DNA of 64,000 nt. It comes from a virus. Numbering within the stretch: position 1 is the first letter of the stretch; every line of letters begins with the position of its first letter. Positions 1 through 64,000 of this stretch are shown in pieces. Location of the stretch: positions 14,720 to 78,719 of IMG/VR virus record IMGVR_UViG_3300033153_006492, one strand, 5' to 3'. The position numbers and the translations under genes are program-made. A model generated the notes under the pieces. It had not been told where the DNA came from. It saw only the letters and a list, made by a program, of their open reading frames with translations, and did no database searches.

Positions 1-70
1 AATGACACAACAATTTTCTATTCGCTATCTGTGAATTATGAAGTTCTTAAAAAACAATAGGTTACGACTT

Positions 71-85
71 TGGTACGATATTTGT
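71..85 (+). promoter_or_regulatory. sigma54-type (-24/-12) promoter upstream of Hsp20
   Basis: TGGTAC-N5-TTGT, close to the consensus TGGCAC-N5-TTGC, 50 nt before the hsp20 ATG. Confidence 0.5.
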
Positions 86-134
86 AGTGTATTATAGTAA
101 TTAAATAATATTACTTACTATAAAGGAGAACACT

Positions 135-551
135 ATGAATCATTTACGCAAATATCGTAACAATCCATTTTTATCAACTACATTATTCGATGAAATGTTG
201 GGTGAATTATTTCAACCGCGCGTTTCATACGACGCAGCTAAAATTGATGTTAAGGAATATGATGATAAAGTTGAAGTTATTGCAGAAATTCCTGGGTTTA
301 CAAAAGAAGACGTTACACTCGAATATGAAAAAGGACATCTGACAATTACTGGCGAATTAAAAAAGGATGCTGCTGAAGAAACTGGTAAATTTTTACACAA
401 AGAAATTGGTAGCCGGTCATTCGCTCGCAAATTTAATCTTGGAGATTTATTTGATGTATCTAAAATTGATGCTACGTTCAATGATGGTATACTAAGTATT
501 ACATTACCAAAGAGTGAAGACGAAAAGTCTCGCAAAATTACCATCAAATAA
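135..551 (+). CDS. hsp20: small heat-shock protein (Hsp20/alpha-crystallin)
   Basis: AEIPG, FARKFNL and ATFNDGILSITLPK motifs; GGAG RBS. Confidence 0.95.
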   Translation: MNHLRKYRNNPFLSTTLFDEMLGELFQPRVSYDAAKIDVKEYDDKVEVIAEIPGFTKEDVTLEYEKGHLTITGELKKDAAEETGKFLHKEIGSRSFARKFNLGDLFDVSKIDATFNDGILSITLPKSEDEKSRKITIK

Positions 552-571
552 CAACTGTAGGAGAAGTACCA

Positions 572-787
572 ATGGACATTATTGATTTTCAAGATAAACG
601 ATGGCAAGTAAAACATAGAGTCCGAGACGAAGGAATAACGTCTGAGGGATTAGAATGGTTTAAGTGGTACAAAGGAGCCACAATGGTTTTGAAAAAAGAT
701 GGTGTCCTTCTTTTCGTTGACGAAATAGTTGACGCTGAATTTGAAGATTTTCCATATAAAAAAGATGAAAAAACACTTGACAATTAA
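572..787 (+). CDS. hypothetical protein
   Basis: ORF with AGGAG RBS. Confidence 0.7.
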   Translation: MDIIDFQDKRWQVKHRVRDEGITSEGLEWFKWYKGATMVLKKDGVLLFVDEIVDAEFEDFPYKKDEKTLDN

Positions 788-805
788 GTTTTTTATACTT
801 ATATT
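777..805 (+). promoter_or_regulatory. sigma70-type promoter
   Basis: TTGACA-N17-TATATT. Confidence 0.75.
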
Positions 806-829
806 CTGGGTACTAATAAGGAGAAACTT

Positions 830-1123
830 ATGAATGGTGTTATTGAAATTGTATTAGTTAATGTTAGAGCAATGATGGAAGTTACTAATCGTATTCGAAA
901 GGCAGAAGAATTTTTTGAAAAGGAAATGGCATTTATTGATGATATTGATGTGGATACATTTCATTCATATTCAGAAGAACTATTTCATATAAAAGAAGCT
1001 TTCAATGAGTGTGAAATAAAATATGAAAAAGGCGAAAATGTTTTTCTTGAAGTATTGTCGATATATCGTGCTTCTTTTGGGGTCGAACATTACATTCAGA
1101 GTATGAGTAAAGAAGATTATTAA
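830..1123 (+). CDS. hypothetical acidic protein
   Basis: ORF with AAGGAG RBS downstream of a promoter. Confidence 0.75.
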   Translation: MNGVIEIVLVNVRAMMEVTNRIRKAEEFFEKEMAFIDDIDVDTFHSYSEELFHIKEAFNECEIKYEKGENVFLEVLSIYRASFGVEHYIQSMSKEDY

Positions 1124-1130
1124 AATAAAT

Positions 1131-1158
1131 GGAACTTTATTGAAATTAAATCGTGTAA
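1131..1158 (+). promoter_or_regulatory. ECF-sigma-like promoter
   Basis: GGAACTT-N15-GTGTAA; motif recurs at 9743, 34128 and 53728. Confidence 0.5.
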
Positions 1159-1281
1159 TTAGGTATGTTTGAAAAAAATATATATACTTATACTTGTATA
1201 TATAAAATTTAAGAAGAATAATAAAAATTTAAAAGAAGGGAGATTGTCATGAATATGTGAAACTAAGAAGGAGAACATATC

Positions 1282-1443
1282 ATGGCAAAATCTCGAAGTG
1301 GATACAAACACCGTAAGCATGGTCGCGATAAAGTGAACTGTGAACGGTATCGTCGTGAAGGTCGTCGCGAAAAGAACAAAGCGCGTCGCCAAGCGAAACG
1401 TGAACGTCGTTTAGAAAAACGTCGTATACGCAGAGGTCTTTAA
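1282..1443 (+). CDS. 53-aa Arg/Lys-rich microprotein (not in ORF track)
   Basis: MAKSRSGYKHRKHGRDKVNCERYRREGRREKNKARRQAKRERRLEKRRIRRGL*; AAGGAG RBS; 25/53 residues are R or K. Confidence 0.8.
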   Translation: MAKSRSGYKHRKHGRDKVNCERYRREGRREKNKARRQAKRERRLEKRRIRRGL

Positions 1444-1447
1444 CAAC

Positions 1448-1677
1448 TTTTAGGGTCGGAGATGCAACGTTACCTCAGACGAAGCTGAAGAGAAGGTGAG
1501 TTTTCATACTTTACTCACTAACCATTCTATAAAACGAAGCCGAAAGGTTAGAATGGTCAGTATAAGTGTCTTGATAATAACAAACAAGTAAAAAGTCATT
1601 GATATAACAATGTAAATAAAAACGTGGAATAAACTACGGAATAAACAATTCTTCGTTGGTCATAATTTATCCTAAAG
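1448..1677 (+). ncRNA. Y-RNA-like RNA 1 (long)
   Basis: TTTTAGGGT(C bulge 1457)GGA pairs with TTTATCCTAAAG; CAACG pairs with CGTTG; GTTACCTC motif; upstream of Ro60. Confidence 0.75.
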
Positions 1678-1682
1678 CATTT

Positions 1683-1792
1683 TAAATGGGTCGCTGGTAC
1701 AGGGTTACCTCAATCGAAAACTGCGGCGTTCGCGCCGTAGGTGAAGCAGGACGTGATGCTCGTCAATCTCCTTGTCCACTTTTATCCGTTTA
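1683..1792 (+). ncRNA. Y-RNA-like RNA 2
   Basis: TAAATGGGT(C bulge 1692)G pairs with TATCCGTTTA; TGGTACAGGG pairs with CCTTGTCCA; same GGGTCG-N10-GTTACCTC as RNA 1; internal CTGCGGCG-TTCG-CGCCGTAG hairpin. Confidence 0.8.
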
Positions 1793-1809
1793 TATTTTTA
1801 ACATTACAT

Positions 1810-1883
1810 TGCGGGGTAGAGCAGTCTGGTAGCTTGCTTGGCTCATAACCAAGTGGTCGCTGGTTCAAATCCAGCCCCCGCAA
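1810..1883 (+). tRNA. tRNA-Met(CAT), initiator-like
   Basis: Full cloverleaf: TGCGGGG/CCCCGCA acceptor, CTTGG-CTCATAA-CCAAG, GCTGG-TTCAAAT-CCAGC; fMet-like D arm; CCA not encoded. Confidence 0.95.
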
Positions 1884-1915
1884 CTTTATAGGTCTTTCAC
1901 AATATAATAATACAA

Positions 1916-2239
1916 GTCCTCGTGGCCGAATAACACGTATAGGCGTGTAAGGCATTGTAGCCCCAGCTGAAAAGCTTGGGGAGCGAGTTACGAACTTGGT
2001 GCGGATAAGGTGGCGACGTTCTGGAAGTGAGATCAACTTTTGGGGTTGAAATAAACAGAAACGAGCGCACGATTGCAGAAATCCCCTAATACTTGGCATA
2101 TAGCTACTATCTGTGATTATGAAGGTACAATCAATCCTTCCACTATTTAAAGATAAATTTCGACGGAGATTTATTGGTGTGACTGAAAAATCCAAGTCCA
2201 GGCGTACGTTTGTGGGTAGATGCGAATCCCACCGAGGCA
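1916..2239 (+). ncRNA. unrecognised ~320-nt structured RNA with tRNA-like ends
   Basis: CCTCG(1918-22)/CGAGG(2233-37) acceptor-like stem; GTGGG/CCCAC T-like arm; GCC/GGC D-like stem; many internal stems; GC-richer than flanks; followed by a T run. Confidence 0.7.
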
Positions 2240-2268
2240 TTTTTTTATTAAAGTAACAAAACATTATT

Positions 2269-2330
2269 ATTGGGTCGTGAATGATGGTCATCGAGCATTC
2301 GTAAAAAACATCATTCAACATTTATCTGGT
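2269..2330 (+). ncRNA. Y-RNA-like RNA 3 (minimal, ~60 nt)
   Basis: ATTGGGT(C bulge)G pairs with TATCTGGT; TGAATGATG pairs with CATCATTCA; 3' TTTATC motif shared with RNAs 1 and 2. Confidence 0.65.
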
Positions 2331-2345
2331 TAATATTTTTAAGTG

Positions 2346-2377
2346 AACCCGCCAGATATTTCTGTGCGGGTTTTTTT
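2346..2377 (+). terminator. intrinsic terminator between the ncRNA cluster and the Ro60 gene
   Basis: AACCCGC-CAG..CTG-T-GCGGGTT followed by a T run. Confidence 0.75.
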
Positions 2378-2422
2378 GTTTATAAATTAGAGTCATTAAT
2401 TCTAAATCAGGAGGTACATATC

Positions 2423-4111
2423 ATGCAAAAGTATAACAAACATGTAAACACACAAAAGACTTCACAACAAGAAGCAATTTTAGGTCGTGAAAAAGAAATG
2501 GCAAAGAACTATGCTGGTGGTGTAGTTTTTAAATTAGACGATTGGAAGGTACTTGATAGGTTCTTAATTCTTGGAAGCGACAAACCTACTTACTATGCGT
2601 CTGCTCAAAAATTGACTAAAGAACATGCTAAGAATGTAATGGGATTAATTCAGGAAGATGCTAAGCGTGTCGTAGACCGTGTAGTTGAAATTTCATTAGC
2701 TGGTCGCGCACCAAACAACGATCCAGCATTATTCATTCTTGCGATGGTTGCAGGATTGGCTGACGACGAAGGAAAGAAATATGCACTTAGTGTTCTTTCT
2801 AAAGTAGCCCGTATTGGAACACACTTATTTCACTTTGCAGAATATGTACAAGGGTTTCGAGGTTGGGGTCGTGGATTAAGAAATGGAATTGCCAAATGGT
2901 ATCTTGAAAAGGATATTGATAAATTGGCTCTTCAAGTTGTAAAATATCAATCTCGCGATGGATGGTCTCACCGAGACATTCTTCGTAAGACTCACGTACA
3001 AGCCTTCAACGATGATATGAACAAAATTTTCGCTTGGGTTACACATGGAATTGGCGGCGAAATGAAAGTTAAGGGTGGAGAAACTGTAGAGACATTTCCA
3101 CATACTGTTAATGATGTAAAGGACATTAAATTGATCTATGCATTTGAAATGGCTAAGAAAGCAACGTCGGAAGATGAAATCGTTGCTTTGATTAAGGAAT
3201 ACAGATTGCCAAGAGAAGCTATTCCTACGAATTTCATGGGTAAGAAAGTTTACCGAGCTCTTTTACCAGGGATGCCTATGACTGCGTTAATTCGGAATTT
3301 AGGTAACCTGTCGAAGAATGGAATTCTTGTTGCTGGAAATTTTGACGACATTAATATGGTTGTTGAAAAAATTACTAACGAAGAAAACCTTAAAAAAGCA
3401 AGAGTTCATCCTATGCAATTGTTGATGGCAATGAAAACTTACGGAGCTGGACACGGAATGCGTGGGAAAGGTGAATGGAAAGTTGTACCACAGATCGTTG
3501 ATGCTTTGGATGAAGCATTCTACAAAGCATTCTCATTTATTGTACCATCTGGAAAACGAATTCTTATTGCGCTTGATATTTCCGGTTCAATGGGTATGGA
3601 TTACGGTGTGGCTGGTATTACTGGATTTACACCAAGAGAAGCATCTGCTGCTATGGCAATGGTAACGATGAAGGCAGAAAAGAATTGGGCAATTGTAGGA
3701 TTTTCTGGTGGATATGGTAATGGGAGTTGGAATAATAACCGTGATGAATTAATCACATTGGATTTATCACCGAACATGAGATTGAATGATGTTGTTAGAA
3801 AGGTAAGCAATTTACCATTTGGGTCTACTGATTGTGCATTACCTGCTGTTTGGGCGAAAAAAAATAAACTGGACTTTGATGCGATCTACATTTATACAGA
3901 CAGCGAAACTTGGGTTGGAAACATTCAACCGGTTCAAGCGATGAGAGATTATCGTAAAGCTGTTGGACATGATGTTAAACTTGTTGTGGTAGCAATGACC
4001 TCGACTGGATTCACAATTGCTGATCCAAAAGACGCCTCTATGCTTGACGTTGTAGGATTTGATAGTAATGCACCTGCAATAATGTCAAGCTTTGTAGACG
4101 ATAAATTATAA
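2423..4111 (+). CDS. rsr: Ro60/Rsr RNA-binding protein (TROVE + vWA)
   Basis: LDRFLILGS..TYY, RGWGRGLR, KYQSRDGWSHRD, MPMTALIRNL, ARVHP, MIDAS DISGSM, TDCALP, YTDSET, MLDVVGFD. Confidence 0.97.
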   Translation: MQKYNKHVNTQKTSQQEAILGREKEMAKNYAGGVVFKLDDWKVLDRFLILGSDKPTYYASAQKLTKEHAKNVMGLIQEDAKRVVDRVVEISLAGRAPNNDPALFILAMVAGLADDEGKKYALSVLSKVARIGTHLFHFAEYVQGFRGWGRGLRNGIAKWYLEKDIDKLALQVVKYQSRDGWSHRDILRKTHVQAFNDDMNKIFAWVTHGIGGEMKVKGGETVETFPHTVNDVKDIKLIYAFEMAKKATSEDEIVALIKEYRLPREAIPTNFMGKKVYRALLPGMPMTALIRNLGNLSKNGILVAGNFDDINMVVEKITNEENLKKARVHPMQLLMAMKTYGAGHGMRGKGEWKVVPQIVDALDEAFYKAFSFIVPSGKRILIALDISGSMGMDYGVAGITGFTPREASAAMAMVTMKAEKNWAIVGFSGGYGNGSWNNNRDELITLDLSPNMRLNDVVRKVSNLPFGSTDCALPAVWAKKNKLDFDAIYIYTDSETWVGNIQPVQAMRDYRKAVGHDVKLVVVAMTSTGFTIADPKDASMLDVVGFDSNAPAIMSSFVDDKL

Positions 4112-4167
4112 TACAGAACGCCGGGTGACTAAGGAGAGCCAGGAGAGTTGTGTACACAACCACATAC

Positions 4168-4195
4168 GCCGCCCCATTTTAGTGGGCGGCTTTTT
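4168..4195 (+). terminator. intrinsic terminator after rsr
   Basis: GCCGCCC..GGGCGGC plus TTTTT. Confidence 0.8.
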
Positions 4196-4220
4196 ATTCT
4201 AAAAAAATCTAAAAATAAAC

Positions 4221-4249
4221 TTGACTGTCGCTGCTAAATTTCGTATCTT
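4221..4249 (+). promoter_or_regulatory. sigma70-type promoter
   Basis: TTGACT-N17-TATCTT. Confidence 0.7.
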
Positions 4250-4282
4250 CTGTGATAGCCAAAAATTAATGGAGGATAAATT

Positions 4283-4570
4283 GTGTTGAAAGATGTACAT
4301 AGTCATTCGATTGATAATGCTAAAGAAATATTAGAAAGTGAATATTATGGCTGTTTTTCTTGTGTTGAAGTTCATACTGTTGATGAAGGTATGAAAGCAC
4401 AAGCCGAATATAGTTTATTGCATCCTGTGACGAATCCGAGTGGGTTAATAGAATCAACGGTATTTTGCCCGAAATGTATGATTGATTCAATCATAGGAGA
4501 CGCTACGGGGTATAAGATTACTCATGAACTTATGAGTGAGTTAGAAAAACATTGGTTTGGTGAAAAATAA
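4283..4570 (+). CDS. small Cys-rich (Zn-binding) hypothetical protein
   Basis: GCFSC and FCPKC pairs; GGAGG RBS. Confidence 0.75.
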   Translation: MLKDVHSHSIDNAKEILESEYYGCFSCVEVHTVDEGMKAQAEYSLLHPVTNPSGLIESTVFCPKCMIDSIIGDATGYKITHELMSELEKHWFGEK

Positions 4571-4572
4571 AG

Positions 4573-4601
4573 TTGATTAGTAAGGTCAAATTTCGTATAT
4601 T
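4573..4601 (+). promoter_or_regulatory. sigma70-type promoter
   Basis: TTGATT-N17-TATATT. Confidence 0.65.
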
Positions 4602-4631
4602 CTGTTATAATTAAAAAATAAAGGTTATGGA

Positions 4632-7325
4632 ATGGCTAAAAGTAAGAAACGTATTGAAGAAACTCGACGAGCTAAAGTTATGAAATGGAAGTCGAAATTT
4701 AAAGCAAAACGAGTAGATAAATCTATCCATGAAAATCAAATATTATATGATATGGCTGGAACTGATCATTGGGAAGATCATTTACAAGCCGGTCATACTC
4801 CCTGGTCTAAAGCTGGAGAATCTGTATTGAATGATAATAGATTGGTTGATAATCGAGCAAAAGAACATGATAGATCGGCTGCATCTATGCGACCTATGTT
4901 ACAAGATGGAGCACCAAGATGGTCATATTCATTAACGGACAAAACAGGATATGCAATGTATCAAATGGATAATCAGCACTGGATACCTTATATGGAAAAA
5001 CAAGGTTGGGTTGAGGTTACACGTAATGATAAAAATGTTGTTGAAACGGTTCAATTTAATGCAGCAATGTATAACGATGAAATAGTATTTTTTGAAAAAG
5101 ATCCGGATTATATTCCACCTGCTGATGATTCACCACACAAAAGAAGTTTGAAGTTGGCTGTATTTCCCGATGGTCATATGGAAGATCTTTCGGACAGAGA
5201 AAATTATGAAAAGATTTTATTTACTCCATTATTGACCTTTGCGATTGAAAGTCTTTTAAATGACAGTGAAGTACGACAAGAATATTTACAAGATAGAGGT
5301 TCAAATAGAGCCGCGAAAAGAAAATATTTTAGAGTAATGTTAAAATATTTTGGTCGTAATGGAATAAAATTAAATAAACAAAGAGTAAATGAGTTGTGTT
5401 TTCTTTTGGGTATGACGACAGGTACCGGAAAAACTGAACAATTTATTAATTATGCTATATGGGCTACCCGTCATTTTGGAATGCCGAATATCCATCTTAT
5501 AGTGTCTCCATGGCCGGATACTTTGAAGGAATTTCAAGGTCGGGTAAATAAATGGCAAGATTTTATAGATGAATCTGTTGAATACATTGATTCTAAAAAG
5601 TTTTCCAATAAAAGTAAAATTGAAATACTGAATTATGATAAGAACAAAATATATTTGATTGGTGTTTCGATGCAAGATATTAAAATGAAGATGGTTGATA
5701 AAAAGGGTGGAAAACAAATAGTTGAGATTAACGATGTAAATGAATTTGTAACTGAGGTTTTTGAGAAAAGATTTTCAAACTTAGCAGATTATAAATTTGG
5801 GTTGTTGGGGATTGATGAAGCCCACTTTGGGACTCGGACAACTCGCTGGCAAGAGGTTCAAACAAGAATTAATTATCAAGCGTCAGTTTTCATAACTGCT
5901 ACACCACATGATTATCTCGCTGATTCATATTTTCCAGATGAATTTCGGTTTTTATATTCTTATGAAGATATAATGGCAGCTAAAATAAATGGCGAAAAAT
6001 GGGCAGAAGTATTTCCTACAAGAGATCTTTATATGTTGAACATTGCTTCAGCAGTTTTAATGTATAGAGAACGTGGCTACTCATTACCAGAAGATTTTAA
6101 CTTTGAAAAGTTGTTCGATTATGATAAAAATAATGTTGACAATGGACATTATGGGTTTAAATACGGATCTGTGTTGGTTGAATTGTTTAAAGAAATGTTT
6201 AAAACTGGTGATGGTCAACTTACTATAACTGGATTAAATGGTTTGTGTGATTTTTCTAAAAATCATGGTATAATGTCTGTTCCAACAGGTGATAGTGACG
6301 CTGTGGTTCGCGCATTAAAGAATCTTTTAATAAGAGATATACATACAATATTTGGGAAAAATGCCGACGAATCGAAAAGAACTAAAATCTTCACGAAGGC
6401 TGATAATAAAATCAGTGAAATACAAGATTTTACTGATAAAAATGCCATTGGTGGAACATGGAAGAGTTTGACATTAACTTGTAATCGTTGGTTAACTGGT
6501 GTAGATGTTCCGGCGTGGGGATATTTGGTACTTCTTAGGTCTATTAAGGACATCAAATTACAAGAACAATCATTTGGTCGCGTGAATCGTCCAGTTTGTG
6601 AAAAGGGTATAATTATGAAGCCCAATTGTGCGATTTTTATTGCTGATCCTGAATATACCATTTCATTATCAACAAAAGCGTGGAGTGATTCAATGAAACA
6701 CGGGATTAGTATAGAAGCAATGGCGAGGGAAATGTATAGAACATATCCGGTATTTTATGGAGATGGTAATGGTTGGATAAAAGCCGATGAAGAATATGTA
6801 TTGAAACTTATCGTTGATAGTGATCCATGTGGAATACGAACATTGAGAAATTTACATAAGTTTGATTTGACAAATAGAGAAATACCTTCTGAAGAAGAAG
6901 AATTGATAAAATCTTTAACTTTAAAAGATAGCCAAAAATCAGTTTTCACAAAAAAGAAAAATAAAAATGGAACTGATAAAGCTAAGACTTTTGTTAATTT
7001 GGAAAGATTCCAAAAAGCTAATAAAAAGGAAAAAGATCCGAATAAAATGTACAAATTGTTGTTGAGGGAATTTATTATACGGATACCCGAATTACTTGAG
7101 CTAACTAATTGGAAAGTAAAATCAATTGGAGAGTTATTCAATTTAACTACGATTGAACAACATGGTATTGAAATGTCAATGGATGAAGCACTGGATTTTG
7201 ATAGAATGATAATGGTAAGAGCTATTGAGCACCGAATTGTGGATGTTTTTGAGTATGATAGATGGATTGAAATATATATCCAAACAATGAAAAAAGATGA
7301 ATTTTTTCGGAAATTACTTGAGTAA
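4632..7325 (+). CDS. SF2 (DEAH) helicase/translocase, restriction-enzyme R-subunit-like
   Basis: Motif I TTGTGKT, II IDEAH, III TAT, V TGVDVP, VI QSFGRVNR; adjacent to MTases. Confidence 0.85.
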   Translation: MAKSKKRIEETRRAKVMKWKSKFKAKRVDKSIHENQILYDMAGTDHWEDHLQAGHTPWSKAGESVLNDNRLVDNRAKEHDRSAASMRPMLQDGAPRWSYSLTDKTGYAMYQMDNQHWIPYMEKQGWVEVTRNDKNVVETVQFNAAMYNDEIVFFEKDPDYIPPADDSPHKRSLKLAVFPDGHMEDLSDRENYEKILFTPLLTFAIESLLNDSEVRQEYLQDRGSNRAAKRKYFRVMLKYFGRNGIKLNKQRVNELCFLLGMTTGTGKTEQFINYAIWATRHFGMPNIHLIVSPWPDTLKEFQGRVNKWQDFIDESVEYIDSKKFSNKSKIEILNYDKNKIYLIGVSMQDIKMKMVDKKGGKQIVEINDVNEFVTEVFEKRFSNLADYKFGLLGIDEAHFGTRTTRWQEVQTRINYQASVFITATPHDYLADSYFPDEFRFLYSYEDIMAAKINGEKWAEVFPTRDLYMLNIASAVLMYRERGYSLPEDFNFEKLFDYDKNNVDNGHYGFKYGSVLVELFKEMFKTGDGQLTITGLNGLCDFSKNHGIMSVPTGDSDAVVRALKNLLIRDIHTIFGKNADESKRTKIFTKADNKISEIQDFTDKNAIGGTWKSLTLTCNRWLTGVDVPAWGYLVLLRSIKDIKLQEQSFGRVNRPVCEKGIIMKPNCAIFIADPEYTISLSTKAWSDSMKHGISIEAMAREMYRTYPVFYGDGNGWIKADEEYVLKLIVDSDPCGIRTLRNLHKFDLTNREIPSEEEELIKSLTLKDSQKSVFTKKKNKNGTDKAKTFVNLERFQKANKKEKDPNKMYKLLLREFIIRIPELLELTNWKVKSIGELFNLTTIEQHGIEMSMDEALDFDRMIMVRAIEHRIVDVFEYDRWIEIYIQTMKKDEFFRKLLE

Positions 7326-7366
7326 TACGAAAATTTTGTATATTATAGTATAAAAAAGGAATATTT

Positions 7367-8593
7367 ATGCAAGCATTATTAGATTTACGAGAAAGCCGGT
7401 ATGCTGAAACATACACCAACAAAAAAGATGGATTGATTATGGATTCAGAAATTTTAATAGATGAATTTCGTGACGCAAAAGCTGCTGATGTATTATTTGA
7501 TAAACTCGTATTAATGAACAATTTGCGTATAATTATTACTGAAAAAATGGGGAACTTTTCTCATTTTGTAATGTTAAACCTATTGAAGAGAGGCTTGACA
7601 GAAAAACAAATTATTGAAGATATTCTTTATATTGAATGTCTTGAGAAAAGAGGAATTATATTAACTAAAAATCTTATAAATCCACAAAATAAGTTTAGTG
7701 ATAATATTGTATTATATGAAGGAAAATCAATGGAAAAAAAGGGGAGTATAGTGTTACAAAATCCACCCTATAACAAATCAAAGGGTGAACATTCAGGTAT
7801 GGGTAATGCTCTTGCATGGACGAGTCATGTAGAGCAACGTAAAGCTGAAGTTATATCAGGTGGTTATTGTTTAAATGTACATCCTGCTGGATTAAGAAAA
7901 CCTGACAATAAGTTAGGTAGAGAAATGTTTGAAAATCAAATAGATTATATGGAAGTACATAATCTTGCTGATGGTCATAGAACATTTCGTGCTGGGACTC
8001 GATATGATTGGTATATATGGCAAAATAGTATATGGAAAACTAAAACAGAATATCGTGATGAAGATGGTATAACTCATTTTATTGATTTGAGAGAATGGCC
8101 ATTTGTTCCAAATTGTTCGTTTGATTTAGTAAAACGAATTATTGATTTTGATGCTGTTGTAGATTTTAACGGTAGTTATAACGGTAGAGTAATATTTAGT
8201 GAACATTATAAGCCAGGGAAAAATAATGTGTATTTGTCGGATGTGGAAACTGATGTGCATAAACATAAAGTGATTCATACTATTTATGTCGGTGAAAAGA
8301 AAGAGCCTAAAGTTTATTTTAGTTCTACAAATGAATTGGGTGATTTTTGTACTAAAAAGGTTATTGTTGGGGAAAATGGTAATGTGATGGCGGATTTTAC
8401 CGGAAATTTGTTGTTGTCACAAAATGCGTTTGCCATTCCTACAAAAACTAATAAAGATACTGAAGATTTGGTCAAATTTTTTCATTCAAATGAGTGGAAT
8501 GAAATAAGAAGAGCAACTTCTTGGAGTAATTTTAGAGTTGTATGGAGAATGTTTAAATATTGTAAACCTAATTTTTGGAGAGAGTTTATATAA
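7367..8593 (+). CDS. N6-adenine DNA methyltransferase-like protein (Eco57I-like; catalytic NPPY + target-recognition region)
   Basis: LQNPPY, GGYCLNVHP; no intact FxGxG motif seen. Confidence 0.8.
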   Translation: MQALLDLRESRYAETYTNKKDGLIMDSEILIDEFRDAKAADVLFDKLVLMNNLRIIITEKMGNFSHFVMLNLLKRGLTEKQIIEDILYIECLEKRGIILTKNLINPQNKFSDNIVLYEGKSMEKKGSIVLQNPPYNKSKGEHSGMGNALAWTSHVEQRKAEVISGGYCLNVHPAGLRKPDNKLGREMFENQIDYMEVHNLADGHRTFRAGTRYDWYIWQNSIWKTKTEYRDEDGITHFIDLREWPFVPNCSFDLVKRIIDFDAVVDFNGSYNGRVIFSEHYKPGKNNVYLSDVETDVHKHKVIHTIYVGEKKEPKVYFSSTNELGDFCTKKVIVGENGNVMADFTGNLLLSQNAFAIPTKTNKDTEDLVKFFHSNEWNEIRRATSWSNFRVVWRMFKYCKPNFWREFI

Positions 8594-9144
8594 TGGGTAT
8601 TACAATAGAAGAAAAAATACAAAAACACTTGGACGATAAATATAATACGATAGAAAAAGTAAAAACTTATGGTGAAGTTTTTACCCCGTTTTGGTTGATA
8701 CGTGAAATGTTAGACAAAGTACCAAAAGATGTGTGGAAAAACCCACATGAAACATGGCTTGATCCATGTGCTGGACTTGGTAATTTCCATTGCATAGTAT
8801 TGGAAAGATTATTAATTAGTTTGTCTGATTGGGAATCTGATATAGAAAAACGTTATAAACATATCATTGAGAAACAATTGTATTTCATTGAATTAAATCC
8901 TAAATCTGTAAAATTTATAGAAGAAATATTTAATCCTGAAAAGAAGTATAAAATGAACCTTGTATGTGCTGATTCATTAGATCCTGATCATCCTGGTTGG
9001 GATGAAGTTGGTTATATGTGGGATGAAGACGATAAAGAAATAATAAAAAGTCGTAGAGAATATAAAAAGGTATTTGAACGTAAACAGGTTAAAAAAATTG
9101 AAATAGAAGTAGACGAAGATACGGAATTATATAGGAAAGAATGA
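8593..9144 (+). CDS. methyltransferase SAM-binding half
   Basis: GEVFTP and WLDPCAGLGNF (motifs X/I); no NPPY; TAATG coupling to the upstream gene. Confidence 0.8.
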   Translation: MGITIEEKIQKHLDDKYNTIEKVKTYGEVFTPFWLIREMLDKVPKDVWKNPHETWLDPCAGLGNFHCIVLERLLISLSDWESDIEKRYKHIIEKQLYFIELNPKSVKFIEEIFNPEKKYKMNLVCADSLDPDHPGWDEVGYMWDEDDKEIIKSRREYKKVFERKQVKKIEIEVDEDTELYRKE

Positions 9145-9187
9145 ATTTTGATATTGAAAACCGTAAACTTATTAGAGAGGACTACTC

Positions 9188-9751
9188 GTGAATTTATTTG
9201 AATATAGATTGGATTTTGTAGCGTTATTTTTAGTTCACTTCAACGAAAAACTGCGACAACTTATGGATGTGTTTGAAATAGATAATTGGGAGGATTTTCT
9301 GGTTGAAGAGGACGAGAAACAACGGACATCGAAGAGGGCTTCATTTTTATCACCGATGGTAGATTTGTGTATACAGAAGGCTGCTAAGGAATTAAAATTA
9401 GATTGGAAATTTATTGCTGGTGATGGATTTGATAGTATTTTAGAAGGTGAACAAATAGAACATAAATTCTCATTATCGACTGGGAATTCTTGGACTGGTC
9501 ATCCATATTCAAATAAAGTTCCAAAACACTTATTAATAAAAACAGAAATATCTAATAATATATTAGACAAATTATTTATCGGAGTGGTTGAATTGGGTGA
9601 TATGAATTACAGATCATCGGCTAATGGTACAAGTAGTTTTTCAAGCATAAAGATACACAACGATGATTTGGAACGCTGTAATTTGCTATATGGTGGTCTA
9701 CAACCTAAGATAAAATGGTGTAATGTTATTCCTCATTGTGTTGGAACTTAA
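9188..9751 (+). CDS. possible PD-(D/E)xK endonuclease
   Basis: GFD..(7)..IEHK spacing; position after MTases. Confidence 0.45.
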   Translation: MNLFEYRLDFVALFLVHFNEKLRQLMDVFEIDNWEDFLVEEDEKQRTSKRASFLSPMVDLCIQKAAKELKLDWKFIAGDGFDSILEGEQIEHKFSLSTGNSWTGHPYSNKVPKHLLIKTEISNNILDKLFIGVVELGDMNYRSSANGTSSFSSIKIHNDDLERCNLLYGGLQPKIKWCNVIPHCVGT

Positions 9752-9779
9752 TCGAGTTTCCAGCGTTTATATATTTATA
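9743..9779 (+). promoter_or_regulatory. ECF-like promoter overlapping a TATATTTATA motif
   Basis: GGAACTT-N15-GTTTAT, then TATATTTATA at 9770-9779. Confidence 0.45.
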
Positions 9780-9825
9780 CTAAAGGGTTATTACCCAATC
9801 TATATTATCATAAGGAGATATATAA

Positions 9826-10008
9826 ATGCGATTAAAGAAGAATGTGTTAGAAATTACAGATAAAATGGAAACATTATTAGAGGCATCATCGGGTGCTATG
9901 AAAAAACATACCATTACACCTGATCAATTATATAAAAATCTTGTTCAATTACAGAAAGATTTAGAACGTGCGGTTGTTTTAATTAAGCGTGAACCTTCTG
10001 AGCAATAA
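9826..10008 (+). CDS. hypothetical protein
   Basis: AAGGAG RBS; helical 60 aa. Confidence 0.7.
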   Translation: MRLKKNVLEITDKMETLLEASSGAMKKHTITPDQLYKNLVQLQKDLERAVVLIKREPSEQ

Positions 10009-10010
10009 TT

Positions 10011-11453
10011 ATGCCATTAATTAAAACAGAGAGTAGATTTTTTATATTTCTTGTCGCTATAGCCGCCACATCAGTTGCAACGTGGGCTGCTATATTTTCG
10101 GTTACAGGATTATCAATGTTATATTCTGGAGCATTGGTATATGTAGCAATAGCGATGGGAGTATTAGAATTTGCCAAGATAATAGTAGCATCATATTTAT
10201 ATCGTCATTGGGAAGATACAGCGAAGTGGTTAAGAGCATATTTAACGACTGCTTTAATTTTATTAATGTTGATTACGTCTGGTGGTATTTATGGGTATCT
10301 TACTAACAGCTATCAGGGTGCAACACTTGGTTTAGATAAGATAAATTCCCAAACACAAGTATTTGAACGAATGAAGGTAAATTTAGTTGCTGAACGTGAA
10401 CGATTAACTGGTGATATAGCAACATTAAGAAGCGAACGACAATCGACAATAGAAAATCGAAACGCTGAAATTGCTGCTAACAATATGGCTACAGATTCTT
10501 CATCAGTAAAATATAGGGCTTGGAGAAATGGACAAGTTCACAAAAGGTATAATGTTGAATTAACGAATATAGATAGTAACGTTTCTAAGTATGTAACGAA
10601 TTTGGATTCAACGAATGTGCGAATATCAAGAGCGGAACAGACGATATCTGATAAAAAATTAGAATTGATTGATACAGGAATTGATGTTGGGCCTCTTGTG
10701 TATTTATCGAGAATGTTCAATACCAGTATGGATTCAGTTATGAAATGGTTTACTCTTGTGATTGTATTTGTATTCGATCCATTGGCTATTGCTCTTGTGT
10801 TGGCTTTAAATGCTATCATTGTTCGTAAACAAGAAACACAATATACAATAGGAGTTGATCCAGCAATACCGGGAAGTGATACTACTGCTATTGTAGTTGG
10901 TACTGTTGAAGAAGACGAAATCAAAGTAGCACTTGATTCAATCACATTGGAAGATGAAACTGATGATATATTTGAAGATGCAAAACCTGTCGAACAAGCA
11001 TTTGAAGATATAAAGGAACGAATTGATGAACGACCAAGATTCAGTGAGCCGAATAAAAAAGTAGTATCAATACCAGACAATGAATTGATTGGTATTTCGA
11101 TGGTCAAAGAAGGTGGAGAACCTATAACAGAAGTTGAAACAATTGAACCATATGAATATTCTCAACGACCAGACATAGAATCTCAAAGTATATTACAAGA
11201 ATTTGTTGATGTACAACCTATGAAGGCTCCAACTGATGTTGAATTTAATACTGATTTTGGTGATCCTGAAGAACAATATAACAAGGACATAGAACCAGAA
11301 GAAACAATAACAGAACAAGAAATAACAGATACATTTGAAGATTCTGCACGTGAAATGAGAAAGAAACAATTTGGACAAGTATCAAATGTAGTTTATGAAT
11401 CAGGTGGAACAGTAACAGTAGATCATTCTATTCAAGAAGATGGAGAGGTGTAA
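10011..11453 (+). CDS. multi-TM membrane protein with coiled coil and acidic tail
   Basis: Three N-terminal TMs, coiled coil, GPLVY..IVFVFDPLAI TM, E/D-rich C-terminus. Confidence 0.8.
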   Translation: MPLIKTESRFFIFLVAIAATSVATWAAIFSVTGLSMLYSGALVYVAIAMGVLEFAKIIVASYLYRHWEDTAKWLRAYLTTALILLMLITSGGIYGYLTNSYQGATLGLDKINSQTQVFERMKVNLVAERERLTGDIATLRSERQSTIENRNAEIAANNMATDSSSVKYRAWRNGQVHKRYNVELTNIDSNVSKYVTNLDSTNVRISRAEQTISDKKLELIDTGIDVGPLVYLSRMFNTSMDSVMKWFTLVIVFVFDPLAIALVLALNAIIVRKQETQYTIGVDPAIPGSDTTAIVVGTVEEDEIKVALDSITLEDETDDIFEDAKPVEQAFEDIKERIDERPRFSEPNKKVVSIPDNELIGISMVKEGGEPITEVETIEPYEYSQRPDIESQSILQEFVDVQPMKAPTDVEFNTDFGDPEEQYNKDIEPEETITEQEITDTFEDSAREMRKKQFGQVSNVVYESGGTVTVDHSIQEDGEV

Positions 11454-11454
11454 A

Positions 11455-12249
11455 ATGGCTATACCTAAAGATTTAACAGAAGGTATTGTATTAAAAAAAG
11501 ATGGATTATATCGTTATAATTGGGATGATGGTCAGCATATACATACAGCTGATTCATTAGTTCGATGGTTGCGAGAACCACTTTATATTGATGATGGTGT
11601 TACATTTGAAACATTTTTCGATCTGGTTATGCTTGAATCGGAAAAGATTTCTGATATTTTTCAATCACATTTGGGAGGGTATGATTTGTCTGATTGGGCT
11701 GATGAATGGAATCAACCAGATAAAACTCTTGATGATGCTGAAGAAGAACAAATTGATCATGTTGAATTGCGGTGGTCTGTTGAATATCATTCTGATAATC
11801 CTGAATACGGTTTAGATGATTGGGTTGATTTTGGTGGTCGTGGGCGTATGAAGAGTAAGGAAGCATTTGGAGATGATGAATGGCATGATACTAATTTTGG
11901 ATTTTCTTTTACTCCAATCAATGAAATAAAACATTATCCATTTAAGATACGGGATGAATGGAGAATTTTTGATTGGAATTTTGATGCTAATTTAGAGTTA
12001 CCATCTGAAGAACGGTATGAAGCTGGTTTTATTTTTAATAGCACAAAAGTAATGACAGTGTATGATGTAATTGGCGCTATTTTATTTGATATTTCATTTT
12101 ATGGTCCTCCAACAGAACGACAAGATAAGAGTGATGAATTAACAGAACAAGTGGAACATATCAAAGAACATCCTGAAGAATGTATAACAATGGATGTTGA
12201 TGAATTCATAAAGAAAGTGGAGGAGGAGGATTTAGATGAGGAAGTATAA
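11455..12249 (+). CDS. acidic hypothetical protein
   Basis: Long ORF; start placed at ATG 11455 after GAGG. Confidence 0.75.
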   Translation: MAIPKDLTEGIVLKKDGLYRYNWDDGQHIHTADSLVRWLREPLYIDDGVTFETFFDLVMLESEKISDIFQSHLGGYDLSDWADEWNQPDKTLDDAEEEQIDHVELRWSVEYHSDNPEYGLDDWVDFGGRGRMKSKEAFGDDEWHDTNFGFSFTPINEIKHYPFKIRDEWRIFDWNFDANLELPSEERYEAGFIFNSTKVMTVYDVIGAILFDISFYGPPTERQDKSDELTEQVEHIKEHPEECITMDVDEFIKKVEEEDLDEEV

Positions 12250-12415
12250 CAGATATAGTGCTGATGAATTGAGAAACTGGACTTGTGATGCTGAGATAGG
12301 TGGTAAATGGGTAGCAGCAAGACCGGTTGTTTTATGGGGATTTTTTCGTAGATTATCTATGGCATGGGAAGTATTCACAGGAAAATCTGATGTATTAACT
12401 TGGTACAAACAATAA
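12236..12415 (+). CDS. 59-aa hypothetical phage protein (not in ORF track)
   Basis: MRKYNRYSADEL...WVAARP...AWEVFTGKSDVLTWYKQ*; GGAGG RBS. Confidence 0.7.
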   Translation: MRKYNRYSADELRNWTCDAEIGGKWVAARPVVLWGFFRRLSMAWEVFTGKSDVLTWYKQ

Positions 12416-12489
12416 AGCTTGTTCGCGAATTTCGCTTGTTCGTGTTTTCCATACAAGAGTGAAAAGCGAACACTAAAAAATAATTTTTA

Positions 12490-12499
12490 TATATTTATA
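12490..12499 (+). promoter_or_regulatory. TATATTTATA putative late-promoter motif
   Basis: Exact intergenic copies at 9770, 12490, 31328, 36234, 49524 and 58321. Confidence 0.6.
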
Positions 12500-12524
12500 T
12501 ACAAATAGATAGATAATTCACATT

Positions 12525-12636
12525 CATTGGTCAAGAGCCTGTTGAAGGCTTTAGAATGTTTTGGACGAAACTTAATATCTGACATCCTATACTCTGACTG
12601 TATAGGAGTTTCGTTTAAGACATAAATTGATTGGTG
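12525..12636 (+). ncRNA. structured 5' leader RNA
   Basis: 17-bp stem 12556-72/12607-23 with 3 G-U pairs, two inner hairpins and an outer stem. Confidence 0.6.
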
Positions 12637-12671
12637 GATATTTTATTAACATAAAATAGAGGAGAATTGCT

Positions 12672-13475
12672 ATGAGAAAAAGAGCAAGAACCCGCCGTCT
12701 CAATACTGAGACATCACATCCTGACGTATTTTTAACAATTAACAAAAACCGTCTAAAAATTTACAATGGAAATTCCATTTTTCTTAAACATGGAGACGAG
12801 TTTGAATTAGAATTTGATAATAGAACTCGTACTAAGTGGTTAGCGAAGATTAAACTTAATGGAGAATGGGTATCTAATTCAGGGCTTGTACTTCGTCCTG
12901 GGGAACATATTTTTTTAGATACACCTAATTTAGATTCTCACGACAAACATCGGTTTAGTTTCGAAACATATGAAATAGAAAGTGGTCGAAGTCATCTTGT
13001 TCAAGAGAATGGTCGAGTTGAAGTATTTTTCCATAAACAACAACAGTTAATAGATTGGTGTGGGAGTTATACTTATACATCTCATATAGACAATACAACA
13101 CTTCCTCCATTTAATTGGAGAAGTTCTGGTACTCATCATTATGATTCGAATAATGGAGATGGAGTTTCTATTAGTAATACAAGTGGACTTACATCTAATT
13201 CTGACTCTATATTGTATTGTTCTACTCCTGTTGCTGCTGCTGGTCCTCCAATGGAAGAAACAGGTAGAATTGAACAAGGTTCAGAATCTAACCAAGATTT
13301 TGTTAATTCACAAGACTCATTTGAGAGTTTTCATTCTCATTCAGTGGAATATATAATTCTTCCTGTGTCGAAGAAGTCTACAACGATTCAGGACATCAAG
13401 CAGTATTGTTCTGGATGTGGAAAACGTCGCAAAAAGAATGATAATTTCTGCCCGAGTTGTGGAACTAAGTTTTAA
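12672..13475 (+). CDS. hypothetical protein with C-terminal zinc ribbon
   Basis: YCSGCG..FCPSCG; GGAG RBS. Confidence 0.8.
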   Translation: MRKRARTRRLNTETSHPDVFLTINKNRLKIYNGNSIFLKHGDEFELEFDNRTRTKWLAKIKLNGEWVSNSGLVLRPGEHIFLDTPNLDSHDKHRFSFETYEIESGRSHLVQENGRVEVFFHKQQQLIDWCGSYTYTSHIDNTTLPPFNWRSSGTHHYDSNNGDGVSISNTSGLTSNSDSILYCSTPVAAAGPPMEETGRIEQGSESNQDFVNSQDSFESFHSHSVEYIILPVSKKSTTIQDIKQYCSGCGKRRKKNDNFCPSCGTKF

Positions 13476-13545
13476 TAGTGTTGTATAATTATATATAGAA
13501 ACTATTAAAAGGTTATGTTCATAATGCCTCCGAGGTTACATTTAG

Positions 13546-13576
13546 GGCGATTTGTGATGAACAAGTCGCCTTTTTT
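13546..13576 (+). terminator. intrinsic terminator
   Basis: GGCGATTTGT/ACAAGTCGCC plus T6. Confidence 0.8.
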
Positions 13577-13578
13577 AT

Positions 13579-13607
13579 TTGACATTGAGTTGTGGATTTA
13601 GTATATT
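13579..13607 (+). promoter_or_regulatory. sigma70-type promoter
   Basis: TTGACA-N17-TATATT. Confidence 0.75.
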
Positions 13608-13635
13608 CTGTAAAACTAACATAAGGGAAAATGTA

Positions 13636-14397
13636 ATGACTGATAGTTTAGGTGATCGGATGAAGAAATATGAAAAACAAGCATCTAATCAAATTGATGC
13701 TAATCTTCCTGTATTTGTACGATTGGATGGTAAAGCCTTCCATACATGGGTAAAAATTATGGGATGTGAGAAACCATTTGATGAATCACTTTCATATCTT
13801 TTTCAAACAGCAACAGTTAATACTTGTCAAGATATTGGACAAGTGATTATGGCTTATAGTCAATCGGACGAAGTGACATTTTTATTAAGTGGTTGGCAGC
13901 ATCTTGATTCCCAGATTTATTTTGGTGGGAAGAGTCAAAAGATTACGTCTGTTATTGCATCTATATTTACTGGTCATTTTATCAGGACTTTGTTAGGTAT
14001 GAATGAATATGCTGTATTGGCTGATGGTGAAATCAAATTACCTTCATTTGATGCTCGTGTATTTAATGTGCCTGTACATGAAATTGAAAATGTTTTTATT
14101 TGGCGACAGATGGATGCTAAGAGAAATTCTATTCAATCAATAGCCCGTTCATTGTATAGTCATAAAGAATTAAATGGAAAATCATCTAAGATTATGTTAG
14201 ATATGATTAAAGCTAAAGATTTAGATTGGAACGATTTACCTATTATTCAAAAGCTTGGATTTGTTGTTAAAAAGGATGAATACATTGTTCCGTCTGATAC
14301 TGGTAATGTTGTTCGTACTCGTTGGATAATTGATAATGATATTCCATTTTTTGTAGATGAATCTGAATATATTACTGATTTAATTTCAGCAGAATAA
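13636..14397 (+). CDS. thg1: tRNA(His) guanylyltransferase / Thg1-like 3'-5' polymerase
   Basis: LGDRMKKYE, RLDGKAFH, YSQSDE, FDAR, WRQMDAKRNS; start moved to ATG 13636. Confidence 0.95.
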   Translation: MTDSLGDRMKKYEKQASNQIDANLPVFVRLDGKAFHTWVKIMGCEKPFDESLSYLFQTATVNTCQDIGQVIMAYSQSDEVTFLLSGWQHLDSQIYFGGKSQKITSVIASIFTGHFIRTLLGMNEYAVLADGEIKLPSFDARVFNVPVHEIENVFIWRQMDAKRNSIQSIARSLYSHKELNGKSSKIMLDMIKAKDLDWNDLPIIQKLGFVVKKDEYIVPSDTGNVVRTRWIIDNDIPFFVDESEYITDLISAE

Positions 14398-14407
14398 AGG
14401 AAAGGAA

Positions 14408-14997
14408 ATGAAAATAATAAATAAAACTATTGGAATTTTATTGTTATTAGTTTGTTTAGGATTTGCTCAAACTGATAGATGGCGTTTAGCTATTTATCAA
14501 GATTCAGAACCTGGTATAGAGTTGTATCGAGTTTATAATACAGAAGCGCCAATATCAACACCTGAAATAATGGATAGTATTTATCATTTTATTGAAGATG
14601 ATTCCTTATTGGAGTATATACATTTACTCGATAGTTGCGATGTATTGAATTATTATAGAATTACTGAGGTTAATAGAACATCAGCTGTAGTGAATATGGG
14701 AAGTGATTTAATAAAAATGAAGGTATAACGATATTAGCTTATGGTGATATATTCGAAGATAATTCATTGGATACTTTAATTGGTTATATTGTAGAAACTG
14801 TTGATGTGCAAGTTGAAATAAATAGTTTGGGGTATGTATTTGTTTCTGGTACTAACCCAGGATTTTTAGAAAATGGAACCTTTAAATTAGTTGTAACTGA
14901 TACTGGTGGTTTTTATGATAGTATTTTTATGACGGTTGCGCTTAATGACCCATTATTATTTTTTCCACTTTCACCAGCAAGATTACGAATAAAATAA
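14408..14997 (+). pseudogene. secreted Fn3-like protein, apparently broken into ORFs 14408-14728 and ~14707-14997
   Basis: Signal peptide; SEPGIELYRVY..YYRITEVN pattern; second ORF lacks a clear start. Confidence 0.4.
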
Positions 14998-15018
14998 GTA
15001 GAATAAAGGGAGTATTAT

Positions 15019-15375
15019 ATGGGAAACACAAAAGTAACATTTCACACTCCGAAAACAACTGGGAAATCAATGTGGCAAATTTTTGTTCCAGTGACTGGTA
15101 TTGATGGTTACGACATACAATTAAGTCATCATCAGAAGTGGGATCGACAGGTGAGAAAACTTGCAGGTGGTTTAACTATTAACAAAAAGGCTCGTGGGAT
15201 ATGGCAAAATCCAATGACAGGGAAATTATTTGAAGAAAAGATGATACCTGTTTTAATCGGGTGTTCGTTTGAAGAAATGGAAACTATATTAGAATTTACA
15301 TTAGAGCATTACATTCAAGAGGCTGTAATGTGTTACAAAGTGAGTGACACAATAGTAATAATGGAAAGGACATGA
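15019..15375 (+). CDS. hypothetical phage protein
   Basis: GGGAG RBS; GGLTI..ARGIW..EKMIPV. Confidence 0.75.
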   Translation: MGNTKVTFHTPKTTGKSMWQIFVPVTGIDGYDIQLSHHQKWDRQVRKLAGGLTINKKARGIWQNPMTGKLFEEKMIPVLIGCSFEEMETILEFTLEHYIQEAVMCYKVSDTIVIMERT

Positions 15376-15376
15376 T

Positions 15377-15535
15377 ATGAGTTTTTTATGGCGAAGAACA
15401 TATGATGATAATGGTATAATTGGTCCTGGTTATAGTCGTTGGTGTACATCAAAAGAATTAAATACAGGTAACATTGCATTGGTTATATCAATTATAGTAT
15501 TAATTTTGGTAGTGGTTTTTATTGTGTGGAGGTGA
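15377..15535 (+). CDS. 52-aa membrane protein (not in ORF track)
   Basis: MSFLWRRTY...IALVISIIVLILVVVFIVWR*; fills the intergenic gap. Confidence 0.6.
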   Translation: MSFLWRRTYDDNGIIGPGYSRWCTSKELNTGNIALVISIIVLILVVVFIVWR

Positions 15536-15536
15536 G

Positions 15537-15950
15537 ATGGGAATTGGTAAATCGGCTGGATTGGCAATAGTATGTGGTGATGAAATTTTATTAGTTCATC
15601 CTACGAATGCGCCTTGGACTGGAACATATTCAATACCAAAAGGGTTGATAGAAGATTTTGAAACAGCGTTTGAAGCTGCTATTCGTGAGACGAAAGAAGA
15701 AATAGGATTAGATATTACTGTAGATATGATTGAATCACCCGGTGATATTATATATTATAGAAAGGCTAATAATAAAATATATAAAAAGGTTTTTTATTTT
15801 ATAGTTCGATTGGATAAAAAACCTGAAATTAAAAAAGAGAATCTCCAATTGGATGAAGTTGACTGGGCAGGTTTTGTTCATAAAGATGAAGTTGAAGAAA
15901 AAATTTTCTGGAGATTTTTACCAATTTTGGAAAAGGTGTTTGAACGATAA
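15537..15950 (+). CDS. NUDIX hydrolase
   Basis: Nudix box PKGLIEDFETAFEAAIRETKEEIG. Confidence 0.92.
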   Translation: MGIGKSAGLAIVCGDEILLVHPTNAPWTGTYSIPKGLIEDFETAFEAAIRETKEEIGLDITVDMIESPGDIIYYRKANNKIYKKVFYFIVRLDKKPEIKKENLQLDEVDWAGFVHKDEVEEKIFWRFLPILEKVFER

Positions 15951-17935
15951 TGGCTAATTTTGATAAACATTATGTAGTTAATTTTGCTCGCTTAGTATTA
16001 GAGTATGAAACTAAAGGTAAGATACTGGGTATAGCGTCGTCTGATAAAATGCTTCTTAGTCATGTGATGCGGGGTAAAATAAAAGAGTACGACGTTGTAA
16101 AGTTGATTGATAAAGCTTTATGTAAGTATGTAACTTTATTTTCATCTTATGGGATAAACTATAAGTCCTTAGCAATATCGAATGATGATATAACTGCTGG
16201 AAAACGGGTATTTGATAAGTTAAGTATTTATGTTGATTTACAAAGCAACATGTTAGAAATACGATTACCGTGGTTGACGCGAAATAAATTTGATCCTTTG
16301 ATACAATTCTTCAGAGAAGATTTGAACATGGAATTTGAAAAGCGTCAAGATAAGGATCCTGTTTGGTTTACTCTTGTACGAGATGAAGGAGTATTTGATG
16401 AAATAAAAAACAATCCATTAGTACAAGAAATTGGTTATGAAATGGATGACAGACAGATATTAGATTCGATTGCAAAGGCTAGAGTTGACAAGGAAAAACA
16501 AAAGAAGTTATTTGGGCTTTCAATGACAGCCAATCTTGGAATAGAATCCGGCGAATTCAAAGGATTATTTGCTAAGTTATATCCATTCCAACAAGTTGCT
16601 ATTGAGTATTCTAAATTTAGAAATGGTATATTAATTGCTGACGAAATGGGATTAGGGAAGACGCTTCAAGCTCTTGCTATCACAGAATATCATCAGTTAT
16701 ATCCTGCTGTGATTGTAGTTCCTGCGATGTTACGACAGAATTGGAAACGCGAAATTGAATTATGGTTACCTCATAAGAAGGTGTCTGTGATTACTTCAAA
16801 AAAGGTTATACCTCCTGGAGAAATATATGTAGTTAGTTATGGAATGGTATCAGATTTGGGTAGTCGATTTTATATTAAGAAACCAAAAGTTATTATATGT
16901 GATGAATCTCATTATTTGAAAAATCCTGACGCTGCTCGTACAGAATTTGTATTGAAGTATTTTAAGGATGTACCATTTAAGATATTAACTACTGGAACAC
17001 CGATATTAAATAAAACTCTTGAATTAGTACCTCAATTGGATTTGATTGGAGTTTTGGATTCACACTTTGGTGGTCGTAGAAAATTTATTAAACGATATGC
17101 TCCACCTCAATTTAATGGATATGGAACAACATACGGAAGCGCTAACGAAGAAGAATTACAAGTAGAATTACGAAAATCGTGTATGCTTCGTCGATTGAAA
17201 AAAGATGTATTAACTGAATTACCAGATAAGATTCGTCAAATTGTTTTATTGCCATTATCTGATAGAGCGGCTTATGAAAAGGTAGAACAGGATTCAATTA
17301 ATTGGTATGAAACAAAACTTAAACGACAAGATTTATCTAAAGAAGAAGTTGATAAACAAGTTCAACAAAAATTGGCAACTCGTAGTTCTTTTGCTGAAAG
17401 AATGATTCGTGTAGAATATTTACGACAAGCCGCTGTTGATTACAAAATGAAGGCTGTATTTGAATGGATTGATGATACATTAGAACAAGTTGATAAATTA
17501 GTAGTATTTGCTTATCATAGAAACACTGTTGAACAATTATATAAACGATATGAAAAAATGTCTGTTATGTTATATGGTGGTATGAGTGGTCAAGTTGATA
17601 GTATTGTAAATAAGTTTGTGACTGATAAACAAACTCGGTTATTTATAGGTTCAATGAAATCGGCTGGAATTGGTATTGATGGACTTCAGGAAGTGTGTGA
17701 TAGAGCCGTATTTGTTGAATTAGATTGGACACCAGCAATAATGGCTCAGGCTGAAGATAGATTACATAGGATAAAGCAAAAGAATACTGTACACATATAT
17801 TATTTGATTGGTGAAGGAACGATTGAAGAATATGTACATAGCATAGTTGTTGAGAAGGAAGAAATTTTCGAAAAGGCGACGAACATAAGCAAGTTATTTA
17901 CTTGGATGAAGAAACGCAAGGCAGCGAAAGAATGA
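15950..17935 (+). CDS. SNF2-family helicase (SMARCAL1/HARP-like)
   Basis: LIADEMGLGKT, CDESH, TGTP, QAEDRLHRI. Confidence 0.93.
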   Translation: MANFDKHYVVNFARLVLEYETKGKILGIASSDKMLLSHVMRGKIKEYDVVKLIDKALCKYVTLFSSYGINYKSLAISNDDITAGKRVFDKLSIYVDLQSNMLEIRLPWLTRNKFDPLIQFFREDLNMEFEKRQDKDPVWFTLVRDEGVFDEIKNNPLVQEIGYEMDDRQILDSIAKARVDKEKQKKLFGLSMTANLGIESGEFKGLFAKLYPFQQVAIEYSKFRNGILIADEMGLGKTLQALAITEYHQLYPAVIVVPAMLRQNWKREIELWLPHKKVSVITSKKVIPPGEIYVVSYGMVSDLGSRFYIKKPKVIICDESHYLKNPDAARTEFVLKYFKDVPFKILTTGTPILNKTLELVPQLDLIGVLDSHFGGRRKFIKRYAPPQFNGYGTTYGSANEEELQVELRKSCMLRRLKKDVLTELPDKIRQIVLLPLSDRAAYEKVEQDSINWYETKLKRQDLSKEEVDKQVQQKLATRSSFAERMIRVEYLRQAAVDYKMKAVFEWIDDTLEQVDKLVVFAYHRNTVEQLYKRYEKMSVMLYGGMSGQVDSIVNKFVTDKQTRLFIGSMKSAGIGIDGLQEVCDRAVFVELDWTPAIMAQAEDRLHRIKQKNTVHIYYLIGEGTIEEYVHSIVVEKEEIFEKATNISKLFTWMKKRKAAKE

Positions 17936-18468
17936 AAATCATATTTTTAGATTTTGATGGAGTGGTTTGTATATGGAATTCAATACATAGCGCTCGTAAA
18001 TTATTTAAGGATAGTATAAATATCTCAGACAGGGATGCTTGTCATATACAAATGATTGATCCTACTTTAGTTGAAAATCTTAATAAAGTTATAGAACAAA
18101 CTGATGCTAAGGTGGTAATATCTTCGTCGTGGAGATATGGAAATACGACTGATGAATTATTATTATATTTACAAAAACAAGGATTTACAGGAGAAGTTAT
18201 AGACAGAACTCCTGTGTGGAAGGAATATAAAGATGAATTGGGTTCACTTACAGCGAATGAATTCATCCGATTTTGGGAATATACTCGTGGAAATGAAATA
18301 CATATGTGGTTAGAAAAACATGATGTTGAGTCTTTTGTTATACTTGATGATGAGGTTTCTGACATATTTCCTGTATTTCCCGATAATTATATACGGACGG
18401 ATATGGAACGCGGATTTCACAGCGAACTTATTCAAGAGGCTATAGATAAATTAAACAAGGAGGCATAA
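17932..18468 (+). CDS. HAD phosphatase (Swiss-army-knife RNA-repair type)
   Basis: IIFLDFDGV, VISSSWR, RGNEI, FVILDD. Confidence 0.85.
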   Translation: MKIIFLDFDGVVCIWNSIHSARKLFKDSINISDRDACHIQMIDPTLVENLNKVIEQTDAKVVISSSWRYGNTTDELLLYLQKQGFTGEVIDRTPVWKEYKDELGSLTANEFIRFWEYTRGNEIHMWLEKHDVESFVILDDEVSDIFPVFPDNYIRTDMERGFHSELIQEAIDKLNKEA

Positions 18469-18470
18469 CA

Positions 18471-18911
18471 ATGGGTACTGGAGTTAAAAAAATAAAAAAA
18501 TCAAAAAGCGAACAAAAGGAAGCTATACTTCCTGTTGAACCAACTATAATTGCTGACGAACCAAAGCGTAAATCACAAAAGGTAAATGTATTGGTTTCTA
18601 TATTTCGTTATGGTGATAAAATTGTTTCACATTTAGGTATTCCTCATCCTACACATGAAATAGAACATAGAATACCAAAGAAGAATCTGAAACCAGAAGA
18701 AATTTTTAATATCATTAGTGCTTTGACTAATGAACCATATTATAAGAATTCAAATGATGGTCGTTGGGAAACGACTGTTAAATGTGCTCTTGATCAAAAT
18801 TTTCCTGAAATTCCGATTCCTAAACAAAAAGCATCTATTCTCAGTTCACGACCAATAGGTAAATTGGTTCATGAAATTTTGAATGTGGAAATTGAATTAT
18901 TCTTAAAATAA
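18471..18911 (+). CDS. hypothetical protein
   Basis: GGAGG RBS; operonic. Confidence 0.7.
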   Translation: MGTGVKKIKKSKSEQKEAILPVEPTIIADEPKRKSQKVNVLVSIFRYGDKIVSHLGIPHPTHEIEHRIPKKNLKPEEIFNIISALTNEPYYKNSNDGRWETTVKCALDQNFPEIPIPKQKASILSSRPIGKLVHEILNVEIELFLK

Positions 18912-18925
18912 CGAAAGAGTGAATA

Positions 18926-19108
18926 ATGGCTAAAAAATCAAAATTTGATACAGACCCTGATGTAATTAAAAAGGGATTCAATTATTATTGTTTTGCGTGT
19001 AAAGAATCGTACAGGTGGGGTAAATTGGTTGCGAAAGAAATGGGCGTGTTTGAAATGATGACATGTCCGGAATGTGGTGAAATGGTGACTGATCTTAAAA
19101 GAAAGTAG
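18926..19108 (+). CDS. small zinc-ribbon protein
   Basis: CFAC and CPECG. Confidence 0.7.
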   Translation: MAKKSKFDTDPDVIKKGFNYYCFACKESYRWGKLVAKEMGVFEMMTCPECGEMVTDLKRK

Positions 19109-19116
19109 GCTTATTA

Positions 19117-19302
19117 ATGGATGGAGTACTAATTCCAGAAGTTTTTTTCAAAGGTGTTGAAGGTAAAACAATAATAAAATATCGTTTAGCATTTGAGTGG
19201 AAAGGCACTGGTATATTAGTATGTATTCCAGCAAATGGCGATAAACCATATGCAAAGACAATTAAGATGGATGAATTATCAAGTGTGCGGTATTATCGGT
19301 AG
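19117..19302 (+). CDS. hypothetical protein
   Basis: Operonic ORF. Confidence 0.55.
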   Translation: MDGVLIPEVFFKGVEGKTIIKYRLAFEWKGTGILVCIPANGDKPYAKTIKMDELSSVRYYR

Positions 19303-19317
19303 GAGAAATAACACAGG

Positions 19318-19548
19318 ATGTATAAAGCAGGAGAGTTTGATTTTGAATTCAAGTTACCATTTAAATCTAATAATTTCAATGTTGTAATTTATAAATGGAA
19401 AATAATAGACACAAAAAGATATGGTCGTAAAGTAGTTGTACAAGGCTATGGAAATGATGGCGAATTGTATGATGGACAAGCGAGCATAACTGCTAAGGGT
19501 GTCATAAAGAATGTTCATGTAGATATTAACAGTGGGAGGTGGGAATAG
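19318..19548 (+). CDS. hypothetical protein
   Basis: AGGAG RBS. Confidence 0.6.
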   Translation: MYKAGEFDFEFKLPFKSNNFNVVIYKWKIIDTKRYGRKVVVQGYGNDGELYDGQASITAKGVIKNVHVDINSGRWE

Positions 19549-19878
19549 ATGCTTGTTCAAGAATGTTACAGAATAGTTGAAGTAAAGAATGGTGATTATT
19601 ATAGTTTATTTCATGGAACGAAAAGGTCACGAAAATTAGAACGTGGTAAATGGTTATCAGCCGACAAGAAAATTGTAAATGATGGTTCGTGTGCTACGAA
19701 GTATGAATCTGGTTGGCATGTCTTAAAATCTAAAGAAGAAACAGAACAATTTTTAGAAAAAATGTTTCGTGTAAAAAAGGATCGAAGAGTTATACCTGTT
19801 TTAGTCATGGGGCTTCGCCCAAAATCACACAGTCGACATGAAGTATATTTAGCAGACGAAATGTTTATATTTGAATGA
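19549..19878 (+). CDS. hypothetical phage protein
   Basis: Abutting ORF with GGAGG RBS; SGWHV motif. Confidence 0.7.
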   Translation: MLVQECYRIVEVKNGDYYSLFHGTKRSRKLERGKWLSADKKIVNDGSCATKYESGWHVLKSKEETEQFLEKMFRVKKDRRVIPVLVMGLRPKSHSRHEVYLADEMFIFE

Positions 19879-19892
19879 AAGTAGGAGGTTGC

Positions 19893-20141
19893 ATGAAAAC
19901 AATTCATATTACTGTAAGTTCCGCTGCTGGTAGCGGAAAATCAAGAGTGCTTTATTTAATTAAAGAAACGTTGCGTAATCGAGGATTTGATGTTAAATTT
20001 AATGGAGGTATGGATTTTTCAACTGAAAAATCTTTTGATGAACAGATGCATGAAAACATTTATGAAGTGATTGATTCAATTGCTGATATGTCAGAAATTG
20101 TTATAGAAGAAAAACAACTTAATAGAAATGTGAAGGAATAA
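19893..20141 (+). CDS. small protein with P-loop-like motif
   Basis: AAGSGKS; AGGAGG RBS before ATG 19893. Confidence 0.65.
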   Translation: MKTIHITVSSAAGSGKSRVLYLIKETLRNRGFDVKFNGGMDFSTEKSFDEQMHENIYEVIDSIADMSEIVIEEKQLNRNVKE

Positions 20142-20158
20142 AATAGAAGGGAAAATTA

Positions 20159-20365
20159 ATGGACGTTAGGAAGAATCAATTAGTTAAATTCACACCGCCA
20201 GTTGGATATGAGGATGAATATCCATTTGAAAAAGATGAAGTGGTTTTGTTTCTGGGTGAAATTGAATTAATGAGTGGACATTGTATTGTAGTTAAAAAAA
20301 CTGGGCAAGTATTGTGGGGATACCACACTGATAATTTTATACCGATCACAGAGGAGGAAATATGA
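20159..20365 (+). CDS. hypothetical protein
   Basis: Operonic ORF. Confidence 0.65.
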   Translation: MDVRKNQLVKFTPPVGYEDEYPFEKDEVVLFLGEIELMSGHCIVVKKTGQVLWGYHTDNFIPITEEEI

Positions 20366-20841
20366 TAAATTGGGAACGAGAAACAGATACACACATATAT
20401 TTTTGGAATGGTATTTTTTCCAACTTTCATTCAGTGGAATTTGAATATAAGGATCACATATTTCAAAATACTGAACAGGCTTTTATGTGGGAAAAGGCTA
20501 TGTATTTTAATGATATGGTAATGGCAAACAAAATACTTAATACTCCAATACCTGGGAAAGCAAAGGCATTAGGGCGGAAGGTGAAGAATTTTGATGATAA
20601 AAAATGGACTCTTATTTCATATCAAATTATGTGTAATGTCAATCGGGCGAAATATGGTCAACATTCTGATTTACAAAAAGTGTTATTATCTACAGGCTCC
20701 AAAATTATTGTTGAAGCATCTCCTTATGATAAAATTTGGGGAGTTGGATTACATTGGTCTGACGACAAACTTCTTAATGAATCAAATTGGGATGGATTAA
20801 ATTTATTAGGAAAATGTTTAATGGAAGTAAGAAATGGATAA
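20362..20841 (+). CDS. NADAR (YbiA-like) protein
   Basis: FSNF, EQAFMWEKA, AKALGR, VEASPYDKIWGVG, GLNLLGKCLMEVR. Confidence 0.95.
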   Translation: MINWERETDTHIYFWNGIFSNFHSVEFEYKDHIFQNTEQAFMWEKAMYFNDMVMANKILNTPIPGKAKALGRKVKNFDDKKWTLISYQIMCNVNRAKYGQHSDLQKVLLSTGSKIIVEASPYDKIWGVGLHWSDDKLLNESNWDGLNLLGKCLMEVRNG

Positions 20842-21112
20842 ATGTGAATTATGTGGACGAGAAGTAGAAGTTATTACGAGACATCATTTAAAGCCTAAGA
20901 GTCGCGGTGGAAGTAAAGGCGACGTTGCTATGTTTTGTTTATCGTGTAAGGATATGGTTCATCGTTTGATACCAAACAAGGACTTGGATAGAAAGTATGA
21001 TACTGTAAAAAAACTACTTGACAATCATGGTATTATTCATTATATTGCCTGGGTAAAGAAACAAAAGAAAGAACATATAACAATCGCAACCAAAAAGAAG
21101 AGAAACAGATGA
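20834..21112 (+). CDS. HNH-family protein
   Basis: CELC..TRHHLKPKSRGG..CLSC..H. Confidence 0.8.
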   Translation: MDKCELCGREVEVITRHHLKPKSRGGSKGDVAMFCLSCKDMVHRLIPNKDLDRKYDTVKKLLDNHGIIHYIAWVKKQKKEHITIATKKKRNR

Positions 21113-21558
21113 ACCAAGAATTTAAAGAACTATATCAGGAAATTATTTTAGAACACAATCGTTCTCCCAGAAATTTTGGTAAACTTGAAAATGCTACTCA
21201 CACGATGGAAGGTATAAATCCACTCTGTGGAGATCAGTATACGATTTATCTTAACATCGAAGATAACATTATTAAAGAAGTGGGATTTGAGGGATCGGGT
21301 TGTGCTATCTCAAAGGCGTCTGCTTCAGTGATGACGACTACAATAAAAGGGAAAACCCTGGAACAAGCAGAAGAGTATTTTGCTGTATTCCGTAAAATTG
21401 TTACAGGTGAAGCGGGTACAGAGGAAACTTTCGATAACGTGGGTAAAATTGCTGCCTTTACCGGAGTCGCAGAATTTCCGGTGCGTGTGAAATGTGCTTC
21501 TTTGGCTTGGCACACAATGCTTAACGCTTTCAACGACAAAAATAAAACAACTATCTAA
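21109..21558 (+). CDS. sufU: SUF-system Fe-S assembly protein SufU (NifU-N/IscU fold)
   Basis: LYQEIILEH, NPLCGD, GCAISKAS, RVKCASLAW. Confidence 0.93.
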   Translation: MNQEFKELYQEIILEHNRSPRNFGKLENATHTMEGINPLCGDQYTIYLNIEDNIIKEVGFEGSGCAISKASASVMTTTIKGKTLEQAEEYFAVFRKIVTGEAGTEETFDNVGKIAAFTGVAEFPVRVKCASLAWHTMLNAFNDKNKTTI

Positions 21559-21567
21559 AAAATAAAG

Positions 21568-21596
21568 TTGACTTCATATAAAAAATGTTGTATATT
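21568..21596 (+). promoter_or_regulatory. sigma70-type promoter
   Basis: TTGACT-N17-TATATT. Confidence 0.7.
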
Positions 21597-21638
21597 GCCT
21601 GTGAGTTAAGGATAAAACTAAACTTTTTGGAGCATATA

Positions 21639-22286
21639 ATGACAAAGGTTATGGAACTTAGAAATAAAATCAATGAAAACGGTGTATCAGAAGACGGGAT
21701 ATGGCAATCTATTCTCGACATAGGTTACGATGAATGGGTAAATCATCAAAAGTGGTCATATGATGATATGCTTAAATGGATGAATAAAAATTATGGTGAT
21801 TTCGCTACTATGGCTATTTTGATTGGTAAATACAATCAACAAGTTTGTAACGGTGGACATCTTCAATATTTTGATAATGGGTATGCTACAAGTGGTGGTG
21901 GAATGTTTAACCTCCATTCAGAAGATATTCATTTACATAATGAGATGATGGAATTGATGGAAAAATTTGAATTGAATACAATGGACGAATTAACCGTTGC
22001 TGTTTTTAATATTATGATTGATTTTAATGTCCAATTGGATGAAGAACAATATTGTTACGACCATTGTTCAGAATGTGGTGGTAGAGGAACTATAAATAGT
22101 ATTGATGAAGAGGAAGAAGAATGTCCTGATTGTGATGGTGGTGAAATAGAATATGAAAATCCTGACTTTAATCATCCTACGAATCAAGATGATTGGAATA
22201 AGCTTGACACTCGTTATTATGAAGTGTCTGACAAATGGGAAGATTGGTTTGAATTGTTTGTAGAAAAAACGGTGTTTGGAAAATGA
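21639..22286 (+). CDS. acidic DUF4375/DMP19-like protein with inserted Zn finger
   Basis: QVCNGGHLQYFDN, LDTRYY; CSECGGRG..CPDCDGG. Confidence 0.6.
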   Translation: MTKVMELRNKINENGVSEDGIWQSILDIGYDEWVNHQKWSYDDMLKWMNKNYGDFATMAILIGKYNQQVCNGGHLQYFDNGYATSGGGMFNLHSEDIHLHNEMMELMEKFELNTMDELTVAVFNIMIDFNVQLDEEQYCYDHCSECGGRGTINSIDEEEEECPDCDGGEIEYENPDFNHPTNQDDWNKLDTRYYEVSDKWEDWFELFVEKTVFGK

Positions 22287-22309
22287 TATTAAAAATATGA
22301 GGGTCATTT

Positions 22310-22858
22310 ATGGAAACAAAACACGGACTTAGCGAACAAGAAATTAAAGATGCATTTGATAAGATGTCTGAGCAGATTAAAACTGCTGCAGCACGTCCTA
22401 CAGGTGCATCTACTCCAGAATATACTCCTCCTATCATATCAAGATTTATGGATGATCAACCAATAGATGAACCAGATCCACTCAGTTCAATCAATTCACA
22501 ACCAACAGCGTCATTGAACGATAATCCTGTTCACCAAATTAATATAGAATATGGTTCACAGGCATTTGGTTCAACTATGCATACTGGAACTAATTATTCA
22601 GGTCGTCCAGACATAGAAGATTATCGTTTGCGTACAATACGGAACGAAATTCAAGCACGACAATCTAAACAATCCAATATGGAACAAAATGAACTTAGAA
22701 ACGTTAAAACTGTTAATCGTAGTGTACAAATTCTAAAGGTGGTAACAAACTTAAATAAGTTATTCTTATTCTGTATTACTAAAATCAAACATTTTTCTAT
22801 CATTACATATAAAGGTTTTTATGGTTGGATAACATATGAAGAAATAACGAACAAATAA
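22310..22858 (+). CDS. hypothetical low-complexity protein
   Basis: Operonic ORF. Confidence 0.6.
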   Translation: METKHGLSEQEIKDAFDKMSEQIKTAAARPTGASTPEYTPPIISRFMDDQPIDEPDPLSSINSQPTASLNDNPVHQINIEYGSQAFGSTMHTGTNYSGRPDIEDYRLRTIRNEIQARQSKQSNMEQNELRNVKTVNRSVQILKVVTNLNKLFLFCITKIKHFSIITYKGFYGWITYEEITNK

Positions 22859-22874
22859 ATAGGAGGACAAGGCT

Positions 22875-23087
22875 ATGTATTCATTTTCAGGCTTTATGGT
22901 ATTGTTGGTTTGTCTGGGTTTAGCGTATTATTATATCATGAAATGGTATGATATTAGGCAGGCAGAAATCGAAGAAAAGATAAACGATGCTAAAGAAATT
23001 GGTGAATTAGATGACAAAGTTAAAAAGGTTAATGTTGATAAACTTAAAAAACAGAAAGGGAATATAAAGAAATTTGAAAATAGTTAA
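22875..23087 (+). CDS. small membrane protein upstream of the SPFH gene
   Basis: N-terminal TM; AGGAGG RBS. Confidence 0.7.
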   Translation: MYSFSGFMVLLVCLGLAYYYIMKWYDIRQAEIEEKINDAKEIGELDDKVKKVNVDKLKKQKGNIKKFENS

Positions 23088-23122
23088 TTAATTATTCATT
23101 AAACAAAAAGGGAGGTCTTTTT

Positions 23123-24328
23123 ATGAAGATCAGTAAATCCAAAATTGGATTAGTTTTTATTGGAATAGCAATTGTTATAGTTGCTGTTTTATTCGGCCGG
23201 TTGGCTGAAACAAATGATGCAGGGTTTTTCCGGATTAAACAAGCGGCTTTTACAGGTGACATGACTGTAAGAATTTTACCTGGAATGTATGGACAATGGT
23301 TCGGGGATATTTTTATTTACAAAGAAGTGGCTACTATTGGTATTGGAGATCAAGAAGGTGAAGGTTCAGCAGATTTACCTGCTGTGAGGGTTATTTTTAA
23401 TGATGGTTCTATGGCTGATATTAGTGCTTTAGTTCGTGTTCAATTACCTCGAACAGTGGAACAAATTAAAAACTTAAAGAAAGAATTTTCTGGCGGTTAT
23501 GACCATTTCATCAGGTCAGGAGTTGTTCCTATTGTAGAAAATGCTATTAAATTATCTGCTAACTTACGTTCTGCACAAGATGCTTATACTACATTAGCTT
23601 TATTCCAGCAAGCTATTGAAGATCAATTGCGTAATGGAATTTATGTTACGAAAAGTGATAAAGTTATAGTTACTCGTAGCACAGGTGATACTGAGGAACA
23701 AAAAATTACTGCTGTGGTATATCATCCAATGGACAGCGATAAACTTGATGTTAATGGTCTTCCTTTAGCTGGAAAACCAATGCGGATGCAAAATCGTTTT
23801 GCTGAACTTGGTTGTGAAGTTAAGGAATGTGTAATCAGCAAACCTCAATTTGATCCTAAAGTTGATGAAATGATTGCAGCTCGTAAAGACGAAGCGATGA
23901 AGACTGAATTAGCTAAACAAGAAGCTATTCGTGCGAAACAGGATGCTATTACAGCCGAAGAAAAAGGTAAGGCGAATGTAGCTACTGCTAAATACGAAAA
24001 GGAAGTTGAACTTGTTAAGGCTACGACTAAAGCTCGCGAAAAATTTGAAGTTGCGCAGTTTGGTGCAAAGGAAGCTCTTGAAGCAAAGAAAAAGAAGATT
24101 TCCATTGCTCAAGGTGTGAAACAAGAATTGCTTATTGCTGATGGATTGTCTGCTCGTGCAAAGTTTCAAATTGAAAAAGATGTAGAACGCGACATTGGTG
24201 TGGCTCAACATATGTCTAAGTGGGTTGGACCTCAAATTGTTATGACTGGTGGTTCTGATGGTAAAGGTGGGTCTGGAATTGAAAATGCGTTAATGATTCA
24301 AATGATGAAAGAAATCATTAAAAAGTAG
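23123..24328 (+). CDS. SPFH/band-7 (flotillin-like) membrane protein
   Basis: N-terminal TM, SPFH-like core, A/E/K coiled coil, PQIVMTGG tail. Confidence 0.8.
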   Translation: MKISKSKIGLVFIGIAIVIVAVLFGRLAETNDAGFFRIKQAAFTGDMTVRILPGMYGQWFGDIFIYKEVATIGIGDQEGEGSADLPAVRVIFNDGSMADISALVRVQLPRTVEQIKNLKKEFSGGYDHFIRSGVVPIVENAIKLSANLRSAQDAYTTLALFQQAIEDQLRNGIYVTKSDKVIVTRSTGDTEEQKITAVVYHPMDSDKLDVNGLPLAGKPMRMQNRFAELGCEVKECVISKPQFDPKVDEMIAARKDEAMKTELAKQEAIRAKQDAITAEEKGKANVATAKYEKEVELVKATTKAREKFEVAQFGAKEALEAKKKKISIAQGVKQELLIADGLSARAKFQIEKDVERDIGVAQHMSKWVGPQIVMTGGSDGKGGSGIENALMIQMMKEIIKK

Positions 24329-24343
24329 AAGATATTAATTCGT

Positions 24344-24369
24344 GGGGAGGGTGAAATTCCCTTCCCTTT
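24344..24369 (+). terminator. probable terminator hairpin
   Basis: GGGGAGGG/CCCTTCCC plus TTT. Confidence 0.5.
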
Positions 24370-24387
24370 ATTATTATGAGGAAAGTT

Positions 24388-24555
24388 ATGAAAGAAGTTA
24401 CAATATCTCTATATGTTAAATCTTTATTTTTTAAAATAGTAATGGCTATATTGATATTTGCTGTTGCTATGTTATTATATAGAATTTATTATCCTGTCGA
24501 AAAAGAAGAAACAATAATACAACGAACATATTTTGTGGATAGAGGAGAACATTAA
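24388..24555 (+). CDS. 55-aa membrane protein (not in ORF track)
   Basis: MKEVTISL...IVMAILIFAVAMLLY..*; GAGG RBS; abuts the next ATG. Confidence 0.6.
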   Translation: MKEVTISLYVKSLFFKIVMAILIFAVAMLLYRIYYPVEKEETIIQRTYFVDRGEH

Positions 24556-24903
24556 ATGCCAACTTTTGAAATTTTACGAGACGATGATGTAGTTGTATTT
24601 CAAGAAGCATTAACTCGACAAGAATTAGAATCTGATTACTTATTAGAACTTCGTTCAGAAAATAAAGAAAATTCTTATACTGTATTTAAGCTGGACGATG
24701 ATTTGGTTCGAATAGGAACATCGAAAAACTATATTCCATATTCAGAAGATAAGGATATTCCTATAAAATCTGTTTTTCATAATAATCTTTTTTCAGATTT
24801 ATTAAACACATTTAATATGAGGGGATTACATGGATTATCTGGATTATCTGATGGTGAATTACCTGAATTGATTGATGAATTTGGAGGAGATGAAGATGAG
24901 TAA
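24556..24903 (+). CDS. hypothetical protein
   Basis: GAGGAG RBS. Confidence 0.65.
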   Translation: MPTFEILRDDDVVVFQEALTRQELESDYLLELRSENKENSYTVFKLDDDLVRIGTSKNYIPYSEDKDIPIKSVFHNNLFSDLLNTFNMRGLHGLSGLSDGELPELIDEFGGDEDE

Positions 24904-25378
24904 TGGTATTATAGAAGTTAAGAAAAAGAAATCATTCCGTCAATCTACAGATAAATATGTTTTTTGTAGGAAATGCGGAATTAAAGAAGTTAAAATATCA
25001 GAAGAAGCCATTAGTGGAATTTGTTGGTTGTGTGTATTAAAAGGAGTTGACCCTCCAATTCAACTTATGTTAGAGCGAAAGAGACTTGAACGAGAAAAAC
25101 ATCCACCTAAACAACGTGGTTGGCAGTTTATGAAGGAATATGTTGATGAAGAAGGGAATGTGTATCATAAGGGAGTAGAACAGCCTGATTTGAAGGACAC
25201 ATTACCGTCGACACCAAAAAAAGAATCAAAGAAGAAGTCCTTTGAAGAAAAACAAATTCACGAAGAAAAGAAACATTCCAAGTTAATCAAACGTTTTGAG
25301 AAGGCGAAAAAAGAAAAAAAGAAAAAGCAAAAAAATAAATTTACGAATAAACCGTTACGAACAAGAAACAAAAAATAG
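24896..25378 (+). CDS. Zn-finger protein with Lys-rich tail
   Basis: CRKC..CWLC; RGWQFMKEYVD. Confidence 0.7.
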   Translation: MSNGIIEVKKKKSFRQSTDKYVFCRKCGIKEVKISEEAISGICWLCVLKGVDPPIQLMLERKRLEREKHPPKQRGWQFMKEYVDEEGNVYHKGVEQPDLKDTLPSTPKKESKKKSFEEKQIHEEKKHSKLIKRFEKAKKEKKKKQKNKFTNKPLRTRNKK

Positions 25379-25388
25379 GAGGTGTATT

Positions 25389-26148
25389 ATGAATGTACAT
25401 TTATTAATTATCGATCCACAGAATGATTTTAGTAATCCACAAGGTTCATTATTTGTTCCTGGTGCTGATGATGATATGAAACGTTTAGCGACAATGCGTT
25501 ACGCTTGATTCACATCGTACCGTTGATATTGCTCACCCTGTTTTCTGGAAAGATTCAGCTGGGAAACATCCAAATCCTTTCACAATCATAACGTTACAAG
25601 ATGTAGAAAATGGAACATGGCAAGCTACGAATCCTGGATTCTCTGCTCGTGCATTAGATTATGTGAAACAATTGGAAACCAATGGTCGTTATCCATTGTG
25701 TATTTGGCCTGAACATTGTATAATTGGTACCTGGGGTCATTCAATTTATCCTGAACTTTCTGATTCTTTACTTGATTGGGAACGTGACAGATTTGCGATT
25801 GTTGATTATGTAACAAAGGGTAGCAACGTATTTACTGAACATTATTCTGCTGTTCAAGCTGATGTACCTGATCAGGCTGATCCTTCAACGATGTTAAACA
25901 GTCGTTTGATTGATATTTTACAGGATGCTGATTTGGTTGCTATTACAGGTGAAGCATTGAGTCATTGTGTGGCTAACACAGTTGGCGACATCATTGATAA
26001 TTTTGGTGCTGAAAATGTTAAGAAACTTGTTTTGTTGGAAGATACGACAAGCAACGTCACTGGATTTGAAAATCTTGGTGAAAATTTTGTAAAGGATGCT
26101 GTTGCTAAGGGAATGCAGGTTTCTACATCTACGGATTTTTTGAAATAA
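25389..26148 (+). CDS. nicotinamidase/isochorismatase-family cysteine hydrolase, frame broken at ~25497
   Basis: LLIIDPQNDF..GSLFVPGA in one frame; VTLDSH, WPEHC, KG, GEALSHCV in the +1 frame. Confidence 0.88.
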
Positions 26149-26162
26149 ATGGAGAATAAACA

Positions 26163-26393
26163 ATGTCAGATTATCTTAACTATGTACCGGGACTTCCGAT
26201 AAAATGTAATAGTCCATCACGCGATCCGCAACAATCACAGATACCGCATATTGTAGGTGTTATTAATATTATTACGGGTGATGATGGAAAACAACGGTAT
26301 GTTGGTGATACATATGAAGTAAATGAAGAATATTATTCAGAATATTCATATTTGATAAAATTATTTATGAAAGAACATGGATTAATTAAATGA
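26163..26393 (+). CDS. hypothetical protein
   Basis: GGAG RBS. Confidence 0.6.
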   Translation: MSDYLNYVPGLPIKCNSPSRDPQQSQIPHIVGVINIITGDDGKQRYVGDTYEVNEEYYSEYSYLIKLFMKEHGLIK

Positions 26394-26405
26394 GGAGGAT
26401 AAGTT

Positions 26406-27143
26406 ATGCCTTTATTAATGGATGAAACTCAGGAACAAATAAAATCCGGCTCGAATTATAAGTTCAGTGCGGTGAAATTAGATTCACTTGGAGCCAGTGA
26501 ATATACATTGGTTACAATTGTCGTAGACCGTTCGTCTTCTCTATATGGTTATGACAGGGATCTTGAAAAGATGATTAAAGAATCAGTAGATTCATGTAAA
26601 AAAAGTGGTCGTGTGGAAAATCTTCTTATTAGATTAGTATCATTTAATCAGCAGGAATCTGAAGAACATGGATTTAAGTTATTGAATACGATTGATTTAG
26701 TTGATTATGATAACTTAATTAAAACATCTGGTTCAACTCGTTTGTTTGATTCGGCATATCATGCTATTGAAGCGACAGCCGAATATGCAAAGATTATGGC
26801 TAAACAGGATTATTTCTCTAATGCCATTATATTTGTTATAACTGATGGTGATGATAATTCGTCAACATATGGGCCTGGACAAATAAAGACGCTTCTTGAA
26901 AAGGTTCGTCAATCAGAGGATTTGGAATCTATTGCTGTTGTACTTGTTGGTATGAATGGAGAAGCATATGTTCAACAATATCTTGACGACTTCAAAAAGG
27001 ATGCTGAACTTGATGAATATATTGATATGGGTGATGTATCGGCTTCTAAACTTGCCAAACTTGCCGGTTATATTAGTAGAAGTATAAGTTCAACTTCTCA
27101 GGCACTTGGTGGTGGTGGAAAATCAACATCATTGTCATTTTAA
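26406..27143 (+). CDS. vWA domain protein (TerY-like)
   Basis: MIDAS DRSSS, GSTRLFD, ITDGDDN. Confidence 0.88.
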   Translation: MPLLMDETQEQIKSGSNYKFSAVKLDSLGASEYTLVTIVVDRSSSLYGYDRDLEKMIKESVDSCKKSGRVENLLIRLVSFNQQESEEHGFKLLNTIDLVDYDNLIKTSGSTRLFDSAYHAIEATAEYAKIMAKQDYFSNAIIFVITDGDDNSSTYGPGQIKTLLEKVRQSEDLESIAVVLVGMNGEAYVQQYLDDFKKDAELDEYIDMGDVSASKLAKLAGYISRSISSTSQALGGGGKSTSLSF

Positions 27144-27155
27144 GGAGGTTAAAAA

Positions 27156-27512
27156 ATGGGATGTTTTAGTTATGTGTGCCAAATATGTGGAGACCCAGTA
27201 AATTCTGATAGTTTTTCTGGTGAACATGTTAAGTTATTTCTGTTAAAAGAGGGAAAGGTCATTGAAAAACTAAGTGGACAATATGATAGTTACGGTAGAG
27301 TATTTGATGAAAATATGAAATCTATTGAATGGAAAATGGATTGGACTGATGTATGTGATTTAGAATTTAGCAAAGATAAATCAAATGGTATCGCTGCTAT
27401 TCATACAGATTGTTTTGATGGTACTATTCCAATAGAAAGATCAGAATCCGATCCTGATCAGGGATGGGGCGAATATAAACATTCTACGGATGGTACAAAT
27501 AACGAAGGGTGA
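27156..27512 (+). CDS. hypothetical phage protein
   Basis: MGCFSYVCQIC..YDSYGRV..SDPDQGW; AAGGAGG RBS. Confidence 0.75.
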   Translation: MGCFSYVCQICGDPVNSDSFSGEHVKLFLLKEGKVIEKLSGQYDSYGRVFDENMKSIEWKMDWTDVCDLEFSKDKSNGIAAIHTDCFDGTIPIERSESDPDQGWGEYKHSTDGTNNEG

Positions 27513-27516
27513 ATAT

Positions 27517-28320
27517 ATGAATTCAGATAGTCATTTCTTAATAGGGCATAGTCATAATGTATGTGAAGATTATGCCCTTTCAGGTAAACATGATGATTTA
27601 CATTATGCTATTGTATCAGATGGTTGTTCGGCGTCAAAGGATGTAGATATTGGTGCTCGAATTTTAGCGAAGACGGCTGAATCTGTTATTAAAGCTGTGT
27701 ATACACATCCGTATCAACCTCATTACTATTGGAATATCATAGGTAGCATGATTATATCAAATGCTCAGAGGACTATTCGTAGTCTCGGGATAGCAGATAC
27801 AGCACTTGATGCTACGTTATTATTTGCAGTTGGATATGAAGATAGAGAATCTTTTTCTCTCTTTGCTTATGGTGATGGTTCATTTTCGTATTATGACATT
27901 GATAATAAATTACATATCATTGATATTGAATATGAAAGTGGTGCTCCATATTATCTGTCTTATCGGCTCGACAAACAAAGACAAGAGGGTTACCGTGAGA
28001 ATTTTCCTGGGAAAGTTAATATAAATCATTATTATGAAAATGATGATGGAAAATTAGATATTAAGGTTGGAAGTGTTGAACATTATGATTTTGAATTTTG
28101 TTTAGATGTTCCAGTTGGGTCATATATATCTGTTTTTTCAGATGGAACACACACATTTTCTGGATTAAAATTTACTGAAACAGCGAAAGAATTTATGAAC
28201 TTCAAAAATCACACAGGTGATTTTGTAAAACGGCGAATGAATGTTATTAAACGACGATGTGATAAAGAAGGGATTAAATATTCTGACGATGTTTCAATGG
28301 CAAGTATTTATGTAGGATAG
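27517..28320 (+). CDS. PP2C-family phosphatase (TerY-P type)
   Basis: GHSHNVCEDY, VSDGCS, DATLL, GDG, FSDG, DDVS. Confidence 0.9.
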   Translation: MNSDSHFLIGHSHNVCEDYALSGKHDDLHYAIVSDGCSASKDVDIGARILAKTAESVIKAVYTHPYQPHYYWNIIGSMIISNAQRTIRSLGIADTALDATLLFAVGYEDRESFSLFAYGDGSFSYYDIDNKLHIIDIEYESGAPYYLSYRLDKQRQEGYRENFPGKVNINHYYENDDGKLDIKVGSVEHYDFEFCLDVPVGSYISVFSDGTHTFSGLKFTETAKEFMNFKNHTGDFVKRRMNVIKRRCDKEGIKYSDDVSMASIYVG

Positions 28321-28324
28321 TATT

Positions 28325-28534
28325 ATGAATAAAAATAAAAAAATAGTTTTATATCCAATCGAAGTACCAAAAGGAATGTATTGTATGGAACATAAAGCAC
28401 CATTTGCTATATGTGAACATTTGGATAATGAAGGTGGTGTTTCAATATGTAATCTCAATTTTCCATTTCTTAATGATACTGAATATGGAATTACAAAATC
28501 TCCCATTTGTGTGAATTTAAAGGATAAAAAATGA
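28325..28534 (+). CDS. small Cys-rich protein
   Basis: Four Cys; overlaps the kinase start (ATGA). Confidence 0.6.
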   Translation: MNKNKKIVLYPIEVPKGMYCMEHKAPFAICEHLDNEGGVSICNLNFPFLNDTEYGITKSPICVNLKDKK

Positions 28535-30228
28535 AAAAACAAGTTCATATCGAAAATGTTGGGAATGTAGCTCTTACTGATAAAAATTATATTGGTGCTG
28601 GTGGTGAAGCGTCTGTTTATCAGTCCGGTAAATTGGCTGTAAAGATTTATCATGATTCAGTCAAAGCAATACCTAAAGATAAAATGTTAGAACTTGGGAA
28701 GATACAGGCTGTTAATGTTCTAAAACCATTGCATGTAGTTTACGACTTAAAGAATAAAGATGTAATTGGATATGCTATGCAGTATATAAAAAACACTGAA
28801 GCATTATGTAAATTATTTACAAAGTCATTTAAGCAACAACATAATTTAACTCCACAAATTATTATGGGGTTGATTCAAAAGATGCAAGAAACTGTTGCTC
28901 AAGTTCATTATGATGATTGTCTTATTGTAGATTTGAATGAAATGAATTTATTGACTTCAAATGATTTTAAGATACCATATTTTATAGATACAGACAGTTA
29001 TCAAACTCCAAACTATAAAGCTACGGCTATAATGGATTCGATTAGAGATAGAACGACTTCACATGGTTCATTTAGTAATTTAACTGATTGGTATGCTTTT
29101 GCTATCATTGCTTTTCAGTTATATATTGGTATTCATCCTTACAAGGGTAAACATCCAAACTATAAGCCGAATCAATGGCAACAGCGAATGGACGATGGAA
29201 TATCTGTTTTTGATAAAGCAGTATCTCTTCCACCAGTGTGTAATGATTTCAGTGTTATTCCGCATCGCCATCGTACATGGATGGAAGATTTATTTTTACA
29301 TAACAATAGAAGTGAACCACCTCAAATTAGTGTCAGTGCTCCAATAGCATTTGTTCCTAAGATAGTTATCATTAATTCATCTGATACAGTAAATGTTGAT
29401 TTAGTTGTAGATTTGGATTCAAAGAAATATGGTATTCAAAGTGTGTATAGTTTTATGGGTACAAAGTATTATCTTACTAACGACTCTATTTACAAAAATA
29501 ATAAATTGGTGGTTACAAGAGGATTTCGTTCATACGATAAAATTTTATTATGCGAAACGAATGCTATGACTCCTGTCATATGTAAATTAATACATAAGAC
29601 ATTAACATTTGAAAGTGGTAGAGATGAAATAGGGAAACTTCAAACCGATGGTATGATGTATAAGCATGGAAAAATTTATACAATGTCTGGTGGTAATTTA
29701 TATAGAAATTCATTTCGTGAGATTAATAATAAGACATTGCATCAAATAGATTTTATTTCTCAAGTAAGCGAACATTCATCAAGAATGTTTGAAGGATTTG
29801 TATATCAAGATTTATTAGGTAAGCCATATTTTACCATTCCACTTGACGACAAATGTAAAAATTATTACATAAAGGAATTAGAAGGACATAGAATACTGGA
29901 TGCTAAGGTGGAACGTAATGTATGTGTGGTAATGGCAGAACGTAAAGGGAAGTATCACAGATTTGTAATTATATTTGATTACGACAAAGATACATATAAT
30001 GTAAGAAAAACAGAAGATGTGTCGTATGATACGGTTAATTTTACTGTCATACAAAAAGGAGTTTGTATTTTGGCTATTGAAAACAAACAGGCTGAACTAT
30101 TTATAGATAATGTAAAAATTAAAGTCATTGATAATACTCCATTTGACACATCAACGAAATTGATAAGTTTTGATAATGGTGTTTATTTTATTCATGACGA
30201 TAAATTATTTGCAATTACAATGAAATAA
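28531..30228 (+). CDS. Ser/Thr protein kinase (TerY-P type) with C-terminal beta-rich domain
   Basis: GAGGEA, AVKIY, DLNEMN, IDTDSYQ, DWYAFA. Confidence 0.9.
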   Translation: MKKQVHIENVGNVALTDKNYIGAGGEASVYQSGKLAVKIYHDSVKAIPKDKMLELGKIQAVNVLKPLHVVYDLKNKDVIGYAMQYIKNTEALCKLFTKSFKQQHNLTPQIIMGLIQKMQETVAQVHYDDCLIVDLNEMNLLTSNDFKIPYFIDTDSYQTPNYKATAIMDSIRDRTTSHGSFSNLTDWYAFAIIAFQLYIGIHPYKGKHPNYKPNQWQQRMDDGISVFDKAVSLPPVCNDFSVIPHRHRTWMEDLFLHNNRSEPPQISVSAPIAFVPKIVIINSSDTVNVDLVVDLDSKKYGIQSVYSFMGTKYYLTNDSIYKNNKLVVTRGFRSYDKILLCETNAMTPVICKLIHKTLTFESGRDEIGKLQTDGMMYKHGKIYTMSGGNLYRNSFREINNKTLHQIDFISQVSEHSSRMFEGFVYQDLLGKPYFTIPLDDKCKNYYIKELEGHRILDAKVERNVCVVMAERKGKYHRFVIIFDYDKDTYNVRKTEDVSYDTVNFTVIQKGVCILAIENKQAELFIDNVKIKVIDNTPFDTSTKLISFDNGVYFIHDDKLFAITMK

Positions 30229-30272
30229 ATACTCACCTGCCATTCGTAAGATGTAAGAGCCGAAGCGAGATG

Positions 30273-30298
30273 GCTCCGCCTTTGAGCGGAGCTTTTTT
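30273..30298 (+). terminator. intrinsic terminator
   Basis: GCTCCGC/GCGGAGC plus T6. Confidence 0.85.
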
Positions 30299-30300
30299 AT

Positions 30301-30329
30301 TTGACAAGCATATTTAATTTGTGTATATT
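30301..30329 (+). promoter_or_regulatory. sigma70-type promoter
   Basis: TTGACA-N17-TATATT. Confidence 0.75.
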
Positions 30330-30355
30330 CTGGTATTAAAAAATAAAAGGAAATA

Positions 30356-30985
30356 ATGATAATACAAGATGAAAAATTTTTACGACAAATAAGCGTACCC
30401 GCGACATTAGATGAAGCGAAAGAAATAGCTGAAAAATTATTTGTAGAATTATTACAATGTAAGGATACTGACGTTGGTTTAGCTGCTCCTCAGATTGGGA
30501 TATTGAAACAAGTTTGTGTTATTAGAGCGATGAAACCGATAGTATTAGTTAATCCTCGTATTGTTAGTGCCGAAGGTGAAACATGGTATCAGGAAGGGTG
30601 TTTATCCTTCCCAGGAGCGTCCGTGAGGACACGTAGGCACACCGATATAGTTGTGAAGGTAGATTATTTAGGCGTTGGTACAGAGGTCATACAGGAATGG
30701 AAAGAAGATGTAGAATTAGCATTTTCTGGTGATGGATTTCATCAAATTGAAGAAGATATGGCTTTACTTGAATGTGTAGCCGTGCAGCATGAAGTGGATC
30801 ATTTATCAGGAGTTTTATTTTTTGATAGAGAATGGAAGAATGAACCTGTGAAGGCGAAAAAGAAATATAGTCCAAATGAAAGAATTGATATTATTCATCT
30901 TGGAACAAAAGATAGACTTGAGCGTATAAAATATAAAAAGTACGTTAAAGATTACGAACCAGGAGGGTGGAAAATAGATGGATAG
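30356..30985 (+). CDS. def: peptide deformylase
   Basis: GLAAPQIG, EGCLS, QHEVDHL. Confidence 0.96.
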   Translation: MIIQDEKFLRQISVPATLDEAKEIAEKLFVELLQCKDTDVGLAAPQIGILKQVCVIRAMKPIVLVNPRIVSAEGETWYQEGCLSFPGASVRTRRHTDIVVKVDYLGVGTEVIQEWKEDVELAFSGDGFHQIEEDMALLECVAVQHEVDHLSGVLFFDREWKNEPVKAKKKYSPNERIDIIHLGTKDRLERIKYKKYVKDYEPGGWKIDG

Positions 30986-31307
30986 GATAATTTACGAATA
31001 TGATTTCGATGATGAATTTGGTCACTTGGATGAATTGGATGAAGAAAGAGAACCAACCAGAATTATATATGAATATGAAAATGATTTTAACATATTTGAA
31101 TTTAAGTTATTATGTATTAAATTGGCTGGGAGTATTGGATACAGTCCAGATTCAATCAATGAAGCGTTTGGGAAGGATTCACTTCCGTTAGAAAAGGAAG
31201 CATTACGACAAGCTCAAATAAAAGATTTAATATGGAACACAACTTGGCCGGAGGAGAAGTCTGGTATACCATTACATAGATCAGCGAGCGAAGATGAGCG
31301 AAGATGA
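30978..31307 (+). CDS. acidic hypothetical protein
   Basis: Overlapping ORF with GGAGG RBS. Confidence 0.65.
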   Translation: MDRIIYEYDFDDEFGHLDELDEEREPTRIIYEYENDFNIFEFKLLCIKLAGSIGYSPDSINEAFGKDSLPLEKEALRQAQIKDLIWNTTWPEEKSGIPLHRSASEDERR

Positions 31308-31327
31308 AGGTGTTTAATTTAATTTTA

Positions 31328-31337
31328 TATATTTATA
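31328..31337 (+). promoter_or_regulatory. TATATTTATA putative late-promoter motif
   Basis: Repeated intergenic motif. Confidence 0.55.
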
Positions 31338-31356
31338 TGTGTTCTTTGAAATAATT

Positions 31357-31440
31357 TGTGTTGAATATAAAGCCTTAAAACATAACAGAAAGGTTTTGAG
31401 TTATGCTAATGCCGATGTGCAGGTATCCTTATTTAACACA
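31357..31440 (+). ncRNA. pseudoknotted ~85-nt RNA just upstream of tmRNA
   Basis: 11-bp outer stem, two inner hairpins, 7-8 bp loop pairing. Confidence 0.5.
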
Positions 31441-31449
31441 CAACTTTAT

Positions 31450-31785
31450 GGGAGCGTTCATGGATTCGATCAGAGGATAAAAGTAAATGACAGCAATACG
31501 TTGGGAAACGTAAAATCTAATAAAGAATAATTAACAACTCATATCAACTTGCTGCGTAATTAATTGCGTAGTCGTCAATCCATCTTTTGTCGAGAGGTGG
31601 AAATTGACGCCGTATTCGACAAGAACTTTTGGTGGTAGGTCAAAACAAAAATATCTACTCGTGGGTAATAAATTTTCTTGTTTATTTTTAGTTTATTTTA
31701 CACGTTAAAATTTAAGAATAAACTATTATTGTAGAAGTCATTTAAGTTTGCTTTTGAGACGCGGGCTCGATTCCCGCCGCTTCCA
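31450..31785 (+). ncRNA. ssrA: tmRNA
   Basis: GGGAGCG/CGCTTCC-A acceptor with G3-U70; GGATTCGA; T arm GCGGG-CTCGATT-CCCGC; pk1-like element; tag frame ..NNSYQLAA* at 31533-31559. Confidence 0.93.
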
Positions 31786-31813
31786 CTTTTAATTTAATAC
31801 AAAGGAGAATTGA

Positions 31814-32026
31814 ATGGGATTTTTTTCAAACATTTTTAGTTCAAATGATACTTCAAACGCAGCACGTAATGAGCGTACAAGTAATGATCATAAGACTGCT
31901 TGGATGACGAATAAACAAACTTATGGAAAATGGTTATCTGCCGCTGATTATGAAGCCAAGACTGGTCGGAGAGGTATACTCGATTCAAACAGTTTAGCCG
32001 AAAAACTAGCCAGCTTGGATGATTAA
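31814..32026 (+). CDS. hypothetical protein
   Basis: AAGGAG RBS. Confidence 0.65.
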   Translation: MGFFSNIFSSNDTSNAARNERTSNDHKTAWMTNKQTYGKWLSAADYEAKTGRRGILDSNSLAEKLASLDD

Positions 32027-32334
32027 TGAGATTAAAACCAAAGGAAAAAGCTAAGTTAGATACACGACGAAAAATGTGGAAGTTGTTTGATTGGCATTGG
32101 GCTCATCAGAGAACTGATGGTGGATATTACAAAACAGATTATACGTCCAATGAAGATGAATGTAAAGGTTATGGATATTTTAAACATAATCATTCTTTAT
32201 CTTGTACTGATCATGCGACTTGTAGAATGCAATTATCAGAAAAACGGCGGGAAAGAAAAAGAGACCGCCGATTAAATAAAAAAGAAGATCGTAATTTAAT
32301 GAAGGTTATTAACTGTCACGGTGAAATCGAATAA
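32026..32334 (+). CDS. basic hypothetical protein
   Basis: TAATG coupling. Confidence 0.6.
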   Translation: MRLKPKEKAKLDTRRKMWKLFDWHWAHQRTDGGYYKTDYTSNEDECKGYGYFKHNHSLSCTDHATCRMQLSEKRRERKRDRRLNKKEDRNLMKVINCHGEIE

Positions 32335-32353
32335 TTAAATAAAATTTATAGAA

Positions 32354-32425
32354 GTGCCATAGGTGTTACTGGAAGCACGCCACGTTGCCAACGTGGAGGA
32401 ACGAGTTCAAGCCTCGTATGGCGCT
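32354..32425 (+). tRNA. tRNA-Gly(GCC)
   Basis: GTGCCAT/ATGGCGC acceptor, CCACG-TTGCCAA-CGTGG, ACGAG-TTCAAGC-CTCGT, U73 discriminator. Confidence 0.93.
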
Positions 32426-32462
32426 CTTTTTTTATTATACTCAAAAACGAAGGAGAATTAAG

Positions 32463-33203
32463 ATGAACTTATTTACTAAAACGAAGTATGCTATTTTAAG
32501 CAGACTGGTTTTTGTTAGAGTGTGGTATGAAAATTTAACAAAGGTAAACATAATGGCATTTGCAATTAGTGTTCTTATGCTGTTACTTGTTAATGTAGCA
32601 TTTCATACACAAACTATAAAGTGGGAAGTTTATAAACAAGAAAAACACATCAGTAGATTAACTGATGATATTTATAGATTAAATAATGATGTTCAACATA
32701 AAGATTCGGTAATAGTTGCTGTAAATACTGAACATCAACAAATGAAAGATTTTATTAAGGATGTATTTACCACTGATTATTATACAACCAGTTTAACAGG
32801 TTACCATCCAGTAGTTGAACAATGTGATTCAACTCCTGATATTACTGCTGATGGAACAAAGATTGACATAAATAGAGCTGGAGAATATAAATATGTTGCT
32901 CTTAGTCGTGATTTGTTAACTCACTTTAATAGTCGTGGTGCGAAAATACGATTTGGTGATTATATCATGGTTAAAGGAACTACAAACAATGATGGTATTT
33001 ATCAAGTTAGAGATACGATGAATGCTCGACATACTGAATGGATTGATATTTTATTGACACCTGGAGAAAAATCGTTTTATTATAGAAATATCTTAATGAC
33101 GAAAATAACGAATCCAATATATATTAGTATGTTACAAGATGTGTATAATTTTCCAACACATGCTCCATTAGCTATGGGTGAACCTGAAGTAAAAATAAAT
33201 TAA
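32463..33203 (+). CDS. membrane-anchored 3D/double-psi-barrel cell-wall hydrolase-like protein
   Basis: TM + coiled coil; TGY..QCDSTPDITADG, VALSRDL, VRDTM, IDIL; start moved to ATG 32463. Confidence 0.75.
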   Translation: MNLFTKTKYAILSRLVFVRVWYENLTKVNIMAFAISVLMLLLVNVAFHTQTIKWEVYKQEKHISRLTDDIYRLNNDVQHKDSVIVAVNTEHQQMKDFIKDVFTTDYYTTSLTGYHPVVEQCDSTPDITADGTKIDINRAGEYKYVALSRDLLTHFNSRGAKIRFGDYIMVKGTTNNDGIYQVRDTMNARHTEWIDILLTPGEKSFYYRNILMTKITNPIYISMLQDVYNFPTHAPLAMGEPEVKIN

Positions 33204-33205
33204 AT

Positions 33206-33234
33206 TTGACTTTTAACGCTCCATTCATTATATT
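33206..33234 (+). promoter_or_regulatory. sigma70-type promoter
   Basis: TTGACT-N17-TATATT. Confidence 0.7.
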
Positions 33235-33263
33235 ATCTGTATACAAAATGAATGGAGCTTTAA

Positions 33264-34055
33264 ATGAAAAAGAATTATCTGCACGAACATCAATCAAAGG
33301 GGAAGTCAATTGTTTCTCGTCGTTGGAAACTTGATGTACGAGATGTAGTTAATAATTATGATTTTGGTTTTATTGATGCACATGCTAAAGGTGGAAAATG
33401 TGAATTGTGTGGTAATAGTTTAACTTATGTTGCTGTTATTGGTGGTAATCATTTACATGAATCTAATAATTACAAAAAATATTCTGTAGGATTTGATTGT
33501 TTACAATTAGTATTTGGTCGTGATTGGAATGATTATCGTAAAGCCAAATATGCCATTGACCAATTGAAAAAAGAAGCGGCTCGTCAACGGCGAATTGTTG
33601 ATTATGCTGTGCGTTATGATGATATAATTGATTGGTTAAATGAATGGTCTGAGTATGTCGAAAGCAATTGGTTTCTTAGAAGTATGAAAGATGTTTTGCT
33701 TTCTGGTTCGAAAGTTTTTACTGTGAACATGGAAGGTTCTGTTCGTACTCAAATGGAAAAAAGTGTTTATTCAGCTGATGAATATACAAAAAAATTAAAA
33801 CATCACAAAGAACATGTTTTACCTCGTTTGAAGTTACTGTATGATTTGGTTTGCCGTGTTGATAAAATTACTCCTGGAACATTGACTGAATTTAACGACA
33901 AAAGTAATTATGCTTTTGTTAATAGTGTTTATTACAAAGCAAAGAAATATAATAAAATATCACCTTCTCAGTTAGAATGGATGAATAAACTATATGACCG
34001 ATATACAGAACGTGAACAAAATGTAGTTGTCGATACATCAGACATTCCATTCTAA
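33264..34055 (+). CDS. Zn-binding hypothetical protein ending in SSB-like DIPF
   Basis: CELCG..VGFDC; C-terminus DTSDIPF. Confidence 0.7.
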   Translation: MKKNYLHEHQSKGKSIVSRRWKLDVRDVVNNYDFGFIDAHAKGGKCELCGNSLTYVAVIGGNHLHESNNYKKYSVGFDCLQLVFGRDWNDYRKAKYAIDQLKKEAARQRRIVDYAVRYDDIIDWLNEWSEYVESNWFLRSMKDVLLSGSKVFTVNMEGSVRTQMEKSVYSADEYTKKLKHHKEHVLPRLKLLYDLVCRVDKITPGTLTEFNDKSNYAFVNSVYYKAKKYNKISPSQLEWMNKLYDRYTEREQNVVVDTSDIPF

Positions 34056-34078
34056 AATAACAAATCTGTTTACAAATT

Positions 34079-34118
34079 AACCCGACCAGTAAGGTTCACC
34101 TGAAAGTTGGGTTTTTTT
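34079..34118 (+). terminator. intrinsic terminator
   Basis: AACCCGAC..GTTGGGTT plus T run. Confidence 0.65.
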
Positions 34119-34127
34119 ATTTAAAAT

Positions 34128-34156
34128 GGAACTTAAATACAATAGAATAAGTATAA
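34128..34156 (+). promoter_or_regulatory. ECF-sigma-like promoter
   Basis: GGAACTT-N16-GTATAA. Confidence 0.55.
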
Positions 34157-34199
34157 TAAAGGTAATGAATAAAAACTTTACTATATTTAAGGAGAAAGT

Positions 34200-35018
34200 A
34201 TGATTGATGAAAAACAAATAGAAACTAATTGGAACAATTTAATTACCTTTATTGAGAATTCGTTTGAAGGAGAACGTGAAGAACGGTTACTTAAATTATA
34301 TACGGAATACGCTGATAGAATTGCTACATCACCAGCTTCTGGTAAAATCAATTATCATTCTTGTTATACTGGTGGGTATGTACAACATGTATTAAATGTA
34401 ATTGAATATGTAAACAAGGTATCAAAACTTTGGCAGGGTATTGGTGGGAAAGCGACATATACAGAAGAAGAATTAAATTTTGCTGCCCTTAATCATGATT
34501 TAGGAAAAATTGGTGACCTCAATTATGAGTATTATGTTCAAACAGATGAACAATGGAAAATTAAACGCGGACAATTATATGACTTTCATCCACTGTTACC
34601 TTATATGGGTGTTCCTGACAGGTCGATTTTTTGGTTACAACATTATGGGATAACAATTACTCACACAGAATATCTTGGTATTAAACTTCATGATGGGCTT
34701 TACGAAGAAGGCAATAAAAGTTATTATATGACATATGATCCTCGATTTGGATTGAGAACTATGTTACCATTTGTTATGCATTGGGGTGATATGATGGCGT
34801 CCAAACTTGAGTATGAACAATGGTTAGCTACATCAGATGGTATTCGTTTTATGGAAAGTGGAGGAAGCAATGCAGGAGGTATTGTTGCTCCGAAAAGGAA
34901 GGCTAAGAAAACACCGTTTACACTTGAACCTGGAGTGGCTACAGAGGGAGTTGATATAAAGTCATTTGAAGAGTTATTTGAAGCCATTGATATGAAAAGC
35001 GAGAAGAAAAATGATTGA
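34200..35018 (+). CDS. HD-domain phosphohydrolase (YhaM-like)
   Basis: PAS..YH..GGYVQH, HDLGK, HDG, D. Confidence 0.88.
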   Translation: MIDEKQIETNWNNLITFIENSFEGEREERLLKLYTEYADRIATSPASGKINYHSCYTGGYVQHVLNVIEYVNKVSKLWQGIGGKATYTEEELNFAALNHDLGKIGDLNYEYYVQTDEQWKIKRGQLYDFHPLLPYMGVPDRSIFWLQHYGITITHTEYLGIKLHDGLYEEGNKSYYMTYDPRFGLRTMLPFVMHWGDMMASKLEYEQWLATSDGIRFMESGGSNAGGIVAPKRKAKKTPFTLEPGVATEGVDIKSFEELFEAIDMKSEKKND

Positions 35019-35424
35019 AATAATAATTATAGCTGTTTTAGTGAGTATGGTCATTGCCGAAGGAATTATTATTCGGCGTAAAATGGCACAAAACAATAGA
35101 TACCAAAATGTTCTTACTTCATATGAAACTTGGATAGAAAATTTTACATTAACTATAGCATCAATTGATTCTGAATTAGATCGATTGGATGATGCTGGAA
35201 CATTTCGTTCTGATGATGAAATAGGTTTCTTTTTTCAAGCGATATATTCAGTGTTAAAAAAATTATCAGAGTATGGTTTAATTGACGATCCAGACGAAAA
35301 GCCACAAGAACCAGTAGAATATCCAAATGAAATTACTGAAAAGGATAAAACATATAATAGAGTAAAAGAAAGAAATAGATTAGGCATAGATATGTCTGAT
35401 GTACAGAATTTGTTGAAAAAATAA
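35011..35424 (+). CDS. membrane-anchored hypothetical protein
   Basis: N-terminal TM; GTFRSDDEIGFFF. Confidence 0.7.
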   Translation: MIEIIIIAVLVSMVIAEGIIIRRKMAQNNRYQNVLTSYETWIENFTLTIASIDSELDRLDDAGTFRSDDEIGFFFQAIYSVLKKLSEYGLIDDPDEKPQEPVEYPNEITEKDKTYNRVKERNRLGIDMSDVQNLLKK

Positions 35425-35455
35425 TGTTAATATTGGATAGCAATGGAGAAGATTA

Positions 35456-36166
35456 ATGGCGAGGAATAAAATTTATTTTACGAAGGATGCTGAGAATGCA
35501 ATTGTTCAATTTAATGGAATGGATGATCAAGTAGCGAAGTCAAAGTTATATCGGGAAAAAATAGAAAAGCCTATAAATAAATTGGTTGAAAATATAATAA
35601 ATCGTTTTAAGTTTCCATACTTTCAAGGTGTATCAGAAAATTTACAAGCTGAAGTTGTTTCATTTTTAGTTTTGAATATGCATAAGTATCAACAAGATAA
35701 GGGTAAAGCGTTTTCTTATTTTTCTATTTTGGCAAAGAATCATTTAATCTTAAATAACACTGACGAATATAAATACAAGAAGACAAAACAACGAATTGAT
35801 GTAGGTGAAAGCGAATATGTATTTGACATTGTTGATGAGGATCAAGAAAGAAAATTTAATGATGATGTTCCTGAATTTATAGTATTAATGATTGAGTATT
35901 GGGAAAAAAATCTATCATGTATATTTACGAAACGGCAAGAAATTATGATAGCTGATGCCATTATTACTTTATTTAGACGATCACAATCAATAGAAAATCA
36001 TAATAAAAAATCTCTTTATTTGATGATTCGTGAAATGACTGGATTACGAACTCAGTACATTACTGCTGTTGTTAATAAAATGAGGGAACACATAGTTGCC
36101 TTACAAAAATCGTATGCTAATACAGGTTATTTCAATACGAATGAATATTTTGATGAATTTATTTGA
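35456..36166 (+). CDS. phage sigma factor, T4 gp55-like (late transcription)
   Basis: Region-2-like KY..KGKAFSYFSILAKN; N-terminal YFT..AI; lies just before the structural genes. Confidence 0.7.
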   Translation: MARNKIYFTKDAENAIVQFNGMDDQVAKSKLYREKIEKPINKLVENIINRFKFPYFQGVSENLQAEVVSFLVLNMHKYQQDKGKAFSYFSILAKNHLILNNTDEYKYKKTKQRIDVGESEYVFDIVDEDQERKFNDDVPEFIVLMIEYWEKNLSCIFTKRQEIMIADAIITLFRRSQSIENHNKKSLYLMIREMTGLRTQYITAVVNKMREHIVALQKSYANTGYFNTNEYFDEFI

Positions 36167-36191
36167 GTTAATTAATTAAAAATAAACAACG

Positions 36192-36224
36192 AGGTCTCGC
36201 CTATTTAGGTTGAGACCTTTTTTT
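36192..36224 (+). terminator. intrinsic terminator
   Basis: AGGTCTC..GAGACCT plus T run. Confidence 0.8.
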
Positions 36225-36233
36225 GTTTACTTT

Positions 36234-36243
36234 TATATTTATA
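36234..36243 (+). promoter_or_regulatory. TATATTTATA putative late promoter heading the structural operon
   Basis: Directly after a terminator and before the baseplate genes. Confidence 0.65.
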
Positions 36244-36275
36244 TATGATGAAATATGATTACAATGGAGATTATT

Positions 36276-36710
36276 ATGGACGACAAAAAAGGATACGAAA
36301 TATTTGAAGGAAAAACGCTTTCTAATTTATTTGAAGATATTTATAATAATTCTAGCACTACACGGAGCCGAGTTGATACTCTTATAGAACAATTAAAGAA
36401 ATTTGTTACTAATATTGATAGTGCAATAGTTGTTGTTCCTCTTATTAAGGAATATCTTGATATAAAAGTAAAGAGCGACGAACATTTGGTTAAATTATCT
36501 GATACTATACAACGAATGTTGCGCAATGAAAAATCATCTGATGAAGATGGAACTCTTATATCAGAAGATGAAAAAAGACAAATACTTGAAAAGGTGCCAA
36601 CATATGAAGAGGTTAGAATAAAAGAACAAAAACGATTATCTGAATTAGGTAATCAATTTGATGAGATTAAAACTAAATTAGATGTTGATGTTACTGTGGA
36701 GAAAAATTAA
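36276..36710 (+). CDS. conserved helical phage protein
   Basis: EIFEGKTLS..PLIKEYLD..DEHLVKL; GGAG RBS. Confidence 0.75.
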   Translation: MDDKKGYEIFEGKTLSNLFEDIYNNSSTTRSRVDTLIEQLKKFVTNIDSAIVVVPLIKEYLDIKVKSDEHLVKLSDTIQRMLRNEKSSDEDGTLISEDEKRQILEKVPTYEEVRIKEQKRLSELGNQFDEIKTKLDVDVTVEKN

Positions 36711-37918
36711 TGGCATTTAGTATAGATAAAAGTTCGGGAGGTAGTCGTTATGGTAATAAACAGGGGATAGCCACACAAGGAACAGATCCTTCTCGAGGAA
36801 TTGGAGCTCCTAATTATGAATTTTATGAACTTGAATCAGCTGAAGTTATTGATGTTATTTTAAATGAAGAACATCCTGATTTTGAAACATATGAAGATAT
36901 TGGAAAAGCCAAAATTCGTTTTATTACAAGTGAAGTTGGGAAGGAAGAATCATTATTATCTTGGGCTAAACCGATTGATCCTAATATAAAAGTTTATCCA
37001 CTTTTACATGAAATTGTAATTGGGGCTGTATTATTTTCAGATTTATATTATACTCAACGACTTAATATATTTAACAATCCCAATGAAAATTCTTATCCCG
37101 GTGCGAGTTTGCCTGATTTGTCCAGAGAATATAAATCTAAAAGAAAAGCAAATGACTATGAAGATGTGTCTAATTCTGGTTCTCCAAACAAGAAACCCAA
37201 AGCTGGAGATGTTAAGTTAGGAAAAACATTTAAAGTTGGTGATGTTAAGCCAATGCTTCCAATGGAAGGCGATTTAATAATTGAAGGTAGATTTGGACAG
37301 TCAATTCGGTTTGGTTCTAATCCTGAAACACAATTGCCAAATTTTAAATTAAAGGTTGGGCAACCAGACGAAATTTCTGATGAACCACTTCAACTTATAG
37401 AGGAAAATATAAATGATGATCCGAATTCCATATGGATTAGTTCAACAGATGAAGTAATTGAGCTTTTACCAGCGACGGCTGAATCAAAGGTACACTTACA
37501 ATTTTACGACGACAAACCAAATGAATTTATTGGAAATCAGATATTTATCAATAGTGATAGACTTGTTTTTAATTCAAAGGCATTTGAAACCATGATGTTT
37601 GCGAAGAAGGCAATAAATTTAGTCACTGAAGGAGTATTTACTGTTGATGCTGATCGTGATATGACTTTGAATACACCAGCACAAATGATATTGAATAGTC
37701 CTAAGATTTATTTGGGTAGTGAAGATGCTACTGAACCTGTAGTATTGGGTGAAGCATTGAAGACATTATTAGAGGAAGTAATTGATATGTTATTAAAACA
37801 TATACATTTAACTGGAACAGGACCATCCAGCATGATGATACCGCCGGAACAAGCTCAAATAAATCAATGGAAAAGCAAACTTAGTTCTGCTCTTTCAAAA
37901 CAAAATTTTAGCTTGTAA
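36710..37918 (+). CDS. baseplate spike/hub protein (gp5/gpV-like)
   Basis: OB-like N-terminus (YPLLHEIV), GRFGQSIRF, beta-helix-like region, C-terminal HIH metal tip. Confidence 0.75.
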   Translation: MAFSIDKSSGGSRYGNKQGIATQGTDPSRGIGAPNYEFYELESAEVIDVILNEEHPDFETYEDIGKAKIRFITSEVGKEESLLSWAKPIDPNIKVYPLLHEIVIGAVLFSDLYYTQRLNIFNNPNENSYPGASLPDLSREYKSKRKANDYEDVSNSGSPNKKPKAGDVKLGKTFKVGDVKPMLPMEGDLIIEGRFGQSIRFGSNPETQLPNFKLKVGQPDEISDEPLQLIEENINDDPNSIWISSTDEVIELLPATAESKVHLQFYDDKPNEFIGNQIFINSDRLVFNSKAFETMMFAKKAINLVTEGVFTVDADRDMTLNTPAQMILNSPKIYLGSEDATEPVVLGEALKTLLEEVIDMLLKHIHLTGTGPSSMMIPPEQAQINQWKSKLSSALSKQNFSL

Positions 37919-37927
37919 GGAAACAAT

Positions 37928-38482
37928 ATGCCAATAAATTGGACGATTTTTAAACAAAATATAACAAGATACTTTGATGATAATATGCGAGGTGAGGATA
38001 AGGAAAATCCAACAGCGAAGGATGTTTCAACGAAAATCGCCAATGAATATGAAACTGCTGTGAAGTTAGGTGGAGATTTAATGTATAAGAATCCAGTGAC
38101 TACATATAATAAACCTGGATTACAGATAAGTATACAAAATGCATTTGACATTGGACAAACTACTCCGTCGACCAGCGTCATCCCGACATTATTTGGTGGT
38201 TGGTTTTCGACTGGGTTGATTCAATTTTGGACTGGAGCGCAGTTGGGGATGTTAATTCCGCCTCCTGGTTCGGTTAGTATAATTTCAAATGTAGTATTGA
38301 GCCCTGGTGTTCCAGTACCTGTTATGAATATAAAAAATACAGAAAATAAGAATGAATTTGTAGATAGTATGATAGATTTATTCAAATTACATTTACAATC
38401 AGTGAGTGGATTAACAACAGCATTTTTACCAACTGTTCCGGCACCAACACCCACTCCTTTCCCGTGGACGGGATATGGTTAA
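37928..38482 (+). CDS. structural-region hypothetical protein
   Basis: Operonic; Pro-rich C-terminus. Confidence 0.7.
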   Translation: MPINWTIFKQNITRYFDDNMRGEDKENPTAKDVSTKIANEYETAVKLGGDLMYKNPVTTYNKPGLQISIQNAFDIGQTTPSTSVIPTLFGGWFSTGLIQFWTGAQLGMLIPPPGSVSIISNVVLSPGVPVPVMNIKNTENKNEFVDSMIDLFKLHLQSVSGLTTAFLPTVPAPTPTPFPWTGYG

Positions 38483-38499
38483 TATAGGAGATATTTGAT

Positions 38500-39156
38500 A
38501 TGGCTTTAACAAAAAAAGATTTACGACTTATGATAAGCGAGGCTGTTAGGGATACAATTATTAAGGAAATAAAGCCTTTAATAAAAAAGACAATCAAGCA
38601 AGAATTTTATAAGATATTAGAAGAAGCGGAAACTGTGCGTCCAACTAAACCAACAGCTAAACCAGTGATTGCTGAATCAGATGATTTGAGTTTAACTCAA
38701 TTATTAGATTCTCCACTTGAAGAAGATGAAACTCGACAAGCTGTTCAAGAAAAAATCTTTAGTGGTGGTCGTGGTGGTAAATTTGCTGACATACTTAATC
38801 AAACAGCGACGGAAGTATCAACAGGTCAAACATTAACTTCTCCAGGTACAGGTGGACAACGAGAAATTGTATTAAATGAATCTCAACCAGAGAAGGCATT
38901 TGACTCGGCTAAACTTACTGAACAGTTAGGATATGGAGATGGATTTACTAAAGTTGGGGCTGGTTCAAGGATACCCGGAACTGAAGCAAGGTCGAAGGGT
39001 TCACTTGACAAGGTATCATTACCGACGACAAATCCAAATGGTTCTCCAATAGATTTTAGTAAAGTACCTGTAGACATAGTAAAAAATATGATGAGAGATT
39101 ATAGTGGATTATTGAAAAAAACAGATCAAAAAGTAAGTAGAACGAGAGGTAATTAA
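38500..39156 (+). CDS. hypothetical protein (possible virion protein)
   Basis: Operonic; RDYSGLLK motif. Confidence 0.7.
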   Translation: MALTKKDLRLMISEAVRDTIIKEIKPLIKKTIKQEFYKILEEAETVRPTKPTAKPVIAESDDLSLTQLLDSPLEEDETRQAVQEKIFSGGRGGKFADILNQTATEVSTGQTLTSPGTGGQREIVLNESQPEKAFDSAKLTEQLGYGDGFTKVGAGSRIPGTEARSKGSLDKVSLPTTNPNGSPIDFSKVPVDIVKNMMRDYSGLLKKTDQKVSRTRGN

Positions 39157-39543
39157 ATGGCTGAACCAATTGGAGTTGTAGTGCCTATACAACTTGGCAA
39201 TACAGGATATTTTAATCAGACTTTCACTTCTATTGATGAAGCAAAGGCGAACATGTATAATTTATTATTGACTCAGAAGGGTGAACGACCAATGCAGCCT
39301 AATTTTGGAACAAGCATATATGGTCGTCTTTTTGAACCGATAACAAGGGATTTAAAGGCTACAATAGAAAGCGAAATCCAAGAAGCAATAGAAATGTGGT
39401 TGCCGTATGTTGAGGTAGTTGATTTAGAGGTTGATATATCAGACGTAAACATTGATAATAACCGTATAGATATTAAATTAGGTTTTGGATTAAAGCGTAA
39501 TATAAAAGAATATGCTGAAATAATAGTAACATTTGCACCATAA
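39157..39543 (+). CDS. baseplate wedge protein, gp25/GPW family
   Basis: NLLLTQKGERPMQPNFGT..LFEP..WLPYV. Confidence 0.93.
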   Translation: MAEPIGVVVPIQLGNTGYFNQTFTSIDEAKANMYNLLLTQKGERPMQPNFGTSIYGRLFEPITRDLKATIESEIQEAIEMWLPYVEVVDLEVDISDVNIDNNRIDIKLGFGLKRNIKEYAEIIVTFAP

Positions 39544-39556
39544 ACGGAGATAAATA

Positions 39557-41446
39557 ATGCCAAAAAAAGAGGTGAGATATTTAGGTCGTGATTTCTCAGG
39601 ATTAAGAGATGATTTAATGAACTTTTCTAAAGTTTATTTTCCTCATACATATAAAAATTTCAATGAAAGTTCGGTTGGAATGATGTTTATAGAAATGGCG
39701 TCCTATGTTGGGGATGTACTTTCTTATTATACTGACAATGCATTGAAAGAAAGTTTGTTATTATACGCTGAAGAAGAACAAAATATATATGCTTTAGCTC
39801 ATACATTAGGATATAAACCATCTTTATCAGTTCCAGCATATACTGATATTGATGTATATCAAATTGTTCCTGCTGTTGGAACTGGGGCTGATGCTGTACC
39901 TAATTATCAATATGCTTTAATTCTTAATTCTGGAATGCAAGTACAAAGTGAAGCTGAATCGAATGTAATTTTTAGAACATTAGAAGATGTGAATTTTTCT
40001 GTATCAAGTTCTGATAATCCTACAGCAACATCAATATTTGAAACTGATGATAATGGGAATGTTACATTTTTTGTATTAAAGAAACCTGTGAGGGTGTCGG
40101 CTGGTGAAATTAAGAGTGTATCCTTTGCTTTCGGTGAACCAACAAGATTTGAAAAGAAGATATTAACTGAACCAAATATAATTGAAATACTCGATGCGAC
40201 TGATTCTGATGGTAATACATGGCATCATGTTCCATTTCTTGCACAAGATACTGTATTTGTTCAACTACGAAACATCGCTGCTAATGATAAAGATTTAGCG
40301 CAATATAATGATACGGCTCCGTATTTATTGAAATTACAAAAAACGGCTCGACGATTTACTTCAAGAATTCGTGGTGATAAGTCAATGGAATTACAATTTG
40401 GTGCTGGTGTATCTGATGATGCTGATGAATTATTAATTCCAAATCCAGCCAATGTAGGTTCAAATGTATTTGGAAGTGTTACCTTTACAGATAATCCAAT
40501 TGATCCAGCGAACTTTTTACATACGAGAACATATGGACAAGCGCCTCATAACACATCACTTACTGTAAATTATGTTGTTGGTGGTGGGTTTCCTTCAAAT
40601 GTAAATCAAAATGATTTAACTAAAATTACTTTGGTTGATCATACGATTGATGATGATGCATTAGATACTGATATTTTACAACAAGTTAAAGATTCCGTTG
40701 CTTGTAATAATCCAACAGCTGCCAATGGTGGTCGTGATGGTGAAACAGTTGAAGAAGTTAGACAAAATGCCTTAGCACATTTTCCTACTCAACTTCGTGC
40801 TGTTACGAAAGAAGATTATATTGTTCGTGCTTATTCGATGTCTCCTCGATATGGAGCAATTGCTAAAGCATATATTTTACCGGATGATCAATTGTCTGAG
40901 TCACCTGATACAGCGCCATTAGAAGGAATTGACAGAACACGAGTTCCAAATCCATTAGCATTGAATATGTATTTATTGGGGTATGATAACAACAAACGAC
41001 TTACAGTATTGAATAAAGCGATAAAGGAAAATCTTAAAGTTTATCTTGGGCAGTATAGAATGTTGACAGATGCAATTAATATTAAGAATGGATTTATAGT
41101 TAATATAGGACTTCAATTTTCGGTTGTCGCATTCAAGAATTACAATAAACGAGAAGTGATATTGAATTGTGTTGATAAATTGAAAGATATGTTTTCTATT
41201 GACAAATGGCAATTTAATCAGCCAATTATTCTCGCTGATATTCAAACAGAATTATTTAGTGTTGAAGGAGTTCAATCTGTTGTTAATGTTGAAGTGACTA
41301 ATAAATGGCAAACGAGTGATGGGTATTCAGGATATATTTATGATATTAAGGCTGCGACGAAAGAAGGAGTAATTTATCCATCATTAGATCCTTGTATTTT
41401 TGAAATTAAATATCCAAATCAAGACATTGAAGGGAGAGCGATATAA
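39557..41446 (+). CDS. baseplate wedge subunit (T4 gp6/baseplate J-like)
   Basis: RDF..YVGDVLSYY, FGAG, NGGRDGETVEEVR..QLRAVTKEDY. Confidence 0.88.
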   Translation: MPKKEVRYLGRDFSGLRDDLMNFSKVYFPHTYKNFNESSVGMMFIEMASYVGDVLSYYTDNALKESLLLYAEEEQNIYALAHTLGYKPSLSVPAYTDIDVYQIVPAVGTGADAVPNYQYALILNSGMQVQSEAESNVIFRTLEDVNFSVSSSDNPTATSIFETDDNGNVTFFVLKKPVRVSAGEIKSVSFAFGEPTRFEKKILTEPNIIEILDATDSDGNTWHHVPFLAQDTVFVQLRNIAANDKDLAQYNDTAPYLLKLQKTARRFTSRIRGDKSMELQFGAGVSDDADELLIPNPANVGSNVFGSVTFTDNPIDPANFLHTRTYGQAPHNTSLTVNYVVGGGFPSNVNQNDLTKITLVDHTIDDDALDTDILQQVKDSVACNNPTAANGGRDGETVEEVRQNALAHFPTQLRAVTKEDYIVRAYSMSPRYGAIAKAYILPDDQLSESPDTAPLEGIDRTRVPNPLALNMYLLGYDNNKRLTVLNKAIKENLKVYLGQYRMLTDAINIKNGFIVNIGLQFSVVAFKNYNKREVILNCVDKLKDMFSIDKWQFNQPIILADIQTELFSVEGVQSVVNVEVTNKWQTSDGYSGYIYDIKAATKEGVIYPSLDPCIFEIKYPNQDIEGRAI

Positions 41447-41997
41447 TGATTAGATTAAAAGAATTATTAACAGAGAAAACAGTTAAAGTAAAAGGATATT
41501 TCAAAAACGAAAAGGCTATACAAGATTTTATGGCTAAACTTGGTGCTAATGATAAAGTAGGTGATGATGTTATTGATGGTGAAACTGGCGAAGTAATAAT
41601 GAATAAAGGCGAAACCAAAACGAAATTAGCTAAACGTGACAGAAAAAGTTTAGAAAAGTATGGTAACTGGGATAAATGGGATTCATTTACATTTATCAAT
41701 GATAGAAATTCACATAAAGAGGACTTTGAAGAATATTTCAATGTAATTTATCGAGACAATGCTAAAGGTATGAGCGATGACGAAAAAGAAATGTTTCGTC
41801 AAGGTGATTATGAGTATGATTTTCAACTTCCAAGTAAAATAAAAAGAAAAGATGGAAAACCTTTTACTGATAATGACAAACAAAATATAGAAAATTTTGG
41901 TGAATGGTATGGTCAGTATGTTTTATCTGGTGGTAACATTCATATTAGTGTGGGTATTGGCAAAAAGGTCGCTGATGGCGAACCGCAATATATATAA
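41446..41997 (+). CDS. hypothetical protein with MIRLKELLTE N-terminus
   Basis: TAATG-coupled ORF in the structural operon. Confidence 0.7.
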   Translation: MIRLKELLTEKTVKVKGYFKNEKAIQDFMAKLGANDKVGDDVIDGETGEVIMNKGETKTKLAKRDRKSLEKYGNWDKWDSFTFINDRNSHKEDFEEYFNVIYRDNAKGMSDDEKEMFRQGDYEYDFQLPSKIKRKDGKPFTDNDKQNIENFGEWYGQYVLSGGNIHISVGIGKKVADGEPQYI

Positions 41998-42010
41998 TGG
42001 AGAATAAATA

Positions 42011-43621
42011 ATGCATTACTTTCTTTTCCCAGAAAAAGATAGCACAATATATGAAGATTCAGTAACACAGAATGCTGGGCTTGATCAGATATTAGAATTA
42101 GAAAAACGATTGGTTCATGAATTGGGTGATGTTCCGTGGAATTCGAGGATGTTAATTAAATTTGATTTAGATACCTTTTCTGCATCCCTTGATTCCGGTG
42201 AATTGGGTGGAACTGACATGAGATATTATCTTAATCTTTATACTTCTGAAGCTGTAGAAATCCCATTGTCGTATACTGTTTATGCTTATCCTGTATCTCA
42301 ATCGTGGGAAATGGGTACTGGTAAACGGGGAGACAGTCCCATATCAACAATAGGTGTTAGTTGGGAGTTGCGTGATGGTATAACTCTTGCTGGTACGAGT
42401 GGTAGTACATGGGAAGCAACGGGAAGTGATTTCATAAGTGGTAGTGGATATGAAGCGAGCCAATCATTTGATTTTCAGACAACTGATCTTCATTTGGATG
42501 TTACGACTATGGTTGAATCGTGGTTAGATGGTACACTTGATAATCACGGATTTTTAATTAAACGAAGTGATGCTGATGAACGCAGTGTTCTTAATCATGG
42601 GAATCTTCAATTTTTCTCTAATGAAACTCACACGATTTATCGCCCAAGATTAGAAGCTATTTGGAAAGATTTTACATATTCTCCATATACAATAACGACA
42701 ACGAGTCAAACCGGGACAAGCTCAATTGATGTTGATAGTAAAACGACAACTCCAATAATATCTTATACAACACTAACATCATATACTGGAAGTGGAATAA
42801 GTGTAAACACTGGATATTTTACTCAGAGTGCTAATATCAACACTTGGTATAGCGAAAGTTATTCGTGGATAACTTCTTCACTTTATTCGTATACATCGAG
42901 TTTGGGATTATATCACAGTTCCAGTGCGATTTATACATATACGACTGCTTCATCTAATATATATGTGAGTGCAAGTAATACATGGATCAGTAGTAGTTTT
43001 AATCGACCAGCTACTGTAAGTGATTTTTATACAGCGAGTCTTGGTCCTGAATATGAAAGCGGTAGTGTATATTTTAGTAGTGGTTCAATAACATCGAGTG
43101 ATGCTGTATGGACATATAACTCTACAACTGGAGTATATAGCAGTCAAAGTTTAGTTGCTGTGAATGCAAATTATATATGGACGAGTTCGAGTTTATCGAG
43201 TTCGATTATAGAATCAAGCACGACGACACAGATGATGTATCCGATAACATCAGAAGGTTTTGTATCATGGATACCAAATATATATGATGAATATCGTCAA
43301 AATACAAAAGCACGCTTTAGAGTGAATGGTAGAGAATTGTATCCAAGAAAAACATATGTGACTGAAAGTTGGGATTATTCAAGGAATACACAATTTTTGC
43401 CTACTCAATCGTATTATTCTATACGGGATGCTTGGACTGAAACTGAATGGATACCATTTTCATCTTATACACAACTTTCGGTTGATACGTCTGGTAGTTA
43501 TTTTGATTTACGATTGCAAGGATTAGAACCTGAAAATGTTTATAGAATTATGTTTAAGATTATACAAGATGGAATAGAAAAAATAATTGACAATGACAAT
43601 ATGTTTAGGATAATTAGATAA
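42011..43621 (+). CDS. virion structural protein with DNRLRE-like domain and S/T-rich insert
   Basis: DSTIYE, SRMLIKFD, SWEMGTG, NHGFLIK, FFSNE..PRLE. Confidence 0.7.
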   Translation: MHYFLFPEKDSTIYEDSVTQNAGLDQILELEKRLVHELGDVPWNSRMLIKFDLDTFSASLDSGELGGTDMRYYLNLYTSEAVEIPLSYTVYAYPVSQSWEMGTGKRGDSPISTIGVSWELRDGITLAGTSGSTWEATGSDFISGSGYEASQSFDFQTTDLHLDVTTMVESWLDGTLDNHGFLIKRSDADERSVLNHGNLQFFSNETHTIYRPRLEAIWKDFTYSPYTITTTSQTGTSSIDVDSKTTTPIISYTTLTSYTGSGISVNTGYFTQSANINTWYSESYSWITSSLYSYTSSLGLYHSSSAIYTYTTASSNIYVSASNTWISSSFNRPATVSDFYTASLGPEYESGSVYFSSGSITSSDAVWTYNSTTGVYSSQSLVAVNANYIWTSSSLSSSIIESSTTTQMMYPITSEGFVSWIPNIYDEYRQNTKARFRVNGRELYPRKTYVTESWDYSRNTQFLPTQSYYSIRDAWTETEWIPFSSYTQLSVDTSGSYFDLRLQGLEPENVYRIMFKIIQDGIEKIIDNDNMFRIIR

Positions 43622-45111
43622 TGGCTACTACATTAAAAAAAGCATTGGATGTTCAAGATCAACAAGTTTGGATAACTGACAAGAAACGTTCTCTTGATGG
43701 AGCACAGATACGTTCTCTTGATGAACGGTTGAAAGCTCAATTAGATACTCAAGCATCTGGAGGTATTGTTCCGACGAAACGGGATGAAATAGGAAACATT
43801 CTTTTGTATGAAGATCCAGTATTTGAAAATTCACAATTACAACGGACAGACCAATATATTTCTATTGGTTTAGTGAAACCTGATTATGATGACGAACAAG
43901 TAAAAGAAGTTTTGGACTTAGACATAAAAGAATTATTTACGACGGCTGATTTAAGTGAAATTGAACGTTTGAGAAAAGAATTGGAAGACGCTCGGAAAGA
44001 TTTGAGGGATGCTAATGCACGAATTATTATTAATGAAACAATTATCCCAACTGCACCAACAGAAGAACGGCCTGGAGAACCTACTGGTTCATTTTCTGGA
44101 GAGTTTCCAAAAATCGTTCATATATTACCTGATTTAGAATCTGGGTTGCCATCTGCAAGCGATTTGAAATTTGGTGTTAATACATCAATTTTTAATGACG
44201 AAACATATACATTAGAAAATATGGGTTCTCCAAATCCAGTTAGTATTAAATGGTGGGTCATTGATCATATGTCAGAAATCGTATTTGCTAAAGGAGTTTC
44301 AGATACGTTATATGATGTAGAACAAGATATTAATGGATTTTCGTTTTTGGAATATTCAATAGATTTAGATGTTGTTCTTATGTTAGAAAACATTCCATCA
44401 AATTTTAATGGTTGGTATGTAAATGATCAATCTCAAGGAGTTCTTGAAGAATATACTAAATTTTCTGATGTACCTGAGGTAAGATTTAGATTTATGAGAA
44501 GGAAGGGTACTGGTATTCCTTTCATTGATGAACATAGAAATTTTTATTATATTTTAGCAACATTTCTACGTGAACCTCCAGTTATTCCATCGGGTGATAT
44601 TACTAAAGTCAATGTTACGACAGCAAAAATGTTGGATGGTTTTGTGGGAGTGAAAAGTAGCTTTAATGTGGAAATGAGTGTAACAGAATTTGATGCTGTA
44701 GGAAATAGAGTTGGTGGAGAATCCATAACAGTTCCGTATATAATTGTTGGACAAACCGGTAATACAGTTATGATCACGACTGACCCTGTTGTTAGCGACG
44801 CGTATATTACTGGAAGAATTGGCGAAGAAAATAGATACCGATTTGATGGTTGGTATGGTTCTCCAAATCATGTAACTGGTGTTAGTGCTAAATTAGGAAA
44901 TGATCTTTCTATAACTGTTGAATTGAAAGGTGTCTACACAAACATTGTTGCTGGATATGTGATTGATGATACAGTACCAACATATCCACCATTAGATGAT
45001 CCACCTTCATATGAACCACCAATGCCTGATCCTCCTGACGAACCATTACCTCCTGACGAACCAGTTGATGACCCTCGACGAGGAGATTGGAATTTTGATC
45101 CATCACCATAA
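43621..45111 (+). CDS. structural-region protein with coiled coil and P/D-rich tail
   Basis: Operonic ORF. Confidence 0.7.
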   Translation: MATTLKKALDVQDQQVWITDKKRSLDGAQIRSLDERLKAQLDTQASGGIVPTKRDEIGNILLYEDPVFENSQLQRTDQYISIGLVKPDYDDEQVKEVLDLDIKELFTTADLSEIERLRKELEDARKDLRDANARIIINETIIPTAPTEERPGEPTGSFSGEFPKIVHILPDLESGLPSASDLKFGVNTSIFNDETYTLENMGSPNPVSIKWWVIDHMSEIVFAKGVSDTLYDVEQDINGFSFLEYSIDLDVVLMLENIPSNFNGWYVNDQSQGVLEEYTKFSDVPEVRFRFMRRKGTGIPFIDEHRNFYYILATFLREPPVIPSGDITKVNVTTAKMLDGFVGVKSSFNVEMSVTEFDAVGNRVGGESITVPYIIVGQTGNTVMITTDPVVSDAYITGRIGEENRYRFDGWYGSPNHVTGVSAKLGNDLSITVELKGVYTNIVAGYVIDDTVPTYPPLDDPPSYEPPMPDPPDEPLPPDEPVDDPRRGDWNFDPSP

Positions 45112-45125
45112 AGGAAGGTGAATTA

Positions 45126-45626
45126 ATGTGGAAATATAATGAAGTAATTGAAACGGAAAAAAAACCAAATACTCCCACACTAAAAAAATATCATATGTGG
45201 AAGGACATATTTTTATCATTTAATAATATTGATAAATATAAAGTTTGGTTATGTGGAAAATTTTTAGATGGCAATGATACAAAAGACATTGATATTGTAT
45301 TAACAGACAGCGATGATATAAATTATACTGAAATTGAAAAGATATTAATTGATGGTATACGATTAGGATTAGATAAATTTAATATGTTTGTAGATGTTCA
45401 ATATCAGCATGTTCCTCCATTTTATGATGGCGAAAAAACATTTGTAACAAAAAAATTAATAGCGACGAATAAAGTAATACAAGATAACAAAGTTTTAGTT
45501 GATTGGGAAGATGGAAAACAAGTTAGTGATAATTTGTGGGAATATGAACGGACGTTACCGTCTGAAAAACAATTAAAAAGAATACGTGGCGGATATGTAT
45601 ATAAGACACCGATTTTATTAAATTAG
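45126..45626 (+). CDS. Pol-beta-superfamily nucleotidyltransferase-like protein
   Basis: VWLCG..TKDIDIVL plus a later VDV acidic residue. Confidence 0.55.
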   Translation: MWKYNEVIETEKKPNTPTLKKYHMWKDIFLSFNNIDKYKVWLCGKFLDGNDTKDIDIVLTDSDDINYTEIEKILIDGIRLGLDKFNMFVDVQYQHVPPFYDGEKTFVTKKLIATNKVIQDNKVLVDWEDGKQVSDNLWEYERTLPSEKQLKRIRGGYVYKTPILLN

Positions 45627-45634
45627 AGAGACTG

Positions 45635-48600
45635 ATGGATATAAAAACATATAAAAATTTTGATGAAATAAAAGCTGCTACTGATCAAATTAGAGGTGAA
45701 GTATTTAAGCAAGAAGATTTAGATTTAATTTGGTTAGGCGGAGCAGAATCATATATTTTGGAAACATATGGAACGATAAACACTGATACGGTAGAATTAT
45801 CTGTATATGATATGGATGATAATTTACTTTCATGGAATGTATTGCGTGAACCTCCACAGATATATAATAAAAACATTGTATTGTCTCCAGGTAAATCTCT
45901 TAGAGACTTAGAATTCAGAAGAGGACAGTATAGAATATCATATAATCTTTTTAGAAATATGCTTGGTTCATCTGAAGGAAGTAAATTATATATTGAAGAA
46001 ATATCACCTTCGAGAAAAGAAGTTCGAGTTCGTCCAGTCAAAACAGCAAGTCCTGAAAGAAATATAATATTTAATGGGCAAGTAGAAAATTTTTCTGACA
46101 AGGGTATTGAAGCAGATCAATTTAAAATATTTTTTAATAGACAACTTAATTCTTTACAAGCCCATGAAGTAATTCAAGACAGATCATCGTATGAATACAA
46201 ATTATTAGAAAATGATATATTAGTATTGAAGAAATCAACAATAAAATATTTATCTAATACTCTTTCTAAATATCATATGAAGATATTAAATATTGGACAT
46301 CAACGACGATTGATCTCTAAAGCCGTAACACTCGCTATGACTGAAACATTTGGTGTTGGTTGGAATAAAACGGCAATTGCACATGTATTAATTCCATTTA
46401 AAGCAGTATTAAGTACATTTGTAACTGTTACTGATTATAGTGGAAATATCAATTATTATTTAAATTTTGGTAATAATAATCAGGCTGTTGTAACGAATTG
46501 GGTTAGAGATGACATAAAATATCCAGATTCACCATATTCAATTGTATTCAAATTATATGAATCATTACCAAAGGACATAAAAGAAAAACAGCAATTATGG
46601 ATTTCTTATTTAATTAATCGTCCAGTAATTGAAAAAGTTTTTATGCTTGGATTAGAAAATGAAATTGAAAATGGATTCATAATAAGACCAGCAAATTTTG
46701 ATGTTAATGTAGGTGGAATGACTGGTCGTGACACAGGTTATCAAACATGGACGGATTTAGTATCTACTCAGCCGACGACTACAGAAGCTGTTCTTGATTA
46801 TTACATGAGCGCTTCCGATTCTGGTGATATTGAACTTAACATTGATTATTCTGATTACGCTAATTTCATTCATTTTGGTTCAGCTGAAGAACGATTGAAA
46901 AATTTTAAATATAAGCTTGAATTAATTGAATCTTATAATGCTAACATTGCAACAATAGAATCATATACAGTCAGTTTATATACGTCTCAAAGTGTTGCTG
47001 GGTTTCAAACAAAAATACGACAAGTAAAGAATGGATTTGATTCGTATGATAGGCATTTATATTATACATCTGGCTCACAATATTCTGGTTCATTAGTATC
47101 AAATGAAACATATTTATTTAATGCTATAAATGAGTGGCCTAAGAATAATACAAAATATCCATATACTTTATATGGAACAACAGCATCTGAAGCTACTGAC
47201 TGGTATGCTAATCAATTGGCTATCACTCAACGATTTGATACTGACAATATCCATAATTTTAGAAATAATTTACCAGCGTACATAACGACCGACGAAAACA
47301 ATGAAGATTACTTGAATTTCACATATATGATTGGTCAACATTTTGATACGACGTACACATATATAAAACAATTAACATTAACATCAAATCGTGATGAATC
47401 CTTGTATGAAGGATTGGCTAAAGATTTAACGTATCATGTAGCATCGTCTCAAGGTTTTGATATGTTTAATGGCAATGATAATGCTGATCTTTGGAGATGG
47501 GCATTTGGATATAATGAATATGGAACATATCATACAGGAAGTGTGAGTGGCTCAAATGAAGATTGGTTGCCATATAGTGATGTATCAAAAGAGATATGGT
47601 TAAGGATTCTTAATAATTTACCATATATTTTAAAGACGAAGGGTACTGAACGTTCAATTAAGGCTCTGTTGGCTTGTTATGGAATACCAACATCAATGAT
47701 GACTATTCGCGAATATGGAGGACCTGATCCAAGAGATTATCCAGATATTCAAGATAAGTCGGCTTATATATTTGAAGATTTTGTTTATGGAGCTGATTTT
47801 GAAGGAAGCCAAAGTGTTGATTTTACTTGGGGGAATATATCAGGTAGTCATATACCTTATTCAACAGAAATTAGATTTGCTGCTGCTCCGACGACAAAAC
47901 CAACTCAATCAATTTTTGGAACGACGACATGGGGAGTAACGCTTCATAATAATCAAGATGGAACGGGATATTTACAAATACAAGATGGTTCCTCTGCAGC
48001 AAGAACGGAAGATTATAGATATTTTGATAATGAATTTAATAGTATATTAGTTAGAATGAGTGGAAGCGACTTTGATGATGTTCAACTTCTTACGAAAAAA
48101 GCTGAATATGATAGAATCATTTGGCATTCATCGGCAAGTATTACTGGTGATATAACAACTGGTGGAACATTTTATATTGGTGGGAATGCGGCTTATACAT
48201 TTGGTCAACAATTTACTGGTTCAATTCAAGAATTTCGTTGTTATTATAGTGCGCTATCAGAATCTACATGGAATAATCATGTGAGGTGGCCTAAGGCTTA
48301 TAATGCTAATGACCCTAAAAGAACTTATTATGATTTGATATTACGATATTCATTTGATGATCCAAAAAATCATTCGTCTGATACTTCTGTAAGTGACATA
48401 AAAGCGAATCAAGGATTTACTACTCCTGGAACAGCAGTTAATTTTGATGATTGGGTGAATTACACACCGAGAACTGAAGAATTCGCTGCATTAACTCCTA
48501 ACATCGGCGGTGGACGCTTTATAAAGAATAAAATACGACTTGAAAATAATGAATTGATTGGTGATTTAAGTCCTCGCCAACGTTCGGAATTAAGTTCATA

Positions 48601-49504
48601 TGATAGAGCCCCAAATGATTCTGCTAAGTTAGGAATTTATTTTAGCCCATTAGATGCTATAAATAAAGATATAATAGCGACATTTGCTGGAATTGATTTG
48701 GCTGGCGAAATGGGTGATCCAAGAGATAGATACGAAGAAACATATAGAGATCTCGTAGAATTACAAACAGAATATTGGAAGAAATATACTGATAGACCTC
48801 AGGTTAATGATTTTATTAGAGTAATACGACAATTTGACCAATCATTTTTCAATCAATTGAGATCATTGATTCCTGCTCGTGCTAAACCTGTTATTGGTGT
48901 ATTAATTGAACCAACTATACTTGAACGTGATAAAATAAAATGGCAAGCTCCAAGCTATGAACGAAATGATTATGAAGGAGATCCAATAAATGTTGAACAT
49001 CAATTAACTCAGAGTTGGGATTACATTAAGTATGAAGGTAATTTATCATTTTCATATGCAAGTTCGTCTGAATATATATTATATGAAGGATTGCGTGATC
49101 TTGGATTATGGGCAACATCAAGTTATTATGTGGGTGAACAACAATATATTCCAATGGTTAAACCTATTCAAGATACTCAAACAGGTTCATTTACCATACG
49201 ACAAGTTTATGCTTATATAACATCGTCAATTGATGCTGGTGGGGCTGTTACATATAGTCGTTTATCATCAAGGACTCTTTCTAATGGAACAATCATATAT
49301 CACAATTATTATGATGTATATGATTTAGGGCAAGATAATTGGCTGTATGAATATAGAGAATTGAGAAATGATATGTGGTATGGTGGAACATTGAATACAT
49401 TGAGTACAACAGTTGATGGTCGTGAACCAGTTGAAATTAGCTATACTAATCCTAATAAATTAAAAGCAACTGACACAGGACCAAGTAAAATACGAGTAGA
49501 ATAA
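45635..49504 (+). CDS. large baseplate/tail structural protein with LamG-like domain
   Basis: EISPSRKEVR, FGSAEERL, KTKGTERSI..YG, FTGSIQEFR. Confidence 0.75.
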   Translation: MDIKTYKNFDEIKAATDQIRGEVFKQEDLDLIWLGGAESYILETYGTINTDTVELSVYDMDDNLLSWNVLREPPQIYNKNIVLSPGKSLRDLEFRRGQYRISYNLFRNMLGSSEGSKLYIEEISPSRKEVRVRPVKTASPERNIIFNGQVENFSDKGIEADQFKIFFNRQLNSLQAHEVIQDRSSYEYKLLENDILVLKKSTIKYLSNTLSKYHMKILNIGHQRRLISKAVTLAMTETFGVGWNKTAIAHVLIPFKAVLSTFVTVTDYSGNINYYLNFGNNNQAVVTNWVRDDIKYPDSPYSIVFKLYESLPKDIKEKQQLWISYLINRPVIEKVFMLGLENEIENGFIIRPANFDVNVGGMTGRDTGYQTWTDLVSTQPTTTEAVLDYYMSASDSGDIELNIDYSDYANFIHFGSAEERLKNFKYKLELIESYNANIATIESYTVSLYTSQSVAGFQTKIRQVKNGFDSYDRHLYYTSGSQYSGSLVSNETYLFNAINEWPKNNTKYPYTLYGTTASEATDWYANQLAITQRFDTDNIHNFRNNLPAYITTDENNEDYLNFTYMIGQHFDTTYTYIKQLTLTSNRDESLYEGLAKDLTYHVASSQGFDMFNGNDNADLWRWAFGYNEYGTYHTGSVSGSNEDWLPYSDVSKEIWLRILNNLPYILKTKGTERSIKALLACYGIPTSMMTIREYGGPDPRDYPDIQDKSAYIFEDFVYGADFEGSQSVDFTWGNISGSHIPYSTEIRFAAAPTTKPTQSIFGTTTWGVTLHNNQDGTGYLQIQDGSSAARTEDYRYFDNEFNSILVRMSGSDFDDVQLLTKKAEYDRIIWHSSASITGDITTGGTFYIGGNAAYTFGQQFTGSIQEFRCYYSALSESTWNNHVRWPKAYNANDPKRTYYDLILRYSFDDPKNHSSDTSVSDIKANQGFTTPGTAVNFDDWVNYTPRTEEFAALTPNIGGGRFIKNKIRLENNELIGDLSPRQRSELSSYDRAPNDSAKLGIYFSPLDAINKDIIATFAGIDLAGEMGDPRDRYEETYRDLVELQTEYWKKYTDRPQVNDFIRVIRQFDQSFFNQLRSLIPARAKPVIGVLIEPTILERDKIKWQAPSYERNDYEGDPINVEHQLTQSWDYIKYEGNLSFSYASSSEYILYEGLRDLGLWATSSYYVGEQQYIPMVKPIQDTQTGSFTIRQVYAYITSSIDAGGAVTYSRLSSRTLSNGTIIYHNYYDVYDLGQDNWLYEYRELRNDMWYGGTLNTLSTTVDGREPVEISYTNPNKLKATDTGPSKIRVE

Positions 49505-49523
49505 ATGAATTATTTTTTCTAAT

Positions 49524-49533
49524 TATATTTATA
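49524..49533 (+). promoter_or_regulatory. TATATTTATA putative late promoter
   Basis: Repeated motif before structural genes. Confidence 0.6.
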
Positions 49534-49580
49534 TATGATTATAGAAGTTAATATAACACGAATTAAAAGGAGATTAAACG

Positions 49581-50252
49581 ATGGGATATTTAGACAATTC
49601 CTCTGTCACAGTTGAAGCCATTTTAACGAAAAAGGGTAGGGAGATACTATCTAAAGGCGGAACATTGAATGTAAGTAAATTTGCTTTGGCTGATGATGAA
49701 GTAGACTATGATTTATGGCAGCCAGATCATCCATTGGGTACAAATTATTATGGAGCCATAATTGAAGGTATGCCTGTATTAGAGGCCCATCCAGACGAAA
49801 CACAAATGATGAGGTATAAATTGGTAACATTACCTAAGACGACAACAAGAATGCCAATTGTATCGCTTCCATATTCGTCTATTCAACTTGGTAAAGATGG
49901 ACAGCAAGCTGATATTGTTCCTTCAACGAGATATTATGAAGATGATACATTTGGGTATACTGCTATATTGGGTAATTCAAATTATGCTTATTTAGAAGTT
50001 AATTCTCCTGTGAATCAATCAATAACACCTGTTGTTCCTACATTTTTACGTGATGCCGAACTTAATCAATCAATTGTTAAGGTTGGTAAATCGTTTACAT
50101 TGATTAGTAAAGATGTAATTGCTTATACACAAGATTATGTAGCAACGACATTAACAATAATTGGAAACAATACTGGTGCAACACAAACTATTCCAGTGTA
50201 TGTTTATGCTAAAACATTACGACCAAGATCGACAATGCAATCAATTGACTAA
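49581..50252 (+). CDS. conserved virion structural protein
   Basis: MGYLDN..AILTKKGRE..KFALADDEVDY. Confidence 0.75.
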   Translation: MGYLDNSSVTVEAILTKKGREILSKGGTLNVSKFALADDEVDYDLWQPDHPLGTNYYGAIIEGMPVLEAHPDETQMMRYKLVTLPKTTTRMPIVSLPYSSIQLGKDGQQADIVPSTRYYEDDTFGYTAILGNSNYAYLEVNSPVNQSITPVVPTFLRDAELNQSIVKVGKSFTLISKDVIAYTQDYVATTLTIIGNNTGATQTIPVYVYAKTLRPRSTMQSID

Positions 50253-50270
50253 AACATAGGAGAATATAAA

Positions 50271-51428
50271 ATGGCAGATATATTAAGTGCCGGTGAAGAA
50301 GCTGCTCGTTTGGCAGCACTGGAAGCAGCTGATGCGGCTGCACTCAAGGCGGCAATGGGTGAAGACGGGGCTCGTGGTGGTATACCAGCTATACCACAAC
50401 CATCAACTCAATTAAAGGTATATAGTCCGTTTACGGCTGATGATGTTGTACAGAATTTGAGTAGGCGTGTCACGACTGGTTTATGGACAGGAAATACTGG
50501 TAGTATATCTAATTTTTATACATCATCCACACAGTCAGGAAGTACTGGGGCTTGGTATTATGATGTATATAATCTTGATCCAAATACTGATTCAACAGCA
50601 GCAGTACAATTTTCTGTTACATATGGACATAGAACTGGTGGTGGATATTTTAGTATTGATAATGTGAATACATCTAAAGAACCTACAAAAGCAACGTATG
50701 CTCAATATAGGAATATATTACTTGACCCAGAAGATGAACAATTTACATTTGGTAATAGTTATTCAAGTGATGATATTTATGTAATTAATATACAACGGTC
50801 TCGATTGAAACAAAAAATGGATGCTGGTAATTGGGAATTGACATTAGTTAATGGATCGGAACGATTAAATTTAATTGATGATAGTGCTGATAATTATGAT
50901 AAATATGTAGCGAGTACTGGTAGAATATATAATGTTGTTAGTGGGAGTATAACAGCTGGCTCAACGACTGTGGTTGAAACGTCTGCTGCTACTGAACCAT
51001 CTGGTGGGATTGGATTATTTTATCCTGATAGAGGACTTATAGTTCTTAATCCAAAAGCTATAAATGCTTATCTTAGTATATCCGCGTCATCTGATGTTGA
51101 TGCTGATGCCAACAATCATCAAGCATTATTTAATGCTATTGTTGATGGAGAACATTTTCAAGCACGTAATGAAGAAATCGTGACATCGACACATTATTTT
51201 GTTCGAGTTAAGAATAGAGATTATAATTTTAGTAACAATCCAACATTTTATACTTCATCTGATGGAGCATTAAAAATTAGCACATTTATTGGTGATCCAA
51301 AAGTTTATGTGACAACAGTTGGATTATATAATAATTCTAATGAATTATTGGCTGTTGGGAAATTGAGCCAACCAATTTTGAAAAGCTTTGACAGAGAGGC
51401 ATTAATCAAGATTAAGTTGGATTATTAA
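50271..51428 (+). CDS. virion tail/baseplate protein
   Basis: C-terminal YVTTVGLYN..ELLAVGKLSQP; paralogous to the next gene. Confidence 0.75.
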   Translation: MADILSAGEEAARLAALEAADAAALKAAMGEDGARGGIPAIPQPSTQLKVYSPFTADDVVQNLSRRVTTGLWTGNTGSISNFYTSSTQSGSTGAWYYDVYNLDPNTDSTAAVQFSVTYGHRTGGGYFSIDNVNTSKEPTKATYAQYRNILLDPEDEQFTFGNSYSSDDIYVINIQRSRLKQKMDAGNWELTLVNGSERLNLIDDSADNYDKYVASTGRIYNVVSGSITAGSTTVVETSAATEPSGGIGLFYPDRGLIVLNPKAINAYLSISASSDVDADANNHQALFNAIVDGEHFQARNEEIVTSTHYFVRVKNRDYNFSNNPTFYTSSDGALKISTFIGDPKVYVTTVGLYNNSNELLAVGKLSQPILKSFDREALIKIKLDY

Positions 51429-51467
51429 ATTCAATAAAAACAATAATTTATTAAGAAAAGAGAAACA

Positions 51468-52373
51468 ATGAGCATATTTAAAGAACTGTCACCTCAAGAT
51501 GTTTCGTATAGAGAATATTATGCTTATAAACAATGGGTTCTTACACAAGATGATTCTGAATTAAAACTCTTTTGGGCTTACGAAGAAACAGGTAGTCATT
51601 TTTATCCATTTCCAGAATTTGAACAAACAGGTTCTGGTGGAATTTACAAAAGAACTGTTTATAATAGTATAAAACATTTGTATTATTATATAGATAGTCG
51701 ATTGGATTTTGCTGCTACCAATTTTTATAGTCAACAAGCCACTGGTTCAATATATTATAATAATTTTTATGCACCAGATCACAATTTCGGCCCGAACACA
51801 TTTAACATTCATAAAAATTTACAAAATACGGCTGCTGTTATTTCTATTCCACAAGCATATATTGGTGATGGAATAAAACCTGGCAGTGTTCATGTTGAAG
51901 ATGTAACACAAGGATATACTCTATATGATGATGAATACGGGAATTTGTATGATAATGCAGATTCAGCGTCATTTGCTGCCAATAAAGAATCATTTACTGT
52001 GGGTAATGTTTTTTATGAACATGGAAACATTGTTTTAACAAGTTTAACTTCGTCATATCAAACATTTGGAACATCATCAAATCTTGTTAATGTTAAATTT
52101 AAATCGACACAACGAATATATGAAATGGAAGCATACTGTACTGCTAAGGAAGGTGAATTTAATTTATCTTGGAATCCATCGTTGAGAGTAAGTGGTTCAT
52201 TAAATATACCTGATCTTAAAGGAATGGTTACATCGTCAGAATTTTGTACATATCCGACGACAATAGGGCTTTATAATGATGAATGTGCATTGGTTGCTAT
52301 TGGTAAAGTGGCTCAACCAATACGAAATGATTCTGAGTTGGCTTTAACTTTTGTTGTACGGCTTGATTGGTAA
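51468..52373 (+). CDS. virion tail/baseplate protein (paralogue)
   Basis: IKPGSV, GNVFYEHG, YPTTIGLYN..LVAIGKVAQP. Confidence 0.75.
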   Translation: MSIFKELSPQDVSYREYYAYKQWVLTQDDSELKLFWAYEETGSHFYPFPEFEQTGSGGIYKRTVYNSIKHLYYYIDSRLDFAATNFYSQQATGSIYYNNFYAPDHNFGPNTFNIHKNLQNTAAVISIPQAYIGDGIKPGSVHVEDVTQGYTLYDDEYGNLYDNADSASFAANKESFTVGNVFYEHGNIVLTSLTSSYQTFGTSSNLVNVKFKSTQRIYEMEAYCTAKEGEFNLSWNPSLRVSGSLNIPDLKGMVTSSEFCTYPTTIGLYNDECALVAIGKVAQPIRNDSELALTFVVRLDW

Positions 52374-52384
52374 GGAGTTAGATA

Positions 52385-53713
52385 ATGGCATATAAAATTT
52401 TAAAACAAATTGTTCCAACTGGTCAACTTGGAGATCCATTTTGGGCTAAACGACGAGTGTATGTTCAAACTTTGACAAGTGGTTCATATTCTGGTAGTAA
52501 TGAAATTTATGATGATTTACAAAGTGTTTTACTTGCTCAAGATCAAATGGTAATTGATGATATAAATGACTATCAAGGCTGGGGTGAAATTGCAGATGGG
52601 AGATTTTTTATAAAGGCGGAAACAGATGAAAGTGGTACGCTGGCTTATGCGATGACGAATGAGATTGTTGAATATGAGGAAGAATATGTTAAGGTTAAGA
52701 AAGTTCCGCCTTTATTTACTTGGTTCACTCCAAGTGGTTCAATTGGTGCAGATGTAACAATTAGTGGTTCAAATTTATTTGGTGTGTATCGAATGGATTT
52801 TAATAAAACTGCACAATATACTTTTACGAATCCGACCAATGAATTAATTTACACGACTGTGCCAAGTGGTACAATAAGTGGACAAATAAAATTATTTAAA
52901 TATGATAACACGACTAAAAAATCAAGCATCAATTTTATTGTGACTGGCGAGGCTGTATTAGAACCTACAATCACATCATTTTTACCTATCAGTGGTAATG
53001 TGGGTGATGAAGTTACGATATATGGAACAAATATGGATTATGCTACACGAGTTGTATTTGATGGCATTGATGTTCCAGTTGACGATTTTGATTCAGTAGA
53101 TAATACAGAATTAGTTGCAAGGGTTCCTGATGGGGCTGTAACTGGTAAAATTACGGTTTACAATGTAGATAATATTTCTGATGTATCTGTAGACGACTTT
53201 ACAGTAGTAACAGCAACAGGTATTAATATCAGTTCATTTACGCCTTTATATGGAATTCCAACAACGATTGTTACAATCAATGGTTCATTCTTTTCAGGAG
53301 CTGACGAAGTACAATTTAATAATTCAGCATCCACCTTTGCGATTGTATCTGATTCTCAGATTACAGCAAGTGTTCCTGTTGGTTCAACGACTGGAAAAAT
53401 TAGTGTAGAAGATACAGGAAGTAATATCGCTTATTCGGCTATTGATTTTATAGTTCAATCTGGAATATCGGCTAAAGTACCTGTGATAGATTCATTTAAT
53501 CCGTCATCTGGTGTAACTGGAAGTTCTGTTGATATTGTTGGTAAAGAATTCATTGGGACAATTTATGTTCAGTTTAGTGGGTCGTTTGCTGATTTCACTG
53601 TAATTGACGACAAAAACATAACTGCTATAGTTCCTGATGATGCTCAAAGTGGTGATATAACAGTAACGAACAATGTAGGATCGACTGATAGAGGAACATT
53701 CACAATAACATAG
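52385..53713 (+). CDS. protein with four IPT/TIG Ig-like repeats
   Basis: Repeated (I)xSFxP.SG..G..V.I.G..F...VP...G.I.V units. Confidence 0.85.
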   Translation: MAYKILKQIVPTGQLGDPFWAKRRVYVQTLTSGSYSGSNEIYDDLQSVLLAQDQMVIDDINDYQGWGEIADGRFFIKAETDESGTLAYAMTNEIVEYEEEYVKVKKVPPLFTWFTPSGSIGADVTISGSNLFGVYRMDFNKTAQYTFTNPTNELIYTTVPSGTISGQIKLFKYDNTTKKSSINFIVTGEAVLEPTITSFLPISGNVGDEVTIYGTNMDYATRVVFDGIDVPVDDFDSVDNTELVARVPDGAVTGKITVYNVDNISDVSVDDFTVVTATGINISSFTPLYGIPTTIVTINGSFFSGADEVQFNNSASTFAIVSDSQITASVPVGSTTGKISVEDTGSNIAYSAIDFIVQSGISAKVPVIDSFNPSSGVTGSSVDIVGKEFIGTIYVQFSGSFADFTVIDDKNITAIVPDDAQSGDITVTNNVGSTDRGTFTIT

Positions 53714-53727
53714 GGTTACGGAGTTAC

Positions 53728-53755
53728 GGAACTTTTCTAAATAATAAAAGTATAA
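53728..53755 (+). promoter_or_regulatory. ECF-sigma-like promoter before replication genes
   Basis: GGAACTT-N15-GTATAA. Confidence 0.55.
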
Positions 53756-53776
53756 TATATAAAAAGGAATGAAGTT

Positions 53777-54121
53777 ATGCGAGTCAGTTCAAAAAAAGCA
53801 AAGGGTCGTCGTCTTCAAAATGAAATTGTTGAATCATTATACAAAGCATATGATTTACGGGATGGAGACATTAAACCAGCAATCATGGGAGAATCAGGAA
53901 TCGACGTAAAGCTCTCGCCAGCTGCTGAAGATGTTATTCCATTTGATATTGAAGCAAAGAATCAAGAGACGACATCTATTTGGGGTTGGTTAAAACAAGC
54001 CGCAGAAAACACGAAGAAAGGTAGAATACCTCTTCTTATATTTAAACGAAATAATTCAAAGACTTATGCAGTAATTGAATGGAATAAGTTATTAACTCTT
54101 CTCAATAAATCAATTGATTAA
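53777..54121 (+). CDS. Holliday-junction-resolvase-like PD-(D/E)xK nuclease
   Basis: KAKGRRLQ, MGESGIDV, IEAKNQE, PLLIFKRN. Confidence 0.8.
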   Translation: MRVSSKKAKGRRLQNEIVESLYKAYDLRDGDIKPAIMGESGIDVKLSPAAEDVIPFDIEAKNQETTSIWGWLKQAAENTKKGRIPLLIFKRNNSKTYAVIEWNKLLTLLNKSID

Positions 54122-54129
54122 AGAGGCAT

Positions 54130-55086
54130 ATGAATATATCTAAAGCTCTTCAAATTTTAGAATCTATACTTGGTAAAAGTAAAAAGCGTTCTAAAGGGGA
54201 ATATCTATTTTATTGTCCAGCGTGTAACCATTATAAGCCAAAATTAATAGTTAAACTTGATCCAAGCTATAACAAATTTCAACATTGGCATTGTTGGGTC
54301 TGCAAAGAAACACACGGTACAAAAGGCCGAACATTATATCGTTTATTGAAAAAGTTTAAGGCGTCTCCTGAACAAATAAGAGAAATGAATGATGCTGTTG
54401 GTGAAAGGTCATATATTCATACTCATGTTGATACAGTTAAAACAATTCAACTTCCAAATGAATATATATCATTGGTAGACAGCAAAGATACTATAGCCAG
54501 GCGTCATGTGATGGTTGAATTGAATAGACGACAAATTTCTTTAGGAGACATATATCGTTATCAAATAGGATATTGTGAAACAGGTGAATATGCTAATAGA
54601 ATAATTATTCCTTCATATGATGAAAATGGTTCATTGAATTATTTTATAGCTCGTTCTTATATCAAAGATACTCATTTGAAATATAAAAACCCGGAAATAT
54701 CAAGGGATATAATTGCATTTGATATGTTCATAAATTGGAATTTACCTATAATTTTATGTGAAGGTGTATTTGATGCTATTGCTATCCGTCGCAATGCTAT
54801 TCCTCTTTTGAGCAAAACAATTTCAGAAACATTGTTAGAAAAAATAATTATTCGTCGTCCACCAGCCGTATACATTGCATTAGATAAAGATGCTATGAAG
54901 GATTCTATCAAAATAGTTGAAATGTTGACGGGAGAACAAATTCCAAATTATATAATAACACTTGAAGCGAAAGATCCTTCTGATTTAGGATTTGTTAATA
55001 TGATGGATGCTTTTAATAATAATTCGACATTGATAAATGAAAATGTATTATTCAAACTTAAACTTGAATATGGTTTAACAACTTAA
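54130..55086 (+). CDS. DNA primase (Zn finger + TOPRIM)
   Basis: CPAC..CWVC, RIIIP, KYKNP, CEGVFDA, ALDKDA, KDP. Confidence 0.92.
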   Translation: MNISKALQILESILGKSKKRSKGEYLFYCPACNHYKPKLIVKLDPSYNKFQHWHCWVCKETHGTKGRTLYRLLKKFKASPEQIREMNDAVGERSYIHTHVDTVKTIQLPNEYISLVDSKDTIARRHVMVELNRRQISLGDIYRYQIGYCETGEYANRIIIPSYDENGSLNYFIARSYIKDTHLKYKNPEISRDIIAFDMFINWNLPIILCEGVFDAIAIRRNAIPLLSKTISETLLEKIIIRRPPAVYIALDKDAMKDSIKIVEMLTGEQIPNYIITLEAKDPSDLGFVNMMDAFNNNSTLINENVLFKLKLEYGLTT

Positions 55087-55101
55087 TATGGAGACTAATA
55101 G

Positions 55102-58100
55102 ATGATAAATGATATACTCCCATTAGAATTTAATGAATTAAAAACAGTGTGGCATCTTGCTGATCTTCATATTAGAAATATTAAACGACACAAAGAATAT
55201 AGAGAAGTATTTCAAAGAGTGTATGATGAAATAAGAAAAGATACCAAAAATGCTGTTGCTGTTGTGGCTGGCGACATTGTTCATGCTAAGTTGGAAATGT
55301 CTCCTGAATTACTTGATTTAGTATTTGAGTTTTTTGAAAATTTATCTGAAATTTTACCAGTGATTGTAATCACTGGAAACCATGATTGCAATCTTAACAA
55401 TCCCAGTCGAATGGATGTATTATATCCGATATTAAAAAGAATAAGGAATAATAATATATTTTATTTGAAAAATTCAGGCATATATGATGTTGCCGACACA
55501 AAGTTTGTAGTTATGTCAGTATTTCAAGAACCATCTGAATATATACGTGCAGATCAAGTAGATGGAAACACAAAAATAGCATTATATCATGGCACTGTTC
55601 AAAATGCAGTGAGTGAAACTGGATTTAAGTTACACAATGACAATGTAAGTAAAAAAACATTTAAGGGATATGACATTGTTTTGTTGGGTGATATACATAA
55701 ACGGCAAGCAATATCTAACTACAATTCTGAAGTGGGTAATCCACAAGCGAATTTTCCTGGGTCGATTATTCAGCAAAATTTTGGCGAAGATGTTGAACAT
55801 GGAATGCTTAAGTGGAATGTTTCAAAACGGAAGGCTAAATTTATTCCAATAGCGAATGATTATGCTTATATAACATTACATGTAAAAGATGGTGAAATGC
55901 CTGACATTGAATCGTTACATCCTAAATCAAGAATTAGATTAATGATAAAGAACACATTGTCGGCTCGAGTTACTGAGATAAAAGCATTAATGAGGGAAAA
56001 GTATCCAAAATTACAAGATATAAATGACATTAAGATTCCTGATGGCTCGTTGGTTCAAGATGGAATTAATATCAATAAAGTTGATACTGGAAACGCTCGT
56101 GATGTTAGTTTTCAGAATACTATTATTCAAGAATTTCTTTTACGGCGTTATACAATAGATAATGAAGTCATTGAAAAAATTTATGATATTAATGATACTT
56201 TGAATTTACGACTAAAACCAGTTGATGTGCAAAGGAACATTGTTTGGAAGCCAAAGACATTTGAATTTACAAATATGTTTTCGTATGGTGGAGGAAATAA
56301 GATAGATTTTAATAAACTTAGTGGTATTGTGGGATTATTTGCGCCAAATAGAACTGGTAAGAGTAATTTTATTGAAGCTTTATGTTTTAGTATTTTTGAT
56401 AAATCACCTCGTGCGTTAAAGAGTGATAGTGCAATGAATAACAAGAAAAATAGTTTTCGTTCTAAATTTTTATATGATATTGGAAACAAAGAATTTCGTA
56501 TTAAGAGAGAAGGTACTCGAAAGAAGACTGGAGACGTGGTTGTGAAAACAGACTTTAGTGTGAAAAATACTGAGGGTGAACGGAAGTCATTGAATGGTGA
56601 ACGAAGGAGTTCAACGAATCTTGTTATACGAAATTATTTAGGAGATTATGAATCTTTTATTATGACAGCACTTATTCCCCAGATTGATTTACATAAGGGA
56701 AATAATTCTAATTTGATAAATATGAGACAATCAGATAGAAAGGCATTATTGAATCGTTTTTTAGATTTAACTGTTTTCCAAGAATTATATGATTTAGCTC
56801 GAGATGAAATGAAAACTGTTGAAGTGAAATTGGATGATTTTGGGAAACGAGAATTTAGTAAAGAATTGGCTCATGCCAATATTCAAATTAAATTATTAAC
56901 TGGTGAATATAAAAAGACCGAAGATAAAAAAGAAGAATTGGATGATTTATATAAAAATATCAATAAAAAAATAAATATACTTACCAGCACACTTGTGAAT
57001 ATAGATATTGAGAATACTGACATTACAATGCTCGAATCTGACAAATTAGAACGCGATGGACAGATAAGAGATGTCAAAAAAACATTAGTGCCTTATGTTG
57101 AAATGATTGAAAATTTAGAAAAAGATATACAAAGCATTCAATTAGATTTAGATAATATAGATACTAATATAATTGAAAAATATAAACTTGTGGAAGAAAT
57201 AGAAAAACAACAAGCCGAAGCTCAACATAACATTGACAAATATCAAATAAAGATTGATACAAAACGGCAACAATTAGGCGACTATTCACAATTAGTATTT
57301 GATCCAACATGCGGAAAGTGTGATGATAATAAAGTATTTGTAGAAGATAAAATGGAAACAGAAGACGACATTGCTGAAAATGAAACAATTGTGTCTACGT
57401 TCAAACAACAATTTGATAATTTCAATCAAATGTTAGATAGAGCCAAACATGTTCGTGATCAATATACATTATTTTTATCATTACGAGAACAATTGTCGGG
57501 AAAAAATGGAGATTATTCGATAGTCAAAAATGAAAAAATTACAAGCGAACGAAAAAGGGATAATTTACAATATGAATTAGATGCTATAAATAATGACATT
57601 GAGTTATATCATAAAAACAAACAAACAATTGAAAAGAATAAATTGATACAAACATCAATTGATGAATGGGAACAAAATGCAACTACAGTTAATGATAAAA
57701 CGAATGAAGTTACAAACGAACTTATGAGAATTTACAGCGACTTAGAATTGAATAAAAATAAAAAACAACGAATTGAAGACGAAATTGCTGAAGTTAAACA
57801 TTTAGAAATTCAATCATTGGCATATAAGTATTATATGGAAGCGGTTGAAAAAGATGGAGTTCCGTTTGATTTAATTGTAAAGACAATGCCAATTATTGAA
57901 CATGAAGTGAATAATATTCTGGCTCAAATGGTAGATTTCCAAATAATCTTTAACATTGATGAGCAAGGTAAAGATATTGAACCAAAAATTGTATATGATG
58001 AAGATAATGTATGGGCAGTAGAATTGGTGAGTGGAATGGAACGATTCATTACAAGTATAGCAATTCGGGTTGCATTATTAAGTGTATCAAGTTTACCTCG

Positions 58101-58299
58101 TCCTAATTTTCTTGTTATAGATGAAGGGTTTGGAAGTTTAGATTCTGAAAATTCTAACAATCTTTATAGGTTATTTGAGTATTTGAAAACACAATTTGAT
58201 TTTGTTATTATTATTTCTCACCTCGATTATATCAAAGATTTCATTGATCAACACATTGAATTGAAATCTGAAGATGGATTTAGTAAAATCGTGCTTTAA
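55102..58299 (+). CDS. fused Mre11/SbcD phosphoesterase + Rad50/SbcC ABC ATPase (gp47-gp46 fusion)
   Basis: ADLH, GD, GNHD, GDIH; Walker A APNRTGKS; Zn hook CGKC; VSGME; Walker B IDEGFGSLD; ISH. Confidence 0.93.
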   Translation: MINDILPLEFNELKTVWHLADLHIRNIKRHKEYREVFQRVYDEIRKDTKNAVAVVAGDIVHAKLEMSPELLDLVFEFFENLSEILPVIVITGNHDCNLNNPSRMDVLYPILKRIRNNNIFYLKNSGIYDVADTKFVVMSVFQEPSEYIRADQVDGNTKIALYHGTVQNAVSETGFKLHNDNVSKKTFKGYDIVLLGDIHKRQAISNYNSEVGNPQANFPGSIIQQNFGEDVEHGMLKWNVSKRKAKFIPIANDYAYITLHVKDGEMPDIESLHPKSRIRLMIKNTLSARVTEIKALMREKYPKLQDINDIKIPDGSLVQDGININKVDTGNARDVSFQNTIIQEFLLRRYTIDNEVIEKIYDINDTLNLRLKPVDVQRNIVWKPKTFEFTNMFSYGGGNKIDFNKLSGIVGLFAPNRTGKSNFIEALCFSIFDKSPRALKSDSAMNNKKNSFRSKFLYDIGNKEFRIKREGTRKKTGDVVVKTDFSVKNTEGERKSLNGERRSSTNLVIRNYLGDYESFIMTALIPQIDLHKGNNSNLINMRQSDRKALLNRFLDLTVFQELYDLARDEMKTVEVKLDDFGKREFSKELAHANIQIKLLTGEYKKTEDKKEELDDLYKNINKKINILTSTLVNIDIENTDITMLESDKLERDGQIRDVKKTLVPYVEMIENLEKDIQSIQLDLDNIDTNIIEKYKLVEEIEKQQAEAQHNIDKYQIKIDTKRQQLGDYSQLVFDPTCGKCDDNKVFVEDKMETEDDIAENETIVSTFKQQFDNFNQMLDRAKHVRDQYTLFLSLREQLSGKNGDYSIVKNEKITSERKRDNLQYELDAINNDIELYHKNKQTIEKNKLIQTSIDEWEQNATTVNDKTNEVTNELMRIYSDLELNKNKKQRIEDEIAEVKHLEIQSLAYKYYMEAVEKDGVPFDLIVKTMPIIEHEVNNILAQMVDFQIIFNIDEQGKDIEPKIVYDEDNVWAVELVSGMERFITSIAIRVALLSVSSLPRPNFLVIDEGFGSLDSENSNNLYRLFEYLKTQFDFVIIISHLDYIKDFIDQHIELKSEDGFSKIVL

Positions 58300-58320
58300 A
58301 AGATAATTATCTTCAAATCA

Positions 58321-58330
58321 TATATTTATA
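58321..58330 (+). promoter_or_regulatory. TATATTTATA putative late promoter
   Basis: Repeated motif before the tail-fibre gene. Confidence 0.6.
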
Positions 58331-58364
58331 TACAAGTACTGTATAATATGATTTGGAGATTTGA

Positions 58365-61300
58365 ATGTCTATTTTAAGAAAAAGTAATACATATGTCGGA
58401 TTAAATTTAATCGACGTATTAATTGATGATGCTAATCCTACTTCTACATTTTTCAGAATATTTGAAGTTCCTGAAACATTCCCTGGAGGGAAAACAGCGT
58501 TTAGAATTAATGGTTCGTCTTTTTTGAAACCAAATTCTGAGGTTAAGGTTGAAGTTCTTAACGCTGAGGGGAATGTGATATATTCAGAATATCCAAAATA
58601 TCTCGAAGGATCGTCTCGTCTTATTTCAGTATATGTTTATCCTGATGAATTATATGGTGCCGCAACGATAACAATTGTTGGTGAAGCACAAATTTATCCT
58701 GGGACTCGGGAAACTTCTCGATTTTTGCGTATTCCAACTGAATGGCAAGGTATATCGAATATAAGATGGCAAAAACAAATTCTTGTAGATCCTGCTTTAC
58801 GCAACGACTCCAAAATACGATTTTATACGACTCCAGTAATTGATGCTCAAGAAGTATATGCTCCATATCTTGAACGAACTTATACAACGAGTTCAAATCC
58901 TGAATATGTTGATTATAGTGTTGGTAAAATAGCAGGAAATACACTTGGAGATTATAGTCTCATAATGAGTGACGGAGGCGAATTTAATAGATTAATGGTT
59001 GGTGGTATTCTTACTGTTACTACGCCAGCTCCATATGTTCAAAGTTATACAACAAAAATAAAAACCGTTTTTAATGAAACTGTTGCCGTTGCTTCTATTC
59101 CATATCAAGTTACTGGAAATTTAACACCAGAGTATGAAGCAATATCAAGAATTGAGAAGTTTGATGATGCTGTATTTAAGATTCCAACAACGACGACATA
59201 TCAAAATTTTAATCCAAGTGATTATACTATTAGATATGTAACTGAACCAACTTATTCTGAAACAGAAAATTATAGGTCATTTGCTAAAGTTCACATTAAT
59301 GATATGTCAACATTTTCAGGAGATGTATATTCAACTAAACTTTTTATGAAATATGTTGGTAGTGGAAAAGATTACGAACCAATAGGCGACGTTGTTCTTG
59401 AAAGTCGCGAATTAATGCTTGACGATCAATTTACAAATATTGATACTCGTTATGGATATTTATATGGTCAAGATACTATTGATACATATTGGACTTCATC
59501 GCGACAAGGTACTCATGAACCTGTAGCTCTTTTACATACAAGTCAAACAATATTAGATGCTATGTATATCACTGGAAGTTCGGTTGCTCGAGCATACAAA
59601 GATTATGATGTAATTTATCCTAATTCACAAAGTTTAGATTTTGCCTATAATACAGAATATTTATTTGAAGCATCATTTTATGCTCGACAAACATCTAAAA
59701 TTAGTATTACGGGAACCACACTTTCCCAGGCAACATTATATATTTTTGCTTCTGGTTCAGCGTTCAATGATACAGCTAATCTATCACCGAAATTTAATGG
59801 GAGAGGTAAATTAGTTCAACAAATAGAATTGGGTAGGGATGAATCATTAATAGGAGAAATAGATCAAGGATTTTTCCCAGACAGAACAGGTACTGGACAA
59901 CTTCAATTTGTAGTTGATTCTGGTGATTGGTATGTTTCTAACATAGGATTGTCAGCGGCTCAAGAAACAGGATTTTCTCCTGGAAGCACAATATTTCTTA
60001 TTCCTATTAATGATTGGCAACGAGATCAAAGTGCTTTATTTAAGGCAGAATTTTATAATCAAAAATTTCTTTATTGCTGGCGACGACAATTTATTAACAG
60101 GATCTCTTTATATTAGTAATGTGCTTAATAAGGGTATTGAAATATCTGGAGTTCAATCTGCCTATTTGAGAAATGTTGGTTATGAAGGATATTACAGTGC
60201 AAGTGATGGATCAGGTCCTGGTGGATTTATGATTTGGAGTGGGTCAGTATTAACTGATACGAATACATTATCTGGTACACCGAGATATGATGCTGTTGGA
60301 ATTGAATTGCATGGTGGTAGCGGTTCGTCTCCTGATGGTGGAACACATGCTTTAAGGTTTAGGACTGATACAGGTAAGCTTGAAATAACAGGTTCCATTT
60401 GGGCGACAGATGGAAATTTCAGTGGATATATTTCAGCAAGTGAAGGTAATATCGGTGGATGGAGTATTTTACCAAATATGTTACAGTCGTCTGATGGAGG
60501 AATGCAATTATACGGTGATGGAACAATATCATCAAGTAATTTTAATGTAAATTCAGAAGGTGATTTAACAGGAAGTAATGTTTTATTTACTGGTGGAACA
60601 ATAACAGGTGGTGTTACAATTCTTGGATCACTTTCTGCAAATAGTATATTAACTCCTGCTGAAATAGGCGGATCACCAGCGACATATTTAAATGCATCGT
60701 CATCAATTAGCGATTTGGGTTATGCTATATTTAGGTCTGCGTCAATAGGTGGATGGAAGATAAATGAAAATCAAATATATTCAACTAATTTGATTATGGA
60801 TAGTGATGGTACATTACAAACATCTAATTTCGCGAGTGGATTGACTGGTTGGAGAATAACTGGTGATTTCAATGGGTATGCCGAATTTGAAAATGCGAGA
60901 ATTCGTGGAACATTGAGTACAACTGTATTTGAAAAGGAAACAGTGAATGCTGTTGGTGGTCAATTATGGATTGCTAATTCAACAATAATTAGTGGTTCAA
61001 CGATAAGTGCAACTCCTGGTGAAGCGACGTATGCTACGTGGAGTGTCGAAAATGCTTCGAGTTGGGCAAGGGGTGAAGTTGTTAAAATTAAAAAGGTAAC
61101 TGATACTGGATTTTCGACAGAATATGTTTCTATTGATAGTTCGTCAAGAATTGATCCAGCAAGTGGTGTTGATTTTAGAGGAAATCTTTATGTGACGAGA
61201 AGTTGGAACACAGATGATAATTGGTATTTTGGGCAATTGGCTGATCCATCTGGCGACTCAATTGTTGGTGATTCTGGAAGTGGTGCTTATACTTATGAAT

Positions 61301-64000
61301 TAGGTCAAGTAATTGTTTCGACAGGTGTGAGTCAAAGCGGATACATTAGATTGAATGCTAATCCAAGAGACCCATATACACCTTATATGGACATTGTAGA
61401 ACGTACTGGTAGTGGAGTATATGATCTTGACTTAAAGGTAAGGCTTGGAGATTTAAGTGGGTTATCACCTGCATTATTATATGGTGATACAAAACCTGGA
61501 TTTGGTTTATATACTGAAAATGTTTATCTTACAGGTAAGATCACAGCAACGACTGGTTCATTTATTGGGAAGGTTCATGCTGGAGGGTATATAATAGGGT
61601 CAAGTGTACCAGCATCATCACAGACAAGTTTAACAGCAGCAAGTGGAACTTATATCAATGATTACAATTATTGGTATGATAATGGTTTATTTGGTGTTGG
61701 AGATTCAACGAATTATATTACATGGGATGGAAGTTCATTAGCTATTGTAGGAGATGTTACTGTTGGTATTGATGAGTTACCAGCCATACCAGTTGATGTA
61801 ACATTACGAGCATATTATAGTTTTGATGAAATAGTTGTATTTGAAGATACTACATCAGGTTCATATGATTATTCTGGCAATGCTAATCATGGAATTGTCA
61901 CTGGTAGTTTCGTTATTAGTTCCGGAGGACCATCAGGTAATTATGTGACATCATCTGATGGTATATTAAATATGAACACATTAGCAAACTCAAACAGTTT
62001 GTCTGGTTCATGGTCATTTTCTGTGTGGTTTAATGTTGATTCGAGTCTTTATGCATTTAGTTATTTGTTGAGCGTTACAGATATAGATGGTATAAATTGG
62101 CATTTACAACCATATTATAATACAAATACATTTCGTTTAATAAGAACAACATCTGAACCTATTACTACAAATTTTGATGATACACATAATGAAGGTGTAG
62201 TTGATAATAATTTACATCATTTTGTTTTTGTATCTAAACCTGGTCAAGTTGCTGATTATTATATAGATGGAACGAAGTTTTCATTTGATGTTACAGCAAC
62301 ATCATTGGATATGTCAGGGTCGACATATATTAGAATAAATCAACATTATGGTGGATTGGCAGAATTAAGATTTTACGACAAGGAATTATCAGAGAATGAA
62401 GTTCGAGGATTGTATTTAAATCCGGGAGGAAATAAAACAACATTGACGACTGGAGATCAAATATCTGCTGGGAAAATAAAATCAAATAATTGGAATAATT
62501 TTGATGTGGGGAGTTTAATTAATCTTAATGATGGAACAATGATGTTAGGAGGATCTGGTTCAAATGCTTCATTATATCATGATGGTGTTGATTTATATTT
62601 AAGTGGTAGTTTAATTAATGATAGTGCTATTGTGGGAGGTGAAATACAATCTTCTAATTGGGATAATAATACAATTGGTAGTTTAATTGATCTTGATTAT
62701 GGAACAATGATGTTAGGTGGTTCTGGTTCTAATGCATCATTATATTATGATGGCGACAATTTATTTATTGATGGAACTATAAACGTAGGTGGTGGAGTAA
62801 ATATAATGTATGCTCCTTATGCTGATTTTGATTTATCATCTGCTCCTGGGTTTGATAATATTAGCGCTGAAGCGAGTGCTTCGTTAGATTCTACTGAACA
62901 TTATTTTGGAGACAAGTCACTTAAAATTTCTGATGCGAATGAAGATTATTTATTTCTTGGTACGACATCAACTGATTATAATATTAATTTAACTCCCGGT
63001 AAAAAATGGTTAGTTAGTTTTTATGCCAAAGGTAATGATAATACGGAGGTTAGAGCTCATTTGAAAATGGCAAATACAACAATATATCCAGCATCTACCT
63101 CTGATCGTGAATCTATATCTGCTGTATGGAATCGTTATAGTTTTGTGGTTGATTTAACATTAAATACAGATACAAATGGTGAATTGGCAATATATATTCG
63201 AAATGATGTAAGTGCATACGATCTTTATATTGATGGTATAATGATTGAAGCTATTCCTGATACAGATACTGTACCAGATCCTTCTCCATTTTCATTACCT
63301 GGTGTAACAAAGATTGATGGTAATCAGATAACAACTGGGGAAATAAGATCTGCTAATTGGGCGGCTTCTGTTGGAAGTTTAATTAACTTGGATACTTTCA
63401 ACAAATATAATGTATGCACCATATACAGATTTTGATTTGTCATCTGCTCCTGCTTTTGTTGAGTCAACTTATGCAAGTTCATCAATAGATTCAAGTGAAT
63501 ATGTATTTGGTAGCAAATCAGTTAAAGTTCAACAAATAGCTTCAAATGAAGGATCAATGTATTTCGGAACTTCCAATGAAGATTATAATATGAAATTTGA
63601 ACCTAATACAAAATGGTTAGTTAGTTTATATGCAAAGGGAACCGATATTTCATTTAGACCATATATAAAAATGTCAAGTGGAACAGCTTACCCAGCCGAT
63701 CCTACTTCAGATGATATAACAGTTCCAGCTTCATGGACAAGATATAGTTTTGTTGTTGATTTAACTGATGCTTCTGAAACTAATGGTATGTTGGTTATGT
63801 ATTGTGCGGGTGGTAATGGTTTGATTGGTTATTTTGATGGTTTTATGGTTGAAGCCATTCCTGATACAGATTCTGTACCAGACCCATCTCCATTTTCATT
63901 ACCTGGTGTAACAAAGATTGATGGTAATCAGATAACAACTGGGGAAATAAGATCTGCTAATTGGGCGGCTTCTGTTGGAAGTTTAATTAACTTGGATACT
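58365..64000 (+). CDS. very large tail-fibre/receptor-binding-like protein, probably one gene with +1 frame breaks at ~60062 and ~63397; runs off the window
   Basis: ORFs 58365-60116, 60010-63435 and open frame 63398-64000; IGGW repeats, LamG-like domain, tandem CBM-like domains; protein-level repeat continues across the 63397 break. Confidence 0.7.
63283..64000 (+). repeat. 114-bp identical direct repeat (63283-63396 and 63887-64000)
   Basis: TCTCCATTTTCATTACCTGG...AACTTGGATACT in both copies; period 604 bp. Confidence 0.9.

What the first reader, a model, noticed from the sequence alone, without database searches (positions are those of the whole stretch)
1282..4111. Phage Ro60 locus with a modular array of three Y-RNA-like RNAs sharing one Ro-binding stem but carrying different payloads
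Seen: three elements upstream of rsr begin GGGTCG (1453, 1688, 2272) and end TTTATCY (~1666, ~1781, ~2321). Each folds into a terminal helix with a bulged C, an internal loop and a second helix whose sequence differs between copies yet still pairs (CAACG/CGTTG; TGGTACAGGG/CCTTGTCCA; TGAATGATG/CATCATTCA). RNAs 1 and 2 share GGGTCG-N10-GTTACCTC exactly. Sizes are ~230, ~110 and ~60 nt. Established: Ro60 binds the bulged-C helix of Y RNAs; bacterial Y RNAs lie next to rsr; in Deinococcus a Y RNA tethers Rsr to PNPase; YrlA RNAs carry a tRNA-mimic domain. Inference: none of these three has the YrlA T-arm/D-arm domain, so the phage may use one Ro60 with interchangeable RNA adaptors that recruit different effectors or act as decoys. 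They are co-located with an fMet-like tRNA, a large unknown RNA and an Arg-rich peptide.
Basis: partly seen in the sequence, partly recalled or inferred. Interest (0 to 1): 0.9.

Follow-up and report, generated by a model that had tools for sequence, protein, structure and literature searches.

The report
Three phage Y RNAs beside Ro60
Three small folded RNAs encoded just upstream of a giant phage's Ro60 gene carry the standard Ro60-binding "handle" of bacterial Y RNAs but have inner parts found only in this phage group, so they are new members of a known RNA family, not a new system.

Summary
The three elements are real, and their closing helices are 7-9 bp long, not 4. Refined coordinates are 1448-1677, 1683-1792 and 2269-2330.

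All three recur in two related uncultured giant phages whose Ro60 is 66-67% identical. Their upper stems show compensatory changes.

They share one layout:
- a closing helix;
- a bulged C followed by G·U;
- an 8-9 pair upper stem;
- a UUAYC or UCAUC junction.

This layout fits a descriptor that scored 69 hits on the rsr-sense strand against 2, 1 and 0 in controls across 82 phage Ro60 loci. Across 80 bacterial rsr loci it scored 72 against 1, 2 and 0. It also picks up a textbook YrlA. The elements are therefore Y RNAs with the canonical handle, in its U-A variant under the bulge.

None has a tRNA-like domain. Their inner parts have no relative outside this three-phage clade.

Multiple Y RNAs per Ro60 is already published, for Salmonella, M. 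smegmatis, Deinococcus and Thermus phage phiLo. This scan has also seen it before on other DNA. Effector recruitment remains untested.

The "large unknown RNA" at 1914-2246 is an enlarged relative of the manA RNA motif.

A possible Ro60-sensing attenuator, formed by RNA3 and the terminator, is the boldest reading still open.

The parts
1128..1169 (+). Promoter-like site at the head of the ncRNA cluster: AATGGAACTTT followed by a -10-like box
   Evidence: The consensus scan finds TTGAAA-18-TATGTT at 1140-1169. By eye, AATGGAACTTT also sits upstream of the RNA clusters of L002 (about 2826 and 3188) and L005 (about 1405). It is not a frequent motif in the window. The promoter role is inferred.
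1282..1443 (+). 53-aa Arg/Lys-rich ORF with a good ribosome-binding site; orphan
   Evidence: Translation. No hit in Pfam, PHROGs, NCBIfam or PDB. I saw no such ORF upstream of RNA1 in L002 or L005 (reading).
1448..1677 (+). Y RNA 1 (230 nt). Handle: 9-bp closing helix UUUUAGGGU/AUCCUAAAG, bulged C at 1457, upper stem AUG+CAACG / CGUUG+(GU bulge)+CAU, then UUACC. Cargo: about 170 nt, A-rich, several hairpins.
   Evidence: Orthologues are L002 2931-3170 and L005 1649-1900. The upper stem changes CAACG/CGUUG -> CAGAG/CUCUG -> CAGGG/CCUG(U).
1683..1792 (+). Y RNA 2 (110 nt). Handle: 9-bp closing helix, bulged C at 1692, upper stem UGG[U]ACAGGG/CCUUGUCCA, then UUACC. Cargo: a variable hairpin plus the conserved GCAGGACGUGAYGCKCGUCAAUCUC hairpin.
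   Evidence: Orthologues are L002 3341-3429 (model R1 23.3 bits) and L005 2045-2151. Three upper-stem pairs show compensatory changes.
1810..1884 (+). tRNA-Met (CAU), partly initiator-like
   Evidence: ARAGORN; Rfam tRNA 67 bits. Also present in the same cluster in L002 and L005.
1914..2246 (+). Structured RNA of about 330 nt: an enlarged relative of the manA RNA motif (RF01745)
   Evidence: RNAalifold on 3 orthologues gives 85 pairs, 39 with compensatory change. manA model scores: L005 34.3 bits, E 2.7e-7, whole model with a 182-nt insertion; L002 20.1 bits, E 0.011; window 12-15 bits. All are below the gathering score of 55.2.
2269..2330 (+). Y RNA 3 (62 nt). Handle: weak 7-bp closing helix AUUGGGU/AUCUGGU (4 G·U pairs), bulged C at 2276, 9-bp upper stem UGAAUGAUG/CAUCAUUCA, then UCAUC. 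Small loop.
   Evidence: Model R1 scores 11.2 bits, E 0.18 in 6 kb. The orthologue L002 3846-3913 scores 24.5 bits, E 0.002.
2347..2378 (+). Intrinsic-terminator-like hairpin plus U run between Y RNA 3 and rsr. Its 5' arm CCAGAUA is complementary to the 3' strand of Y RNA 3.
   Evidence: Fold with z = -3.6. Duplex of -11.7 kcal/mol, matched by 0.5% of shuffles. The same relation holds in L002 with a different sequence.
2423..4111 (+). rsr: phage Ro60 (562 aa), a TROVE ring plus a vWA domain with a DxSxS metal-binding (MIDAS) motif
   Evidence: Pfam PF05731 1.4e-35 and PF25045 8.8e-59. PDB 2NVO 2.6e-118, human and Xenopus Ro60 about 1e-114. phrog_850.

Best explanation
The three elements are phage-encoded Y RNAs, the non-coding partners of the Ro60 ring protein encoded just downstream. 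Each consists of a conserved handle and a variable cargo. The handle is made of 5' and 3' ends paired into a 7-9 bp helix, a bulged C, G·U/N·U pairs, an internal loop, an 8-9 pair upper stem and a UUAYC/UCAUC junction. The cargos are about 170, 65 and 22 nt. The RNAs are most likely made as one precursor from a promoter near 1130-1170, together with a tRNA-Met and a manA-like RNA, and then released by processing. A leaky terminator at 2347-2378 lets only some transcripts run on into rsr. By analogy with Deinococcus, Salmonella and Thermus phage phiLo, the handle binds the outer face of Ro60 and gates its cavity, and the cargo tethers the ring to other factors, with host PNPase as the precedent. 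Shown here: sequence, fold, conservation, covariation, and the strand-specific association of this handle with rsr genes in phages and bacteria. Inferred: transcription and processing, Ro60 binding, and any effector.
For: (1) The neighbouring gene is a full-length Ro60. (2) All three RNAs recur in L002 and L005 (Ro60 66-67% identical), with the handle kept and compensatory changes in the upper stems: RNA1 2 pairs, RNA2 3 pairs, RNA3 2 pairs. The outer part of the closing helix differs between copies yet always pairs, e.g. UUUUA/UAAAG, UAAAU/GUUUA, AUU/GGU, UGAU/AUCA. (3) A strict handle descriptor gives 61 sense-strand hits against 0, 0 and 0 in antisense, reversed and complement controls. A version allowing one bulge gives 69 against 2, 1 and 0 over 82 phage Ro60 loci, and the window's only three hits are these RNAs. 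The same descriptor gives 72 against 1, 2 and 0 over 80 bacterial rsr loci and picks up the textbook YrlA of L012. (4) In 21 short phage Y RNAs from other clades, the pair under the bulged C is C-G in 12 and U-A in 9, and the next pair is G·U in 20. The covariation score is 0.65 against 0.25 in shuffles, with 0 of 500 shuffles reaching it. GGGU[C]G...UUAUCC is therefore the common U-A variant of the handle. (5) A covariance model built without this clade finds the canonical Y RNAs of the same record (44, 35 and 23 bits) and the L002 orthologues of RNA2 and RNA3 (23-24 bits, E 0.002-0.004). (6) Literature: a GNCGAA-type 5' motif, a conserved YUAY after the stem, and at least two Y RNAs per species including non-tRNA-like hairpin forms (PMC4201824). 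The UA of that motif forms the kink between handle and cargo (10.1101/312249). A phage Ro60 binds two phage Y-like RNAs encoded upstream of its gene, and these also bind host PNPase (PMC12135203).
Against: There is no expression or binding data. The window copies themselves score poorly with the independent model: RNA3 gets 11.2 bits (E 0.18), and RNA1 and RNA2 are not recovered at all, probably because their loops exceed what a 67-position model allows. Only RNA1 (GUCGGAG) approaches the published GNCGAAN0-1G motif; RNA2 (GUCGCUG) and RNA3 (GUCGUGA) do not. Covariation inside the clade rests on three genomes only. My descriptor requires pairing, so its hits cannot be used to prove pairing; only the excess over controls and the variety of pair types count.
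Confidence: 0.8

Rival explanations
1. Y RNA 3 is mainly a cis-acting sensor, not mutually exclusive with the best explanation. Its 3' strand can pair either with its own 5' strand, which completes the handle, or with the 5' part of the terminator in front of rsr. If Ro60 binds the nascent handle, the terminator is free to form and rsr transcription falls. This would be negative autoregulation.
For: rsr has no room for its own promoter after the terminator (2379-2422), so it depends on read-through. Window UAUCUGG (2322-2328) is complementary to CCAGAUA (2352-2358): duplex -11.7 kcal/mol, reached by 0.5% of shuffles. L002 has CAAGAUAU against AUAUCUUG: -9.5 kcal/mol, 0.45% of shuffles. The sequences differ but the relation is kept. 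The window RNA3 handle is the weakest of the set, with 4 G·U in 7 bp.
Against: Only two genomes. In L002 the complementary stretch covers the terminator's loop and 3' arm, not its 5' arm. In most other phage loci the last Y RNA abuts the rsr ribosome-binding site with no terminator (positions). A constitutively leaky terminator that simply sets the RNA:protein ratio explains the layout equally well.
Confidence: 0.15
2. The RNAs act as decoys or sponges and not as adaptors of the phage protein. For example, they could titrate a host Rsr, a host exoribonuclease or an RNA-sensing defence protein.
For: The handle is the same as that next to bacterial rsr genes, so a host Ro60 could in principle bind it. 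The phage carries many RNA-maintenance genes: Thg1-like, HAD_SAK_2, NADAR, tmRNA and more than 20 tRNAs. That fits a conflict over RNA.
Against: The phage keeps its own full-length Ro60 next to the RNAs in all three genomes. The host is unknown. Nothing here distinguishes a decoy from an adaptor.
Confidence: 0.1
3. The elements are processing or spacer structures of a tRNA operon, such as RNase III/E sites or stabilising hairpins, with no link to Ro60.
For: They sit in one cluster with a tRNA. The three canonical copies upstream directly abut tRNA genes.
Against: The same handle is tied strand-specifically to rsr in 39 of 82 phage loci and 41 of 80 bacterial loci, many without tRNAs nearby. 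It contains the conserved bulged-C/G·U step known from Ro60-Y RNA complexes (PMC4201824).
Confidence: 0.04

Closest known systems
Bacterial Y RNAs YrlA/YrlB (Salmonella Typhimurium, Mycobacterium smegmatis) and Yrn1/Yrn2 (Deinococcus radiodurans) with Rsr (Chen et al. 2014, PMC4201824)
   Same: Encoded within 2 kb of rsr on the same strand and co-transcribed. The 5' and 3' ends pair into a long stem with a GNCG...-type 5' motif, followed by a conserved YUAY. Several Y RNAs per genome share the handle and differ in their loops, including hairpin-type members without a full tRNA-like domain (YrlB, Yrn2).
   Different: None of the three window RNAs has the T-arm/D-arm domain that defines YrlA. 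The pair under the bulged C is U-A, not C-G. RNA1 is unusually long: 230 nt, among the 3 longest of 68 descriptor hits. The cargos have no relative outside the clade.
Thermus phage phiLo Ro60 with Yrl1 and Yrl2 (PMC12135203)
   Same: A phage-encoded Ro60 with Y-like RNAs encoded just upstream of its gene. In vitro these RNAs bind phage Ro60 and host PNPase, which is the most direct functional precedent.
   Different: Two RNAs there, against three here plus three more in the tRNA array. The phages are unrelated. The phiLo RNAs were identified by a CGAA motif. I did not compare sequences.
Metazoan Y RNAs (Rfam RF00019)
   Same: A closing helix with a bulged C followed by G·U and A·U pairs (GGUC[C]GA/UUGAC), then an internal loop, an upper stem and a variable loop.
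   Different: No hit to RF00019 at E<=10. Different transcription (Pol III). No sequence similarity beyond the short motif.
manA RNA motif (RF01745; Weinberg et al. 2010, PMC2864571; cryo-EM preprint 10.64898/2026.07.01.735769)
   Same: Applies to the 1914-2246 RNA only. Shared features are the 5' block GUGRCYGAAUA-hairpin-UAAGG, the 3' hairpin UGYGRGUA...AAUCYCRC and the closing stem. Both are phage-borne.
   Different: About 330 nt against about 190, with a roughly 180-nt insertion. Scores are below the Rfam threshold. The RNA sits inside a Y RNA/tRNA/rsr cluster and not in a 5' UTR of a metabolic gene.

Membership tests
Y RNA (Ro60-binding handle, bacterial/phage type) | Encoded close to, and on the same strand as, a Ro60/Rsr gene | tested here: met
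   The RNAs lie 93-975 nt upstream of rsr (2423-4111) on the + strand.
Y RNA (Ro60-binding handle, bacterial/phage type) | 5' and 3' ends pair into a long stem | tested here: met
   9, 9 and 7 bp closing helices. The outer pairs differ between copies yet stay paired.
Y RNA (Ro60-binding handle, bacterial/phage type) | Bulged C in the stem followed by a G·U step | tested here: met
   C1457, C1692 and C2276, each followed by G opposite U. The same step is found in 21 of 21 seed RNAs from other phages, with G·U in 20.
Y RNA (Ro60-binding handle, bacterial/phage type) | 5' motif GNCGAAN0-1G (Chen et al. 2014) | tested here: inconclusive
   RNA1 GUCGGAG is close, with G in place of the first A. RNA2 GUCGCUG and RNA3 GUCGUGA match only GNCG. 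Many other phage copies read GUCGGAG or GCCGGAG.
Y RNA (Ro60-binding handle, bacterial/phage type) | Conserved YUAY at the junction after the upper stem | tested here: met
   UUAC in RNA1 and RNA2, UCAU in RNA3. The feature is described in PMC4201824 and 10.1101/312249.
Y RNA (Ro60-binding handle, bacterial/phage type) | Stems supported by covariation | tested here: met
   Within the clade. Across phages: covariation 0.65 against 0.25 in shuffles, 0 of 500 reaching it, and slid controls 0.13-0.21.
Y RNA (Ro60-binding handle, bacterial/phage type) | Significant score with an independent covariance model of the handle | tested here: inconclusive
   Model R1 was built without this clade. Window RNA3 scores 11.2 bits, E 0.18; RNA1 and RNA2 are not recovered. 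The L002 orthologues score 23-24 bits, E 0.002-0.004, and the canonical copies in the same record 23-44 bits.
Y RNA (Ro60-binding handle, bacterial/phage type) | Binds Ro60 and depends on it for stability | not testable with these tools
   Needs RIP, EMSA or Northern blotting.
YrlA (Rfam RF02553, tRNA-like Y RNA) | Central T-arm and D-arm forming a tRNA-like elbow | tested here: not met
   No RF02553 or extra RF00005 hit in 1100-4300 at E<=10. The RF02553 hits in the whole record overlap annotated tRNA genes (positions) and are all below the cut-off; the model also rings in 13 of 14 control genomes.
Ro60/TROVE protein | TROVE ring plus C-terminal vWA domain | tested here: met
   PF05731 123.7 bits and PF25045 198.6 bits; full-length match to 2NVO.
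manA RNA motif (RF01745), for the 1914-2246 RNA | Score at or above the Rfam gathering threshold (55.2 bits) | tested here: not met
   12-15 bits in the window, 20.1 in L002, 34.3 in L005.
manA RNA motif (RF01745), for the 1914-2246 RNA | Conserved 5' and 3' core blocks and closing stem | tested here: met
   The whole-model alignment in L005 matches the GUGaCUGAAUA...UAAgGu and UGugGGUA...AAUCCcaCC blocks. The same blocks are conserved, and their flanking stems covary, in all three orthologues.

The most novel reading that the evidence does not exclude
Y RNA 3 doubles as a protein-sensing leader. Ro60 binding to the nascent handle frees the downstream terminator to form, so the ring protein shuts off its own gene, while the upstream Y RNAs, the tRNA and the manA-like RNA keep being made. 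This would be the first Y RNA acting in cis as a Ro60-responsive attenuator.
Probability: 0.12. Interest if true: 0.7.

Novelty: new member of a known kind. Interest (0 to 1): 0.4.

Why it matters
The finding extends the Y RNA family to a clade of uncultured giant phages. It also shows that the handle, including the UUAYC junction, is kept when the tRNA-like module is absent. That places the junction motif with the Ro60-binding half of the RNA and not with the tRNA mimic.

The three clade-specific cargos are ready-made baits for finding what a phage Ro60 is tethered to. The 170-nt cargo of RNA1 and the conserved hairpin of RNA2 are the most useful.

The simple descriptor used here recovers Y-type handles beside half of 160 phage and bacterial rsr loci with almost no false hits. 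It could serve for annotation where Rfam YrlA fails.

None of this changes the current picture of Ro60 biology.

Tried and rejected
- **Rfam, gathering and E<=10 thresholds:** no Y_RNA or YrlA hit. I first took this to mean that Rfam lacks a bacterial model. That was wrong: RF02553 exists but is stringent, and it also missed the textbook YrlA of L012 at its threshold.
- **The look-up of encoding contigs:** The DNA behind 13 closer Ro60 relatives at 64-84% identity could not be fetched.
- **Collection scans:** the metagenome, IMG/VR and GTDB scans added no further member of the clade.
- **RNA-derived DNA patterns:** these found only the same contigs.
- **Sequencing runs:** none was listed and no RNA holder was listed.
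- **Model R1:** it could not reach RNA1 and RNA2.
- **nhmmer with the three RNAs and the large RNA:** nothing outside the clade.
- **The Arg-rich ORF:** no relatives in Pfam, PHROGs, NCBIfam or PDB.
- **Large RNA as RNase P, tmRNA or a Y RNA:** rejected. Its GCCGAAU is part of a covarying GCC/GGC stem and is not a bulged-C step.
- **AATGGAACTTT as a general phage promoter:** not enriched in the window.
Full report
**What is there.** The window is the 3' 64 kb of a 78.7-kb IMG/VR virus record estimated to be 37% complete, so it comes from a giant phage. ORF 2423-4111 is a full-length Ro60. It has TROVE (1.4e-35) and the Ro60 vWA domain (8.8e-59), and it matches D. radiodurans Rsr at E 2.6e-118 and human and Xenopus Ro60 at about 1e-114.

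Upstream on the same strand lie, in order:
- a promoter-like site (1128-1169);
- an orphan 53-aa Arg-rich ORF (1282-1443);
- RNA1;
- RNA2;
- a tRNA-Met (1810-1884);
- a structured RNA of about 330 nt (1914-2246);
- RNA3;
- a terminator-like hairpin (2347-2378).

**Check of the observation.** The main correction is that the closing helix is not the 4-bp GGGU/AUCC. It runs on outwards to 9, 9 and 7 bp, which gives RNAs of 230 nt (1448-1677), 110 nt (1683-1792) and 62 nt (2269-2330). Single-sequence folding statistics are unimpressive (z -1.5, -0.2 and -2.2), so the case rests on comparison with related sequences.

**Comparative evidence within the clade.** Two related giant-phage contigs (L002 and its near-duplicate L001, and L005; Ro60 66-67% identical) carry the same set: three GGGUCG...UUAUCC RNAs of matching sizes, the tRNA-Met and the large RNA. 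In L002 the tRNA sits between RNA1 and RNA2; in L005 the large RNA precedes the third Y-type RNA and the tRNA follows it.
- RNAalifold recovers the closing helix and the upper stems.
- The upper stems carry compensatory changes. RNA1 goes CAACG/CGUUG -> CAGAG/CUCUG -> CAGGG/CCUG(U). RNA2 goes ACAGGG/CCUUGU -> UUAACG/CGUUAG -> ACAACG/CGUUGU. RNA3 goes GAAUGAUG/CAUCAUUC -> GUUGAUG/CAUCAAC.
- The outer closing-helix pairs differ between paralogues yet always pair.
- L005's third copy looks like a truncated RNA1 paralogue and not an RNA3 orthologue.

**Comparative evidence beyond the clade.** I wrote a descriptor requiring:
- a closing helix of at least 7 bp;
- a bulged C;
- G·U then N·U;
- an upper stem of at least 8 pairs, with one bulge allowed;
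- T[TC]A[TC]C within 2 nt after the stem.

Over 82 phage Ro60 loci (749 kb) it hits 69 times on the rsr-sense strand, 2 times antisense, once in reversed sequence and never in complemented sequence. The window's only three hits in 64 kb are RNA1, RNA2 and RNA3. The stricter version without a bulge gives 61 against 0, 0 and 0. Over 80 bacterial rsr loci from many phyla it gives 72 against 1, 2 and 0. It also picks up a textbook YrlA with T and D arms in L012. The handle is therefore the general Y-RNA handle of bacteria and phages.

In an alignment of 21 short phage Y RNAs from other clades:
- the pair under the bulged C is C-G in 12 and U-A in 9;
- the following pair is G·U in 20 of 21;
- the covariation score is 0.65 against 0.25 in shuffles (0 of 500 reaching it) and 0.13-0.21 when partners are slid.

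GGGU[C]G...UUAUCC is thus the ordinary U-A variant of the handle, not a special phage invention.

A covariance model built from that alignment finds three canonical Y RNAs among the tRNAs at the start of the same record (44, 35 and 23 bits) and the L002 orthologues of RNA2 and RNA3 (23-24 bits). The window copies are weaker or out of its reach. I count that single test as inconclusive.

**What is known.**
- Chen et al. 2014 (PMC4201824) describe a 5' GNCGAAN0-1G motif and a conserved YUAY that follows the stem.
- The same paper reports Y RNAs encoded within 2 kb of rsr and processed from one precursor.
- It reports at least two Y RNAs per species, one tRNA-like and one a plain hairpin.
- It explicitly suggests that the extra Y RNAs let Ro60 join different partners.
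- The UA of the YUAY motif makes the kink between handle and cargo in the YrlA crystal structure (10.1101/312249).
- Thermus phage phiLo Ro60 binds two phage Y-like RNAs encoded upstream of its gene, and these RNAs also bind host PNPase (PMC12135203).

What is specific here:
- No T/D-arm domain in any of the three RNAs.
- A very long RNA1, among the 3 longest of 68 hits.
- Three copies at one locus, where only 5 of 82 loci have three or more, and six in the record.
- Cargos with no detectable relative outside the clade in 1.5 Mb of Ro60 loci.

**How it most likely works.** The steps below are inferred, not shown.
1. One transcript starts near 1170 and runs through the ORF, RNA1, RNA2, the tRNA, the manA-like RNA and RNA3.
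2. tRNA-processing and other nucleases release the RNAs. The three upstream Y RNAs start 0-4 nt after tRNA genes.
3. The hairpin at 2347-2378 stops most transcripts. There is no room for another promoter before rsr, so Ro60 is made from read-through and the RNAs end up in excess.
4. The handles dock on Ro60 and the cargos bind something else.

The surrounding genes fit a role in keeping, or reshaping, the RNA pool during infection. They are a Thg1-like enzyme, HAD_SAK_2, NADAR, a tmRNA and more than 20 tRNAs.

**The boldest reading still open.** The 3' strand of RNA3 is complementary to part of the terminator in both phages, although the sequences differ. In the window, UAUCUGG pairs with CCAGAUA at -11.7 kcal/mol. 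In L002, CAAGAUAU pairs with AUAUCUUG at -9.5 kcal/mol. Each value is reached by about 0.5% of shuffles. This would allow Ro60-dependent attenuation of rsr. With only two genomes and a simpler alternative (a fixed leaky terminator), I give it about 12%.

**The large RNA.** Three orthologues support 85 pairs, 39 of them with compensatory change. All three hit Rfam manA (RF01745) below threshold: L005 34.3 bits, E 2.7e-7, over the whole model with a 182-nt insertion; L002 20.1 bits; window 12-15 bits. The conserved 5' and 3' blocks are those of manA. The motif was described as a riboswitch candidate of cyanophages (PMC2864571). A 2026 preprint (10.64898/2026.07.01.735769) reports that manA RNAs form RNA-only decamers and 60-mer cages. 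An earlier report of this scan on other DNA reached the same identification. I reached it through Rfam before reading that note, and took only the preprint lead from it.

**Verdict.** The identity as Y RNAs is well supported at about 0.8. The function is inferred from precedent. This is a new member of a known kind, and the scan has reported phage Y-RNA arrays and the manA-like RNA before on other DNA.

Noticed in passing
window 1914-2246: The 'large unknown RNA' is an enlarged relative of the manA RNA motif. It is conserved with 39 compensatory pairs in three giant phages and always sits inside the Y RNA/tRNA/rsr cluster. manA RNAs were proposed to be cis-regulatory and are reported in a 2026 preprint to self-assemble into RNA-only cages. 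This context argues for a free-standing RNA.
   Followed up: partly
L092 (G000:C1) 243-306, 391-478, 562-649: Three further Y RNAs with the GAGC[C]GAAU...UUUGUUC handle each start 0-4 nt after a tRNA gene (Trp, Arg, Gly). Their ends could therefore be made by tRNA-processing enzymes. The third carries a T-arm-like hairpin UUGG-UUCGAGU-CCAA.
   Followed up: partly
L006 3642-3767 and about 3775-3895: Two tRNA-like genes, one scoring 52 bits with the tRNA model, carry in place of the anticodon loop a hairpin UUUGACC-GAAA-GGUACGG. This is the local Y-RNA handle closed by a tetraloop, so these are tRNA/Y-RNA chimeras with an open acceptor stem, the reverse topology of YrlA. Seen by eye only.
   Followed up: no
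window 31450-31788 and 32354-32426: A phage-encoded tmRNA (110.8 bits) and a tRNA-Gly. The upstream 14.7 kb of the record holds 21 more tRNA genes, including one with a CUA (amber) anticodon at G000:12975-13050.
   Followed up: no
window 13579-14397, 17902-18468, 20362-20841: Genes for a Thg1-like tRNA 5'-repair enzyme, a HAD domain of 'Swiss Army Knife' RNA-repair proteins, and a NADAR domain. Together they form an RNA-maintenance gene set around the Ro60 locus.
   Followed up: no
window 1282-1443: A 53-aa Arg/Lys-rich ORF with a strong ribosome-binding site sits between the promoter-like site and Y RNA 1. It has no relatives in four libraries, and I saw no counterpart at the same place in the two related phages.
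   Followed up: partly
L005 2808-2870 and 2895-3015: The related phage L005 has, after its tRNA-Met, a canonical short Y RNA (57.7 bits with model R1) and a weak YrlA-like element with a T-arm and D-arm (RF02553, 22 bits). The clade therefore does contain a tRNA-like Y RNA candidate that is missing at this position in the window.
   Followed up: partly
window 135-551: An Hsp20/IbpA-type chaperone gene lies about 1.4 kb upstream of the manA-like RNA. Weinberg et al. listed ibpA among the genes found next to manA RNAs.
   Followed up: no

What the first reader, a model, noticed from the sequence alone, without database searches (positions are those of the whole stretch)
1916..2239. Unrecognised ~320-nt multi-stem RNA built on an expanded tRNA-like frame
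Seen: the ends mimic a tRNA. There is an acceptor-like stem CCTCG(1918-22)/CGAGG(2233-37), a T-like arm GTGGG(2212-16)/CCCAC(2228-32) with an enlarged loop ending GCGAAT, and a D-like GCC/GGC stem with an extra ACACG/CGTGT hairpin. Internal pairings: TTGTAGC(1955-61)/GTTACGA(1987-93) enclosing a CCCAGC/GCTTGGG hairpin; GTGCG/CGCAC; CGTTCTG/CAGAAACG; GATAAGGTGGC/GCTACTATC (crosses GTGCG/CGCAC, so a pseudoknot or alternative fold); GATTG/CAATC into the loop of GAAGG/CCTTC; ATAAATTTC-GACG-GAGATTTAT. CCAA at 2192-95 has three possible TTGG partners. Two CTGAAAA stretches (1967, 2183) resemble a Phe(GAA) anticodon loop. Inference: a new large structured RNA, possibly matured by tRNA-processing enzymes, acting as a ribozyme, an intron-containing tRNA remnant, an anticodon-nuclease decoy or a Ro60 partner. 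I cannot match it to tmRNA, RNase P, a group I intron, GOLLD, ROOL or raiA from memory.
Basis: partly seen in the sequence, partly recalled or inferred. Interest (0 to 1): 0.85.

Follow-up and report, generated by a model that had tools for sequence, protein, structure and literature searches.

The report
Enlarged manA-type RNA beside phage Ro60
The flagged 324-base stretch is a real, conserved folded RNA gene of an uncultured phage. It is not a new class: it is an enlarged, uncatalogued relative of the known but functionally unexplained manA RNA, here placed inside a cluster of tRNA, Y-RNA-like and Ro60 genes.

Summary
Window 1916-2239 (+) folds into a multi-helix RNA. Five other uncultured phages carry full-length homologues, and a seventh locus holds a 3' fragment. 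On the six-sequence alignment, 87 modelled pairs are 93.7% paired, against 35-48% when partners are slid, and 47 pairs change on both sides. No reading frame is conserved.

The reading "unrecognised new class built on a tRNA frame" is only partly right. The two ends match the core of the manA RNA motif (Rfam RF01745): closing helix, GUG-RCY-GAAUAA-hairpin-UAAGGY arm, and a 5-bp hairpin with an 11-nt loop. Scanned separately, each end gives manA as the top Rfam family, in the right order. Bridging relatives score 27-67 bits against manA. The whole RNA scores only 12 bits (cut-off 55.2), because its centre is a different, roughly 215-nt branched arm.

tRNA mimicry is not supported. The two "Phe anticodon loops" are a GAAA tetraloop and an internal loop, and the D-like loop covaries with a distant segment rather than with the T-like loop.

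Function is unknown. The best guess is a free-standing RNA that may self-assemble, as a 2026 preprint reports for manA. What is unusual here is the setting between tRNA-Met, three Y-like RNAs and rsr.

This scan has already found enlarged manA-type RNAs in other phages.

The parts
1918..2237 (+). Whole folded RNA, from the first to the last base of closing helix P1 (CCUCG 1918-1922 with CGAGG 2233-2237)
   Evidence: Five full-length homologues and one 3' fragment found by nhmmer. P1 covaries at 4 of 5 pairs.
1923..1954 (+). 5' manA-type arm: UG linker, stem GCC 1925-27 / GGC 1951-53, internal loop GAAUA 1928-32 opposite AA 1949-50, inner hairpin 1933-38 / 1943-48 with loop AUAG 1939-42
   Evidence: Aligns to manA model positions 22-69. 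The inner hairpin is 100% paired and 4 of 6 pairs covary. The same motif found 11 more viral loci.
1955..1986 (+). Hairpin P3: UUGU 1955-58 / GCGA 1983-86 and 1962-68 / 1973-80, capped by a GAAA tetraloop (1969-72) closed by U-A
   Evidence: Also present in L171, L181 and L177.
1990..2209 (+). Long branched arm specific to this subfamily: P4 1990-92/2207-09, P5 1995-99/2198-2202, P6 2003-06/2190-93, P7-8 2009-17/2176-84, P9 2022-27/2137-42, P10 2033-39/2043-49, P11 2069-78/2111-20, P12 2152-61/2166-75
   Evidence: RNAalifold and pair counts. Most helices covary; P10 never changes on both sides.
2003..2011 (+). One strand (GGAU-AA-GGU) of a second copy of the GAAUA/AA internal-loop module. Its partner strand is ACU-GAAAA-AUCC at 2182-2193.
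   Evidence: Read from alignment A5. The flanking base pairs match those of the 5' arm module.
2079..2110 (+). 32-nt terminal loop of P11. It holds the conserved AAAUCCCC and AGCUACU, and CUAU 2107-10, which pairs with the 5'-arm loop AUAG 1939-42 (pseudoknot or kissing contact, PK1).
   Evidence: PK1: 24 of 24 cells paired and 2 of 4 pairs covary (AU/GC and UA/CG). CCCC 2083-86 could pair with GGGG 2042-45, but both are invariant, so that pairing is untested.
2212..2232 (+). 3' manA-type hairpin: 5-bp stem GUGGG/CCCAC with 11-nt loop UAGAUGCGAAU
   Evidence: Aligns to manA model positions 146-192. Two pairs covary. The pattern taken from it found L170 and L171.
2240..2246 (+). U-run just after the closing helix; possible transcript end
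   Evidence: Present in all six window-type copies and in L171/L181. The simple terminator scan does not call it, so this is inferred.
1810..1884 (+). tRNA-Met (CAT), 33 nt upstream (context)
   Evidence: ARAGORN and Rfam, 67 bits. A tRNA-Met lies next to the RNA in L001, L091, L009 and L171.
1453..1786 (+). Two Y-RNA-like elements (1453-1671 and 1688-1786), beginning GGGUCG and ending UUUAUCC (context)
   Evidence: Motif scan, conserved in L089, L091, L001, L009, L093 and L096; alignment A1.
2272..2378 (+). Short Y-RNA-like hairpin (2272-2326) and a GC-rich hairpin plus U-run (2349-2378) just before rsr (context)
2423..4111 (+). rsr, the Ro60 orthologue (context)
   Evidence: Pfam TROVE 1.4e-35 and vWA_Ro60 8.8e-59.

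Best explanation
Window 1918-2237 encodes a free-standing structured RNA of the manA superfamily.

It keeps the manA end modules:
- the closing helix;
- the GUG-RCY-GAAUAA-hairpin-UAAGGY arm;
- the 5-bp hairpin with an 11-nt loop that runs straight into the 3' strand of the closing helix.

The manA centre is replaced by a GAAA-capped hairpin and a roughly 215-nt branched arm. That arm carries a second GAAUA/AA internal loop and a large hub loop.

Shown: the RNA is conserved, non-coding and on the + strand; its helices covary; its ends are manA-like; the loop of the 5' arm pairs with the hub loop.

Inferred: it is made with the neighbouring tRNA-Met and Y-like RNAs and ends at the U-run. Like manA RNAs in vitro, it may use loop-loop and GNRA contacts to build a defined multimer, acting as an RNA scaffold during infection rather than as a tRNA mimic or a gene switch. 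Its biological role is not known for any member of the family.
For: Homologues: five full-length copies and one fragment, with E-values from 1e-28 to 1e-99.

Structure: 93.7% of cells paired and 47 of 87 pairs changing on both sides, against 6-16 for slid controls.

Non-coding and strand:
- Every frame is broken by stops in every homologue.
- Invariant G-U pairs fit only the + strand.

Link to manA:
- L170 was found with this family's 3' hairpin pattern and scores 67.4 bits against manA, whose cut-off is 55.2.
- L179 scores 35.6, L180 32.9, L177 28.7 and L171 27.4 bits.
- The first ~80 nt of L171, L181 and L177 align with the window RNA, with compensated hairpins.
- The window's 5' end alone gives manA positions 22-69 as the top hit of 4227 families (E 0.41). 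The 3' end alone gives manA positions 146-192 as the top hit (E 0.3).

Self-assembly of manA RNAs through kissing loops and a GNRA contact is reported in preprint 10.64898/2026.07.01.735769. Here there is a covarying loop-loop pairing (1939-42 with 2107-10) and an invariant GAAA tetraloop.

The RNA is a separable module. Sister loci L093 and L096 keep the Y-like RNAs, tRNA-Met and rsr but lack it. Relatives sit in tRNA/tmRNA clusters with no TROVE gene in the record.
Against: - The Rfam manA model gives only 12 bits (E 1.9) on the whole RNA and about 10 bits per end. Neither end is significant alone, so homology rests on a chain of intermediates plus the agreement of two weak hits.
- The central architecture differs from the manA consensus.
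- No transcript evidence was obtained, and no promoter or canonical terminator was found.
- Oligomerisation is extrapolated from a preprint on shorter RNAs. PK1 may simply be an intramolecular pseudoknot.
- The tight, conserved linkage to rsr in all six window-type loci could reflect a Ro60-related role.
Confidence: 0.65

Rival explanations
1. It is a Ro60-associated RNA: either an oversized Y-RNA/YrlA-type tether that Ro60 binds, or a preferred Ro60 substrate, working with the three small Y-like RNAs of the locus.
For: All six window-type copies lie on the same strand as rsr and at most about 1.4 kb upstream, inside a conserved array of Y-like RNAs. Chen et al. 2014 (PMC4201824) used 'within 4 kb and on the same strand' as their criterion and found tRNA-like domains in Y RNAs. 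The internal loops contain YGAA, which resembles the CGAA motif of Y RNAs.
Against: It lacks the GGGUCG...UUUAUCC terminal helix that the neighbouring Y-like RNAs share. GNCGAA fits only the window copy; the others read ACUGAA. Sister rsr loci L093 and L096 lack the RNA. Relatives L170, L171, L177, L181 and others have no TROVE gene in their records, though these are fragments. About 150 other phage rsr loci lack the 5' motif.
Confidence: 0.2
2. It is a cis-acting leader or riboswitch of rsr, in line with Rfam's classing of manA as cis-regulatory. Formation of the closing helix next to the U-run would decide read-through into rsr.
For: Weinberg et al. 2010 place manA RNAs in likely 5' UTRs. 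The RNA is upstream of rsr on the same strand, and the closing helix is followed by a U-run. Short relatives lie about 100-150 nt upstream of a gene that looks like T4 gp32, a resemblance I recalled and did not test.
Against: A separate Y-like RNA and a second hairpin plus U-run lie between it and rsr. In L009, a tRNA-Met and about 1.2 kb separate it from rsr. In L171 the next gene is a tRNA 2-3 nt downstream. In L177 it sits between two tRNAs.
Confidence: 0.1
3. It is a tRNA mimic or decoy matured by RNase P, RNase Z and the CCA-adding enzyme, for example to soak up host anticodon nucleases.
For: The layout resembles a tRNA: closing stem, UG, 'D' arm, one base, hairpin, long arm, 'T' hairpin, closing stem. 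It lies among tRNA genes, and in L171 the 5' end of a downstream tRNA would define its 3' end.
Against: ARAGORN and the Rfam tRNA model do not detect it. The closing stem has 5 bp and no CCA. The 'T' loop has 11 nt. The 'D' loop covaries with 2107-10, not with the T-like loop. The supposed anticodon loops are a GAAA tetraloop and an internal loop.
Confidence: 0.08
4. It is a new RNA class unrelated to manA, and the similar ends are convergent or shared small modules.
For: 12 bits against the manA model. The central domain is different and the molecule is about 130 nt longer.
Against: Both ends match manA in the right order and as the top family. Relatives form a graded series up to 67 bits. 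The first ~80 nt are shared with relatives that score 27-29 bits.
Confidence: 0.1

Closest known systems
manA RNA motif (Rfam RF01745; Weinberg et al. 2010, PMC2864571; cryo-EM assemblies in preprint 10.64898/2026.07.01.735769)
   Same: A closing helix joins the 5' and 3' ends. The 5' arm reads GUG-RCY-GAAUAA-hairpin-UAAGGY. The 3' hairpin has 5 bp and an 11-nt loop (GGGUA...AAUCCC) and runs directly into the closing helix. Both have a multi-helix junction and are carried by phages. Here an Hsp20 gene lies upstream in the window, and manA was reported upstream of ibpA-type chaperone genes.
   Different: About 324 nt against a 192-position model. The centre is a GAAA hairpin followed by a ~215-nt branched arm, instead of a three-hairpin arm followed by a hairpin. 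There is a second GAAUA/AA module. It scores 12 bits against a cut-off of 55.2. It sits in a Ro60/Y-RNA/tRNA cluster and is followed by a U-run, not a coding gene.
Bacterial and phage Y RNAs, YrlA type (Chen et al. 2014, PMC4201824; phage phiLo Yrl1/Yrl2, PMC12135203)
   Same: Encoded next to rsr on the same strand, among other small RNAs. Has tRNA-reminiscent hairpins and a YGAA-containing internal loop.
   Different: No Ro60-binding terminal helix of the kind its own neighbours carry. Relatives occur away from rsr. Ro60 binding is untested.
GOLLD and ROOL large phage RNAs
   Same: Large, ornate, non-coding and phage-borne. From my own knowledge they often lie beside tRNA genes and have been reported to form RNA-only multimers.
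   Different: No Rfam match to either at E up to 10. This RNA is smaller, and I saw no shared sequence modules.
tmRNA
   Same: Similar size, with paired ends next to a T-like hairpin.
   Different: The Rfam tmRNA models do not hit it. It has no GGGG...ACCA ends and no conserved open frame. The phage has a true tmRNA at 31450-31788 (110.8 bits).

Membership tests
manA RNA (RF01745) | Score at or above the Rfam gathering cut-off (55.2 bits) | tested here: not met
   No hit at gathering. 12 bits, E 1.9, on 1922-2086. 10.4 and 10.9 bits for the two ends scanned separately.
manA RNA (RF01745) | 5' arm GUG-aCU-GAAUAA-hairpin-UAAgGu directly after the closing helix | tested here: met
   cmscan aligns 1922-1962 to model positions 22-69, and manA is the top family. 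The arm covaries in six homologues.
manA RNA (RF01745) | 3' hairpin of 5 bp with an 11-nt loop (GGGUA...AAUCCC), followed at once by the 3' strand of the closing helix | tested here: met
   cmscan aligns 2196-2242 to model positions 146-192, and manA is the top family. Covariation.
manA RNA (RF01745) | Closing helix pairing the 5' and 3' ends | tested here: met
   1918-22 with 2233-37; 4 of 5 pairs change on both sides.
manA RNA (RF01745) | Consensus central domain: an arm with three hairpins, then a long hairpin | tested here: not met
   Here a GAAA hairpin is followed by a ~215-nt branched arm, compared with the consensus line.
manA RNA (RF01745) | Homology chain to members above the cut-off | tested here: met
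   L170 scores 67.4 bits. L179, L180, L177 and L171 score 27-36 bits. L171, L181 and L177 align with the window over ~80 nt. The nhmmer profile of the window family hits both ends of L171.
manA RNA (RF01745) | RNA-only homo-oligomer built on pentamers (preprint) | not testable with these tools
   Only indirect: a covarying loop-loop pairing and an invariant GAAA tetraloop.
Y RNA / YrlA | Terminal helix with the conserved Ro60-binding motif (GNCGAAN0-1G, or a bulged helix) | tested here: not met
   The closing helix has no such motif. GCCGAA occurs only in the window copy, and the others read ACUGAA. The neighbouring Y-like RNAs share GGGUCG...UUUAUCC, which this RNA lacks.
Y RNA / YrlA | Encoded within 4 kb of rsr on the same strand | tested here: met
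   True of all six window-type loci. Not true of relatives L170, L171, L177 and L181.
Y RNA / YrlA | Bound by Ro60 | not testable with these tools
   Needs EMSA or co-immunoprecipitation.
tRNA / tRNA-like | Cloverleaf recognised by tRNA models: 7-bp acceptor stem, 7-nt T loop, D-loop/T-loop elbow | tested here: not met
   No hit from ARAGORN or Rfam tRNA on 1916-2239. The stem has 5 bp and the loop 11 nt. The D-like loop covaries with 2107-10.
tmRNA, RNase P, group I intron, GOLLD, ROOL, raiA, OLE, HEARO | Match to the Rfam covariance model | tested here: not met
   None listed on 1916-2239 at E up to 10.

The most novel reading that the evidence does not exclude
The enlarged arm adapts a self-assembling manA-type RNA to the Ro60 system. 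On this reading the RNA forms a multimeric shell or platform that presents its two GAAUA/AA modules, and it recruits or organises Ro60/Y-RNA particles, or their RNA substrates, during infection. That would be the first functional link between RNA-only assemblies and an RNA quality-control machine.
Probability: 0.1. Interest if true: 0.8.

Novelty: new variant of a known kind. Interest (0 to 1): 0.42.

Why it matters
manA RNAs have been known since 2010 without a function, and a 2026 preprint reports that they build RNA-only cages.

This case adds two things. The family extends well beyond the Rfam model, into larger forms of ~275-325 nt that the model misses. Several members, and many of those sampled here, sit among tRNA or tmRNA genes and end in a U-run, which fits a free-standing RNA better than a riboswitch.

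The window-type subfamily is fixed between tRNA-Met, Y-like RNAs and rsr. That offers a concrete protein, Ro60, and concrete RNAs to test for a partner relationship. The covarying loop-loop pair gives a direct mutational handle on assembly.

It is a useful extension of a known family, not a new class.

Tried and rejected
- Rfam at gathering and at E up to 10 on the region: no family reached its cut-off.
- ARAGORN: no tRNA or tmRNA in 1916-2239.
- blastn against 50,697 cultured-phage records with the window RNA, L171 and L170: only tRNA matches or chance 31-nt matches.
- First exact-motif scans of viral contigs gave chance hits in GC-rich coding DNA: L003, L006, L007.
- The genome contigs pattern scan gave two isolated matches, L172 and L173, which matched only at the 3'-hairpin pattern in the nhmmer check (E 0.003 and 0.09) and which I took as chance without inspecting them.
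Flanks of the closest Ro60 relatives came from the search for related loci instead.
- The look-up of sequencing runs, kind rna: no RNA holder was listed.
- The promoter/terminator consensus scan found no convincing promoter and no terminator by its rules.
- A full-length covariance model was not built, because ~335 positions exceed the calibration limit.
- The 179-aa minus-strand ORF 1782-2321 was rejected as a gene, because stops occur in every frame in all homologues.
- A second 5'-motif match in L091 (4276) lies in coding sequence and was taken as chance.
- An extension of the T-like stem with a GCGA tetraloop, a K-turn reading of the 5' arm, and a pairing of the T-like loop with 2095-2104 were considered by eye and dropped. 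The homologues do not keep them.

Full report
**Setting.** The window is part of an IMG/VR virus record of 78.7 kb, estimated about 37% complete. The flagged stretch lies on the + strand, 33 nt after a tRNA-Met(CAT) at 1810-1884. It lies about 185 nt before a 562-aa gene at 2423-4111 that matches Pfam TROVE (1.4e-35) and the Ro60 vWA domain (8.8e-59), so that gene is an rsr/Ro60 orthologue. Other first-reader notes on this genome pointed to Y-RNA-like elements in the locus. I checked this. Elements that begin GGGUCG and end UUUAUCC lie at 1453-1671, 1688-1786 and 2272-2326. The same three types recur in the related loci.

**Is the RNA real?** The single-sequence fold is unremarkable (-92.8 kcal/mol, z = -1.34). 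The comparative evidence is strong.
- The Ro60 protein led to related viral and metagenomic loci.
- A profile search then found full-length homologues of the RNA in L089/L090, L091, L097, L001 (also held as L002, L010, L094) and L009 (also L092, L169). L095 holds a 3' fragment at a contig end.
- RNAalifold on the six distinct sequences predicts 83 pairs, 45 of them with compensatory changes.
- I added one loop-loop helix and counted pairs on the alignment. Of 87 pairs in 16 helices, 93.7% of cells are paired. Column shuffles give 80.0% (0 of 500 reach the observed value) and slid partners give 35-48%.
- 47 pairs change on both sides, against 6-16 for the slid controls.
- No reading frame survives in the homologues. 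The 111-codon open stretch on the minus strand is peculiar to the window.
- Invariant G-U pairs fit only the + strand.

**Anatomy, in window coordinates.**
- P1 is 1918-22 with 2233-37.
- A UG linker follows.
- The 5' arm has stem 1925-27/1951-53, an internal loop GAAUA (1928-32) opposite AA (1949-50), and an inner hairpin 1933-38/1943-48 with loop AUAG.
- One base (1954) follows.
- Hairpin P3 (1955-58/1983-86 and 1962-68/1973-80) carries a GAAA tetraloop closed by U-A.
- The long arm (P4-P8: 1990-2017 with 2176-2209) contains a second copy of the same GAAUA/AA-type internal loop (2007-08 opposite 2185-89). It opens into P9 (2022-27/2137-42), P10 (2033-49), P11 (2069-78/2111-20, with a 32-nt loop) and P12 (2152-61/2166-75, loop GACG).
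- The 3' hairpin is 2212-16/2228-32 with an 11-nt loop. It is followed at once by the P1 3' strand and a U-run.
- The loop AUAG (1939-42) pairs with CUAU (2107-10) in the P11 loop. All 24 cells are paired, and two positions switch AU to GC and UA to CG. It is either a pseudoknot or an intermolecular kissing contact.
- GGGG 2042-45 and CCCC 2083-86 could also pair, but both are invariant.

**What is it?** Rfam gives no family at its cut-off. At E up to 10, the only hit inside the element on its strand is 12 bits to manA. More distant relatives made that weak hit meaningful.
- A degenerate pattern of the 3' hairpin found L170 (~175 nt) and L171 (~275 nt) in viral contigs.
- A pattern of the 5' arm found eleven more loci, L176-L186.
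- L170 is a full-length manA match: 67.4 bits against a cut-off of 55.2.
- L179, L180, L177 and L171 score 35.6, 32.9, 28.7 and 27.4 bits.
- The manA consensus printed shows the modules that are conserved here: closing helix, GUG-aCU-GAAUAA-hairpin-UAAgGu, and UG-ugGGUA...AAUCCcaCC running into the closing helix.
- Scanned alone, the window's 5' end returns manA positions 22-69 as the best of 4227 families (10.4 bits, E 0.41). The 3' end returns manA positions 146-192 as the best (10.9 bits, E 0.3).
- Each hit is weak. By my rough estimate, the same family coming top at both ends, in the right order, would happen by chance at about 1 in 10,000 or less.
- L171, L181 and L177 also align with the window RNA over its first ~80 nt, including the GAAA hairpin, with compensated stems.

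I therefore file the element as an enlarged, sub-threshold relative of manA. It is not a member by Rfam's score, and its central domain differs.

**What is known about manA.**
- Weinberg et al. 2010 described manA from marine metagenomes, T4-like cyanophages and two gamma-proteobacteria. [quoted passage not shown] A 2023 phage paper repeats that its regulatory role is unverified.
- A July 2026 preprint reports by cryo-EM that manA RNAs form pentamer-based octamers and decamers and a 60-subunit cage, held by kissing loops and a GNRA-receptor contact. This is in vitro work. The preprint's discussion does not tie the assemblies to a function in the phage or host.

**Context, and what it says about function.**
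- In the window and in L089 the order is long Y-like RNA, medium Y-like RNA, tRNA-Met, this RNA, short Y-like RNA, rsr. L091 and L001 shuffle the tRNA and the medium Y-like RNA. In L009 the tRNA-Met and about 1.2 kb lie between the RNA and rsr.
- Sister loci L093 and L096 (Ro60 65% and 64% identical) keep the Y-like RNAs, tRNA-Met and rsr but have no such RNA. The RNA is therefore a separable module.
- None of about 150 more distant phage rsr loci carries the 5' motif.
- Conversely, the relatives lie in tRNA/tmRNA clusters. L171 has tmRNA, tRNA-Met, the RNA, then tRNA-Thr 2-3 nt later. L181 has tmRNA, a tRNA, then the RNA. In L177 the RNA sits between two tRNAs of a large array. In L186 a tRNA follows directly. 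Other relatives lie upstream of a gene that looks like T4 gp32, a resemblance I recalled and did not test.
- None of their records holds a TROVE gene, though all are fragments, the largest being 100 kb.
- This pattern, plus the U-run after the closing helix in the tRNA-linked forms, favours a free-standing RNA made with the tRNAs. It argues against both a switch for the downstream gene and an obligate Ro60 partner. Neither is excluded for this subfamily.

**tRNA mimicry.** The order of helices around the junction does recall a class II tRNA. The tests fail, however.
- There is no ARAGORN or Rfam tRNA signal.
- The closing stem has 5 bp with no CCA.
- The 'T' loop has 11 nt.
- The 'D' loop covaries with the P11 loop, not with the T-like loop.
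- The two CUGAAAA stretches are a tetraloop and an internal loop.

From memory, and untested, the GAAUA/AA module resembles the UAA/GAN internal-loop motif.

**Limits.**
- No expression data could be obtained.
- A full-length covariance model could not be calibrated, so the manA link rests on Rfam's own model, bridging sequences and shared modules.
- Six sequences give good but not exhaustive covariation. The P9 region has two competing pairings.

**Relation to earlier notes of this scan.** I had reached the manA assignment before I looked the family up in the scan's notes. Those notes hold several followed-up cases of enlarged manA-type RNAs in phage tRNA clusters on other DNA. This finding is one more member of that recurring group. 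Its distinguishing feature is the Ro60/Y-RNA setting.

**Verdict.** This is a real RNA, a new variant of a known kind, of moderate interest.

Noticed in passing
window 1453-1671, 1688-1786, 2272-2326: Three Y-RNA-like elements (GGGUCG...UUUAUCC; about 220, 100 and 55 nt) flank the tRNA-Met and the manA-type RNA upstream of rsr. The same three types recur in L089, L091, L001, L009, L093, L096 and L095.
   Followed up: partly
window 31450-31788 and 32354-32426: The phage record carries its own tmRNA (Rfam 110.8 bits; ARAGORN did not call it) and a tRNA-Gly(GCC).
   Followed up: no
L089 1086-1203: The tRNA-Met counterpart in the closest relative is 118 nt long. About 44 nt are inserted just after the CAT anticodon. 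Rfam tRNA gives 46.7 bits and ARAGORN finds nothing. It may be a small intron or insertion in a phage tRNA.
   Followed up: partly
L097 1599-4072: The rsr gene is split after about residue 144 by roughly 770 nt, with a frame change (tblastn pieces 1599-2030 and 2801-4072). It may be an intron or a mobile insertion in a phage Ro60 gene.
   Followed up: partly
window 4112-4200; L091 3536-3625: A short conserved GC-rich element and a terminator-like hairpin directly follow rsr in both phages. This may be another small RNA or a 3' UTR structure.
   Followed up: no
L096 136-208: ARAGORN calls a tRNA with anticodon CTA (labelled Pyl), that is, a candidate amber-suppressor tRNA, in a sister phage locus.
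   Followed up: no
window 135-551: An Hsp20/IbpA-type chaperone gene lies about 1.4 kb upstream on the same strand. Weinberg et al. 2010 listed ibpA chaperone genes among those found downstream of manA RNAs.
   Followed up: no
L170 7183-7563; L179 4074-4289: Permuted (two-piece type) tmRNA genes lie in the same phage RNA gene clusters as the short manA-type RNAs.
   Followed up: no
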